Below, piece by piece: positions 1 through 64,000 of a stretch of DNA of 64,000 bases. A program made the translations under genes and the position numbers. This DNA is from Camelus dromedarius (taxonomy: Eukaryota), in assembly GCF_036321535.1 (NCBI RefSeq), contig NC_087436.1, positions 69,070,001 to 69,134,000 of the forward strand. The letters are read 5' to 3'. Positions within the stretch are counted from its first letter, which is position 1. Each line of letters opens with the position of its first letter. Below the pieces are notes generated by a model. That model ran no database searches. It was given only the letters and a program-made list of their open reading frames with translations, and was not told where the DNA came from.

Positions 1-135
1 TGAGTTCCCCGCTCTCTTTGTGATGTATGTATTATCTTTAATTTATATTGAACTCGTCTCTCATGAGGTATTTCCTTCCTGCCAAGCCCACAATCCTTTG
101 CTGACCCTCAGTCATTCTCATGGATCAGGATTTAC

Positions 136-313
136 CTTCTAAAGCAGTGGGCAGCACTCACAAGCCATGTGCCATTAATTAAAGTCGCTCCACAGCGATG
201 TCTCCCATCCCATCGCAGGCTAGCCTGCCACGGCCATTCATCCTCTTGTGCCTCTGTCCCACCAACAACCATGACCCTATATTTTGCAGTTTTGTTCCTT
301 CGTGTCCCACAGC
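136..313 (-). CDS. TMPRSS11E: TMPRSS11E (DESC1)-like type II transmembrane serine protease; exon with the activation site and catalytic His (human exon 7 equivalent)
   Basis: Translates (C)[58 protein letters not shown], closely matching recalled DESC1. Acceptor ttggcag at 314-320 and donor gtaaa at 131-135; 178 nt. The gene continues beyond the window start. Confidence 0.92.
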
Positions 314-1525
314 CTGCCAAAGAGAGATGTTGCATTAGTTAGCAGTCGCTTTTAAGTATCAAATTGTGTCATTATGTCTCAAATTTCTTATACTTTGTAT
401 TCCAGTAGTATCAAACATTTTTTCCTACTCTTACCTTTCCTTAAATTGTAGTGTTTCATATTTAACTCCTATTCATTTTGTAAGAGTTAAATCAGTCATT
501 ACTTCCTCTAGAATGCCTTCTCTAATAATTCCCCTGCCTCCAAACTGGATTAGTTACAACTTTCTTGATTCTTACAGAATAATAATAAAAACAGTAAACT
601 CTTTCTTTCTATGTGTGTGTATATACATATGTACATATATCTCCGTTTATATATTTCTACTAATATATATTAGTAATATATTATATATATGCTTATGATA
701 CTAACATATTAGTACTAGAATATATACACATATATATTATATCCTTGTTGCCTAACACAGCACTGGCACATAGCAGGTTTCCAATAAATAATGGTGGCAA
801 AAATATATGCTGTTTAGGTAATGAGATCATCCTTTGGTTTTATGTTTAGTTAGGTTTGTGAACTAACCAACTTTCTGAGCTGGTGAGTAGCACATTTCCT
901 TCCAACTTTCAAGATAAATGTATTGTGTGCTAATTCTGTTGACTATGAAATGCATTCTCTAAATCAGAGTAGGGTACTATGCTATAGGGGAAGGGAAACA
1001 CTAGGCCTAGAGTCAGCACTTTTAAAATATGGGTGAAGGTATTATCTGGACCTTCAACAATTTCATCAGTATATACCCCAATCTCATAATTGTCTGCAAT
1101 TTTTATAATATGGGATTAATATTATCAAGATTTTATTTAGTGTACAGTAACACTGCTTCTGTCTCTACCTGAAAAAATATCAACATACAGACCACTTTTA
1201 TATAATCTTTAGAAAACTTTCATGAGGGTATATTGTAGATATCTGCAATCAAAACAGTGAGAATTTTTTTGCCTTTTCTTGAAAAACTGCACAACTCACT
1301 TCCACTACACATCTGCCACTGGCTCCACACATCTGTTCCAAAGCCCTCCCAATTTTTATCCTTTTGCAATAAAATGTGCCTCAAATATAAGATAAAACAC
1401 CATAGATGTGTACAGATCAAACTTTATTCTGACCCTATAATACCAACAAAGTAAGCCTAAATAATCTAGAGTTAACTTTTTACATTCAGGTAATGCATCT
1501 TTAATAAATAATGTATTAAACTTAC

Positions 1526-1564
1526 AATTGCTCAGAAAGTCGTCTGTTTCTGTCTTGTTGATTT
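1526..1564 (-). CDS. TMPRSS11E: TMPRSS11E 39-nt linker exon (human exon 6 equivalent)
   Basis: tttcag|AA ATC AAC AAG ACA GAA ACA GAC GAC TTT CTG AGC AAT T|gtaag gives (K)INKTETDDFLSN(C), versus human KINKTETDSYLNHC. Phases join both neighbouring exons correctly. Confidence 0.92.
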
Positions 1565-2096
1565 CTGAAACACAGAAATGGTGAATAGAACAGGGTCAGC
1601 GTATCAGAATTACATAATGCCTCTGAATACTTCAACAACTAAAGGTTGCTCAATTCCATTATAAGATAATAGCTCTAGATTGTTTAAAAAACAAACAAAC
1701 AAGGAACATAGGTAGTTTATCATAGACTTAGTATGTTCACTGCCTTGAGGAAAAGGGAGGTTTGAACAGTGTTTCCTAAACTCAAGTGTGACTGAAAGTC
1801 ACCTAGAGAGTGTTGTTGCTGTAAATGCCTGCTCCTTCCCGGTAATTCCAACTCGGCAGCTCTGTGCTGTGAGGCAGGAACCTGAGTGTTACAGCAGGTG
1901 CAGATGTTCCACAGCCTCTCTGCGGGCAGTGCCGCGCTATAGTGCTGATCCCCCAAATACAGTGATATTTTTATTGACCATTATTTCAGATTTTGTTTTT
2001 TACTAAACTCATAGACATAGTTCCATTTGTATAACATATCTGAGTGGTGTGCCCCTAAATTAGTCCTCACTCCCATGTTATTAAAAACAGTGTTAT

Positions 2097-2388
2097 GGAG
2101 GGCAGCGATAAATTAGAAATTTGGGATTAAAAGATAACACACTATTATATATAAAACAGATGAACAAGGACCTACTGTTTAGCATAGGGGACTATATTCA
2201 ATATCTTGTAATAGCCTATAATGAAAAATAATCTGAGAAAGAATAGATGTAGATAAACGTATAACTGAATGACTTTGCTATTTAACTGAAGTGTAAATCA
2301 ACTATGCTTTGATTTAAAAAATAAAAATAAATAAATAGATATATATACAAAAAGAAAACAAAGAAAGGAGAAAAAAAATTTAAAAATT
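2097..2388 (+). mobile_element. 5'-truncated L1 3' end with A-rich tail
   Basis: L1 3'UTR text (ggacctactgtttagcataggggactatattcaatatcttg). TSD aaaacagtgttat at 2084-2096 and aaaacaatgttat at 2389-2401. Confidence 0.85.
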
Positions 2389-2907
2389 AAAACAATGTTA
2401 TCCTTTTACAGGTCTTCTTTCTGCTCAAGTTTTAGCAAGACAATTTGCCCTCAAATTGACATTCAGTTTGCCCTGAAATTGACTAGCCAATGACTCCTTA
2501 GATTGTTGATTTCTCAACAGTTAGGCCCTAATCCTATCCAGATACTAAACCAACAGTTACATCAAACTCTAAGCACTCAAATTTCATGGTTCAGTAGATT
2601 TCCAATGACCAAACCTATTTCCTTTGAACGTGGCAAGATGGGAGTTCTAACTGCAAAAAAATAATGTTAATTTTTCTTATAATATTTAATAGTACTGATT
2701 TACAAAAAAATAAAATCTGTATTCTAGAGAGGCTTCCTTCTGACTTTCTCCATTATGGCTATATTTGAGGAAAATGACAAAAATAAGGAAGAAGTGACCA
2801 TTTATTCTCAGTAAATATTTTAAAACACCACCACTAATCTCCTTTTTCAATAATGTGTTCTCTATCTCAAGCTTTCCCTAGAGAAAATTCTGGCTTTTCA
2901 TGTTGCT

Positions 2908-3317
2908 ACTGGTAAAAAAAAAAAAAAAAAGTAATAAATGACCCCAAGTAGAGTCACTTGTTCTAAGCCCCACATCAGCAATTAAGACTTAATATCTAGC
3001 CTAATTGTGGTTTCCATCTATCCCAAGAATGTAACTGCTAATCAGTCAATCTGGCATCACCTGGTCAGCACTAGTGAAGTAATCTGCCTGACAGATTTGC
3101 AAATCTGCTTGCAAAAGAAGGTGCCCTTGCCTGAAACAATCTACTCTGCTAGAAAGCCTCCTTGCCCAACCTCATTCTGTCTATAAATGTCTTCCATTTT
3201 GTACAGCAACTCAGCTCCTATCTATCTGCTAAGGTGTGGTGCTGTCTGATTCATGACTCATTAAATAAAGCCAATTAGATCTTTAAATTTATTCAGTTGA
3301 ATTTTGGCATTTTACAA
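2908..3317 (+). mobile_element. ERV1 LTR, MER34-like
   Basis: 3' end aataaagccaattagatctttaaatttattcagttgaatttt...aca matches the recalled MER34A terminus. 5' boundary approximate. Confidence 0.65.
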
Positions 3318-3326
3318 TACTACTGA

Positions 3327-4261
3327 CAGGACTGACTTCACGGATGTGTGACTTGTGTGTCTGCACTGGGTCCTGCACTCATTATGAACTTACACTGGGT
3401 TTAATGCTCACTGTCTTGAAATTCTTAATAATTGTTATCTCATAACTTGTGCTTGGAAATGAAGTCTGATAGGATAATAGAGCATGGCATGAGCAGAGGA
3501 ATACACAATGTGTCCATGGGTTCTTGCCACCCCATTTGCTTATACCATTCACAATACCCTGTGAACTAAGAATTCCAGTGGACCCACAATGTTCAGCAAA
3601 CTCAAAGTGAGTACAAAATGAGTATGTGATGCCTACCACTAAGGAAGTAGAGGACACTGGCAGTTTTTGTTTGAAACAGAGCTTGCTTTGAATGCCAAAG
3701 AAGGCATTGGCATTCTCATTAACACAAATGGCCAAGGGACCCTAGCACATTCTTTCTTGCTCCTGTTACTTCTTTGCATTAGCCAGTAGCTTCTGCTGAA
3801 AATAATGACATAGAGGGATCTTTTGGTCCTTTGTCATATAAACAGAAGGTAGAGAGCATTGGCAAAATGTGCCAGTATCAACGAAAAGTTTTTTAAAAAG
3901 CGTGATCTAGACTTGTGTAGTGTTTCCATTGATCTGGTAACCAAAATACATGTATGTATGAGCTGTGAAATACAGCTGTATATTTTTATTATTCCAAATA
4001 AAAGTTAAACACTTTTATATTTACATTTGAAATTGATATATCACAATATAAAGGTGAACAGCGAAACTCATGCTAGTAATTTTAATTTTTTTCACTTAGA
4101 ATAGCATTCATTAACAAATAAAAATACCATCACAAGTCGAAAAAGACTGAAAGAAGAAAATGTTTTATATTTTAGTACCTTTAACAGCACATTTTTATTG
4201 CTTTTCAGAGTCCAACACTTTAATTTTGCACTGGGATCCACAAATTATGTAGATAGCCCTG
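3327..4261 (+). mobile_element. hAT-Tip100 DNA transposon, MER45B/C-like
   Basis: Termini caggactgacttca...tgtagatagccctg. 8-bp TSD actactga (3319-3326) / actaatga (4262-4269). Confidence 0.8.
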
Positions 4262-4384
4262 ACTAATGAGCCTCTTTTTCTAAGTAAGTAGAGGGGCTGA
4301 CCACCAGGTTAGGCCTCTAGTTTGGTTTACCAGCTTTTATACTACTACTTTGTATTCATTCTACTTGACCCCTATCCTGTAGTT

Positions 4385-4690
4385 TCTAGTGCTGACATTT
4401 CAAATATTGTATTCCCTAGCCACATGTGCCCAGTGAGCTCTTGAAATGTGGCTAAATTGGAATGTGCTATAAATATAAAATATACACTTGATTTCAAAGC
4501 CTTAGTACAAAAAATACTCACGAATAGTATTTACATGGACTACTTGTTGGAATAGTACTAATTTGGATATATTGGGTTAAATGTGTAAGGTATTTAAATG
4601 TATTTCACATGTTTATTTTTACTTTTTTTAATGTGACTACTAGAAAATTTAAGATCGCACATGTAGCTGGCATAGTATTTCTACAGACTA
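4385..4690. mobile_element. hAT-Charlie MER33/MER3-like element
   Basis: ctagccacatgtg...cttgaaatgtggcta and actagaaaatttaa motifs. Confidence 0.65.
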
Positions 4691-5320
4691 GCTTGTTTTT
4701 ATTTCCACTAAGGATCGCCTATGTTCCTTACTTTCTAATAATGAAGACCTAACACTGCTTATTTTGTCCCCCTGCCCTGACAAAAAAAACAAGTACCCCA
4801 ACCACACAAAATTATCAGACTTTACAAGTTAGTTGTAAAACATACCAAAAATAAGTTATATCAAAAAATTAATTATAAACTTTTCATTGGTAACCTGGAA
4901 GCAGGTAACAAGGTATATTAATGACATTTGAAAGCAAATATGTGGCTGGCATGAGCCTTTCTACACATCATACTCACAGGACATAAAATGTAAGCAACAA
5001 GAAAAAGAAGGATAAATATACAAAGAAGCTTTCTCCCATTTATCACTGGATTCTATAGCTAAAGTGAAAAACCCAATGTAGACAAAGAACCCAGGCTCAG
5101 GAGTTACTGATAGACTTGCATGGGTGGCATAAGTTTAGGGTGGTATTAAAAATTTTTAAACTTCCTTTGGACCAACTTAGTCACAAAGAAATGTTCTGCT
5201 GGTGGCAAGACCCCATAATAAAAGACATCCAAAACACAATTTTTTAAAATCAATGCCCAAACTTATCCTGGAGCTATTGTATGTAAGAGAATTGAACTAA
5301 ATAAGAGGAAATAAACTTAC

Positions 5321-5429
5321 TTTTAAGTACAAATAACTCAAGATTTAAGTTAGGGGATCCTACAGCATCTTGCAGCTTTTCATGTAGAACACGCTGAATA
5401 ATTATATTTGTGGTTTCAGGATCCTCAGT
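5321..5429 (-). CDS. TMPRSS11E: TMPRSS11E SEA-domain exon (human exon 5 equivalent); 5' part lost in the assembly gap
   Basis: [36 protein letters not shown] versus human [36 protein letters not shown]. Phase-1 donor gtaagt starts at 5320. Confidence 0.9.
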
Positions 5430-5629
5430 NNNNNNNNNNNNNNNNNNNNNNNNNNNNNNNNNNNNNNNNNNNNNNNNNNNNNNNNNNNNNNNNNNNNNNN
5501 NNNNNNNNNNNNNNNNNNNNNNNNNNNNNNNNNNNNNNNNNNNNNNNNNNNNNNNNNNNNNNNNNNNNNNNNNNNNNNNNNNNNNNNNNNNNNNNNNNNN
5601 NNNNNNNNNNNNNNNNNNNNNNNNNNNNN
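5430..5629. other. Assembly gap (200 N)
   Basis: Run of exactly 200 N between an exon and an L1 fragment. Confidence 0.99.
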
Positions 5630-7148
5630 AGTCTTTCACTTCCTTGGTCAGATTTATCCCTAGGTATTTTATTTTTTGGATGTGATTTTAAAAGGGATTG
5701 TTTCTTTACTTTCCTTTTCTGATATTTCATTGTTAATGTAAAGAAATGCCACTGATTTCTGTATGTTAATCTTGTATCCTGCTACCTTGCCAAATTCTTT
5801 TATCAGCTCTAGTTGTTTTTGTGTGTAGCCTTTAGGGTTTTCTATATATAGTATTACATCATCTGCATATAGTGATAATTTTACCTCTTCTCTTTAAATT
5901 TGGATCTCATTATCTCTTTTTCTTATCTATTTGCTATGACTAGGACTTCCAACAGTATATTGAATAGAAAGCAGTGGTGAGAGTGAGCATCCTTGTCTCA
6001 TTCCAGATTTTAGTGTGAAGGCTTTCAACTTTTCACCGTCGAGTATTATGTTGGCTGCAGGTTTGTCATAAATAGCATTTATTATGTTGAGATGTGTTCC
6101 CTTTATATCTACTTTAATTAGAGTTTTTATCATAAATGGGTGTTGAATTTTATCAAATGCTTTTTCTGCATCTGTTAAGATGATCATGTGATTTTTGTCC
6201 TTTCTCTTGTTGATGTGGTGTATCACATTGATTGATTTGCCTATGTTGAACCATCTTGGTGTCCCTGGGATGAACCCAACTTGATCATGGTGTATAACCT
6301 TTTTTATGTGTTATTGGATTCTGTTTGCTAATATTTTGTTGAGGATTTTTGCCCTATGTTCATCAACAATATTGGCGCATAGTTTTCTTTTTTGGTAGTG
6401 TCTTTGTCTGGCTTTGGTATCAGGGTGATTGTGGCTTCACAGAATGAGTTTGGGAGTATCCCCTCCTCTTCAGTCTTTTGAAGGAGTTTGAGAAGGACTA
6501 GTATGAACTCTTCTTTGTATGTTTGATAGAATTTCCCAGTGAAGCCATCTGGTCCTGGACTTTTGTTTGCAGGGAGGTTTTTCATTGCTGATTCTATTTC
6601 ACTTCTAGTGATTGGTCTGTTCAAATGATCTGTTTCTTTTTGATTCAGCCTTGGTGGACTGTATGTTTCTAGCAACTTGACCATTTCTTCTAGGTTGTCC
6701 AATTTATTGCCCTATAGTTGTTCATAGTATTTTCTTATGATTTTTTGTATTTCTGTGGTGTTGGCTGTAATTTCTCCATTTTCATTTCTTATTTTGTTTA
6801 TTTGTGTCCTCTCTCTTTTCTTCTTGGTGAGTCTGACCAGAGGTTTGTCAATTTTATTTATTCTTTCAAAAAAGCCAGCTCTTGGTTTGATTGATTTTTT
6901 ATATTGTCTTTTTAAATCTTTATTTTATTTCCTCCCTAATCTTTATTATTTCTTTCCTTATGCTGACTTTAGGTTTTGTTTGTTCTTCTTTTTCTAATTC
7001 TTTTAAGTGGTATGTTATATTGTTTATTTGATATTGTTCTTACTTTTTGAGGAAAGTCTGTATCGTTATGAACTTCCCTCTTAGGTCTGCTTTTGCTGCA
7101 TCCCACAGAGTTTGTGTGGTTGTGTTTTCATTGTCATTTGTCTCAAAG
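5630..7148 (-). mobile_element. L1 ORF2 fragment (EN-RT linker and RT N-terminus), disrupted
   Basis: ORF pieces [43 protein letters not shown] and [12 protein letters not shown]. Its 3' part runs into the gap. Confidence 0.95.
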
Positions 7149-7914
7149 AATATTGTATTACTAGAATGACTAGGATTATCTAAAGAGATTAAACAATAAT
7201 TCCTCTTTTAATTGTATCATTCCTATCCATTATTAAGGACTCATAGTATGGGTTGAGAAAATGTGAAAAAGAGCAGCAGTTCATATGTGAATATAGTCAC
7301 TTTAATAAATAGTCATATCAAACTGTATCATGATCAAAAGAACATGAATGAACCATAAATATTGCAAATATAAGTGTTCTAATAAATTTGACTGCATCTG
7401 TGTCACTACCCTAGTTACTTGCCTTAATTTAAGGTGAGTGTTGTCAAAATCTCAAATATTCATATCATTTTGGATTCCATGCACAGACAGGTAAATTCAT
7501 GTCCTATTATACTCCTCTGCTCTTGTATAACAGTCTTGCCGAATTGGCAAGTGTCTTAATCCAGATTATTTTATGAATAGAAAATGGAAATAAAAATTAC
7601 TGGCATAAAATAGAACCACAGTGGATATTCAATACAATTTACTCTTCTGTTGCCTAGCAAATATCCAAAGACATACTTATAGCTCCAAAAATGTCTCCAC
7701 CAAGTAATTCATGTGCCACCAAAAACACCCACCTCTTGCCCAAGAGGAAACCACAGAAAATCATGTCTTTCAAACCTTCCCTCAGACAATGTTCCAAGCT
7801 CAGTGTTCTTCAAGTCCAAGCTTTCTGTGCAATCTCCTTTAGTACAGTTGAATCAGACATTAGTATGAAGTTTCAATATACCAGTGTGGGTTAGACAATG
7901 AGTTTCTGTCTTCT

Positions 7915-8370
7915 ATCAGTCAGGGTCCCCAAAAGAAATAAATGGCACAACTAAATAGGCTATTATCAAGGAAGAGTTGTTTATAAAAGGACTATTTCCT
8001 AAGGTGTGGATGTGGGGGAATAACAGGATATAATGCAGGAACCCAGAGTTTTGTAGCAGCTGAGCTGTTGCCCCTAGGCCAGAAGTTACCAAAAGAGGGA
8101 CAGAGACAGATAGAGTGATTTGGCTTGAAATGAACAGTGACATTCAGTTGAGGAACACAGAAGGCAACCTTGTAGGGAGGGAACCAGGAGATAAGTCCTC
8201 TCCCCCTGTCTCTGATCTACTGCCAAGCCTCCCCATTGGCTGAAACTAACTGGAAGTCAAAAGGGATAAGGATCTATTAATGTTGACTATACATGTATGT
8301 CTCCGAGGACAGAGAATAGGGTAGAGAAGGGTGAAGGATGGACAGTGGAGTCAGAGGGGCAAATAAAGGC
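7915..8370. mobile_element. Old MaLR/ERVL LTR remnant
   Basis: tatcagtcagggtc start and ccattggctgaaactaactggaag motif. Subfamily uncertain. Confidence 0.45.
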
Positions 8371-9689
8371 ACACCAAAGGTAGAGTAGCTATAATAAAAT
8401 ATGTCATGTAGAAAGAAGAAAAGGGAAAAAATGCTCTCTTGTTAGGAGCATGTGCTATAAAATGTCATTGACTTGCTTTCCTGAAAGTTGAGGAAATATT
8501 CTTGATGAACCAATATGCACCTTGAAACTCCCTTGTTTATCACTGTTTATCCAATGCCTGACTTAATAGTTACAACAAATGAGGCATTTGGTGCTATTAT
8601 TCTTGGAGATGAGTCAAATTCCTAATTTTTTTTTTTTTTTTTGCATCTGGTCTTGTTCTCATGCGGTACACTTACCCACCTCTTGCTAAGATGATCATTC
8701 TGAAATACCAATCTCACCATGTCATGCTCTTGCTAAAATTCCTTCAATTACTGTTCACCATTTTCAGAATAAATTTTGAACTTATTAGTATAATATCTAA
8801 TGCCCTTCCCCCACCTACCTCTTCAGCCACATCACTGGTCACGGCATACTTTGTATCCTGAGCTATCTTCTCTTTAATCAACATATCTTTATAAATGCTC
8901 TACTTTTGATTAAGAAGACCTGTTCTCCCTTTCTTAGTCTGGCTGAAGTACTCATCCATCAGCACTTAATTCATCTTTCACTTTCTCTAGGTAGCTGTTC
9001 TCCTTCGGTCTAGATTACTTGTCCTTCCTAGTCTGTACTTCCGTTTGCTATTGTATCTATTATAATGTATAAGCATTTTTACTAGGTTTTATTGATTTTT
9101 ATTATTAGAAGTGACTTTGAGCCATTGTGAAAATTTCAGAAAAATATAGAATAGAAGTTTGAAGAGAATAAAGTTAATGTTAACCAATCTGATACTATCC
9201 CAGGATACTCACGTTGTGCCCACAAGTGAACACATTTTGTTACATATCCTCCTCCCTGTGTGTGTGTTTGTGCCCCTTCTTATTCTCCACAATGCGGGCA
9301 GTGATCTTTTTTAAACTATAGATTATTCAAGCCTTTCCTCTCAACTCTTTTAAAATTGGCTTTAGGGAAAGGTTTTATACCCTTACTATAACCTGTGAAG
9401 CCAGGAAAGATCTGATCCCTACTTACCTTTCCATACTTACTATATGCCCCTCTCCCCGTCACTTCTTCCCCATGCCACCTTGGAGTTTTCACCTCTTTGT
9501 GCATACCATGCTCTTTCTACCTTAGAATTTTGTTCTTCTGTTCTTTCTGCTGTGAACACTTTCACTCCAGCTCTTCATGGAAGTAACTTTATTTATCATT
9601 CAAATCTCAGTTTAAACATTACATTTTCAGAGAAGTGATTTTCTCATCTAGTTTAGCTCTGGAAAAGGTGTTATAACATTTTTAAAATC

Positions 9690-9811
9690 TTTTTTGAGGG
9701 GGGTGGGTTATTCGATTCATCATTATTATTTTTAAATGGAGGTGCTGTAGGTTGAAACTAGGACCCTCCTGCATGCTAAGCACGTGCTCTACCACTGAGC
9801 TATACCCACCC
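9690..9811 (-). mobile_element. tRNA-Ala(AGC)-derived SINE (camelid vic-1-like)
   Basis: Reverse strand gggtatagctcagtggtagagcacgtgcttagcatgc...acctcca followed by an A-rich tail. Confidence 0.85.
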
Positions 9812-10149
9812 ACCCTGCTTCATAGCATGCATATTGTTTGGAATCCCATGTTCAGTACCAGCTTCCCCACCACCAAATCTGTAAACTCTGTGTGTACGTC
9901 TGCCTCTTACTCACCTCCATATTCCCAGTACCTATCACGTACTTGAATTATTTCAGGTGCTCAGCATTGCTTACTGGAAAAATAATAGGATGTGTAACAA
10001 AAATATATTTATGTGTATTTTGTATTTGGCAATATATTATGGATATCTTTTCATATCAGTAAGTCTAGGTCTAGTGTCAATTTTGGTGGTTCATTGTATG
10101 GATTTATCACTCACCTCATTGTTATTTTCTCTTTCCCTGTATATTTTCC

Positions 10150-10480
10150 TGACTAGACTATGATCTTCCTTAACCCAGGGACTAGACTTCTTTCTCTGTG
10201 TTCCAGTGCCTAGCACATAGTAGGAGTCCGATAAATATTATTGAATAAATGAATGAGAAAAGTTTACAAGCACAGCAATAATGGCTACCATTTACTGAGA
10301 ACTTTCTGTGTGCTGAGCACTATTCTAAATTCTTTATGTGTATTAGCTCATTGGACCCTCACAACAAGGCTATTAGCCCAATTTTACAGATAAAGAAACA
10401 GAGGCCTAGAGAAGATAATGTACCCCGAGTCTCCCCATTAGTAAACAGTGGAGCTGGATTAGGACACAATCAGTCTAGTT
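10150..10480. mobile_element. L2 3' end followed by a MIR
   Basis: cagtgcctagcacatagtagg...ataaatattattgaataaatgaatg (L2); attttacagataaagaaacagaggc (MIR core). Confidence 0.75.
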
Positions 10481-12555
10481 ACAGACCTGAGTCCATAAAA
10501 AGAATCAAAAAGCGATTGCTGGATTGGACAAAGGGGACTTCAGCAGTGACTTTCAAGATAGAAGATCTGTGAGGGAGAAGTTGTTTAGGGGGTATGCTGA
10601 GGACAAAAGTAGGAAGTTTGAACAATGTATCCAAAAACCAAAACTTCTCTATCAGGTATGAGGATAGGGAATAAGTAGAAATGAAAGGAATGGACCTGGG
10701 CAGCATTCCTGAGAACCATGCAGAGACAGAGTAAGAGGTCTAAGTATAAGAGAAGCATAGTTGAACTTGGATTTGCATGTAAGAAATAGGTGTAAGTCCC
10801 ACCAAACAGGACTTCCCGTGAATGTCCATGGGGCCATAATGACAGTGAGTGGTCCTGTCCATAAACTGGTCTGAGAGTTGAGAAAGAACCTTCCCTTAGG
10901 ATAGTTACCACAACATTCAAAGCACAAGATCTACAAATCCTGAAGAATTTTTTTCTGGGAACTCCCTATGTCTGTTCTCCATTATTCCATATTGTTTGTC
11001 AGTTCTTGACATCATACGTAAAAAAGCTCATTTTTCTTACCAGCAGTAGTCATTTTATCTAATATATGATGTACTTAATCAAATGATTGAAGTTTTCATT
11101 GTCATTACTTTGAGAGATTAAAGGATGAGACTGTAACAAGGTACTTCCTTGGATGTAGAGTAATACTGAGGATAGGTACAACACAAACACTGTTTATTTT
11201 TTTTAAATAGAGGCCTCTTCCAGTCAAACACAGGTTCAGTAAATAAAAACTCAGAATACATGCACATACAGGGTCTATTTCTGATTTTCTTTTGATATTT
11301 AAGAACTGAAGGGAACTTAGAAATAAAATTGCACAAATGTAGGAGATCAACAGAGCTGAACACGGTAAACTCTCCGTGCTGAATACCTATAGTGAAAAAG
11401 ACATGTTTTAATGATAGATCTATTTTATTCATAACTTTAAACATGATATTTTTTAAAACAAGAAAAACTTTGCCCTGTGGAACTGTTATTTTGACTGAAG
11501 AAAATGATTCCTTCCCCTGAACCCTAATATTTAGGCATTAGGAAAAATTAAAAGAAAGAGTATTATCAAGCTGTAAATAAATAACTTAAAATCAAAATGA
11601 ATGTGTCACCTGTCTTTGTTCTATAGTCATGACTAATAAGGTTAAAAGTCAATAGTTTCAATACTATCAACCATAACCTCTAGGTTTGCCTTCACTGCTT
11701 CTCCATCAAACTAGAATTAAATCTACCTGTAATAAATGTATATACTAATGTTAAGTGTATAATATGTATACATATGTTTGTGGGAGAATAGACAGAGCTG
11801 GGGGATAAGAACTGAGGTAAGTTTATAAGGAATAAATATGGAATACAAAGGGACAATCTAATTAGTTTTTTTTTTTAAAGTTTGTTTTTTCAGGTAATTC
11901 CATGGGTAATTATTTGACTATATTATTAAGTACAAAACACATGTTAATAAAAAAGAAGAGTGGAGGGCAGACTTCCAGTTTCAAAATGGTAAACATTTGG
12001 TGTAATCTCCTTTCTTACACTAAAGTCACAGAAATTAAGGAAAAGATGTTTAAAAAACAAATAAAATAGCCGTAATCAAACAAAAAAGAATGACAGAAAT
12101 AGTAATTGACCTTTGAAAAATACAGAGACAAGAGAAAGGTCAAGTCCAGAATTCTCTTGGGAAAGTTCTAACCTAGCGAGGTGAGACCAGCAACACAAAT
12201 GCTCCATGCGTCGAGATGAGGAAATCCAGTAGAAGAAGCTAGACCCAGATGTAACCAGCAGGATGATTAGCTGGAGTACCACAAAGGGAGGAGCCAGGCA
12301 TTCAACCCTAGCACTCCTCTCTACCCACCTCCTGCAAGACAAATAGTATCTACCTCCCTGCAGGAAAGGTGAATATAAGCACTTACTGCAGGGAACTAGG
12401 GCAGTGTGCCAGAGGGCTGGTGTCATGAGGGGGAGTAAGGAGAACTCTCAGCCCAGAAGACTATCATCAAGTCTTCCTGGTTGTAACCATCAGGTGTAAC
12501 ATCCTTCAGCAGATTTAGCGAAAATATAGAAGAAATATTTCAGAAGGTAGTCAGT

Positions 12556-12643
12556 GGAGAGTGGGGTATAACTCAGTGGTAGAGCGCATGCTTAGCATGC
12601 ATGACATCCTGGGTTCAATCCCCAGTACTTTCATTTAAAAAAA
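12556..12643 (+). mobile_element. tRNA-Ala-derived SINE (vic-1-like)
   Basis: ggggtataactcagtggtagagcgcatgcttagcatgc...gggttcaatccccagtac with an A tail. Confidence 0.85.
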
Positions 12644-15082
12644 TTTTTTTAAGGTTTTTAAAATTTTCCTACAATTTTCCAGAACTTCACAAAGGCATGA
12701 TAACTCAAAAGAGCCAGCAAAACTCTCACAAAATTAAAAAACAGAGAAGAGATGGCGAAATCTTAGACTATCAAGTTAAAAAAGAAAATATCTAGAAAGA
12801 AAAGACAGATTCCTTACAGGATATTAAAAAACAGACTTTTTATCAGCATCCTGCTCACAGTGAAAGAACTGAGCAAAATTCTGAGTGAAAAAAACTTTGA
12901 ACCTGAAATTCTACACCTAGCCCAATTATCAAGTAAACAGAGCCATTTTCAGAGAAAACGGTAACTGAGAATTTGACGATCTTGTTTTCCAATTCTGTAT
13001 GGATTTAATTCAACATTAAATGTGTGAATAAGTCTTAGCCACATTTCAGATACAGCATATGACTGATCCTACCCGTAGGCCTCCTGCCAATTGCCTGCTA
13101 TGCATGAATGTATTCAGTTGTTTCTCTGCAACTGAATTCATTCTTTGGAAGCTACACTGTTTGTCCCTTTGACTAATACACTTATTTTCTACCCGTTCCC
13201 CTGTGCTTCCCCTCTACCTTACAAAGAATGATCTAAATTTTAAATTTACCTGAAGGCTAATGTCTCTGGCCTGAATCTCCTGTCTCTAAAGTCCATCTGT
13301 CCACAACGTCACATGTCTGCCAGACTTGAGTCACAGCCTCTCCCAATCTGGTTCATTCAAATACCACTTAAATCTTGGTTAGAGTAGATTGAAACTTTTA
13401 GTAAACTTTTAGTAACATGCAAGATTATATGTTCTTTTAAAGTTTTAGGCTATAATGTGTCAATAATAAATCAGCAGAAATACAAGAGTCATCTTATCCT
13501 CTTTAAATTTAAATCCTAGCCTTGCCATTTACTAGTTGTGTGACCCAGGGCAAGCTTTACTAAACCTGTTTTTATATAATGAGGAGAATACCTTTTTTTA
13601 CCCCAGGGTTATTGTGCAGAACAAATGACATAATATATTTAAGGGACCAAGCAACACTTTATGTCAGTAAATGTGAATTTTCTCCACTTCCTCCCTCTTA
13701 ACAGCAATGCAGATTCTGCTAATAGAGAAATGTGAATTTATTTAACCTTGAAAAATAATTTGAGAAATAGAAATTAAAATGTATTTTTCCAGTCCATGAA
13801 TAAAGAAAAGTTAAAAATGAGTTGAATACACAGGATGATATTTTAATTTACCTACGTTGCCACCTGTGAATGCCCATTTAAATTTGAATTATCAATTATC
13901 TGAGCATGCAAAATACATAAAGTGCCCCCAATATATTTATACATGTTAGGAATATGATATATTTGTGTAACTAAAGTATATAACCAAAAACCTTGTTTGT
14001 AAATTCACAATGAGAAATACTGTCAATCTAGTCAAGTAGGACGTATTTTTTGATTTGGCCTGACCAGCACATTCTCTTCTGGGAGGCAAATCTCTTGGAA
14101 AAATCAAACTATCAGAATATTGTCTAGTGAGCATGAAGTCAGACCAAAAGGCATTCGTTACATAATTCCAGCACTCCTGATGCTTTCTCCCCACAGTGAA
14201 TATCTGTGGCTGGGTATCCAAAACTAGAAGGTGGCACTCACTTTCTCCTCAGCATGATGTGGTTGTTTTACTACGAGTGGTAGACTTTGGGATTCTGCTT
14301 GTTTCTGCTTCTGTGACTGAACTGTTCTTTCTTTAAATTTGTTTTGCCTTCAGTCGAAGTTCTAGAACTATCTTGTGAAGAGTGATCTTTAAATTTTGTA
14401 GCAGGAGAAACTTCCAGTGAGAAGGTAGCACACAGTTTTCTACACTCTGTTGTGGGAATTGGGTGGGTCCTTTTACACATGCACACAAGTTGTTTCCATT
14501 ATTCCTGAGGATAGTCCTGAATGTGGAGAAGTAGCCCCTAAGCAGAGGTCTGACGTTGGGCTTAAGTGTTCTGCTCAGTAATATAAATTTGGTTTACTAG
14601 CAAGACTCTACATGAAACATGTTGTACACCATAAACTGACACAACATTGTAAACTGACTATACTTCAATAAAAAAGGAAGAAAGGAAAAAAAAAAGACTG
14701 CTCCACAGAGCTGAAGACAGTTTCACTTAATTCTGGATTTATTCTATTCTCTACCTGAAAATAACTATTTTGTTCTTAAAAGTTGTGTTTATATATATGT
14801 TTTTGTTCCAGAATTCACTCCCAGGAGATAGGTGATGAAATCATATTATATGTGCAGTTGCAATTTTTCTTTGCGTCCCCTTGAAGGCAAGACTGAAAAC
14901 AAACTGTACTGAATTTGGTCCAGTGACATCTGGTCTCTAATGTAACTCTTTCCCATAAAGTGTTATTTGAGATGGAGTTGGGCGAATCACTGTGACTGTT
15001 TTGGCTCGTTGAAGCCAGACCCCATTAGTGGAAAGGATGCCAGTTATCCCCTGATAAGAATGAAATTCTCACTCACAAGCAC

Positions 15083-15087
15083 TGTGT

Positions 15088-15140
<53 letters not shown>

Positions 15141-15157
15141 TGTGTGTGTGTGTGTGT
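15083..15157. repeat. (TG)n microsatellite
   Basis: About 75 nt of near-pure TG repeat. Confidence 0.97.
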
Positions 15158-15299
15158 TGGTGCATGCCACAGGAAGTCTGATGGTTGTTATTCAGGGACT
15201 TGGAAGTGTAGTTGGGCTTTGGATTCTAAGAGTAGCTACTTGTGCTAGCAGCTCTTAGTCAATGATTATAAACTAGTGACTGACAGTCCCATTGTGTTC

Positions 15300-15650
15300 T
15301 GTAAAAGTGTTTGACTTGGCCAAGGCAGTGTCATTTTAAAAAAAAAAATCAAGTGCCAGTGTTGAAAAATAAGCTTTCACTTAAAAATATAAGTTTCAGA
15401 TTTTTCTTGCAAAATCAGATCTGGCAAAACTAAGTCTTTGTTCTCACAGGTCAACAATCAGTTGGCTTTAAAAAGTAGCTTCTCGTTTTAAATGGGGCAC
15501 GTGCTAGCCAGTTCACCATCACTCTCACATGGCCTGTTATTTCCTGATACTGCAGCCAAAGATCATAGCCACTTTTCTTATACCACACAGACTTCATACA
15601 TTTCCATGACCAGCCAGACCTCAGTTGACATTTGAGTTTGCAACAGCTAT
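15300..15650. mobile_element. hAT-Charlie MER102-like element
   Basis: aaaatcagatctggcaa...gacatttgagtttgcaac terminus. Boundaries approximate. Confidence 0.55.
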
Positions 15651-16873
15651 GACACCCAAACCTTGTGAAGGTCCTTGCAGGGTCTCAACCATCTTATAGA
15701 GAATTACAGGAACAGCGTCCCCTCCCAGGAGCTGGGCAGCTAGAGGCAGAGTGGCAGTCTGATAAACATCACTGACACCAAAAGTAATGAACATCTCCTT
15801 GGCCAGCAGGATGGGAAAGCTTCAGGGAGGGACCAGACTGCAGCAAAGCTCCTAGCCACATGCGAGGCAGTAATTTGGAACCTCTCCAGTGTGGGAGGTA
15901 AGCAGGTGCCAATCTCTGGCAAGCAGGTAGACTTGCCCAGAATTATCTAGACACAGAAATAAAAGGTAACTCCCATTTGTAGTGACAAGCTGATCAAGCT
16001 GGAGACATATGTCTTGCACAAGTTCTGGTTGTGGGGGTGGTCATCTCACAGTCTCTTCACATTTACCTAAAACCACTTTCTCACTTGTTTTTAACTCACT
16101 TGTCTTACCTGCTGAAAAGGCATGTTGCCAGGCTCTGGCTTTAAATAGAGCAGAAATGAAACACTTTTTCTTTGGAGTCAGTAAATGGAAAAAATTAAAG
16201 CAGTGACATGTTTTTTAATAGCTACATGTCACTGAGTCAGATGTGGGTTACAGCTTCTCACAGAGAACACATCTTAAAGCTTATACTTTCCTCTGTTGTC
16301 ATGAATGTTTAACCCATATGACTGTTTTGCACACATGTATAATAGAATTGTACAGAAGAGAATTCTCTATGTTAAAGAATTGACAATATGTAAGTGTGAG
16401 TGGTTGTATTTGCGTTAGGAAGGATCTGCTGCCCTGCAGCTTAAGATTGAGAATTTTGACAGGAGTTGAACTATCTGGATTGGATGTAGTGTGGAAGTGG
16501 GGTGGGTACCTTCCGTTTGGAAGGAACTGCATGCACACAAGAGGTGAAGCTCCAGCTGATCATCATTATGCAAGGAGACTTGGTATTTTAGTTTTGCTGG
16601 AGAGTCACAAGAGAGTCATTTGTGAACTCAAGCTGTGCAATGTCACAGAGATTTCAAAGTGTCAGAAAAGAACACAAGAAGGATATTGAGGCTTTTGTGT
16701 GTTGGGTTATTTTTAACAAATCCATTCTACTTATGTGAATAAATTTTAATTAACTTCATAATTATGAAAAGTACCTATTTCAGAAGGTTCACTGATTATA
16801 AATTTTGTATAATCTATGTAGTATGTTGTAAATGAAAGTGAAACAAGTGCCTTTTTAAGTATAATCCGAGACT

Positions 16874-17004
16874 GGGATGGGGGAGCGGATAGCTCATTGG
16901 TAGAATGCATGCTTAGCATGTGCAAGGTCCTAGGTTCAATCCCCAGTACCTCCATTACAAATCAATCAATCAATCAATCAAATTACCACCCCCCTAAAAA
17001 AAAA
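16874..17004 (+). mobile_element. tRNA-Ala-derived SINE (vic-1-like) with TSD
   Basis: tRNA-Ala head, (aatc)n, C-run, A tail. Flanks aatccgagac / aatccaagac. Confidence 0.9.
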
Positions 17005-18571
17005 TCCAAGACCATAAATGCTGGAAAATAGGGAGTGTCCATGTGCAACTTTACAAAATATTGCCAAATTGCTCCTCAATGTAGTTTACCAATTTACACT
17101 CCCATCAGCAGTCTGTGGGAGATCCTATGTCCAGCCATGGTTATTTCTGTCATTATATCTCAAGTACCTAGCACAATGCTTAATTATACCTAGTATAATG
17201 CTTATAGCAGAAGTGTAAGTGATGTTTGACAAGTGAATGAATGAATGAGGACCATGATTTGTTTACCAGTGAGACAGTCCAAAATACAGGTCCAGCACCA
17301 GCTCCAACTAAAGGGAAGCAGGGGCAGAGCCAGCATTACACAATGGGTCTGCTCAGAGAAGCAAAGTAGAAGACACTACCTGAAAAGAATAATGGCAAGG
17401 AAACAAATCCCAGGTGAGAAAAATGTAACAGAAGATGGGTAAGACATGGCAAGGAGGCAGTATGTCAGCAGGCAATATGCAGACGTCCAGGCAGCAGTCT
17501 GACTGTCTCAGCAAATTCTCACCTAGTGGGAACCTTAACTCTGAAGGCAAGACCCCAGTTTCTGGAAGGTAGTGTCAGAGAAACTTTGTCTTTTATGGGG
17601 AGAAAGACAGTAGGAGATGCAAAGGACTTTAAGGACGATGGGACATTGAGTAGAAACTAGGGAAAATACCATAGCTAGAAATCAGAATGGATCTATCAGA
17701 CCACCTATGCCTTTAATCTCAGCCCTAGACCCACAGTTTTCTTAGATGTCAATGTATTTGTGGCTGTGGTTCAAGATCCACAGCGTCAATCCTAAAGAGA
17801 TTTCTTTCCTGTTCATAATTCATTTCACCCTGACCACCTCCTCACTGATGGCCATTATTTGTATCTCATTCTTTCTGTCTAGTCTTTCCTGCTCTGCAAG
17901 TCAGTTATTTACTCCTGGTTGTCATCCTTTAATACCAAATCGTGGCTTCCCAAATTTAGCTCAGTCCACTGATGTGATTATTCCAAGGTAATCTGCTAGT
18001 ATTGACTCTTCTCCTCACACATTTTACTTAGTCTGTTGGATGTTTCTACTGTACCATCTTCCTTATACTGCTCCTTCAGGATGGGCCATTTTCCAGTACA
18101 GTGGAGGAGGAAAGGGGAACAAAATGATGATCAGATATTGACTATAATAATTACTGCATCAAGGAATTCTAAATTTACTTAAAGTTCTGAGAGAAAGAAT
18201 ACCTACAGTAGTAGCTCAACGTTCATTAACTCCAACGGTGCTAGAATTCTGTATTCCAAAGAAGTAGGGACACAGTATCAGGAACTCAGTGCACAGTCAT
18301 GGCACATTATGATGGTGGAATAATGCAAATGATAATATTATCTCCAGTCTTCCATCTTTGTCCATGTTTCCTATAGGGACATAATATAACACTGTGTCTT
18401 TGTGATCCCTGAGTCTTCCTATACACTGAAGAGATAGGGTTAAATTTTATAAATTCATTAGATCACATTAATTTTGAATTTGAGGGTTAAAACTTTCAAA
18501 GCGTGTGTAATGGAGAACCATATTTAGTAGATACATAAATATCAGTTAATGAAGGGAGAAATTGTACTTAC

Positions 18572-18583
18572 CTCTGAAAGCAT
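18572..18583 (-). CDS. Candidate short first coding exon of TMPRSS11E
   Basis: Minus strand reads taataaaa...gttcaagaccctcagttaatcagcaATGCTTTCAGAG|gtaagtac: TATA-like box, gcaATG context and consensus donor. Short ATG exons are typical of TMPRSS11 genes. Resemblance to the recalled human 5' end is weak. Confidence 0.45.
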
Positions 18584-20129
18584 TGCTGATTAACTGAGGG
18601 TCTTGAACTTCAGCTATACTCAGAGATGTGGATTTTATTAGTCTAGTGTAAGACGGAACAGTATGAACTCTTTCATGAATTTCCGTAAATCAGTAGTATT
18701 CTCTGCTTTCATTCCTTTCCCAGCACTCATGAGGCACATCTGAAACACTGGGCAAGCATTTTGTACCACCAATACAGTGTAACAAATCTCAAAACATTAA
18801 GTGCATAACATGCATAATTAAATTGAGGATTTCTGATCAGCCCTACTCTACAAAATCCAAGCTCACGCCTACTACCATGGCAGTAGGTTCTGTTTGGGAT
18901 TTAGGCTTCACAGTCCCTCCTCAGTCTGTAGAGTCTGTGAGATGGGTCCCATCATGATGTCAACAAGTATCTCTTTAGTAGGCTACATTTTCCATCCATT
19001 TCACTGTGAGGATTCAATGAGATTTAAAGGATGGTACAGAACTCAGCACAGAGTAAGCTACTGGTTCATTCATTTATTTGTGCAACAAATATTTATTCCT
19101 AGAAGTATTCCAAATAGGGGGCCTAACACTATGGTCTTGTGTTTTAACTCAATCTAGAGTATGGGATATACCCATCCTAAAAATTTATATACAAGCATAT
19201 GGATATGCAGATCTATCTATATTGAGGGAGGGAGACAGAGAATATATATATTCTTCTTAGTTAGGACTAGAATATTTTGTAACTACATAGCCTTGCCCTG
19301 GGATATCTTAGAAATAACTTGAAGGAAAAGAAAGAAGAAATATGGGGAGGAGGAAAAAGTGAGAAAATGTAGGAGGAAGAGGAGGGCAAGGAGGAGAAAA
19401 CATTAATCCAATGATACTTCAAATGATTCCTTTCTATTTTTATTTTATGTTATCTGTGTTTTTTAAACTAATTGATGTACATTCTAATTTTTTTATTCTT
19501 TTTCTTTTCATCTTCTCAAATTTTTCCCATTAGTATGTATAACTTTAGAGAGTATGCAAAAAAAAAAAAAAACTAGTGGAAAAACTGAAGACAGAAGGAA
19601 CAAGACAACTTTTTGAGGCTATCAGTTCTCACCAGCCCATTTGGGCCCTTGAATAGACTTGGTGTACAGGCCTGGAATGGCCACCCTCTTTGGCAAGCTG
19701 ACCTTGGCAGCTGATGTGTGGGCTGCTGCCTGAGGCACAGGTATTATGAGGTAATTACAACAGGTAAAATTAAGTGAAGGTGATGACAGCCAAGAAATAA
19801 AAAACCCTCTCAGGATAGTTTTAATCCAGTAAAAAACGAGTAGGATGACTGGGAATCATTGCAGTCAGTGGCAAGATGTCCTTTGCTCTCAAATCAACCA
19901 CAGTTAGGAACCAGGCAAATAGTAAGTCTCATCCGAAGAAAACAAATAAGCAATTCAAGACAGCTTCATCTGAAAACTCTCTCACCCGTGCACTATTTAT
20001 TTATTAATTTACATCCTTATCTGGGTTTTAAAATAATTTGATATCTCTTATTTCCACTGTAAAGGGATGTGCATTAATAATATATGCCTTGTCCTCCCCT
20101 TTTTTGAAAAGCAGTATAGCAATGTTTTT

Positions 20130-20234
20130 TTCTTACATATATATACATATATATATATATACACACACACACATGTTTTCAGATTCTTTTATATTATAGC
20201 TTATTACAAGAAGTTGAATATAGTTCCCTGTGAT
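20130..20234 (-). mobile_element. Very short L1 3'UTR insertion with 16-bp TSD
   Basis: gtatagcaatgttttt at 20114-20129 and 20235-20250 flanks L1 3'UTR text (ttattacaag...gaatatagttccctgtg). Confidence 0.8.
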
Positions 20235-23200
20235 GTATAGCAATGTTTTTAATGGATTAGTTGCCAGATAGTCCTGACATATCCACGTATGCCCAAACTC
20301 TCATTAAGCACGACAAATGCGGAATGATATATAAAAGCTAACTTTGGCAAAAGTCCTGACATGTGGCGTGTGCCCTTACAGGAAACTTGCCTGATATAGC
20401 ACGTTTGCAGCTAGAGACTTTGTCTTAAGAAAAGTACTGTAAGTACATATATTTTGCTATTTCTCTGAAAAGTGATTTGAAACTATTTGTTTAGATCACA
20501 CGATGGAGGCTTGTATCCAGAGAGGTATGTCAAAGTAAATTATGCATTACAAAGATTTGCCAAAAGAATAAATCATTTTTCTTGGGCCAGCCTCTAAGCT
20601 TAAGGTTTCTCTCTCACTCTGTAGAAAGATAAATATTACAAGGTAAAAGGGACTATATACTTTCTATAAAGCCTATGTACAGTCTTCCTAGAAGACAAAG
20701 CAGAGTCATTTGGGGGGAATCTTTCTATAACCTTTTAAATATTAGATACATAAAATGTACATACTTAAGCTAAATTATGGCCAGTGTTCAAATTCAAAAA
20801 ATAAGGGAGAAATAATCAGTAAGATTTGTGACATGCTTTTTTTCTGCCTCTTACTCTCAAAATTAATTAAATTTTCCATTGGTTAGACATTTCAGTTCCA
20901 TAATTGTTTTAGTACTGAAAAATGATTATCTATAAGACCTTATGCTAAAAGGTAACATAGAAAATGCAAAGACAATAAATAAACAGATGTCTTTCCTTAT
21001 AAGCTAGCACTTGAAAGTTGGAGTTTCTACAAATACTGCAAACCAGAGTCATAGACTTTTCTTATTAACATCTTTCATGGAGGGGGTATTGGGGAAATCC
21101 TTAGCTTAAACCATTTGAGTATTACAAAAAAGGCATGATTCTCCACTTAAGCAAAATTTAATTTTCAATGGAAACAATGAAATCTGCTTAATCCTGATTA
21201 CCACTGGACAGTTTTTTGTTTTTAAAAAGATGTTGTTTAAGAATCCGAAACCATCAGAAGCAGAAAAACAGAATGGACTGATTCCTGTAGAAAAGTTGGT
21301 ATCTTGCCAAGCTTGCTTTTCTTAAAAGGAAATAAATTTCCTCTACTTCTGTAAATGACATTTAGGGCAAAAGGTTAGCAAATAAGTCCCCTAAACCTTG
21401 AGCTCATAGCCAGCCTCTAGTTTTCCATTTCTGGTATTAAATTCCTCATCCTAAAAACCACACGTATGTTCATAGTTGTTGGTTGATTACTAGAAGATTG
21501 GGAGAAAATCCTTCCTCCTATTTTCAGAACTCCTCAGTTCTGGGATTATTGTTTCTCCACCCTCTCACTTCTTTTCTACCTGATGTCAAGGCCAAATGCT
21601 TTCCAGCTGGAGGCCTCTTTTCATGTCCTCATAATACCAGGGAGAGATTCCCTCTTATTCAGATCTCAAGATGACAAGAACGAAGACAGAACCCATGATG
21701 ACCCAACTCTATTGCAATTCAAAAGCAGAAAGACAGTTGGGTCAAGAGGGAAAACAGCATCCTACCTTCAGCTGCACTTTGCAGGGAGGCAGAAGTGTGG
21801 AGCCCGCAGAAGAGCACCTTGCCCATGTAAGCAAAGCTGATGCGTGCGCACTCCACAGCTCAGGAGCCTCTGCACCCAACATCTTCCAGGACACCCATGT
21901 TTATAGCTATAGCAATTGCACTATGTCAGAAAGGGTTATTCCACTGTCACAGTTCCTTAAGGGCCAGTCTTGTTACAAGAAAATGTCAGCTTGGATTTTT
22001 TTTTTCCACCTTTATTGAGATGTAATTTTTATCTTGCATAACGATAAATAAGGAACACTGCACAAATGTATGTGTCACTCTTGACAGAGGTCAAGCTAAT
22101 TTCTCTTTATGGTTCCAATTTTAGTATATTTGCTGTGAAAACAAGCACGAGGCTTTATTGGATATTTATTTGGGGTGTTTGTATTTTTTAATTATTATTT
22201 TGATATTATTTAGATCTGAAAAGTCATCAAAGCCCAGATTAATACATACACAGTAAAACAAACAAAAAAAATACACAGTAATATGAGTGGATATCTCTAC
22301 ATGATCTAGATTATTTTTAAACTTCTTCTTGATTATCAATGTTGTCTGAAGTTTCTGTAATGAGCATTTATTTACTATTTATAGGTTAAGAACAAACATA
22401 AAATTTCTTTTTCCTACAAAAAATGATTATCTCATATTAAGTGATTTTTCTTCTTTCTATTTTAATGCATTTTTTTCAAATGTTTACAATAAACATATAT
22501 AATAAGAAAAAGTAGTCATTATTTTATTTCTAAAGAGACCTTGGTGAGGAAATTGTTTATTTTTTTGCCTGAGTGCTGGGAGCATACAAAGATGGAATTT
22601 AGGAGACCAGCACAATAAAAAGGCTTAAGTACTCTATAAAAAATGATGAGTCAGCAAAGGCAAAAGTGCTGTCTCACTGTATAGAAAGATGTTCTCGCCC
22701 CAGCTGGGTGAGCTTTGGTTCAGACTTAGGCAAATTCACCTCTGCTACTAAAGTGAGCTGGTATACCATGTCCTACTCTCCACCTGGCCAGAAAGATAAA
22801 CAGCTAGAAAGAGTCTGAAATGGAAAGAGCAAGCCCAGCTTATTCAGTGTCAAATACTATTTGATGAACTGTTTGATCATTTATATAATGTCAATTTGAC
22901 TTAGAAATTAAGGTAAAGGGCCCAGAAATAACGAAATTTGCAGGCTCTACATAACCAAAATGTGCAAGTAACTTCATCTCTTGGACCAAATGCCTTTTTC
23001 TAGTAAAAATCAGTATTTTCTGTGGTCTTTCTCAATTCTAATAGTCTATCAATTGTGTTGTTTCATAATAAATGAATTTGCATATATGCAGGAAATTCCT
23101 GTCTTCTAATTTCATTTTGGGAAATATTTGACAAAAGTGAAATTAATAGAGAAAAAATTGTCGGTGACTAGTTATCATTTAAAGACACAATAAAGCATCT

Positions 23201-24066
23201 TCAAGAAGGTAATTTTAGCTGTGGTTCTTAAAAGAAAAATTCTTTAATGTCCACTCAAAATACTGCATGATGTTCTTTTTGGGGGAAAACCTCAAAATAG
23301 GCAGCATACAGCTAAGGCAGCAACCCGTACAAATCCTCTTAATTTTGTTCTGAATTGCCAAGCCAGTAGCATGATGTTGATGAAATCTTCAAACTTTCCT
23401 GTTGATGCTGACATAACAACATGCAAACATTTTAACAATGTGCACATTAATAACTGTGTTCATCTGAACAGTTTCTCTAGGAGTTTGCCTACTAATCTTA
23501 CCACTCACTTAAGCAATTGTGAAACTGTTAATGTGTGTAGTAATTTTTTAAAAGCTTCAAGAGAGTAATTATAATGTAAGGCTGGGTGGATGCATATAAT
23601 TTGGTATTTTTAACTCAGAGATCCCCATCTAGAAACTTCCTGACAATGAAACTTTGTCAGAGAGAAATGCTGGTATACATACAGGAGAGACTACAATGCC
23701 TGGAGAAAAGAGGGTGTAATCACCCAAAAAGAAGTGGGTGGTGCTTTGATTGCAAAGCCCTTGGGCAAATGCCCAAAACTGGTGTTTCTCTTCAGCTTTC
23801 TTCTGTTTGCTTGCAGCGTTCTAAATGCTGGGCAGAGCCATTCACAGTAAAGTCTGAAATTTTGAAAATCCTTGGGAATGAAATGGAAATATTAACAGTT
23901 TCTCATTTTCAAAGAGCAAAGAATTTTGTTTATAGATAAGAAGCAGTCATTTTTCAGTGGATTTGCAAATGCCTTCATTCTTATCTGGAAAAGGCTTCTT
24001 AGAAATTGTTTGATCTTTTGTACTCTTTTAGCTAAATGAGTCAGTTGAAAGTTGATGTGTGATTTA

Positions 24067-24616
24067 TGTTGTGAGACACAGTGGATCAGCTGGTGGGTGA
24101 CATGGTGACGCATGGGTTGGTAAAAGAATTTACCAGAGATAAAGTATGGGAATAGAAAAAGAGTTTATTAGGGATACTCTGCTATAGATAACAGAGGGCC
24201 ACACAGGTGGCGGGGGGGGGTGACTGTGTGAGCACAGGTGTGAAGAACAAGGGAAAGTTTCAACAGTTACACTCCTGTAGAAGATGGTGGCCCACACAGG
24301 TGAGAGGGGCCTGTGTGAGCGCCCAGGGCTGGTTGGTGGCGTTTTATAAGGCAGGATCACAAGGTGCCTGATCAGCTTGTGCACAAGTCTCTAATTGCTT
24401 GTAGGTGAGGTAAAAGATTTAGGGTTCTACTGTAAAGGGCGGTGGGATTCATGACTCTGATAAGGTGGGCTGAAACCAATAGCCAACCTGAGCTATTATA
24501 AGATTAGGCATTACCTGGTGCTATTAGTCTGTTAGGGGCAACATGCCCAGTAAAGAATGTCTGAGAGCCCAGAAATGGGGGTCATAGGACTTTGAAGGAC
24601 ATCAGTTGGCCCAACA
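24067..24616 (-). mobile_element. Intact solo ERV LTR (550 bp)
   Basis: TG...CA termini and 5-bp TSD attta (24062-24066 / 24617-24621). Minus-strand TATA (~24342) and AATAAA (~24164). Confidence 0.85.
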
Positions 24617-24666
24617 ATTTAGATATCTTTTCTGCTGCCATTGGAGCTAATGCTGTTGACTCATTT

Positions 24667-25302
24667 TGTTGCTGAACACAATTTTATGTGCCTGATGTAC
24701 ACTGAGTACAAATAAATGGAAACATCAGAGTTTGGATCAGAGAAAGGTTTATTGCAAGGGCCATGCAAAGAGAACGGGTAGCCCATGCTCAAAAGACATA
24801 AACTCTCCTATGGTTTTGGGGGAAAAGTATTTTTGGCAAAATTTAAGGTGAGGGCTGCAGGGTGTGTGACTTTCTTCTGCTTGGTTGGTGGTGAGGCAAC
24901 AGGGTGGTGTTCCAGGAATCTCAATCATCAGCCCTCTGGTTGCAAACAGTGTGGGGTCTCAGTATGTAGTAGTTACCATCCTACACCTCGGCAGGAGCCT
25001 TAGTTCAGGTAGAAGAACTCAAAGATACATTGTTATGTATATTCCTTGAGGAGGAACTAGAACCCTGCTTTATTGCTTCACCACTGTTTCTTGACTATTC
25101 CTCTTTTGTTTCTTCATTTCTTCATTTCCCTGATTAGCAACTGTTTGAATCTGCCCTTTGGAACTCTGGGAAGGTCTAGGAGGCTGAAGCCTTTTTCTTA
25201 CAAACAAGAAGAAAGGGAGACCGGGAGGCAGAGGGGGTGGTGGTGGGGCACTGGAAAGTCTTTTGTACCCTGGAGGGTCCTACAGGGTCCTACCTGGTTT
25301 CA
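24667..25302 (-). mobile_element. Solo ERV1 LTR
   Basis: Minus strand tgaaaccagg...cagcaaca; 4-bp TSD attt; AATAAA near 24748. Confidence 0.85.
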
Positions 25303-25382
25303 ATTTCTAAGAAAACACTGTAAAACCATCAGGTGAGGAACCACTAGTTGTTACTACTAAGTTGAGCAAGTTTTAAAACTAG

Positions 25383-25857
25383 TGTTGACTGACATAAATG
25401 CTCAGCCTAAAAGTTGAGAGTTATGTTTTATTTGGCAGGAGGACTGGAGCTGGGATGATAGCCTCTCAGATCACTCTGAGGATCTTCTCCGAAGAGGTAG
25501 GGGAGGAGCTAGGATATATAGGAGCTTTACAACAAAGACCAGGTAGTTGTAACAATAAAGATTACTTGTTATCTGAAGAAAACCAGGCATCTCAAGTTAA
25601 AGAATTTAGTGCTTTTCTGTGTATGGGAGGAGGCAAACATTTGGGCTCAGTGAATTCATTCCTTTGACAAGCACCTAGCTATCTAGGGCCAGTGTCCTGT
25701 CCTTTCTTATTCTGAGTCCCCTCAGGGTGCACCATTGTGAGTGGCTACAGAGGCTGGGCTGCAGGCTTATCTTCAGTGGGGGGTGGCAGCAGCTGCTGAT
25801 GACTTGGTTTCAGCATTCTTTGTTTACTGATACGGTTTGTAGTATTTTTTGTTCACA
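25383..25857 (-). mobile_element. MER41-like (artiodactyl MER41_BT-type) LTR
   Basis: Matches the recalled MER41_BT ends (aataaaacataactctcaacttttagg...cagtcaaca; gcaccctgagggga). Confidence 0.75.
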
Positions 25858-25860
25858 ATA

Positions 25861-26183
25861 TGTAACAGTGTATCTTTGAGATCTTCTGTAGGAACTAAGG
25901 CCCCCACCAAGCTGGATGATGGTAACTTTAGGCTGAGTATCAGAGTCCTGGAACACTGTTACCTCACCATCAACCAGTCAGAAGAAAGTCGTATACTCTG
26001 CAGGTCTTCCCCACAAATTTTGCCTATAAAAATCTTCCCCATAGGAGAGTTCAGGTCTGTTGAGCATGAGCCACTCATTCTCTGTGCATGGCTCTGCGAT
26101 AAACCTTTCTCTGCTTCAAACTCTGACGTCTGGTTTGTTTGGCCTCCCTGTGGGTCAGGCACATGAACTTGGGTTGAGCAACA
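25861..26183 (+). mobile_element. ERV1 LTR, internally deleted; U5 related to the 24667 LTR
   Basis: tgtaaca...ataaacctttctctg...caaactctga...gagcaaca. Confidence 0.7.
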
Positions 26184-26456
26184 GATTCTTCTGCTATAAT
26201 CATACATATAGTTTTACTATGTGCTAGACATTTTTCTTGGTTCTTTAGATACATTAACACAAACTTCAAAGTAACTCTGTCAGGAAGGTTCTATTATTAT
26301 CCCCATTGAGTAAATAATGTTAACTCTTCAAAGGTCATGCACCCAGTAAATAGCTGGTTTGGAACCCAGGCAATTTGGATTAAAAGCCTATGCTCTTAGA
26401 CACTATGCTAACTATTTCACTGGATTATAACTGTCTCTTTACATGTCTAGGTCATT

Positions 26457-27275
26457 GTGATACTGTGATTTATTATGAGAAATATATATTTGGTCTTCAT
26501 CCCCACTCCTGGTACAGAGCTTTTAAAACCCTAGGAATTTCCTAAATTCCTAGAAACAGAAAATATGTCTTTTGTTACGTTAATGGGTGACTTCTGGAAA
26601 GCCCCTAGATCACCTAAGGGTGGGGTCTGGTTGCCTGGGGAACAAACCACCTGGTTAGAGGGCTGGATCTTTTAGTCCCACCTCTGACTCCAGGGAGGTG
26701 AGAGGGGCTAGAGACTGAGTTCCATCATCCAAGGCCAGTGATTTAACTATTCACACCTATGTAATAAATCCTTCATAAAAACCCAAAAGGAAAGGGTTCA
26801 GAGAGCTTCTAGGTTGCTGAACAAAACACTTCCACGTGCCATTGTGCCAGGTCCCAAACTGCACAGTGACAGAAGCTACTTTGCTCAGGACATTGCCCTA
26901 TGTATCCCTTCTTCTAGCTGTTAATTTACATTTTAAAAAATATCATTTTTAATAAACTGGCAATCTAGTGAGTAAACTCATTTGCTGAGTTCTGTGAGCT
27001 GTTCTAGCAAATCATTTGAACCCAAGGAGGTGATCATGGGAACCTCAGCTTTATAGCCAGTTGGTCAGAACCACAGGTGACAGCTGGGACTTGCAATTGG
27101 CTTCTCAAGTGGAGGGCAGTCCCATGGGACTAAGCTTTTAACCTGTGGAATTTAATGTTATCTGTGGGTAGATAGTGTCAGAATTAAACTGAATTCTAGG
27201 ACATCCAGTTGGTGACAGAAAATTACCTGGTAGTGTAGGGGAAAAACCCACACAGTGGAATTGGGCAAAGAATAA
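26457..27275 (+). mobile_element. MER21-like LTR
   Basis: tgtgatactgtg...aaatatatatttggtcttc...aaaaccctaggaattt start. End approximate. Confidence 0.75.
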
Positions 27276-28028
27276 TAGTCCCCCTTAAGAACTGACTGTT
27301 CACTCCTTGAGGATAGGTGTTGTGGCTCAGTCATCTTTTTATCTTTATTGCTGAATACAGTGTAAGAGCCAAACAGATTTTGTTGAAATAAATTGCAAAC
27401 TCTTTAAAGACTAGAATTCTTTTCACACGCATGGTATACAGTGTATTTTGAATGCTCTGCACACTAGGAATGTAAATAAACATAGATAAAGGAATGGATT
27501 TATCTCCTTATGAATAGGGTAAATTTTAAAGAGAGGATAGCAAGTGCTGCAAAATAGTAAATATAAATGGAATTTATTTCTAGACAGAAACTGCTAAAGA
27601 TTAAAAAGTCAAATCTGACTCCCTTTCAAAAACTTGATCCTTCTTTCTCCTTAAACTCTCCAATAATTCACTTCTCTTAAAACCAGATTTCCATCATCTT
27701 ATGCACTAACTAAACTTTTTCCTTGAAGTTCTTAACCACTCATGTCTTAGATGAGCAATTCTGAGCCTTTTATCCTCCTTGGCACAGAAGATGCTCCTTC
27801 AGGTAAGAAAACTTCAGGTAACACGTAATTCCCATCCATAGGATTCACTAAAAGGCCCTTTCCCTTCACAAAATTTTCTCAAGTCACTTACATGACTCCC
27901 CAGCTCCTCCTCTCATTCCATTCCCAGGCCGGGGAATCACTACTAAGACCACTTCCTACCTTCCCCTTTCTTGTTGCTGGTTTTTATTCTGTTTTGAAGA
28001 GCTAATTATTTATTTCCATTTTTCTGTT

Positions 28029-28490
28029 TGCCAACTGAAAGAAAAACACACAACCTAAAAGTTGAGAATTATGTTTTATTTGGAGACTTTACTGAGGACT
28101 ATAGCCTGGGAAGGTAGCCTCTCAGATAGCTCTGAGGAGACTGCTCGAAAGAGGTAAGGGAGGACCCAGGAGAAGAAGGAGTTTTTGCTGGAAAAAAAAA
28201 ATGTAGTCAAACATCAAATGATGACTGCTAATCACAAAAAAAAATAAATAAATAAAAGAAACTTCCTCAAGTTAATGATGTTAGTGCTTTTCTGTGTATG
28301 GGAAGATAAGGGTCAGGCGCCTTGAAATGATTCCTTTGGTATGCATCTTAACTGTCTAGGGCTACTACCCTGTTCTTCTGCATCCTGAATTCCCCTCAGG
28401 GTGCACATTGCAGGTGGCTGCAGTGGCTGAAGCTTGATGGAGGCAACATTCTTTCTTTACCAGAATGGCTGGCAACATTCTTTGTCTGCA
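28029..28490 (-). mobile_element. Second MER41-like LTR
   Basis: Colinear similarity to 25383-25857 (cctaaaagttgaga...tatgttttatttgg; ttagtgcttttctgtgtatggga; cccctcagggtgcac). Confidence 0.75.
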
Positions 28491-28954
28491 TATCTATTTC
28501 TTCACTAGTGATCCTATCTATGCTTAGAATATACTTTGCTATATTCCAAGGAATCCAAGAGTCCCCTTTAAAATGGCCCCTTTTCTTTCCAACATTGCAA
28601 CAAATAAAATTCAGACTGTACAACGATTATTTATTAACCCTATATACAGATTTGTTTAATGTGCTTACATAAGTTTTTCTATATTGTATCTCTGAATATG
28701 AAAGATATCTGCCATCTGTATTTGCCATCTCAAAATTTTAGTGACTTGACAAAGTCACAATTCAAAATTGGTCCAGCAGCTCTGTTCAGCAGCTCCCTTC
28801 TAAGTGTTGACTCAGGGAAGCTCCACTTTCTAAAAATCCTTTGCTTACAATCATGGGACAATGGAGAGAGTGCACAAAAAATTGTGAAGGACATTTTAGG
28901 AGCCAGATCCAGAAGTGGCAAAAATAGCTTCTGTTCACATTCTATTTACCAATC

Positions 28955-29612
28955 TGTCAACCTAAACAAATATAGGAAACAGTAATCAAGTAAAAAGTAT
29001 TTATTTGGGATCAAAGGATGGCAGTTCCAGGCACTCAGTTACTCAGACTCAGGAAGTAACCCAAAGAGTGTCCCTAGGGAGTAAAAATCAGGAGCTTTTA
29101 AAGGCAAAGAAGAGAGATTTGCATTACAAAGAATTTGGGGTGTATGTATATATACATATATATATATACTTTTTTTTAGTTGACATATAATCAGGTTACA
29201 ATGTTGTATCAATTTCTGGTGTACAGCATAATGCTTCAGTCATACAGGAACATACATATATTTGTTTTCATATTCTTGTTACCATAAGTTGCTATAAGAT
29301 ATTGAATATAATTCCCTGTGTACACAGTATAAACTTGTTTATCTATTTTATATATATTAGTTAGTAAGGCAGAAGCTAGTCTTGGCTGAACATGACTGAG
29401 TGCTAAGGCTATCCCTAGAGAGAAGGAAACGTCTATTATTGTCTATTATTGCAGGTATTCTTGCAGAGTCCTTGGAATATTTGTGGTTTGGCCAGGTCAA
29501 AAGTTCATGGCTCTAGCCTGTGAGGACATGGGTAGGTCCACCTTCTTAATGGCCCCCAAGCTCCATTTTAAAACTCCTTGACATAAGTGACTCCATTTTG
29601 TTTCATATTTCT
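28955..29612 (-). mobile_element. MER89-like LTR interrupted by an L1 3' end (~29170-29360)
   Basis: tgtcaacctaaa...tatttatttggga and ttgacataagtgactccattttgttt ends. Internal L1 3'UTR text (ttctggtgtacagcata...). Confidence 0.65.
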
Positions 29613-30962
29613 GAAGTCAAATGGCTGTGATCTATTTGATCTTACTACGAGAGACACTGAACTATGAAGCATTCCCATAGTCCCAAGAGGAGGAAACAAG
29701 ATTAGTGAGCATCTAGTTAGTCTCTGCCACAGTCCTCCTTTCTAGCCACTCATTGTCCCTTTATCTGTCCTCCCACACATGAAAGATATTGACTCCCATC
29801 ACTAACCCAAAACCTTTCATCACTAATTGCATCAACTCAAAATCCAGGCTCTTTTTTTTTTTTCTATCTATCTATCAATTGGCCAATTTTCTCCTGGGCT
29901 CATCTCTTTTTTTTAACTATACACTGTCAAATGAGCTAATAGTCCCAAAAAACACTTCTAACATTTGGTTTTTGAAATTCTTCCTATAGAGCGACAGTTC
30001 CATCAACACATGTCTGCCTTGCAAGGAAAAGCAGGTAACAAATTCACCAAAAAATTTGCCACCATATAACATAGTTATCTAGCAACTATTTCTTTACAAT
30101 CTTTAGCCAATAGCTGATGCAGTGCCACATATTTTAGATTTTCGTTACGGCAGTACCTCACCTCTGTTACCAATTTCAATTAACAGGAGTAAAAATCACT
30201 AGCTGCTTTAACTATGAACCCTCAAATCAGAGGGATTAATACAACAAAAATTTGTCTCCAGTTCATGATGTGGCCCAGGCAGCTCTCCCAGGTGACTCTA
30301 CTCCGAATGATGACTCAGAGATTTGGATTCCTTCCATAGTAAGTCAGTCTTACATTTCACTTCCAGCCACTCAGACAGAAAGTATGAACAAAATTGAGGA
30401 GGCATTTTAGTGGCTAGCTCTGAAGGTGGCAAACATCACCTTCACCCATTGTTAAAAACCAGTCATATGGTCCCAAATGAATGACAAAAGAGACTGTCAA
30501 GTACGTTTCCTGTGTGCTTTGTGAAATGAAAAAGTAATGTTCAGCCTGTAGCCAATCTCCGCCACGCTCTGCAAGGGAGAAAGAGCCCCAGACTTAGAAT
30601 CAGAGTGGTTATATGTAAATCCTGGCTCTCAGTTCATAATAAATGTTTGATCTTAGTTAAGTCAAGTGGTATCTCTTAATCTTTGTTTTCTGATACATAA
30701 ACAGTATTCCTAAAAATCTATCATTATAAGGTTATAGAGACATGAAATTCAATTCTATATTTTATTGGTCAGAATTATTAAGGCAAGTACAACAGAAGCC
30801 AACTCTAATTTAGATAGAAAAGTAATTTATTACAAGAATTTTATATAGCTAAGAGAATTGCCAGCAAAGCTAGGGAACCACATTCTGAAAAAAGGAAAGT
30901 ACAAAAGATAGCAGGCAGCATCCAGGACCAGAACTGAAACCATGGATCTAGAGTCATGAAGG

Positions 30963-31633
30963 TGTTACTGAATTCACTCAAGAATCCAGTACCGAGAGAC
31001 ATGTTTTGGGTAAAAAGAAAGATAACTTTATTGAGGAAGCTGGAGATCCTGGGGATAAGGTGGACTTACATCACAAAGAACCAATTCCCCACTCCCTCTT
31101 TACTGAGAGATTATATAGGGAAAGAGGAAAGGGCTATGTGCTAGGGTGGGGGTTAATCTTCTATTTTCAGAGACGATTGTCTCCATCATGCCATTCCAAG
31201 TAGCCATCATGTATTGCTTGCAGTTGCAACATGACCTGAGCCATAAATCTCTGGTCAGCTAGTTTTTCTGGTTCCAACTGGTCTGGGGTCTGTGTGCCTG
31301 TGGGCAGCACACAGTTAATTTCTTCCATCTGGTGAGTGTTTCAGTATCTGCAAAACAGCTCAAAGGATATGGCTCAGAATGTTATCTATATCCCTTGAGG
31401 AGGAAGTAAAGGTCCTTGATTTTGTTTAATGGCTAAACTAGTAATAACTTGCCTCGCTTGACTATTTTCCTTTGTTTCTGCATTTTCTCATTTCTCTGAT
31501 TAAATTTATTGTTTGGAACTTGGGGAAGGCTAGGAAGCTGAAGTTTTTCTACAAACAAGTGGTAGGCAGAAGACATGGAGGGGAGGAGGGGGTCTGTTCT
31601 TGGGAAGGTCCCCTAGGGTACTGCTCAGTTACA
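30963..31633 (-). mobile_element. Solo ERV1 LTR
   Basis: Minus strand tgtaactgagcag...cagtaaca; near-TSD aagg/aggg; U3 similar to the 24667 LTR. Confidence 0.8.
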
Positions 31634-32263
31634 AGGGGACTTTTCCTACTACTGGCGAATTCTGGATGCTGTTGGATTCTGCCAAGCAGCTCCTGAGCAA
31701 GGGAGTCCTGCTTCAGAGAGACTCAGCGGATCTCCAGGGACAGTTCCAGGGCCCTACGGTTGAGAGAGGCAGAGAGCAGGTCAGAGGGGACTGGCTCCTC
31801 AGCAAGCTGGGAGCTCCTGGACCCGGGAGGGAGTGGGGGCTCCTAATCCCGAAACCAAGGAGGTCAGAGGGACCCAGGGTCTGGTTGCAGATAATTATCG
31901 CCCATATAAGGCATGGGGTTATCAGAGGCCCAGAAAGGCCAGAGTGTACTGGGATCAGGTACCTGCTCTGGGCAGTGGTGGATGGTGGTAGAGGCTCATT
32001 TGTTCATGGGCCCCTTCCAGGTTGATGAGGGCTCCTCTTAAGGCCTCCTCAGGGTCCTCCTGCACCTTTGCAGCTCCTCTTGCATGGACTGCAGCTCTAG
32101 CGCCATCTGCAGGCAGGGCATAGTCAGGGACACAGAGGCAGGTAGGTCCCAGCCTTGCTCTTCCCCACAGGGCAGCCCACCCACTTGTGCAGCCGCTCAC
32201 CTCTGGCATGGACATCGTATGCCACCCTTGTTCTATTTCCACTGGAGCTCTGCAGCAGGCGTT
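31634..32263 (-). pseudogene. Unidentified GC-rich, intron-containing gene-like fragment (three exon-like pieces, two GT-AG introns, disabled)
   Basis: Introns 32107-32200 (gtgagc...ccctgac...cctgcag) and 31754-31962 (gtacct...ctgac...ctctctcaaccgtag). Coiled-coil-like peptide pieces with frameshifts and a stop. Confidence 0.55.
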
Positions 32264-34980
32264 AGTCACACACTGTTACCACAAGTAGAAGAGATTCTCC
32301 ACTAGCTCCCAACACAAAGTCGAGTGGGTGCAGCTGACTGGTTGAGCCCAGGTCATGTTCCTGTGCACTTGCTGAAAAGGAAGATGGGATACCTAGTGTA
32401 CGGCCTTTGAGGCTTCTGTCAGGGATACTTATGATTAAGAATTCCCCAAATATAGGAAGGGAGTTTGTGCTCTGAGCAAAAAGAACAACAAAAGACAAAT
32501 ATTTACTTTAGACACTTACTGAGCTATGCCTGGCAATTTCTGGGTTCAAGGGATAGAAGTCAATGAAATAGTTCCTGCCTCTAAAAAGGTGTACAAGAAA
32601 GTACTTTATGAATTGGAAAGACCTCAGAAATTGAAGATACTAATATTACTGCAATAATTTTAATATCAAGATTATATTAATAGATTCTTAAGATATATTA
32701 GTTTTATTCAGATCTATGCCCAAGTGTCCTTCTATTTTCAACATCATCTGACTCTATCTAGGAGCCTAGATATCTGACCTCACATGCACAATATCATTTT
32801 TAACTAATAGATTTTGATGAGGATTAGCAGATAGCAACTCCAAAATTACAAAAATACAATATATATGGATGAGTTTCTGTGATTTCTCATTAACTACTGA
32901 AACTACAGTTCCTGGTCTACCAGAAGGACCACCTGTATTCATGTAGAGGCATGTCAAACAATGGTAGGAAAATAAATAGTAAACAAAATAAAAACTAATG
33001 TTATTTGTTTTCTATCATAAAGAGAGACTTTGGAATTTCAGATGTTTCGTAAAAGAATATATTACTTTTCCTACATTATGGTATAAAAGAACTGTGGATC
33101 TCTGAAGAGTATTTCTTCCTACACAAAGGAAAAGCCCCTCTCCAGGGTTAAATTAGTAATTAACATTCAGTGAGTTGAATGATTGATCTTCTGAAAGAAA
33201 GTATTGTAGGTCGTACTTAGTCACGCTGCTTATCGTGGCAATGAACCAGGGAGTTTGTGACTTAGCCTGTCCCAGAGGGATGGATCAAAATCAGAAGTGG
33301 AGGAACCACTGACTCACAAATCTTACTTCCTTGGGGAACAAATAATGAGAAACAGGTAACAACAATCGCAACCAGCAGGCAAATACTAAGAAAAAGAAGC
33401 AGGACTTTCTAGTTCCAACACAACTAGATCCCAAAGGGTTAGCTTGTTCATCTGTCTTCAAATTTCAAAATAGTCATTTCTGCAACTGCAAAATCACTTT
33501 GAAATGCAGTATGTATAAAAATTCACATGAAATAATCAGAAAATAATAAGCATAATCATGATGAAAATAAAAGAGGAAAGTGGCATCACTATCAATTTAC
33601 AGAGTGAATATAAACCAGTTTAGTTAATAATCGGTTTCCTTAGGTAATCTTTCTGAACCTATTCCTTCTCTAATTAGAAGATGAACAAGAAAAAAACAGA
33701 TGACAGCTGAATTGTAATCATCAACTCTGAGTGATGTAATAAGCTTTTTCTTTCTCACATGGTAATGTCTATCCTTCCTCACCCTAAAAAACACTCTTCT
33801 TTTTAAACTTTTTGAAGCACTTTAATCAGCAGCCAAAGAAAGATATTGTTCAGATTACCTAAGATGTAAAGTTGGCATTTTTCCACATGACATGTATTCA
33901 CTACATGATCAATTAAGGAGCCAACAGTGATGTTAAAACACACTGAATAGAATTAAATGTTCTACATGGAGATATAATATCCTCTTAATATTCACAGTTA
34001 AGACTATTAAGACTGTGCTGTATACTCCATTGCCTACTTTCTCTTTTGTGATTGTTCAAAGGAAGGGAGAAAATAAGAATATAGAGCAGAGGGTAAGTGC
34101 AAAGACAAATAATTTTGAGAGGCTCTGAGTTCCAAAGATAATCCTCATTCAAGGTCATGAATAATAATGAAAGAAAGGTAAAATGATAGCTTCAATTGAA
34201 GTACTTTCTAATGATAACACACTAAAATCTGTGAATGCAATTTAAGCCTCACATTATACCAATTAACAAGATAATGACAAAAGAAATTCCACTATTAAAA
34301 AAAATCACCATATTTATCACATAGAAAAGTGAAGGTTTTGATGAACATAGTGCATTATTTTCTTTTAAAATATACTTCCTACATTTATGTTTACTAGTAT
34401 AAATATATGTGTCAGGTAAAGCTTTACAGCTTATCTTGTTATTATCATTTGCCAAACTGAAACAATTAAAATATAACTGCTATGATATTTATTATCTTCC
34501 TCTTATCCCAGAAAGGATATAAGAGCAGGGGATCATCAGAAGCCTGAGAATTCAACATGCTCATCCCCAGATAGCACTGACTTTCATATGCTCTCAAATT
34601 ACTTCAGACCCCACACTCCCTGTTCTACTATGCATTATTATTTTTAAACAATCAAGTGCACAAAATTGAGTTAATCACACTCTATATTTCACTGTACTTT
34701 ATCAGCCTTTTGAATGCCTTTTTTTCTACTCTCATTCAGTATTTTTTCCATTCATCCACCATCTTTATCTCTCTTCAACTCGTGTACAAATATTATTATA
34801 TACTAAATGTAATATTAATAAAATATTAATTTATTATATATTAAAATACAGGCTTTTCCAGTCTGTCATCTCTATATTTATTTAGATACCCATGTATCCT
34901 TAAAAATAAGTATAGTGTTGCTTTCTAGGTGTCTGCATTTAATCTCCTTGAAAGATATTCTTTTATAAATCTCATATTTT

Positions 34981-35093
34981 GGGTTGGGGATGGGCATAGC
35001 TCAGTGGTAGAGGACATGCTTAGCATGCACGAAGTCCTGGGTTCAATCCCCAGTACTTCCATTAAAAAATAATAATAATAGAAAAAAATTTAA
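34981..35093 (+). mobile_element. tRNA-Ala-derived SINE (vic-1-like) with 12-bp TSD
   Basis: TSD aaatctcatatt at 34967-34978 and 35094-35105. Confidence 0.92.
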
Positions 35094-38000
35094 AAATCTC
35101 ATATTGTTTCTTTTTTTTCCCTTGCCATGATATTTTAAGATCCATCTAGCTATATATTAATCTAGAACATTCTGATTACTGCATATAACTTTATTATGTG
35201 TCTATCTCTCACTTTACTTCTCATTCCTCTCCTGATGGACATTTCAGCTTCCCCCATTCTTATTACCATAACCAGTGCTGTAAAAAATATTCTTAGGGAC
35301 AAGTGCAAGAGACTAGGATGTAACTGCTACATCCTATAGAGAGTATAAGAAGAGTTAATGTACCAAGTACTTGCAGGTTGCCCTCTGGAATGGTTGCACC
35401 AGTTTACCTTCTCTTAAGCCTTATAGGAGATTTCCTATTTCCCAACATCCACACCTCTACTTGAAATTATCAGACTTTCTAATTGATGTTTTAATTTGCA
35501 TTTCTCTGATTACTTGTAAAGGTAAATTACTCTTCATTTGCTTTTTAGCCATTTGGGTTTCCCTGTTTGTGTTTTTTCTGTCTCAACAGCAGAATGGAAA
35601 CTTCACAAGTCCTGTTATTTAGTGCATCTTCTTTTCTTTTTCCTGATTAGTTTGATCAGAAACTTGCCTAATCAATTTTTTAAAAGAAAAACCAGCATTG
35701 GGTTTTTATAGCAATATCTAGCACACAGATGTTCAATATATAGTGAATGAGTGAGGAATAAATGAGTAAGTGACAAAGGAATGTCTTTTGCTATGTAACA
35801 AACAACTGAACAACTCAATGACATAAGAACAAACGTTTATTTCTCACTCATGAGTGTGCAGACTGGTCTGCGGGAAGTTGTGGGCTCTGCTGAGGTCTAC
35901 TGGGCTTGGCAACAGCCTGCAGTTTGGTTTAGGTCTGCAATGAGAGGAAACCATCCTTAAGGGTTTTTTGTTTTTGTTTTTGTTTTCAACTTTAACAGGT
36001 TTCATGTTTTAAAATTCCTTTAAAAATAGGAAAGAAAATGGGACATGATATTTATAATCCAGTAAGCTTAATGAAAACCCATGCAAGCTGACTTGTCAGG
36101 AAAATGTCTTGATTAAGATTATATGATTACTCTCTCTTCTTTATTATAAGTTAATATCCCCTATTTATTTTTTCTGATTTGCATTGTAAAGAAGATAAGG
36201 CTCTCCAATATGCCAAATCATTTTACTACAGACACTGTCTTCATCTCTTAGGAGTATAACATCTACCAAAGGTTAGTTTTAAAAAAATAAGTGTATTTTA
36301 GAAAATTGTGTGACATAATCAAACATGAAGACATGTTGCTACTCTGCCAGTATACATGACCATACCAGGTGTTAAAATTCTGAACAATCTGGTATCTGTT
36401 GGTAAATGGAAGCTACCCTGAGCCCTTCCCCCGTGCCTCTCCAAGGCCCCCGCATGACCCAGTTTGCCTCAGATGTACTTGCAATCTCCAGGTGAAGGGC
36501 ACAGCAGGAGCCTCCCAGAATCTGCTCCAGCCCTTTGACTGATGTCTGCTCTGATTGGTCAGTGCCCATGCTGTATTAGATGTCATATATTTTAAACATT
36601 ATCTCTGATTATAGGAAATAGTGCATATTCACATGTACAATTTGTAAATAAATTCATGGAAGGTTTTTATGGCCTTTGTTCCTCCAACAAATACCCATAT
36701 ACAAATGACATGTGTCCCACCTGTGTATACTCTATGAAATCTCTGGGGTAACAGAAGCGGTCCAGTCTAGCCACCCCCTGAAGCCATCTGTATTAACGGC
36801 TCCAGCAGCTTCTGATCCAAGCATAATGCAAAGCATTGCTTCTTCCACACCTTCTGCATCTCCTAGTTACCTCTTGGATTCATTGCTTTGCTTGCTCAAA
36901 CACTTCCTCCCACCCTGTTTTCAAATAGAATCTTTGTGTGTCAGCCTTCTGAGGCATTGTGCACCTTACAGTAACTTATTTTGGCCTTACATATAATGAA
37001 TTAGATTAAAACTGTTAGCTTGAAATTTCTCCTGTTTCAACACTTTCTCTGTGCTCTTTCCATCTAGATACTAATATCATTCTTTACTTTTGCAAAATTG
37101 TGTCACTGTGTCTTAACGTCTCTCTTTTCTCTGTTTTTTAGTATCACTTTGTCCCTTCCTAATTTCTCTGGGAATGTTCATTGACCTGATCTTACAGTTC
37201 ACTAATCTGTTTTTCAAGTGTATTTAGTCTGAAAAAGTATCCACAAAAGAGTAGTAAAGTGTTTCTGATACAATACTTACTACATAATTTTGTCTGGTAG
37301 ATTTTTCATGTTTAGTATCTCCAGTTGGTCCTTCATAATTGATTTTTCTGATTCATGTTTCCAATTTCCTCCTTTAGATCACTAAGGTTATTACTTATGC
37401 TTTTTAAAAATTCTTATTTGGTCTGGTCCATTCATTTGGCATCCTCTAAAGATTTCTGTTTACTTTCTTTTCATAGTACTCGCGTTCCTCCCACTTTGTT
37501 ATTTTTTTCTTGTGTCCCCTAGGATTTAGAGTAATACCCAGATGATAGAATAAGCAGATGGCATGGACACCAACTAATTTTAACAGAATATTGAACACAT
37601 TGGAACAGACAGATGCCCACTGTAACTACTCGATATAGGCTCAGTGTTGAACATCAGCTTAACTTGGGACTACAAGCTACCTTTGCTAGTTATATGTACC
37701 ATCATATCTTGATTAATATCTCCAGTTTGCAAAGTTCTTGTGCCAAAAATATCCTGCTCAGTGACCAAATTCTGATTTTGTGATTTTCTCTAAATTGATT
37801 GGCAACATACCTTCTAAATCTTCTCCCTGCAACAATTAAACTATAATTTGGCATTTTCTTAAGAACAGTAAGATTTCTGAGGTCATAAAATGTTTAAGAT
37901 ATTAAGAAAAAGCATTTTCAAGAAAAGGCCTGCATTTATGAGCATTCTGATTATCATCCAGCAAGGGTTTTCACTTGCAAATTAGATGACTTCATACATC

Positions 38001-39479
38001 AAATTACAATCATGGACTATTGTATATAGAGTTTTTATTTATATCAAAATTTAATGAAATGGTGGTAAGATTCATTTGATGCTATAATACTTACTGTTGT
38101 CTTTTTAAATATTTGGATCTAGCACTCAAGTGTCAGAACATTTCTAGCTTTCAATTAACCTATCTTGCCACTAGGTGGAGAGTAATGACAGTTTATCGTC
38201 TCGTGGTAAACACAGGTTTTTAAGATAATTGCTTAAGTATAAAGTATGAGGTCTTGTCTTAATCTGGTAAACAATATTTCAGAGTTCAAATATTAATGTT
38301 TCTAGTTTCAAAGGTGAACTTAAAACAAGTTCTTTCCTCTCTAAATCACTAATATGAATAAAACAAGCCTTGTCCTTAATGCCTCCTCTAAATCTCCCTA
38401 TGCTTATTCTGGGAATAAAAAAGAGGATCTTTAGCCCCAAGAACAGTCAAAAGTCAGTCACTCTCTTAACATTTGAGACTGGATGCTGTACATGCTCCTA
38501 TAGAAGAAAAAGATGTGGGAACCGTTGTCTGACAGCCCGAGGGTTCCCTGGGCATTCATCGAGCTGCATTAAATCAGAGTAGGATAGTGACTTCATCAGT
38601 GGATTCCAGCCAGTGGAATGACAGCTGAAAGCCTGGGCCTTTCAGACCTCTCTGAGCTGTAGAGCTCTTCCTCACAGAGCTGCTTTCCTTACAGGGCTCT
38701 TACTGTGAGTGGCAAGAAGTTCAGAGCCTGGACCCATGTACATGTAACCCACAAACCTCATAAAACCATACTGATAAATATTCAAACATTTACAATTCAA
38801 GTCTAGGATATGCACCTAAACTAAACTGGTTGCATCATCATCAAGTTACATAATCTTAATTTTAGTTAAGGCCTACAGGCTTAAACTAAACTTAAAATTA
38901 GACTAGTTGAATTTTGCAGAGAGTGAAAGAAGAAATTTTTCTTGGTATTTACTTGAAAGCCTAAAGAGAATTGTTTTCCAATAGAGGAACATAGTAAGGT
39001 CACTAGATCTTAAAGTTATTTAACTAGTAATAACGAAAAATAATAAAACAAATGGATGAACAAAAGAAACGTTGTTTCCCATCATCTGAGATGTGTGAAT
39101 GCATTACTGCATTACTGCTGGGGAAATGAATAGTCTAAAGACTTGACTGTAATTCCCCTATGGTGAGAATTAAAACGTTCAAACTTCCTAGCAAAAGAAA
39201 TGCTAAGTTTTTAAATGATGTGTCGTTTTCCTTTTTAAAACTACAATAAATGCATTAATCATGATTGACAACATAGAACAAGGATGGCTAAAAAGAGTAT
39301 AAACATAAATTTTCAAAAGGGCAATTTTGCAATAATTGTAAAAAACTTGAAAAGTACTTGTACCATCTGACTCAGATTCTACTTCTATGAATTTATTTTA
39401 TTTATTTATCATAGAGAAAAATACTTAAGAACCTAAAAACCTAAAATTTAAGGAATGGTTAGGTGAATTATAATACAAT

Positions 39480-39890
39480 GTGCTATTTCCATTCCCATCT
39501 ACTTCTTTTCTTTATGTGCCTTTGAGGTTGGAAAGTAAAAACTACGTTACCCAGATGTCCTCGCTGTTAGGGTGGCGGATGGGTTTGGGTTCCACCAATC
39601 AGGGTCAAGAGATCGTGGACAGGACCCGCCACAGCGGCTGGTTTTGATGCTGCGAACCCAGGCGGAGCCTGTATTGTTGTGCCCGCCGCAGCCGCTCGGT
39701 TTGACGACTTCCTAGTGGCGGTGCTGCTTCGGGAGTGCAGGTGTGGCGGTGTGATTCTGGAGGGTGGAAGTCGGTCCCAGAAGCGCCCTAGCCCTGCCAT
39801 CACAAAGAGTTTAAGCCGTCTACACCCCGGCAGTAAATCCTTCCTGCTTGAGCGACAGAACCGTGAGCAACTGAACCATAGCCAATAGCT
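39480..39890 (+). mobile_element. LTR33-like ERVL LTR, CpG-rich
   Basis: ggaaagtaaaaactacgttacccaga...gggttccaccaatcag...taaatccttcctgctt...actgaacc follows the recalled LTR33 layout. Confidence 0.65.
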
Positions 39891-40396
39891 CATCCATAAG
39901 GTGAATACGACACATCAATTTAAAAATCACATTGTCAAAGTTAATATTTAATGAAACTGGAGTATAATTTAATAATCATTTATGTCAAAAACTGTTTTCT
40001 TAAAGGACGACTGTGTCTTTAAGAGCAAATAATTGCATTCATGTGAGTAGTTCAATGTGGTTGTAGGGAAAGTTAAAAGTGATTTTTTTAAGACAGAGCA
40101 TTTTAAAAGATTTCCCATCTGCCTTTCAGTTCAGCGGCAATTCTGTTGCTCTGCTCCCCAGTTTCCCTCGAAAGCATTTGTTTTTAGGTGTAATCCAGTT
40201 ATCGACTAAAGTAGTCTGTCCTGTGTCATTCAAACAAGTTTGGCTCAAATCCACATAAATGGTAGAATTCCTGCATTCCTCCTGGTTTCAATTGCTCAGC
40301 TAATTCTGGGGAAAAGAGGGAAGGTGTTGGGAGGGTGACTTTGGTTTTTTTTCTGAACAATTAATCTAGTGATTTTTCTGCTTGTTCCCTTAGTTG

Positions 40397-41780
40397 TGTT
40401 AAATTAATTAAACAAGGAGGCCATTAGACTGAGGTGGCTATAAATACCCTGTCAGCCTATATAAGCAAACCAAAACCTAAGTCCATAAATACCAAGGTTA
40501 CCAAATGAAAACCTAAGGACAACCAATATCCAAAATATATAAACTGCTCATACAACTCAACATCTCCCTCTCCCTCTCTCTCCCTCTCTCTCTCTCTCTC
40601 TCACTCACACACACACATGATTAAAAAATGGGCGGAAGACCTGAATGGACATTTTCCCAAAGAGGACATGTATATGACGTGAAAGTGGCCAACAGGCACA
40701 TAAAAAGATGTTCAGCATTGTTAATCAAGAGAGAAATGCAAATTAAAACCACAATGAGATATCATCTCATACCTGTCAGAATGGCTATCATCAAACAGAC
40801 CACAAATAACAAATGTTGGCGAGGATGTGGAAAGGAACCTCATACACTGTTGGTGGGAATGTAAATTGGTGAAGCCACTGTGGAAAACAATATGACAATT
40901 TCTCAAAAAAACTAAAAATAGAACTACCATATGACCCAGCAATTCCACTCCTAGTATATATCCAAAAAAAACACAGAAACACTAATTTGAAAAGATACAT
41001 GCATCTCAATGTTCATAGCAGCATTACTTACAATTGCCAAGATATGGATCAACTTAAGTGTCCATCAACAGATGAATGGGTAAAGATGATGTGCTGTGTA
41101 TAGATAGATAGACAGGTACATGGGAATACTGCTCAGCCATAAAAAATAACAAAAGTTTGCCATTTGCAACAACATGGATGGACTTGGAAGATATTATGCT
41201 AAGTGAAATAAGTCAGACAGAGAAAGACAAATACTGTATGATACCACCTGTACGTGGAATCTAAAAAATAAAACAAACTAGTGAATATAACAAAAAGGAA
41301 ACAGACTCACAGATCTAGGGAAAAAACTAGTGGTTCCTAGTGGGAAGGGGGGAGGAGCGAGATGGGGATAGGGGATTAAGAGGTACAAACAATTATGTAT
41401 AACAAAATAAGCTGCAAGGATATATTATACAACACAGGGGATAGAGCCAATATTTTATAATAACTTTAAAAACTGTGAATCACTATATTTTATACCTGTA
41501 ACATATATACTATTTTACATCAACTATATCTCAATTTTTTTTGATTAAAAAAAAAAAAAAAAACCAAGATCAACCAATCCTAAACAGCCAGTTAGGCCTT
41601 AAGCTATAGCCAGTAGATAATTTCCTTATTTTGCAGTCAGTCTTCTCTGTAAGTCTTTCCCCCAGTTCCTGTGAGTGCAGTGTTTCCAACTGCTTCCAGT
41701 TTGGCAAGGCACAGTTTGAATTGATTTTTGCTGAAATAAACTCTCAAAATGTTTAATTTGCCTCAGTTTATCTTTTAACA
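40397..41780 (+). mobile_element. MER93-like ERV1 LTR split by an L1 insertion
   Basis: tgttaaattaatt...ggaggccattagactgaggtggct start and aataaactct...cctcagtttatcttttaaca end. caaccaat is duplicated around the L1. Confidence 0.8.
40528..41565 (+). mobile_element. 5'-truncated L1 (ORF2 C-terminus, 3'UTR, poly-A)
   Basis: [13 protein letters not shown]...NKCWRGCG cysteine-rich ORF2 end, 3'UTR and an A tail at ~41547-41563. Confidence 0.93.
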
Positions 41781-42154
41781 GAAGAGAGAAATAGCAATCA
41801 ATTTTAAGTGATTTTTTTCCTACTTCCATTTCGTAAGACTGCTAAATCATCATATTTTCACTTAAAAAGTTTTGTAAACCTGAGAACACACCTATATGTT
41901 CTGCATATGTACCTTCTGCATAAGGTGATTATGAAGTCAATGAGATAATATATGCAATTAAATTTTAGCATTTAAGAATATAAGACCCTAGGTGTATGTA
42001 AGTGGTGAAGAAATTGACCTAAACTGAACTTACATTCTTTACAATCCTGATTCTTCTTCTATATTCCTTATTTCGATTAATGACATCTTTTAGATGCTTG
42101 TCAAGAGCAGATGTTATTTCCTTCTCTGGGCTAGGTTTAACTTTAGTTCTTTTA

Positions 42155-42300
42155 TTTTTTTTGGGGGGGGGTTAGGTAACTAGGTTTATTTACTTATTTA
42201 TTCATTTTTTTAATGGAGGCGCTGGAGATTGAACCCAGGACCTCGTGCATGCTAAGCAGGTGCTCTACTACTGAGCTATAACCTCACCCTTCTCGCCCCT
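42155..42300 (-). mobile_element. tRNA-Ala-derived SINE (vic-1-like) with TSD
   Basis: TSD gttctttta at 42146-42154 and 42301-42309. Confidence 0.9.
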
Positions 42301-43719
42301 GTTCTTTTAAATTAAGCGATGAGAAGAAAATTTCAGAGCAGCAATAATGGTAGAACACACTACTCTGGGATTTAATAAGTAAATACGTGGAAAATAAATA
42401 AAATGATTATTGCTAACATAATGATCTCAGCCTTATTTCTAAATAATAGGAATAGGCAGAAAGAAGGCAGAACACGTCTTTCTTTTGAAGCAATCATCTG
42501 TCTAGTCATGCCCCAGAAGCCCAACCACTTATTGTGGCTAAAACTGTATGTCCTGCTCCTCTTCTCTCTAGGAAATGAAGTTGTGGTAAAACTACTACCA
42601 ATAACAGCAACAATAAAACTTCCATCTTTTAAGCACCTACTTCTATGTGCCAGATGGCACACGTGCTTTACTTGACAAATCCATGCAGTAACTCTCTGAA
42701 GCAGGTATTCTGATACCCACATACCTGCAGATTAAGAGGCAGACTAGGAAGAGGTTAATTTGACCAATAGCTCCTAAGTGGCAGAGTCACAATTAGATCA
42801 GAGAGCCTGATCCAAGAGTTCCTAAAGAGAGATAAAAATTTCCAGAGGCAGGCTCATCACAAACCAAATTACAAGATGCATAGAGAAGTTGATAGAGTTA
42901 TTATATTCAAATGTAAATCCAATCACTTCAGTCATTTAAGATGCCTGTTAATATGGCAGGTTCCCAGACTTAAACAAGCCCTGAATCAGATTTCTGGGTT
43001 CAATACCTGGAATCTGTATTTTCAATAAGTTTTCCTTATGAATCTTACACACACTATAGTTTGAGAAATCCCGATCTGGGGGATGAAGTTCAAACTCCTT
43101 GTTTTGGCACAAAAAACAATGTCTTGGGCAGTGCCTGTCATGCAGTAGATGTATAATAAATACTTGTGGAAAAAAACCTGAGGAGGCAAGAAGGGGAGTA
43201 AGTTGAGGAAACAGATCCAGCTACTTAGGTTTTGGATAAAATTAAGGATTAATAGGGAGATAAGGAAGATAGATAAGATTACCTACAGAAATACTGCACA
43301 GATCAATTCCAATGCTGAATCCGTTTTCTGCCTTGTTTTTCTTTCTCCAAAAGGCTAAGTAGCCCTTGAAAAACAAATACAATTATTAACTAGGTGTAAA
43401 TTTAACTGCTCAGCTTTTAAATGCCTTTCATTCTTTCCCTCTTTTTATTACACCTTTCTTTGCTTGCACTGGCATGTGAGCTGATTGTTCTGGTCAAATG
43501 AGCCAGTTTAGGTGGAAGCATTGATGTACAGGAGCACAGCTTGTGTCCATGTCCTAGACACACATGCACAAAGGTAGTGGCTGCACATCTGTGTTCCACT
43601 TAGCCCACAAAATGTCTAAAATGTCCCTGGAAATTTGGCCTCAAACCTGCTTTAGAAAGTCTGGCACAATTTAACCAAACTTACCCAAATAAGAAGTATC
43701 CTAATGATTTTAAGACTTC

Positions 43720-44483
43720 ATTTTTTTAGAGTAGTTTTAGGGTCACAGCAAAATTGAGAGGAAGGTATAGAGATTTCCCATATAACCCCTGCCCCGAAGC
43801 ATAGCCTTTCCCACTATCAGCATTCTCCACCAGAGTGGTACATTTCTTATAATCAGTGAAACTATACTGACACATCATAATCACCCAAAGCCCATAGTTT
43901 ATGTTAAATAGACCTTTGATGTTGTATAGTCTTTGGGTTTGGACAAATGTATAATGTAATGTAACCATCATTATAGTATCATGCAGAGTAGTTTCACTGC
44001 CCTAAGAATACTCTGTGATCCCCCTTTTCATTCTTCCCCCACCTTCAACCCCCGACAACCACTCATCTTTTTACTGTCTCCGTAGTTTTCTTTTCCAGAA
44101 TGTCATGTATTCAGAATCATACAGTATACAGCCTTTTTGGGTTAGCTTCTTTCACTTACTAAGATGCATTTAAGATTCCTCCATGTCTTTTCATGTTTAG
44201 TAGCTCATTTCTTTATAGTGCCGAATGATAGTCCGTTGTCTCAATGTACCACAGTTTACTTATCTATTTACCTGCTGAGGAATATCTTGGTTGCTTTAAG
44301 ATTTTGGTAATTATGAATAAAGCTATTATGAACATCTATGTGCAGGTTTTCTGTGGGCATAAATTTTCAGCCCCTCTGGTTAAAAACCAAGAAGGGCAAT
44401 TGCTGGATCCCAGTAAGAGTATGCTTAATTTTGTAAGAAATTGCCTTCCAGAGTGGCTGTACCATTTTGCATTGTCACCAGTG
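43720..44483 (-). mobile_element. L1MC-type 3' region
   Basis: ggtcacagcaaaattgagaggaaggtatagagatttcccatata matches the recalled L1MC 3' end. Confidence 0.75.
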
Positions 44484-44805
44484 TGTAAAGATAAACTGAA
44501 GCATATTAAATATTTTAAGAGTTTATTTGAGCAAAAATGGATTCAAAGTGGAGAGTGCTAAACCGGAAGTGGTTAGGAGAACTCTGCTGACAAGAGTCAG
44601 GGGAAAGACTTAAACACAGAAAGCGTAGAAACAAAGAAAGGAAAATATTTGACTGGCTATAGCTTAAAGCTTAGTTGACTGTCCTTAGCGGTTTGATTCA
44701 TAACCTTGAGGCATTTACAGGCTTAGGTTTTGGTTTGCTTACATCAGTTGCCATGGCATTAGAGCCATCTCAGTGTGATGGTCTCCTTGTTTAATTCATT
44801 TAACA
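44484..44805 (-). mobile_element. Second MER93-like LTR
   Basis: Reverse complement is colinear with the 40397 LTR. Confidence 0.8.
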
Positions 44806-45172
44806 AGAGGTAAGGTTATCTGCCCAAGTCCAAGGATAAAATGCAATCATGTCTCAGAAAAAAACTGCAGCCAAAAACTAGAATGCTGTAAGACAACTAA
44901 GATGTGTGTTTTCCTTTTCTGCTTTTCCCTCTGCATTTCTTATTCTTTACTGAAAGATTAATCTTATCTGCTACTCAGTCCATATTATTGTCAAAAAGTG
45001 ATTAGCTTCAAATATTCACGTGTTAGTTATAGCTTCAGTCACACAAAGAAAATGATTCTCGGTCTTAATTCACTTCTAAATTCTACATTGCTCTCAGCAG
45101 CTGTGGCCAGGAGAGACTGTAACTATACAAATATGGCGACTCAGAGCTGTGTGTCTGAGGGGCAGTTAAGGG

Positions 45173-45598
45173 CAGTAGTATGCTGGAACTGGCTCATAAT
45201 GGCTTGTAAGAGCCAACTTAGATTTTCACAAATTTTGCAACTTGGTTGTTAAACACAGGAATTATTAAAAATTAGATTATATAAAGGTATAGTTAAGTCA
45301 ACTATATTAAAAATAAAGTAAAACATATCAAAACTCACCACTTCCTAATTATTTCAACTAAGTTGTAATATTATCTATGTTCTTGAGGTTATTTACATCT
45401 ATTGCACCTGTATGATAAAAATACTATTTAATTGTGTGTTACCACGTACTTCTCAACTCTGTTCAGTGATGTGATATCACATTGGTAGCTTCAAATAGGT
45501 CACGATGGGAGTATTTATATTACAGAAATTGGCAAACACTACAAAGAAGGTTTTTCCTTCTGGAGAGCTGGTTGTTAAATATCTACCAGCTCACCAGC
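45173..45598 (+). mobile_element. hAT-Blackjack MER63-like DNA transposon
   Basis: Terminal inverted repeats cagtagtatgctgg...ccagctcacc; repeated ggttgttaaa motif. Confidence 0.8.
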
Positions 45599-45704
45599 AA
45601 TTAAAGGAGTCAAAATACCGTTTACTCCACTATCTACTACTTATACTGTACTAGAAGGTAAGTTTCTTCAAACAAGCTATAACACAATTGATAACAGTAC
45701 AACT

Positions 45705-46430
45705 TTTTAATTATTTATTTTTTTAAATTGAAGTAGAGTTGATGTACAATATCATATGTTATAGGTGTACGATCTAATGATTTACAATTTTTAAAGGTTA
45801 TACTCCATTTATAGTTACTATAAAATATTGCCTATTATAACATACTGCTTAATATATATAAACTATATGTATAGCTTATATATTTATAGCTTAATATTAT
45901 AAAATATTGCTATATTCCCTGTGTTGTATCCTTGCAGCTTATTTTGTTATACATAATTGTTTGTACCTCTTAATCCCCTATCCCCATCTTGCCCTTCCCT
46001 CTTCCCACTGGGAACCACTAGTTTTTTCCCTAGATCTGTGAGTCTGTTTCCTTTTGTTATATATTTGCTTTATTTTTTAGATTCCACATATAAGTGATAT
46101 CATACAGTATATGTCTTTCTCTGTCTGACTTATTTCAATTAGCATAATACCTTCCAAGTCCATCCATTTTGTTGCAAATGGTGACATTTCATTCTTTTTT
46201 ATGGCTGAGTAGTATATATATATATATATATCACATCTTCTTTATCCGTTCATCTGTTGATGGATACTTAAGTTACTTCCATATCTTGGCAATTGTAAAT
46301 AATGCTGCTATGAACATTGAGGTGCATGTATCTTTTCAAATTAGTATTTTTGGGTTTTGGGGGATATATATCAGGTGTAGAATTGCTGGGCCATATAGTA
46401 GTTCCGTTTTTAGTTTTTTGAGAAACCTTC
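45705..46430 (-). mobile_element. L1 3' end
   Basis: attccacatataagtgatatcatacagtat and other L1 3' text; similar to the 40528 copy in opposite orientation. Confidence 0.9.
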
Positions 46431-46605
46431 TGTTGGGCTACACCCCACAGGCCTGTAAGCCCTGTACTTGCCCAGCCTCAAGACTGAAGAAAGAGCCCAG
46501 AGTCAGTGACAGAGACATCAATAGTTTAATAGATAGGGGATCTTACATGTCTGAAGCAAGGTCCTGCAGCGACACCCCACCATGTGTGGCAGATGGTGGG
46601 CACTC
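46431..46605 (-). mobile_element. Truncated ERV LTR end abutting the L1
   Basis: Abrupt tgttggg start and an ATTAAA-like signal on the minus strand. Family not identified. Confidence 0.4.
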
Positions 46606-47259
46606 AAATTATATGTATCCCAATTTTGGTTCAAAAAATAGGAAGGCTATTTTAAGGATGAGTTACTGCTAAGAGATGACTGTGAGTTTGGAAAGCTAGA
46701 TAATAGTTTGGATAGCCAGGTACACAAGTAACCACAACGAGAACAGCAAGTGTCAGGGGACTATAGAGCAGGTTGGGTGATACCTTAAAAAGACAAAAAT
46801 AAATAAATACATACATAGTTTTCCTTTATACAAGGTGTACATACTATGGAACATTGATTAAAATTAAATTCTATTAAAAAAAGTAGAAAGAAAAATTCAC
46901 AGTTGGGAAGCATGTTGGACTCCTTGTAGGGAGCAGTAAGGTACCTAATTCACATTTTAAGCAAATGCTGTGAAAAATAAACAACTGGAAAATAATTTAT
47001 GATGTAAAAGGAGCTCCAATTGTTTCAGAAGTTTTACTGACTTAATAACAATGCTAGCAAATGCCTCTTAGAAGTAGGAATTCCTTATTTCTTTCCCCTT
47101 CATCAAGCCATCATTATGGTGAGTTAGCTTTGATTCATTTTTGATCACCCATTGTGCCACTAACAGCATTTTAGTCTTCTACTCTGACTCTATGGCTTTT
47201 TAAAATTCATGGACTCTGGTTTCTCTTTGTGTGTCTCTCCATTTCTGCCTACCTTACTA

Positions 47260-48655
47260 TTTTTTTAAAATTGAGATATAATTGACATATAACATTGTAT
47301 TAGTTTTAGGTGTACAACATAATGATTTGGTATATGTATATATTGTGAAACAATTGTCACAATAAGTTGAGTTAATATCCACCACCACATGTAGTTACAA
47401 TTTTTTTTCTTGTGATAAAAACTTTTAAGCTTTACTCTCTTAGCACCTTTCAAATATCCAATACAGTAGTATTAATTATAGTCACCTTGCTGTACCTTAC
47501 ATCCCCATGGCTTATTCATTTTATGACTGGAATTTTGTACGTTTTGACCCCCTTCACCAGTTTTGCCCACTCCCCAGCCACCCACCCACCCACCTCATAT
47601 CCATGAGCTTGGTTTATTTGGTTTTGGTTTTGGGTTTGTTTGTTTCAATTAGATTCCACATATAAGTGAGATCATAAGGTATTCATCTTTCTTTGTCTGA
47701 CTTACTTCACTTAGCATAATGCCCTCAAGGTCCATTCATGTTGCCACAAATGGCAAGACTTCCTTCTTTTTTATATCATATTTTCTTTGTCCATTCCTCC
47801 ATTGCTGGACATTGAGGTTGTTTCCGGGTTTTGGCTATTATAAATAATATTGCAATGAACATGGGGGTGCAGATATCTTTTCAAGACAGTGTTTTTGTTT
47901 CCTACAGGTAAATACCCAGAAGTGGAATTGCTGAATCATGTGGTAGTCACAATCATATTTTCGATTTTTGAGGAATCTCCATACTGTTTTTCATAATGGC
48001 TGCATCAATTTGCATTCCCACTAAACAGTGCACAAGAGTTCCCTTTTCTCCATATCCTCTCTAACACATGCTATTTCTTGTTTCTTTGATAGTAGCCATT
48101 CTAATAGATTTGAGCTGATACATCATTGTGGTTTTGACTTGCTTTTCCCTGATGATAGTGACATTGAGCAATTTTTCACGTAACTGTTGGCTGTTTGTGT
48201 ATCTTCTTTTGGAAAAATGTCTGTTCAGTTCCTCTGTCCACTTTTAATTGGAATGTTTTAATTTTTTGATGTTGACTTTTGTGTGTTTTAAATTTATTTT
48301 TAGTATTAACCCCTTATCAGAGTTATGATTCTTCCATTCCATAGGTTACCTTTGCATTTTATTGATAGTTTCCTTTGCTGTACAGAAGCTTTTATTAGTT
48401 TGACATAGTCCCATTTCTTTATTTTTGTTTTTGTTGCCAAATCCAAAAAACCATTGCTAAGACCAATGTCAAGGAGCTTACCCCTATGTTTTCTCCTAGG
48501 AGTTTTATGGCTCAGGCCTTCCATTCAAGTCTTTAATCCATTTTGAGTTGATTTTTGTGTATTGTGTAAGATAGGGGTCTAATTTATTCTTTTTGTATGT
48601 GGATATCCAGTTTTCCCAGTACCATATATTGGGGAGACTATCCTTCCTCCATTTT
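47260..48655 (-). mobile_element. L1MA-type 3' region (ORF2 end and 3'UTR)
   Basis: ORF remnant KLLDIGLSNGFLD...KWDYVKL and typical L1 3'UTR. Confidence 0.9.
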
Positions 48656-50940
48656 TTAAGGGTCACAAATATTTATTCAGAAATGGGTAAGTAACACAGA
48701 GTCTTCTCCATTCCTTAATGGCTCTTCCTCTCCTTTTGAATGAGAGACACGGAAGAGTGGAAGGTAGAGATAGACACAGGGTTGGCTTGCCACTTTCTCT
48801 TCCCTAATTCCCACAATGACATCCTGTGGAGGAGGGGAGGCAAACAGATTCCACTCCCCATTGTATTTTATGGCTATCCAGAGGACAGCATCCAGATGGC
48901 CAGGAGCTGCAGGTGGGCTTAGTAAAACTCTGGGAAAACTAGAGCAGTATGACATGGGAATAAGAAGGGAGAGGGAAAGGGAAAGCCATGAAGGCAGGCT
49001 ACTTACCATCCCTACTCTAAGCAGAGTCCAAGCAGTGATCTGATTGTCCCCAGTACCTAAGAAACCAGGTCCTACTGCCTTGGGGTGCTTTCTTAGAGCA
49101 AGTAGAGAAAAGTTTAGGAGGAATGTCTTCCAGCTGCTAAAGAGAACTAAGTTGGTACCCATTCAAAAGGGAGGAAGGGAACAAACGCAGCACTCTTTAA
49201 AGGATCAGAGGGTAGAGCACCATCAGGTACATTCCTTGGACTCCTCAGACCTGGGCAACCTCTGAGCTGGTTTTAAACCCTGGGTTCTTCCTGCTTAACA
49301 GACTTAACTGTGGAAGTATGAGTTTCTAGGTTTTTCTTCTTCACTGGGCTAGCCCTAAGCAGGTCACCAGAATCTCTTAGTGCCTCAGGTTCCCTTGACC
49401 TTTCAGTCTTATGCCTTTCACAGCACTTGCTACTGATCTTGTAGAATCCTTCTTCTCAATTTGTTCCAAGTCTGCCAGCCTGGATTCCTATTACAGTCCC
49501 CCCAGACCAGCAGGAGACTAAGAATGACACTGGAGCAGCTCTGTCCTGGTTTTCGTGGACTTCCCCTGGGTTCTACAGGACTTGTCTCCAATACAGTTAG
49601 ACATTGGGAGTTAGGGCTTCAACATACGAGTTTTGGGGAGACATAGTTCAGTCCAGAGTAATACCCTAAGGCAGAACGAACAAATTAAAGTTGAAGTTAC
49701 TAGAACCGACATAGGATAGCTGTATAGGTACTGTTGACTGCTATGAATAGAAGTACAGAGCCAACCTCTGGTAACCCTGCATGGAGGGAGTCATGAAACT
49801 AAGTAATTCAACTCTTACTATCTTCCTACTCTCAGATCTTCTGTGTGTGCCTTCCCTTGTCTGCACTCAGCCAAAACCAAGGAAAGGAACCAACTGAGCA
49901 GTCTCCATAGGTCAGCTTTTTAAAGTACGGAGCAGGGTAGAGTGTAAGAAAAATGGGTCAGGGCAGCCAGAGAGACCCAGCACACCCCTGTACCAAGATG
50001 CTACCAAGAAAAGAGAAGAAGAGGAAAGAAAAACTCTGAAAGACTAAGCATTTACTCAAAAGAAACTTACCTCTTCAATAAAATAAAGATGACAGTAATG
50101 TCTCATGGGGTTATTAGATGGATTAAGTGAAGTAAAACACAGGCAGCATTCAGAGCAGACTTGGCAGTGCTCAGTAAATGTCATCTATCAATGTTGTTAA
50201 AAAGTAAGCAGAGCAACTTCGAAATTCCAGAATTCTTTAACTATCCCAGGAGTAGATAATTATTTTTTAAGCTGAGCAGAATTCTTTTCTTTTTTTGGAA
50301 GTACTTATATTTTGAAAATCTGTTTCCTATTAAAAGACTTAAACCAATAGAATTCCTATTAAAGAATGCATGCAAGGCTGCCTTCTGTGGTACATGTAAA
50401 AGCTAAATGAAAACTTGACGTTGACATCTTAGTGCAGAAGAAAATGTTCAGGTACCTGGTTTCAAATCAAAAGATTATTACACTTCCAAATTTTAAAATA
50501 CCCTGCAATATCTAGATATTTAGATTTTTATTGATTTTTTTCAATTGAAAATATAACTGCTGTTATAACGTTTGTTGAATCTAACTCACAAGTTGGTTGT
50601 GAAGTTTAAATGAGATAGTATATGTGGAAAGGAAGTTCTAAGTAAACGTGCTAGTCAAGGTTAGTTATTTTAAGAGTACATAATATACTAAATTGTTCAG
50701 GCAGGAGTTCAGTGCTACATCAAGGCCTCTGCTGTGTTACACTCAAGAGTTCAGCAATGTTTACTGTGGCATATTTAATGTAACTTTTCCTTATGTTTGG
50801 GAAGTTCTGGAAGAGCTTCAGGCAAGTCTGATACCAAAAAGGACCCAGTCTTGCTAGGAGCCAAATGTGAACTGAGTCAGATGCCAGAAGGTGGTGCAGA
50901 ATACAAATTTAAATATTTTTTTCAAATACATATTTTCATA

Positions 50941-51030
50941 CTTTTTTTTTTTTTAATGGGAGTTCTGGGGATTGAATCCAGGACCTCGTGCATGCTAAGC
51001 ATGTGCTCTACCCTGAGCTGTATCTTCCTC
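50941..51030 (-). mobile_element. tRNA-Ala-derived SINE (vic-1-like)
   Basis: ggggattgaatccaggacctcgtgcatgctaagcatgtgctcta preceded by poly-T. Confidence 0.88.
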
Positions 51031-51289
51031 CATATTTAAATATTTTTTAGTGATTCCCATCAAGGTATCTTTAAGTCTTTTTAAATCTATTTCAAGTGAC
51101 TTCAGGAAGTTCCCTTCTCTAGGGGTTTCTGCAGACCTTCTATTTCAGTCCTCTGTTCTCCTTAGGATTTCAAGTCCTGTGGCCTCTTTTTCTTGGTCAG
51201 CCCAGAAAGACCCTTGAAAGGCCTACGTCCTTCACAGATGTTTTCCAAAGTGGAGCAGCTACAGTATGAACAATTCCTCTCCTCTTTTT

Positions 51290-51575
51290 TAACTTTATTT
51301 TTTCCCCAGTTCTGATTGACAAATGAACATTGTACATATTTAAGGTGTACATTACATGTGTAAATTGTGACATGATTACCACAATCAAGGTAATATACAC
51401 ATCTGTCACTTCACATAGTTATAGTTACCATTTTTGTGTGTGTGTGTGGTGAGAACACTTACAATCTGCCCTCTAAGCAAATCTCAAGCAAGTAAACAGT
51501 ACAACACTATTAACTAGTCACTGTGCTTTCATTAGATCCTAGAACTTAATCATAGTATAACTGAAAGTTTGTAGC
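51290..51575 (-). mobile_element. L1MA 3' end fragment
   Basis: ttgtacatatttaaggtgtaca...ggtgagaacactta. Confidence 0.7.
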
Positions 51576-52638
51576 TCTCCTAATACTGTATTCTATTATG
51601 CTAAACCTATTAGTGTGTTATTTTATAAAAACACCTAATCCTTACTAGGCATGGGTGAAGACGGAGAAGGATAGTCAGGAACAGCAAATCAGGTCCTGCC
51701 ACATTCTTACACATTAGCTTACGGAGGCACCCAGGCAGAAACAAGAAGAGAGGCTGGAATGTGCAGGCAAGCTAAGCTTTATGCATCTGGAGGTCCAGAT
51801 AAGTATTTCAATAAAGGATACAGAGTCCGGTCCCAGGCTGTCCTCTCACCTACACACACTTGGTTTAGGAATAGGAAATTTTCTTAAATCTGCATCAAGC
51901 TCTTCAGAATGAGCAGAAACAAGGCCCCCTAGTGGAGAAAGCCCAGAGACAAAGACTATAGGAGGGTCAGTTTCTTTTCTGCTGTGACCAACTATTTTAA
52001 ACACAATTACCTGATGCAATGATGAGCACTAGAAATTTGCCTAAAATTCATGCGTAATTTTAAAAAATGAAATTTTTAAAAGATGTTGAAGAGAATAAGG
52101 TAACCCTCATGTACTCACTAATGTCATTGCTTTGCCATGTCTTTCAGGTCTTTCTTGTCTTAAATAAACAAAGCATATCTGATGAAAGTTTAGTCCTTGT
52201 ACCCCTTCTCAGTTCTATTCCTTCCTCCTTTCCTAGAAATCAACACTGTTCGGAAGATTACTTCTGGACTATAATACAATTTTATATTTTCCATACATTA
52301 TTTCTGCATCTATAAAAGAATACATAGTTTTTTTTTAACATTTAAATAATAGTATCATGGTACTCTGAGAGCTCCTGTTTTACTTAACATTATGTTTTTG
52401 AAATCTAACCATGTTTATACATGTAGCTCTTATTTTTGATGTTGTATTATATAACTGTATATGAATATAACACAAATTACCTATACATTTAATGCTGTAT
52501 TGCATGCCTAGGTATGATTGTGTCTTTATTCATATAGTTGTCTTACTTTAAAAAGTACCACACTATCTTGATTACTATAGCTTTATGATACATTTTTCAT
52601 AAAGTTTAATTTATTCATTTTATTATTTTTCTAAGTAA

Positions 52639-52771
52639 TTTTTTTTGCAAGGGGAAAGGTAATTAGGTTTACTTATTTATTTACTTTCTAAGTGGAGGTA
52701 CTGCAGATTGAACCCAGGACTTTGTGCATGTTAGGCATGCACTCTACCACTGAGCTATGCCTTCTCCTGCC
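52639..52771 (-). mobile_element. tRNA-Ala-derived SINE inserted in an old L1 fragment (~52520-53175)
   Basis: ggaggtactgcagattgaacccaggac...ctctaccactgagctat; flanking L1 text ttgattactatagcttta...ttgaatctatag. Confidence 0.85.
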
Positions 52772-53404
52772 ATAAGTCGTCTTGAAATCAGGTAGTGCTA
52801 GACCTCCAAAATTTTTCTTGTTTTCCAAAATTGTTTTGACTATTCTAGGTCCTTTTCATTCCCTACAAACTTAAATTCACCCTGCCAACTTCTATAGGAA
52901 AACCCACTGAGATTTTGAATAGGATTGCTTTGAATCTATAGCTCAATTTAGGGAGAAATGACATCAATCAGTATTGAGTCTTTCAATGCATAATGAGTAT
53001 GTCTTCATTTATTTAGGTCTTCTTTAATTTCCCTCAACACTGTTTTATAGTTTTCGGTATTCCTAAGTGTTTTATGTTTTTAATGCTATTGTAAACATTT
53101 TAAAATTTCATTTTCTGATCGTTTGTTGCTATATTTAGAAATACAATTAATTTTTACATATGGCATTGTGTATTACTTATCTAGTGCTGGGTAACAACAC
53201 AGCCCCCAAATTTAGTGGCTTAAAAACAACTTTTATTATGTCTCGCCATCTTTGGTTCAGGAATTTCAGAATCACTTAGCTGGGCAGTTCTGGCTTAGGA
53301 AATTGCAATCAGATTAGGGCTTCAGTCATATAAAAGCTGATCACTTTGAACTTGTGTACACTGGATGTTTACATTTTATAGGAGTAGATATATGGAAAGT
53401 CCAA

Positions 53405-53553
53405 TTTTTTTGTTATTGTTGTTGTTGTTTTTAATGGAGGTACTGGGGATTGAACACAGGACCTCACGCATGCTAAGCATGCACTTTACCACTGAGCTAC
53501 ACCCCCACCCACAGTTATACCCTCACCCCCAGCTATACCTCACCCCTACCCCC
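53405..53553 (-). mobile_element. tRNA-Ala-derived SINE with triplicated 5' end
   Basis: TSD ccaatttt on both sides; three ~18-nt head units at 53495-53547. Confidence 0.88.
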
Positions 53554-55081
53554 CCAATTTTCTTAATCCTCTCTAATATGCAAGACTCCAAAACTTCCAC
53601 ATTTTTTTCCCCTGTGGATCTTGCTGGGCCTTGGTTTTGGTCTCTGTTTGAGTAGATCATGATCAGACTTTACTTTAGGCTAAAGTCCCTATCTTTATGT
53701 GGTGTGGTCTTTCTGCTGTCTCAGCTGGATTGCTGGAGGATTATGAAGTACAACTGAGATCTCCCTCAGAGGGGCTAGATCTCCAAAGTTCCCTACCACA
53801 GCTCTTTCCCTAGCTTTGCTTATCTCTAGTATCTCTGTTCTGATATCAACTCAATAGTAACTGAAATCTGGTAATCAGTCCTTTTATGTTCTTCTCTCCA
53901 CATGCATAGCTCGGGGCACTTTTTATTGCTAACTAAATTCAATTCAATTCACAATTCATTACCATCAAAAAGGAACTTTCCTCTGTATAAGCTGTATTAC
54001 ATTTTTTAAATAACATTTTGATGACCCCTGAGGTCTAAAGAGTTTTTGGTTCTATGTTTTTAGTTTACCCACCTTCGTTCAAGAAATCGTACACATCCAT
54101 AGCTAAGGCAAAAATCCATGGAGAGCCATTTGGTGCTATATTTTCTGCTTAAGTTTACCAACAATAAAACAATCCATCCTCCCTCAACTACAGAAATAAT
54201 AAATATAACAGAAGCTCCAGCTTATCGAACATTTAATTGCCTTTTTCTAACCTTTTTAAACATTACAGTAACTCTGAAAATGATTTCTAAGTTTTCATTC
54301 ATAAAGACACGAAAGATTAGAAGTTAAGTTCTCTAAGATCTCATGCTAGTGAACGGCAGAGCCAGAATTTGTACCAGCTCATTATGACTGCAAAGCCTGT
54401 GCTTTTAATAATTACACAATAGTTTACTTGAATAGATTGATGTTCAACAAATCCAGAGATCAATTCTTTTTAACTCCATAACTTTTCTTTTCTATTAACA
54501 TGCCTAAAACGAAAACTGCATTTTTAAAACAGCTGTGCCCTTGTTTTCACATAACTTTATTTTAAAAGCAAATACTTAAATATAGAATTCTAATTATATT
54601 AAAGATTATTTTTAGTTACTTTTTAGTTCTGATAGGATAAATATGGATTAGGGAAAGTGGCATTCTTATATCACCTTAATTTTCTTGGCTGGTTTTTCTT
54701 TCTCTGCTTTTCTTTAAAATTATTAAAGAAAATCTCAAATATTAAAAAAAAAAGTAGAGAGGAGAGTACATTTTTCCACAAATGCATCACCCATCTTCAG
54801 CTCATGAGTGGACTTATTTCATATATAATGCCACCCAAAGCCCCCTGTCCTGTCAGTTTATTTGGAAACAAGTCCCAGATACCATTATCATTTCATCTGC
54901 AAATATTTTAGCATGTATCATGAAATTATAAAAATTCTTTTTTAAACATAACTTATTAGACTAAAATTATTAACAGCAATTCCTTCAAAATCATCATTTA
55001 CTCACTATTGTAAGTTTGCTGGGGGGGGTGTGTGTGAGATGTGTTTTCATGTATTCAAGTCAGCATTTAAATAAGGTCCAC

Positions 55082-55534
55082 AGTATTAGTTTCATAGGAC
55101 TGCTATGACAAGGTACCAGAAACCGGGTGGCTTAAAACAACAGAAACTTATTGTCTCACAGTTCTGGAGGATAGAAGTCTAAAATCAAAGTGTCAATAGA
55201 GCCACGTTCCTTCTGAAGCCCATTGGAGAGAATCTTTATTTGCCTCTCTGAGCTTCTGGGTTTTGCCTGTAATCCTTGAGTCCCTTGGCTGCATCGTTCC
55301 AACCTCTCCTTCCATTTGTCACGTGGCCAAATATTCCTTGTGTTCTGTTTCTGTATCTCTTCTCTCTTATAAGGACACTAGTCATATTGGATTAAGGACC
55401 CACACTATTCCACTCTAACCTTATTTTAATAAGTTACATATGAAACAAGCCTAAAACTAAATAAGGTTGCATTCTGAGGTACTTCAGGTTAGGTCTTCAA
55501 CATAATATTTTGAGGAACATTTCAACCCATAACA
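55082..55534. mobile_element. MLT1B/C-like MaLR LTR nested in an old L1 3'UTR (~54720-56520)
   Basis: gtattagtttc...gggtggcttaaaacaacagaaa...caacccataaca. 5-bp TSD tccac (55077-55081 / 55535-55539). Confidence 0.85.
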
Positions 55535-55755
55535 TCCACATCCTGCAATTGGCTTATATTTTTTATATTTCTTACAATTTTATTTTAACATATAGATTAC
55601 TTACTCCTCTGTTTTTCTTTCCTCCTTCCCTGCAATTTATTTTTGAAGACACCTGCTTGTTTGTCCTGTAGAGTTTTCTACTGTCTGGATTTTGCTAATG
55701 ATATTTGTGTGGGATTGCTTAACACAGTCACCTGTGTTTTGCCTGTGCTCTAAAG

Positions 55756-55968
55756 CACAATTTCTCAGCCTAAGCACTATTGGCATTTGGGTCAGATAGT
55801 TATTTGTTATGTTTAGGGGAGGAGGGGTGCTCTTCTGTGCCCTATAGGATGTTTAACACCATCCTTGGCCTCCACCCACTACATTCTAGTAGCACAATTT
55901 GTTGCAGTAGCTACAAATTTCTCCAAACTTTCCCTGGGGGCAGAGTCACCTTTGGTTGAGAACTACTG
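55756..55968 (+). mobile_element. MER20 (hAT-Charlie)
   Basis: tttctcagcctaagcactattggcatttggg...ggttgagaactactg. Confidence 0.8.
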
Positions 55969-57669
55969 ACAAGTCTTGATGAGATCCAGGTTTCATGGTC
56001 TTGGCAACGTTACTTCATAGATAGCATTATGTACTTCCCTCAGGAGGCACATAACATCTGACTGTTATATAAATTAGCAGCCATTAATAACCATTGTCTT
56101 GGTTTGTTTATTTCATTAATGGTTATAAAATGATGGTGTCCTACTTCTATCATTACTTTGCTCTGGCCATGTATTAGCTGGAATACTTCCCTAGAAACTT
56201 CCCTTCATCAACTACTTGCTTGGTAATACTGAGATAGAGTTCTAATTGGAAGGACAGGATAAATGATGATTTCTCTTTACCAGTTTTCAAAATAATGAAC
56301 TGGTTCCCTAGCGTCATTCAAGAGGGACTGATGAATTTTTTGAACTATTATAAATTCATGGATTTAAACATATTGCATATGTTTCAATTCAATGCAATTT
56401 TATCTTTACAGATGTTCAAAATGTTTCATATCTTGATAGGACCCTAGCATTCTTTGATTACTACTTTTTAATATGACAAAATGTTCCAGATTCATACTGC
56501 ATATTCCCTTTATTGATATTCTCTAAGACTCTGGACTGAGTCTTCTTAATTCCTCACTCCGCATAAACTTTCTGGGGCAACAGAATCTATCTTTTTTTTT
56601 CAATCCACATGCTCAATAGATATATACTTCAGTCAGTAATATTGGTCAAAGGTAAGGCAATTGAGAGGGATGATGCAGGAAAGGTCTTATTGGAAAGTGC
56701 ATGCCCTGATTAAAGGCATTTAAGCTTCAGTAAAAGCACGCAAACACTGCTGGTTCCAGGAAAGTCTTAGGTCAGCAGACACCAGTTTGCAATTTGTGCT
56801 GTATGATCTGGCCCTGGCCTGATTTAATATTAAATGTTGTGAAAAATGTTTCAGAGACTCTAGATATTGTTATCATCCTCTGAGAAGTGCTGGTCACCTT
56901 GAACTTGTATTGGCTTGTTTTTATATTTTATAGCTGTGGATCTGTGGATCTATTCCAACCCTCCAGTGGATTCAACCTTGAAATTCTGTCCCTCTGCAGA
57001 TCATGTGCTGTTTTTGTCTTAGCCTGGGTCTTGATTAGGCCCTTACTTGTATGATGTGGCCTTTCCCTCAAACATTATCTCAGTCACTTGCTTTCTCACT
57101 CATTATCTGGGTGGCTCATTGGTGTTCTCATTAGATCCTTGACCACACCAAGGCCTCTTTCTCCCTCAGAGCCTTTGTATGGGCTGTTCTTTGCCTGGAA
57201 GACTCTTATCTCCTCTTACTGGGTATCAGTCCACCTGATGTATTCCCTCCTCAGAGAGGACTTTACTAGTTTTTTTTAATATAAAAAGCCTCCACCCATC
57301 TCCGCCTTGCCACATTAGCCTCTTGTTTCTTTCACAGGATTCATCATGACTTTTAATTTGTTCCCTTATGCTTTGTCTCTCTCACTAGAACATAATCCTC
57401 AGCTTCTTCTTACATAACCATTGAATATAAACCTGAATTGAACCATGGGCAGCTTTGTCACCTAGGATTTTTTTTCACATGAAAACCATTCTTCTGCCCA
57501 CCACCCTTGCCCTTTTTCCTTTTACTGAGGCTGAGAGGCTTTTAAATCTCAACTAGGCTTTATTTCCCCTTCTCCAGAAAGCTTTCGTTTACTCTATTCT
57601 TTACCCCCCACCAGTCTGAGTGGCCTGCCCCCAAGGGTTCCAGTAACATTCTGAGCTTACTACATAAAG

Positions 57670-57905
57670 CAGTATTAGGAAGTGGGTGATGGCTGAATCC
57701 AAATTACCTGGACTTCAGTCATGTTACTAACTACTACTCCTAACTTTGGGCACTTCAATTTCATAATCCTTCACTTTCCTTTCATGTAAAATAGAGCTAA
57801 TAATATACTAATCTAATCGCGTTTTTGAAAGATGAAATCAGATCGTGTAGGTCAAGTGCTCAGAACAGTACCCACCACACAGTAAGAACACACAAATTTT
57901 TAGGT
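57670..57905 (+). mobile_element. MIR remnant
   Basis: tgtaaaatagagctaataat...aagtgctcagaacagtacc...cacagtaag. Confidence 0.6.
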
Positions 57906-58599
57906 ATTGTTTTTACACAGTAATATCCTGTTTACTTTTCTCTTCCCTATACTATATATTTAAAATTCCTTAAAGGCAGAAATACTGTCCTATTTAATCT
58001 TGATTCCTAAGCCTCTGATACATAGCTTGGTTTTATATTTACTGAATTGTTTTCCTTCTCTTTTCTCCCTTGAAGCCCTCCAGATGGCTCCAAACAAATC
58101 TCTATTCATGTTTTCCCACTGCTTAAAATCTTCCAGTTCCCTTCAGTTTGGTCTCAATATGTTAAAAGGGCTATCAAGGACCAAGACTCTGTAGACTGTC
58201 TTTCTCTAAATTTGCCATTAGCTTGTTTTTATATAACAGTGTTACCTCTTTTTTTTTTTTTCTTCAAATTTTGTTTCCCTTGTAATCTCAGTTATGAAGC
58301 AGTGAAGCAAAATTACATTTTCATTCCTTTGGACAGTTTACTTCATGCAAGTTTTCTTTGCAGATTTTACCATATTATGTAATTTTTGGTCACTTCTGTA
58401 GTTTTAATTTCTCACTAGTCCCAGGACCTCGATAAATGTTTAACAAACTTGTTATACAAAGCTATTATTAAAATATCATTCCTTTCCCCAATTAAAATCA
58501 ATACTAGTAGGCTTTTGTGAAGTCAGCTGGTTGCATCCTGCGCTGAAGCAAATAAGAACTTACATCTGGTACCCAGAGTATAAAGTGATGGCTGCAAAA

Positions 58600-59450
58600 G
58601 GACCGGCCCATATTTGTCCTAAATAAGACTCCGATTTCCAGAACTGAATTAGGCGTCCCGCGGAGCGACGGGAAGCATCTTTGCCTGGAGGATGGAAGGT
58701 CCATTAATGGTCGTTTCAGGTGAGAAAACTGACACCTAGGAGTACGCAGCGCAGCAAGTTGCCCACAAAGTAACTTGGCCGACTTAATCACTAGAAGTAA
58801 AACTCATTCAAGGGACTTCCGGGCTGCGGCGGGGGGGGGGGGGGGCCGACGTGCTGACGTTACGTTCCCTTGCCCGCCCCACTTCCCCGCCCCTCTCCGC
58901 ACTGTGACGTTCCCAGGGAGAAACGAGGCGTAAACAGCGCAGGGCATTTCGGGAGCGGGATTGTTTCACGCAGGAAGCAGGCTCCATTTTAGCACCGCCC
59001 GCCGTCGCCATCTGTTTCCCTTCCCTCCCCTTTGCCCCCTCCCGTCCCCAAGCCCCAACGGGAAGGCTGGGCCTAGGCTGCGGGAGGCTGGAGTGAAAGG
59101 AGGGAAGGGGAAAAGGGAGAAAGGGAAGAAGCAGGGAGAAAGGGTGACTGGTAGACACTCAGGTGCGAAGCGCGCAGCCCAGCGGACGGACTGACGGACG
59201 CGCCTGTGCTTCTGCTGCCGCGGCTGTGGCTCCCTCGCGGGTCGCGTCGAAGCGGCGGCGGCCACAGCGGCGGAAACAAGAGGGGAGCAATGGCGGCCGA
59301 CAGCCGAGAGGAGAAAGGTTAGTGCGGAGAAGGGTGACGGGCGCAGGCGGGGCTCGGGAGTGGGTAGATGGAGCTGTGGTTGTCGTTGTGGGTTGGGGGT
59401 TGGGAAGGTTAATCTGCCCCGCGCGGAGCCGGTCTCCCCGCTGAGACCCT
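58600..59450 (+). promoter_or_regulatory. YTHDC1: CpG-island promoter and 5' region of YTHDC1
   Basis: Sharp GC/CpG enrichment; ETS motif ACTTCCGG (~58815); TGACGT CRE half-sites (~58856, ~58905); GC boxes; YY1-like CCATTTT/CGCCATCT (~58984-59013). Confidence 0.9.
59290..59317 (+). CDS. YTHDC1: YTHDC1 (nuclear m6A reader) first coding exon
   Basis: ATG GCG GCC GAC AGC CGA GAG GAG AAA G|gttagt gives MAADSREEK(D), the recalled YTHDC1 N-terminus. Known synteny places it head-to-head with TMPRSS11E. Exon 2 is not seen in the window. Confidence 0.93.
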
Positions 59451-62400
59451 TGGATTCATTGGAAAAGAACAGGCCTACCCTTTCGTCTTCGATCTTCATG
59501 TCCTAACACTTCATCTAGTCTTGTTCTTTTTTTTTTTTTTTTTTTTTTTCTTTTCTAATCGTAATTCCCTTCTTCACTTAACATTAGCTGTCCTGGGCGC
59601 GGCTGAAGGAAGGCCTGTTCTGAGTTGCAAGGCCCTTAGGGTTTAGTTCCTGGTAGTAGTATGCGGATGTACTGCGTATTTTCAGAACATCCTTTTCTAT
59701 TAGGCTAAATTTCGAAAACCCTTAATGCCAAGTTTAAAGCTAGTAAGCAACATATTTAAGAAGTGGTATATAGGTGGATTATTAATGTCGAGAAATGTTT
59801 ATAATTAAGTTTTGGCTATTCCTGTCAAATAGGCAGAGTGGCAAGAATGGCCTGTTTTTTTCCCTAAATACTTATTTTGGAAAACATGATGTTTGAAAAC
59901 GTGATTGTGTGACTGAGGCCAGGCAAAAACAAACAAACAAACAAACAAACCCCGCCACTGTTCTGATAGAAACACGTTGTGCGTAGCTCCTAGAGGGTAC
60001 AGCGAGGAACAAATGGATGTAATTTATGGAGAATTGGAGGGATACAGTTACATTGAAATATCGGAAGAACTGATGTTGCCAGAATGGAATGCCGTATCTT
60101 TTGAAATACTGACCTTCCGGCCCCTGGAAATACTAACGTAGATCCTGAATCAATACATGTCTGTAGTAGAGTGGTCTAGATTGGATGCTGCGTTAAGATT
60201 TTTTCCAACCTTAAGATTATTATGATGGTTTTGAAAAGGTTATGGTTGATAAAAAATATGACTAGCTGCTTTCCTGTATTTCACGGATCTACCCTTTTGT
60301 GTGGCTAATTAATTTGGGGTGGGGATTTGTTAAATGGGCTGTAGAGTTAAATGATATTAGACTTGTGATGTGTGATTTTTCTTAAGAGAAAGAAGAAACT
60401 TCATGAATCAGTGAACTGGATAGGGACAAGTTTGGGAAATGGAGTGGGTGGGAATATGTTTAAAGTACTACTCCAGTCTTAAACTCAATAATTAAATTAT
60501 GGCAGTTTAATTTTCTTTCCTTAAATTAATTCTAAAAATCCAACCCCCCCACCCCCACTTTTGAGAAATCCAGAAGGAATGTGAACATAAAATTGCATGG
60601 GGTTAGTGAATAAAAGAAACTGCTTTTAATTAGGAGTAAAGTAGTATTAAATAGATGGTTTTAATCAATAAGAATTAATCCAGTCAGCATTTGTGCTTGT
60701 GTAATCTGTGAGCTGTGTGTATTGAGAGTGGGGTGGTGGTTGTGGGTGAGATGAACTAGATACAAAATGAGTAAAACTTAATACTTCTTAAGAATTAATT
60801 GTCCATTCAGATGAACATAAGTTGTAAATAAAGTGATACAGTAGACACATTAAAGTATGTGGAGGAAGAAAAGTAGGTAGTGTTTTAAAAATTTTGTTTA
60901 AGAAATGGATTTAATGATGAAAATGTAGTTCAGAACTTAAACTTTGTGACTATTATTGGAAAGTAGTAAATGCCCCCTATTAGCAATACTTAAGTTAAAT
61001 TGTCCAGCTTTTGAAAGGCCTCACATTTGTGTAGTTTTTTTAAAAACTTAATTTCCATAGTTCAGCTTCTTTATTTCAAAATTTATGATACAAATACTTA
61101 CCTTAATTGTCTCTAGTTTATTGGGAAAGCTAGCAAATACAAACTTACTGAAATGACTTACTTAATTTTGGAATGGGAAGATTTCTAGAATAACCCACTT
61201 TGTAAATAAAGAAACTGAGGCCTAGGGTGTCTTATTTCATCTCTGTCAGTCAGCCAGAATTATAATCAGAATTAAAATTAATACTTGATTTCTCATGTTG
61301 AACAAAGAAAAGTGGAAAGCTAAGTACTTATTATCATCAGTTACCTTATATAAAACATTAGGAAATTAAAAAAGTAAACCCTGTAAGGATCTTAGACATG
61401 TTAACAAACCTTTGATCCCTTCTTAAAAGATTCTGTAAATGGTGTAAGATCTTGATAAGAAATGAGTTTAAGTTGCAGAAGTTTGCTATTAATCACAGAA
61501 TAGTTAAAAGACTTTTGGTCATAAAATGCTTGGATTGTTGGGCTTTGTACATTAGCTGTGTAATAAGCAGACATTACCTTCTATAAATGCTCCTATAATA
61601 CCCATACCTAGAAGCTGAAGCCTATAGCTGGAGAAATTGCCAGCTCCCTCTGATTCCTGTGGTGATTATTTGTCCAAAAAATGGATTTGGAATTGTTGGA
61701 ATGTTGGTGGTGTTAGCTAAAATTAAATGCCATTTTTCTATATGGGGAAATAACACATCTTTTCTATCATGAACACCTTGTATACATTTTACTTCTTAAG
61801 CTCTTACAAAGTTCTCTCTGAAGAACAGCTATACAAGTTTAATATACCTAAAACATGGATAACAAGGTACCACTTTCAAAAGTAACGTGTTTTGTACATT
61901 ATCAGACTGGAAGCTCCATGAGGGCCAGGAGTTTACCAGGTTCGTGGTATACAGTAATTGTCTCAGTGCCTTGAATAAATGATTTAGAAGGTTGTAAATC
62001 ATTAGCTCAAGGTCAGACTTCTTTAATAACTGACTAGTTATGTGATATTTGTTATTGATGTCCAAAGGTAAGAGTTTCTCAGTTTAAATTGTATATGTAC
62101 GCACTCACAGGTGCATATAAATATGTACACACAATTATATACACATACACACACACACATATTTACATACTGTAGCTGCCAATGTATGGTAAGTCCTTAG
62201 GGTTAGATTGACTTATACTTTAGTTAGGGCTTTATAAAGCATGGAGTATATATTTGATATTCCAGTATATTTGTTTTACCCATAATAGAAGTAAGACAAA
62301 AGATTTTAAATGCTCTCCTTAGACTTCACTTGTACGCTTTTTGGAAGACCTAAATTTGTATGGGGTGGGAAATCCAAGTCTCTGCACTTCATATAGAGGA

Positions 62401-64000
62401 ATGACAGTTTTGAATGACAAAAAGTAACTGAAAGACTGGTCTAACGTAAAGCACAACAGAAGGGGAGGTTCCAGGAAATCTTGCTCCATTGCCAAACCCC
62501 ACTGAAACTGTATTAAGTGAATTAAAATTAAAAGTATAATGTACTTTGGTGCCTTGTGTTGGAAAACAAAATGCATTGTATATTTAACTGCCCAGTGTTT
62601 TTGTTTTTTTTTTTTCCTTTAAATATTTCAGGTCTTAGTCTGATGCTGGATCCTGGAATAAATTGTACTTTGTGTCTCCTGACACTGAAGCTTCCAGGGT
62701 CAAGAAAATGAACTGTGTCTCAGATAAAGGTTAATTTTCTACGCTGATAATCCCTGGAGTTAAATAAGGTTTGTGGCCTTTCTGGGCCAAGAATTTCAAC
62801 AGTAAGATGTAATTCTGGTATAGTAAAGAGAGCACTGAATTTGGAATCAGAGCTGTGAGATTTTAGTCAAGTTATTTTAATTCTTTGGGCTTCATTTTGG
62901 AATACTTGTTCCATACATAACCTTCTAAAGGTTAAACTGCTTTGAAAGCTAGTTAGGTTTTAAAGTTCCCATGTTTATCTTGTCCAGACCAAAATCTCCC
63001 AATCAAGCAAAAAGACACGCCCTGTTAATTCTAACACAGTTTTGAAAAGGTTCTAAAAACAGTGACTTATTTCCTTGTTTTGCTTCCTATACGTGTGAAT
63101 CTGTACCTTTATCCTAAAATTCAGTTTGCTAATTATAGTTTGTGACAATAACTAAGATTGTGTTCCTTTGCACCAGTAATGATGATCAAGTCCATAGAAG
63201 CACATCATATATTGTGAAAGCGAAATATTCACAGATGATTGCATTTCCATAGAGGAGTCAAGCTAGCAGCAGTCTGCTTTGTTTTGTTTTTAATTAAGGC
63301 AGCATTTGGAAGTCAGAAAATTCCAAATTAAAATCTGAATTTGGGAATCCTCTTGAAAATTTGTAAGATCTGACATCATGGTGCTTACATTCTGTCAAGG
63401 CAGTTAATCTACTGGAGTTAAGTAGGCTTGTCTCTTTTAGCGTTCCTACTCTTTTACAAAGTATTGTATATATACTAAAACTGTAGTTTGGTGTCCCTGT
63501 GCCTCAGTGTCTTGAACCTTAAGTTTATTTGCATTTATTTAATATCAGTGTTGTTTAAGAGTTGTAGGTTTATATGCATTCTAGGGTCAGGCAGATAAAG
63601 TACTCATTTAATACAGTATGTAAATTTTGAGTATTAGGTTATAAGGAATAAAAGAGTAAACATGGTCTGTGTTCAGGCAGTATTAGTAAATACTTTGATT
63701 TATGGGGCATAAACCCAGATTGTCTCATGCACAACCTTGACATAAGTTACCTTCACGGTGTCTTAGCAGGAGACTGTCAGGACTGCTCCAGCTCATTTCT
63801 AGATGAGAGTCTGGGCCACTAATGATGAAACTGTCTTTTTTAGAAAATATAGGGTCTGGATTTTTATATTAAATCCCTGGAGTTTTCAAAAACAAAGCAT
63901 CCAAGAACTAGATTCATCTACAGGTTGTTAGTATATAATTTTGTATGGATTTGAATTTTAGCTTTAAGTGGAAATGCTGTTTATTTTGTTTCATTTGAGT

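Follow-up and report, generated by a model that had tools for sequence, protein, structure and literature searches.

Camelids have replaced the arginine after which TMPRSS11E is cut for activation with methionine, and across the camelid records sampled this Met-for-Arg change is real and fixed. The replacement is part of a burst of change on the camelid stem that, in the alignments, is centred on the activation machinery, leaves the catalytic residues untouched and is followed by stasis. We consider it slightly better than even that camelid TMPRSS11E is still an active protease that would have left tryptic activation, being cut after Met or matured in two steps as tryptase is.

Gene identity and the activation-site exon

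The observation comes from a 64-kb stretch of dromedary (Camelus dromedarius) DNA, referred to here as the window, which contains three TMPRSS11E exons on the minus strand (5429-5321, 1564-1526 and 313-136). These exons and the codons discussed below are as follows:

5430..5629, no strand: 200-N gap where the exons for residues 1-126 belong (cytoplasmic tail, anchor and most of SEA)
5321..5429, minus strand: remainder of the SEA-domain exon, residues 127-163, its upstream end cut by the gap at 5429
1526..1564, minus strand: 39-bp exon closing the SEA/stem region, residues 163-176, AG/GT ends, in frame
136..313, minus strand: 178-bp TMPRSS11E exon with AG/GT ends, covering the linker Cys, the activation site and the protease-domain start to His57
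279..281, minus strand: TAT, Tyr187 at P4; 71 of 97 non-camelid sequences have Gln, whose codons are two or more base changes away
276..278, minus strand: AGG, Arg188 at P3, camelid-specific; the others have Ser (91) or Gly (6 of 97)
270..272, minus strand: ATG, Met190 at P1; all 97 non-camelid sequences have Arg
258..269, minus strand: VVGG, the would-be mature N-terminus with Val16; Ile at P1' in 97 of 97 others
240..242, minus strand: GAT, Asp200 (chymotrypsin number 25); Gly in 95 of 97 others
147..149, minus strand: CAC, catalytic His57 (His231), codon read in the window; motif AAHCFR

The first-pass annotation had named the gene TMPRSS11E, and every comparison agrees. The exon at 136..313, which encodes residues 176-235 of the 422-residue camel protein, finds human TMPRSS11E/DESC1 as its best match among solved structures (PDB 2OQ5, E 3.5e-22) and is 100% identical to a Camelus ferus RefSeq protein named TMPRSS11E (P0005). 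Identity to the TMPRSS11E proteins of pig, cattle, horse and human is 72-78%, and in sequence the camel gene is closer to TMPRSS11E than to 11A, B, C, D, F or G; seven other cluster exons in the genome are only 48-62% identical. The order of domains (anchor, SEA, disulfide linker, S1A) is that of TMPRSS11E, P0005 has PF01390 and PF00089, and an AlphaFold2 model of the full protein has the SEA fold and places a helix at 17-45. Among 78 matches in the genome one is at 100%, and a search of them for another TMPRSS11E copy, bearing Arg, found none. By these measures the gene is the single camelid TMPRSS11E (DESC1), last of the TMPRSS11 cluster.

Three further exons just outside the window's start are intact, and the five complete exons, all with AG/GT ends, translate exactly to residues 164-422 of P0005. 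His231, Asp276 and Ser372 are present in this genome (codons His57 CAC, Asp102 GAT and Ser195 TCC, with GAT for Asp194), as is Asp189, and residues 127-422 contain no stop, frameshift or broken splice site. The downstream exons that had been named as a possible site of frameshifts, including those outside the window with the Asp and Ser of the triad, are thus intact. Residues 1-126 have no exons in the window, and the rest of the assembly offers just two chance-level matches to them. These residues are present in another dromedary record and in the wild camel and alpaca records, and because other camelid records are complete we read their absence here as an assembly gap. ORF2-like frames, which we take to be LINE-1, start directly past the 200-N gap (window 5630-6711, minus strand); this LINE-1-like stretch is a likely reason for the break in the assembly and the loss of the first exons.

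Other features were seen in and around the window. On the plus strand, from 59290 onward, a GC-rich island contains an ATG that starts MAADSREEK, with a splice donor after it; we take MAADSREEK to be the start of YTHDC1, which would sit head to head with TMPRSS11E. Another GC-rich stretch (window 31500-32300), in which several long frames free of stops lie on both strands, is possibly a retrocopy or retroelement remnant. Near-identical serine protease exons with the motif KPKVIGK are dispersed over many contigs (L005, L007, L009-L013 and L019; C1, C8, C20, C22, C23, C29 and C32 of G000). In some copies the Lys is followed by VYGS or AYSG, one copy contains a stop, and together they are probably a camelid multi-copy duplication family.

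The replacement of the canonical P1 Arg by Met, reported at 270..272 in the first-pass annotation, recurs in all the camelid records compared. The activation motif KYRVM-VVGG, with Tyr, Arg, Val, Met and Val from P4 to P1', is found in 6 of 6 camelid records (C. ferus, C. dromedarius and Vicugna pacos). These cluster members comprise the three named species, one further Camelus accession and one MetaClust record; alpaca is represented by two of them, and record P0112 may not be independent of the window since it ends at the same residue as the window's gap. P1 is Arg in all 97 other mammalian sequences, which do not amount to 97 species because isoforms and many primates are among them. The 97 are what is left of 110 proteins without the camel record and 12 proteins from other families, fusions or partial or mature-only entries, and the 11E-like domains among those 12 have P1 Arg too. 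Met at P1 is therefore not widespread in functional orthologues, a pattern that would have made the observation unremarkable. P1 Met, P3 Arg, Val16, Leu192 and Ser226 each occur in 0 of the 97 sequences. The basic P1 before (I/V)xxG, a canonical HAT/DESC feature, is absent in camel TMPRSS11E (Met190), and all seven TMPRSS11 paralogues in the same genome retain Arg or Lys at P1.

Gene conversion from a paralogue was considered as a source of the motif and rejected, the best 25-base match across six paralogue loci, three neighbouring loci and the window being 19/25. The hippopotamus is a second artiodactyl with an altered activation segment: the linker of its TMPRSS11E (P0104-P0106) is shorter by two residues, and IAGG follows an Arg that is intact. 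The third protease domain of a fused model from Sousa chinensis (P0002), TMPRSS11F-like with SSTESV-VQGS, is also without a basic P1, and may be a decayed whale gene.

Change on the camelid stem and later stasis

From residue 176 on, 171 columns are at least 90% conserved, and 12 of them have a camelid-private residue: S188R, R190M, I191V, G200D, G307D, D321E, G322N, Q369L, I384T, E396G, G404S and D414G. In chymotrypsin numbering, counted from Val16 and Ser195, the positions hit include 16, the autolysis loop, 192, 219 and 226. The activation-domain changes are I16V, D/G to E/N in the autolysis loop, Q192L and E219G, to which G226S is additional. The catalytic triad, Asp189, Asp194, Gly193, Trp215 and Gly216 are spared. 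The S1 and activation-domain changes that accompany P1 Met lie outside the 64-kb window.

We take the activation domain to be 16-19, 142-152, 184-194 and 216-223. The P values for clustering are optimistic, as the site sets were drawn after the changes were known: 5 of the 10 mature-domain private changes fall in the activation domain, which has 23 of 163 columns (P=0.006); distinct departures in other mammals, counted without four records with mis-spliced ends, fall there in 16 of 178 cases (Fisher P=0.002 against the camelid 5/10); and segments with low AlphaFold2 confidence in the uncut protein hold 8 of 13 private changes (P=0.0002). The AlphaFold2 model of the full protein (43-sequence alignment; mean pLDDT 70.3, pTM 0.55) is zymogen-like with low-confidence activation segments, and fits an active or a locked protein alike. 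Of the 15 codons examined, five would need two or more base changes to encode the usual residue. The autolysis loop has a new glycosylation sequon at Asn322, and there is a new unpaired Cys327. The trypsin-type S1 triplet Asp189-Gly216-Gly226 is broken, camelids having Asp, Gly and Ser, and among 199 motif matches in the fetched proteins only the 6 camelid records have a residue other than Gly at 226.

On a fixed species tree of 22 mammals the branch leading to camelids measures 0.25 substitutions per site, while seven other artiodactyls accumulate 0.065-0.115 between the artiodactyl root and their tips. The excess touches the stem and protease regions of the protein alike, and the whole protein evolved about threefold faster. 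Camelids separated from other artiodactyls 55-60 million years ago and camel from alpaca 16.3 million years ago, by the dates given in PMC12127551. On these branch lengths and comparisons TMPRSS11E was remodelled on the camelid stem, between those splits, and its protease half has been unchanged since.

The camel and alpaca proteins differ at five positions, all in residues 1-139 (P=0.004 for the clustering), with no difference in residues 140-422, the last 283. About 14 replacements would be expected under neutrality in those 283 codons (P about 1e-6 for the 0 seen), an expectation that assumes 2.2 replacement sites per codon, compares the alpaca side as protein and takes its yardstick from one locus, namely 38 fixed dromedary-alpaca intron differences in ~1,700 bp as counted from Table 2 of PMC12849490. 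Even 1% neutral divergence gives P=0.002 for 0 changes in 283 codons. Residues 1-139, with 6 base changes against 6.8 expected, evolve at about the neutral rate. An early pseudogene, one of the options first offered for this gene, is largely excluded by this freeze between camel and alpaca. By the same comparison, camelid TMPRSS11E is under constraint and is a variant of a known gene.

The signal anchor has changed as well. In P0005, P0114 and P0116 it is altered at residues 18-41, in exons outside the window. The first half of the camelid anchor has a mean hydrophobicity of 3.37, against a maximum of 3.07 among 94 other sequences, and the second half is more polar (0.6-0.8, against a mean of 1.7 in other sequences). 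Four of the five camel-alpaca differences fall in residues 18-49. To judge from its composition, the camelid anchor looks like a shift towards a cleavable signal.

Possible activation routes and rival explanations

If camelid TMPRSS11E is still an active protease, it would still be processed to free Val16, but not by a single tryptic cut at P1. VVGG is a functional N-terminus in matriptase and plasmin. The route we advance first, and tentatively, is a direct cut after Met, made by a chymotrypsin-like enzyme or by TMPRSS11E itself. Tissue kallikrein (KLK1) cuts after Met in kininogen. Self-cutting after Met is plausible because the S1 pair Asp189 and Ser226 is also that of human and pig KLK1 (PDB 1SPJ and 2PKA), an enzyme with mixed tryptic/chymotryptic specificity. 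Other features of KLK1 differ: it belongs to a distant S1A family, has a long 99-loop and is activated normally at Arg. Bulkier residues at 226 cripple trypsin and thrombin, and can simply block the pocket. The mixed specificity of KLK1 for Arg and hydrophobic residues is described in PMC3014083, and the residue at 219 contacts P1 Arg/Lys in TMPRSS11D (PMC12065894). Position 226 predicts specificity less well than position 189 (PMC4646688), and among the literature matches listed there was no paper on Gly226 to Ser. Ser226 is not a fixed mark of KLK1-type specificity, since the camel KLK1-like gene has Ala226 (L044:3999-4151, minus strand); this, together with the existence of other KLKs with mixed specificity, counts against Ser226 as the cause of KLK1 breadth.

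A second route, which we regard as rather unlikely, would take two steps: a tryptic cut after Arg188, following which cathepsin C or another exopeptidase would take off Val-Met. The Arg at P3 had been noticed from the outset and treated as a dead end. Its presence stands; the dead-end treatment does not, as Arg188 is found in none of the 97 other sequences and creates the protryptase layout Arg-X-X-(I/V)VGG, with Arg-Val-Met-VVGG in camelids beside QR-VG-IVGG (PDB 6P0P) and ER-AG-IVGG (protryptase in this camel genome). Protryptase matures by autocatalysis followed by dipeptidyl peptidase I (cathepsin C), according to PMC13604406. Met is among the P1 residues that cathepsin C prefers, and its P2 preference is for small aliphatic residues, with Val not among the best for the mammalian enzyme (PMC3962583). 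Cathepsin C is lysosomal, which counts against this route, and the P3 Arg could be chance, since Ser to Arg is a common single-base outcome. The likeness to beta-tryptase consists of Arg at -3, a small or aliphatic dipeptide, (I/V)VGG and Asp189. Beta-tryptase differs in being soluble, a tetramer found in granules and dependent on heparin and acid pH; the camelid protein shares the three-residue layout only, known from sequence. By a third route, which we think very improbable, the Val-Met end would itself insert.

A stronger form of the active-protease reading is that lock and key were both re-engineered, either with the Arg moved two positions upstream in convergence on tryptase maturation or with a KLK1-type S1 that would cut its own Met site; this is possible and, on balance, doubtful. 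The resemblance of camelid TMPRSS11E to tryptase and KLK1 is, by its motifs, confined to short stretches, and it is a member of neither family. With human TMPRSS11E/DESC1 orthologues it shares domain order, cluster-end position, the triad, Asp189 and Asp194. It differs from other TMPRSS11E proteins in P1 Met, P3 Arg, Val16, Leu192, Gly219 and Ser226, in an altered autolysis loop with a new sequon, in an extra Cys and in the altered signal anchor. Measured against a canonical HAT/DESC enzyme, it fails on the basic P1 and on the Asp-Gly-Gly S1 triplet.

A serious and somewhat less probable reading is that loss of Arg15 ended activation and left a locked zymogen, whose activation domain then drifted or was tuned, the uncut protein acting through weak single-chain activity, as a scaffold or as an inhibitor decoy. 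The invariance of P1 Arg in the other mammals is in keeping with this, and PMC2360300 names that Arg as the site where human DESC1 is activated. G226S, Q192L, the loop glycan predicted from the new sequon and the new Cys all fit a disabled site; the sequon and the unpaired Cys could equally hinder activity in a protease that was still cut. The clustering of changes in the activation domain is equally expected if constraint was lost after locking. A likeness exists in the zymogen-locked matriptase of engineered mice, a membrane protease that works without activation-site cleavage and supports mouse development (PMC5452369). It differs in being engineered and in having measurable zymogen activity, whereas the camelid change is natural, family-fixed and accompanied by S1 changes.

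Several observations sit less well with a locked zymogen. Freed of their role, the linker and activation domain (~48 codons) should drift, and about 2 changes would be expected between camel and alpaca where 0 are seen, a hand estimate that is weak alone. Retention of the triad and of the other spared residues at and around the active site is likewise weak alone. Features that give tPA its single-chain activity can be compared at positions 32, 40 and 156. In camelid TMPRSS11E the zymogen-stabilising His40 and Ser32 are retained and position 156 is Gln in our own numbering, so that single-chain features of the tPA type are absent.

That the gene is relaxed or silent and has so far escaped a frameshift is quite improbable. 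The roughly threefold acceleration of the whole protein on the stem, anchor and SEA included, and the near-neutral change that continues in residues 1-139 would suit such a gene. Against it stand the 283 unchanged codons, even with a neutral figure from one locus, and the uneven split of the five camel-alpaca differences taken alone. Only 12 of 171 conserved columns were altered on the stem, and the frame and splice sites of all five complete exons are intact.

A sequencing or assembly error at the P1 codon, for which it could be said that ATG is the single substitution from AGG that had been proposed, has negligible probability, because independent assemblies of other camelid species also have Met, the same residue appearing in records of three named species, two of the records from alpaca, amid neighbouring camelid-only changes. 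Fourteen of 24 listed sequencing runs contain 1.00 of the words sampled from a 2.2-kb stretch including the codon, which adds little since 13 of these 14 full-match runs are possibly from the same DNA source. Three runs on record as RNA, in which the stretch has shares of 0.52, 0.35 and 0.11, are uninformative on expression or tissue, and none of the 120 listed, out of 124, short protein fragments from read assemblies is camelid.

Meaning for type II transmembrane serine proteases

It is taken as a rule that type II transmembrane serine proteases are activated after a basic residue, and the pairing of activators with their targets is described as an open question in PMC12065894. Camelid annotation lists the gene as an ordinary TMPRSS11E. 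The results lend no support to the viral fusion-protein angle raised in the first-pass annotation. Our searches of titles and abstract openings, some of them loose, found no report of a camelid TMPRSS11E variant, and preprint supplements could mention one. A camelid selection scan (PMC12127551) has only 11F and 11A among the TMPRSS11 entries of its supplements, and so appears not to cover 11E.

Camelids have fixed the loss of the P1 Arg together with an altered S1 pocket and altered activation loops, and have kept the result for 16 million years in two lineages. If the protein is locked, it would be a natural, conserved, non-cleaved HAT/DESC protease, pointing to a function without activation. 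If it is active by a new route, it would reveal a path by which evolution can rewire a zymogen switch. Were lock and key both re-engineered, camelids would have a natural, family-wide type II transmembrane serine protease that is off the tryptic cascade yet active, possibly with its anchor turned into a cleavable signal.
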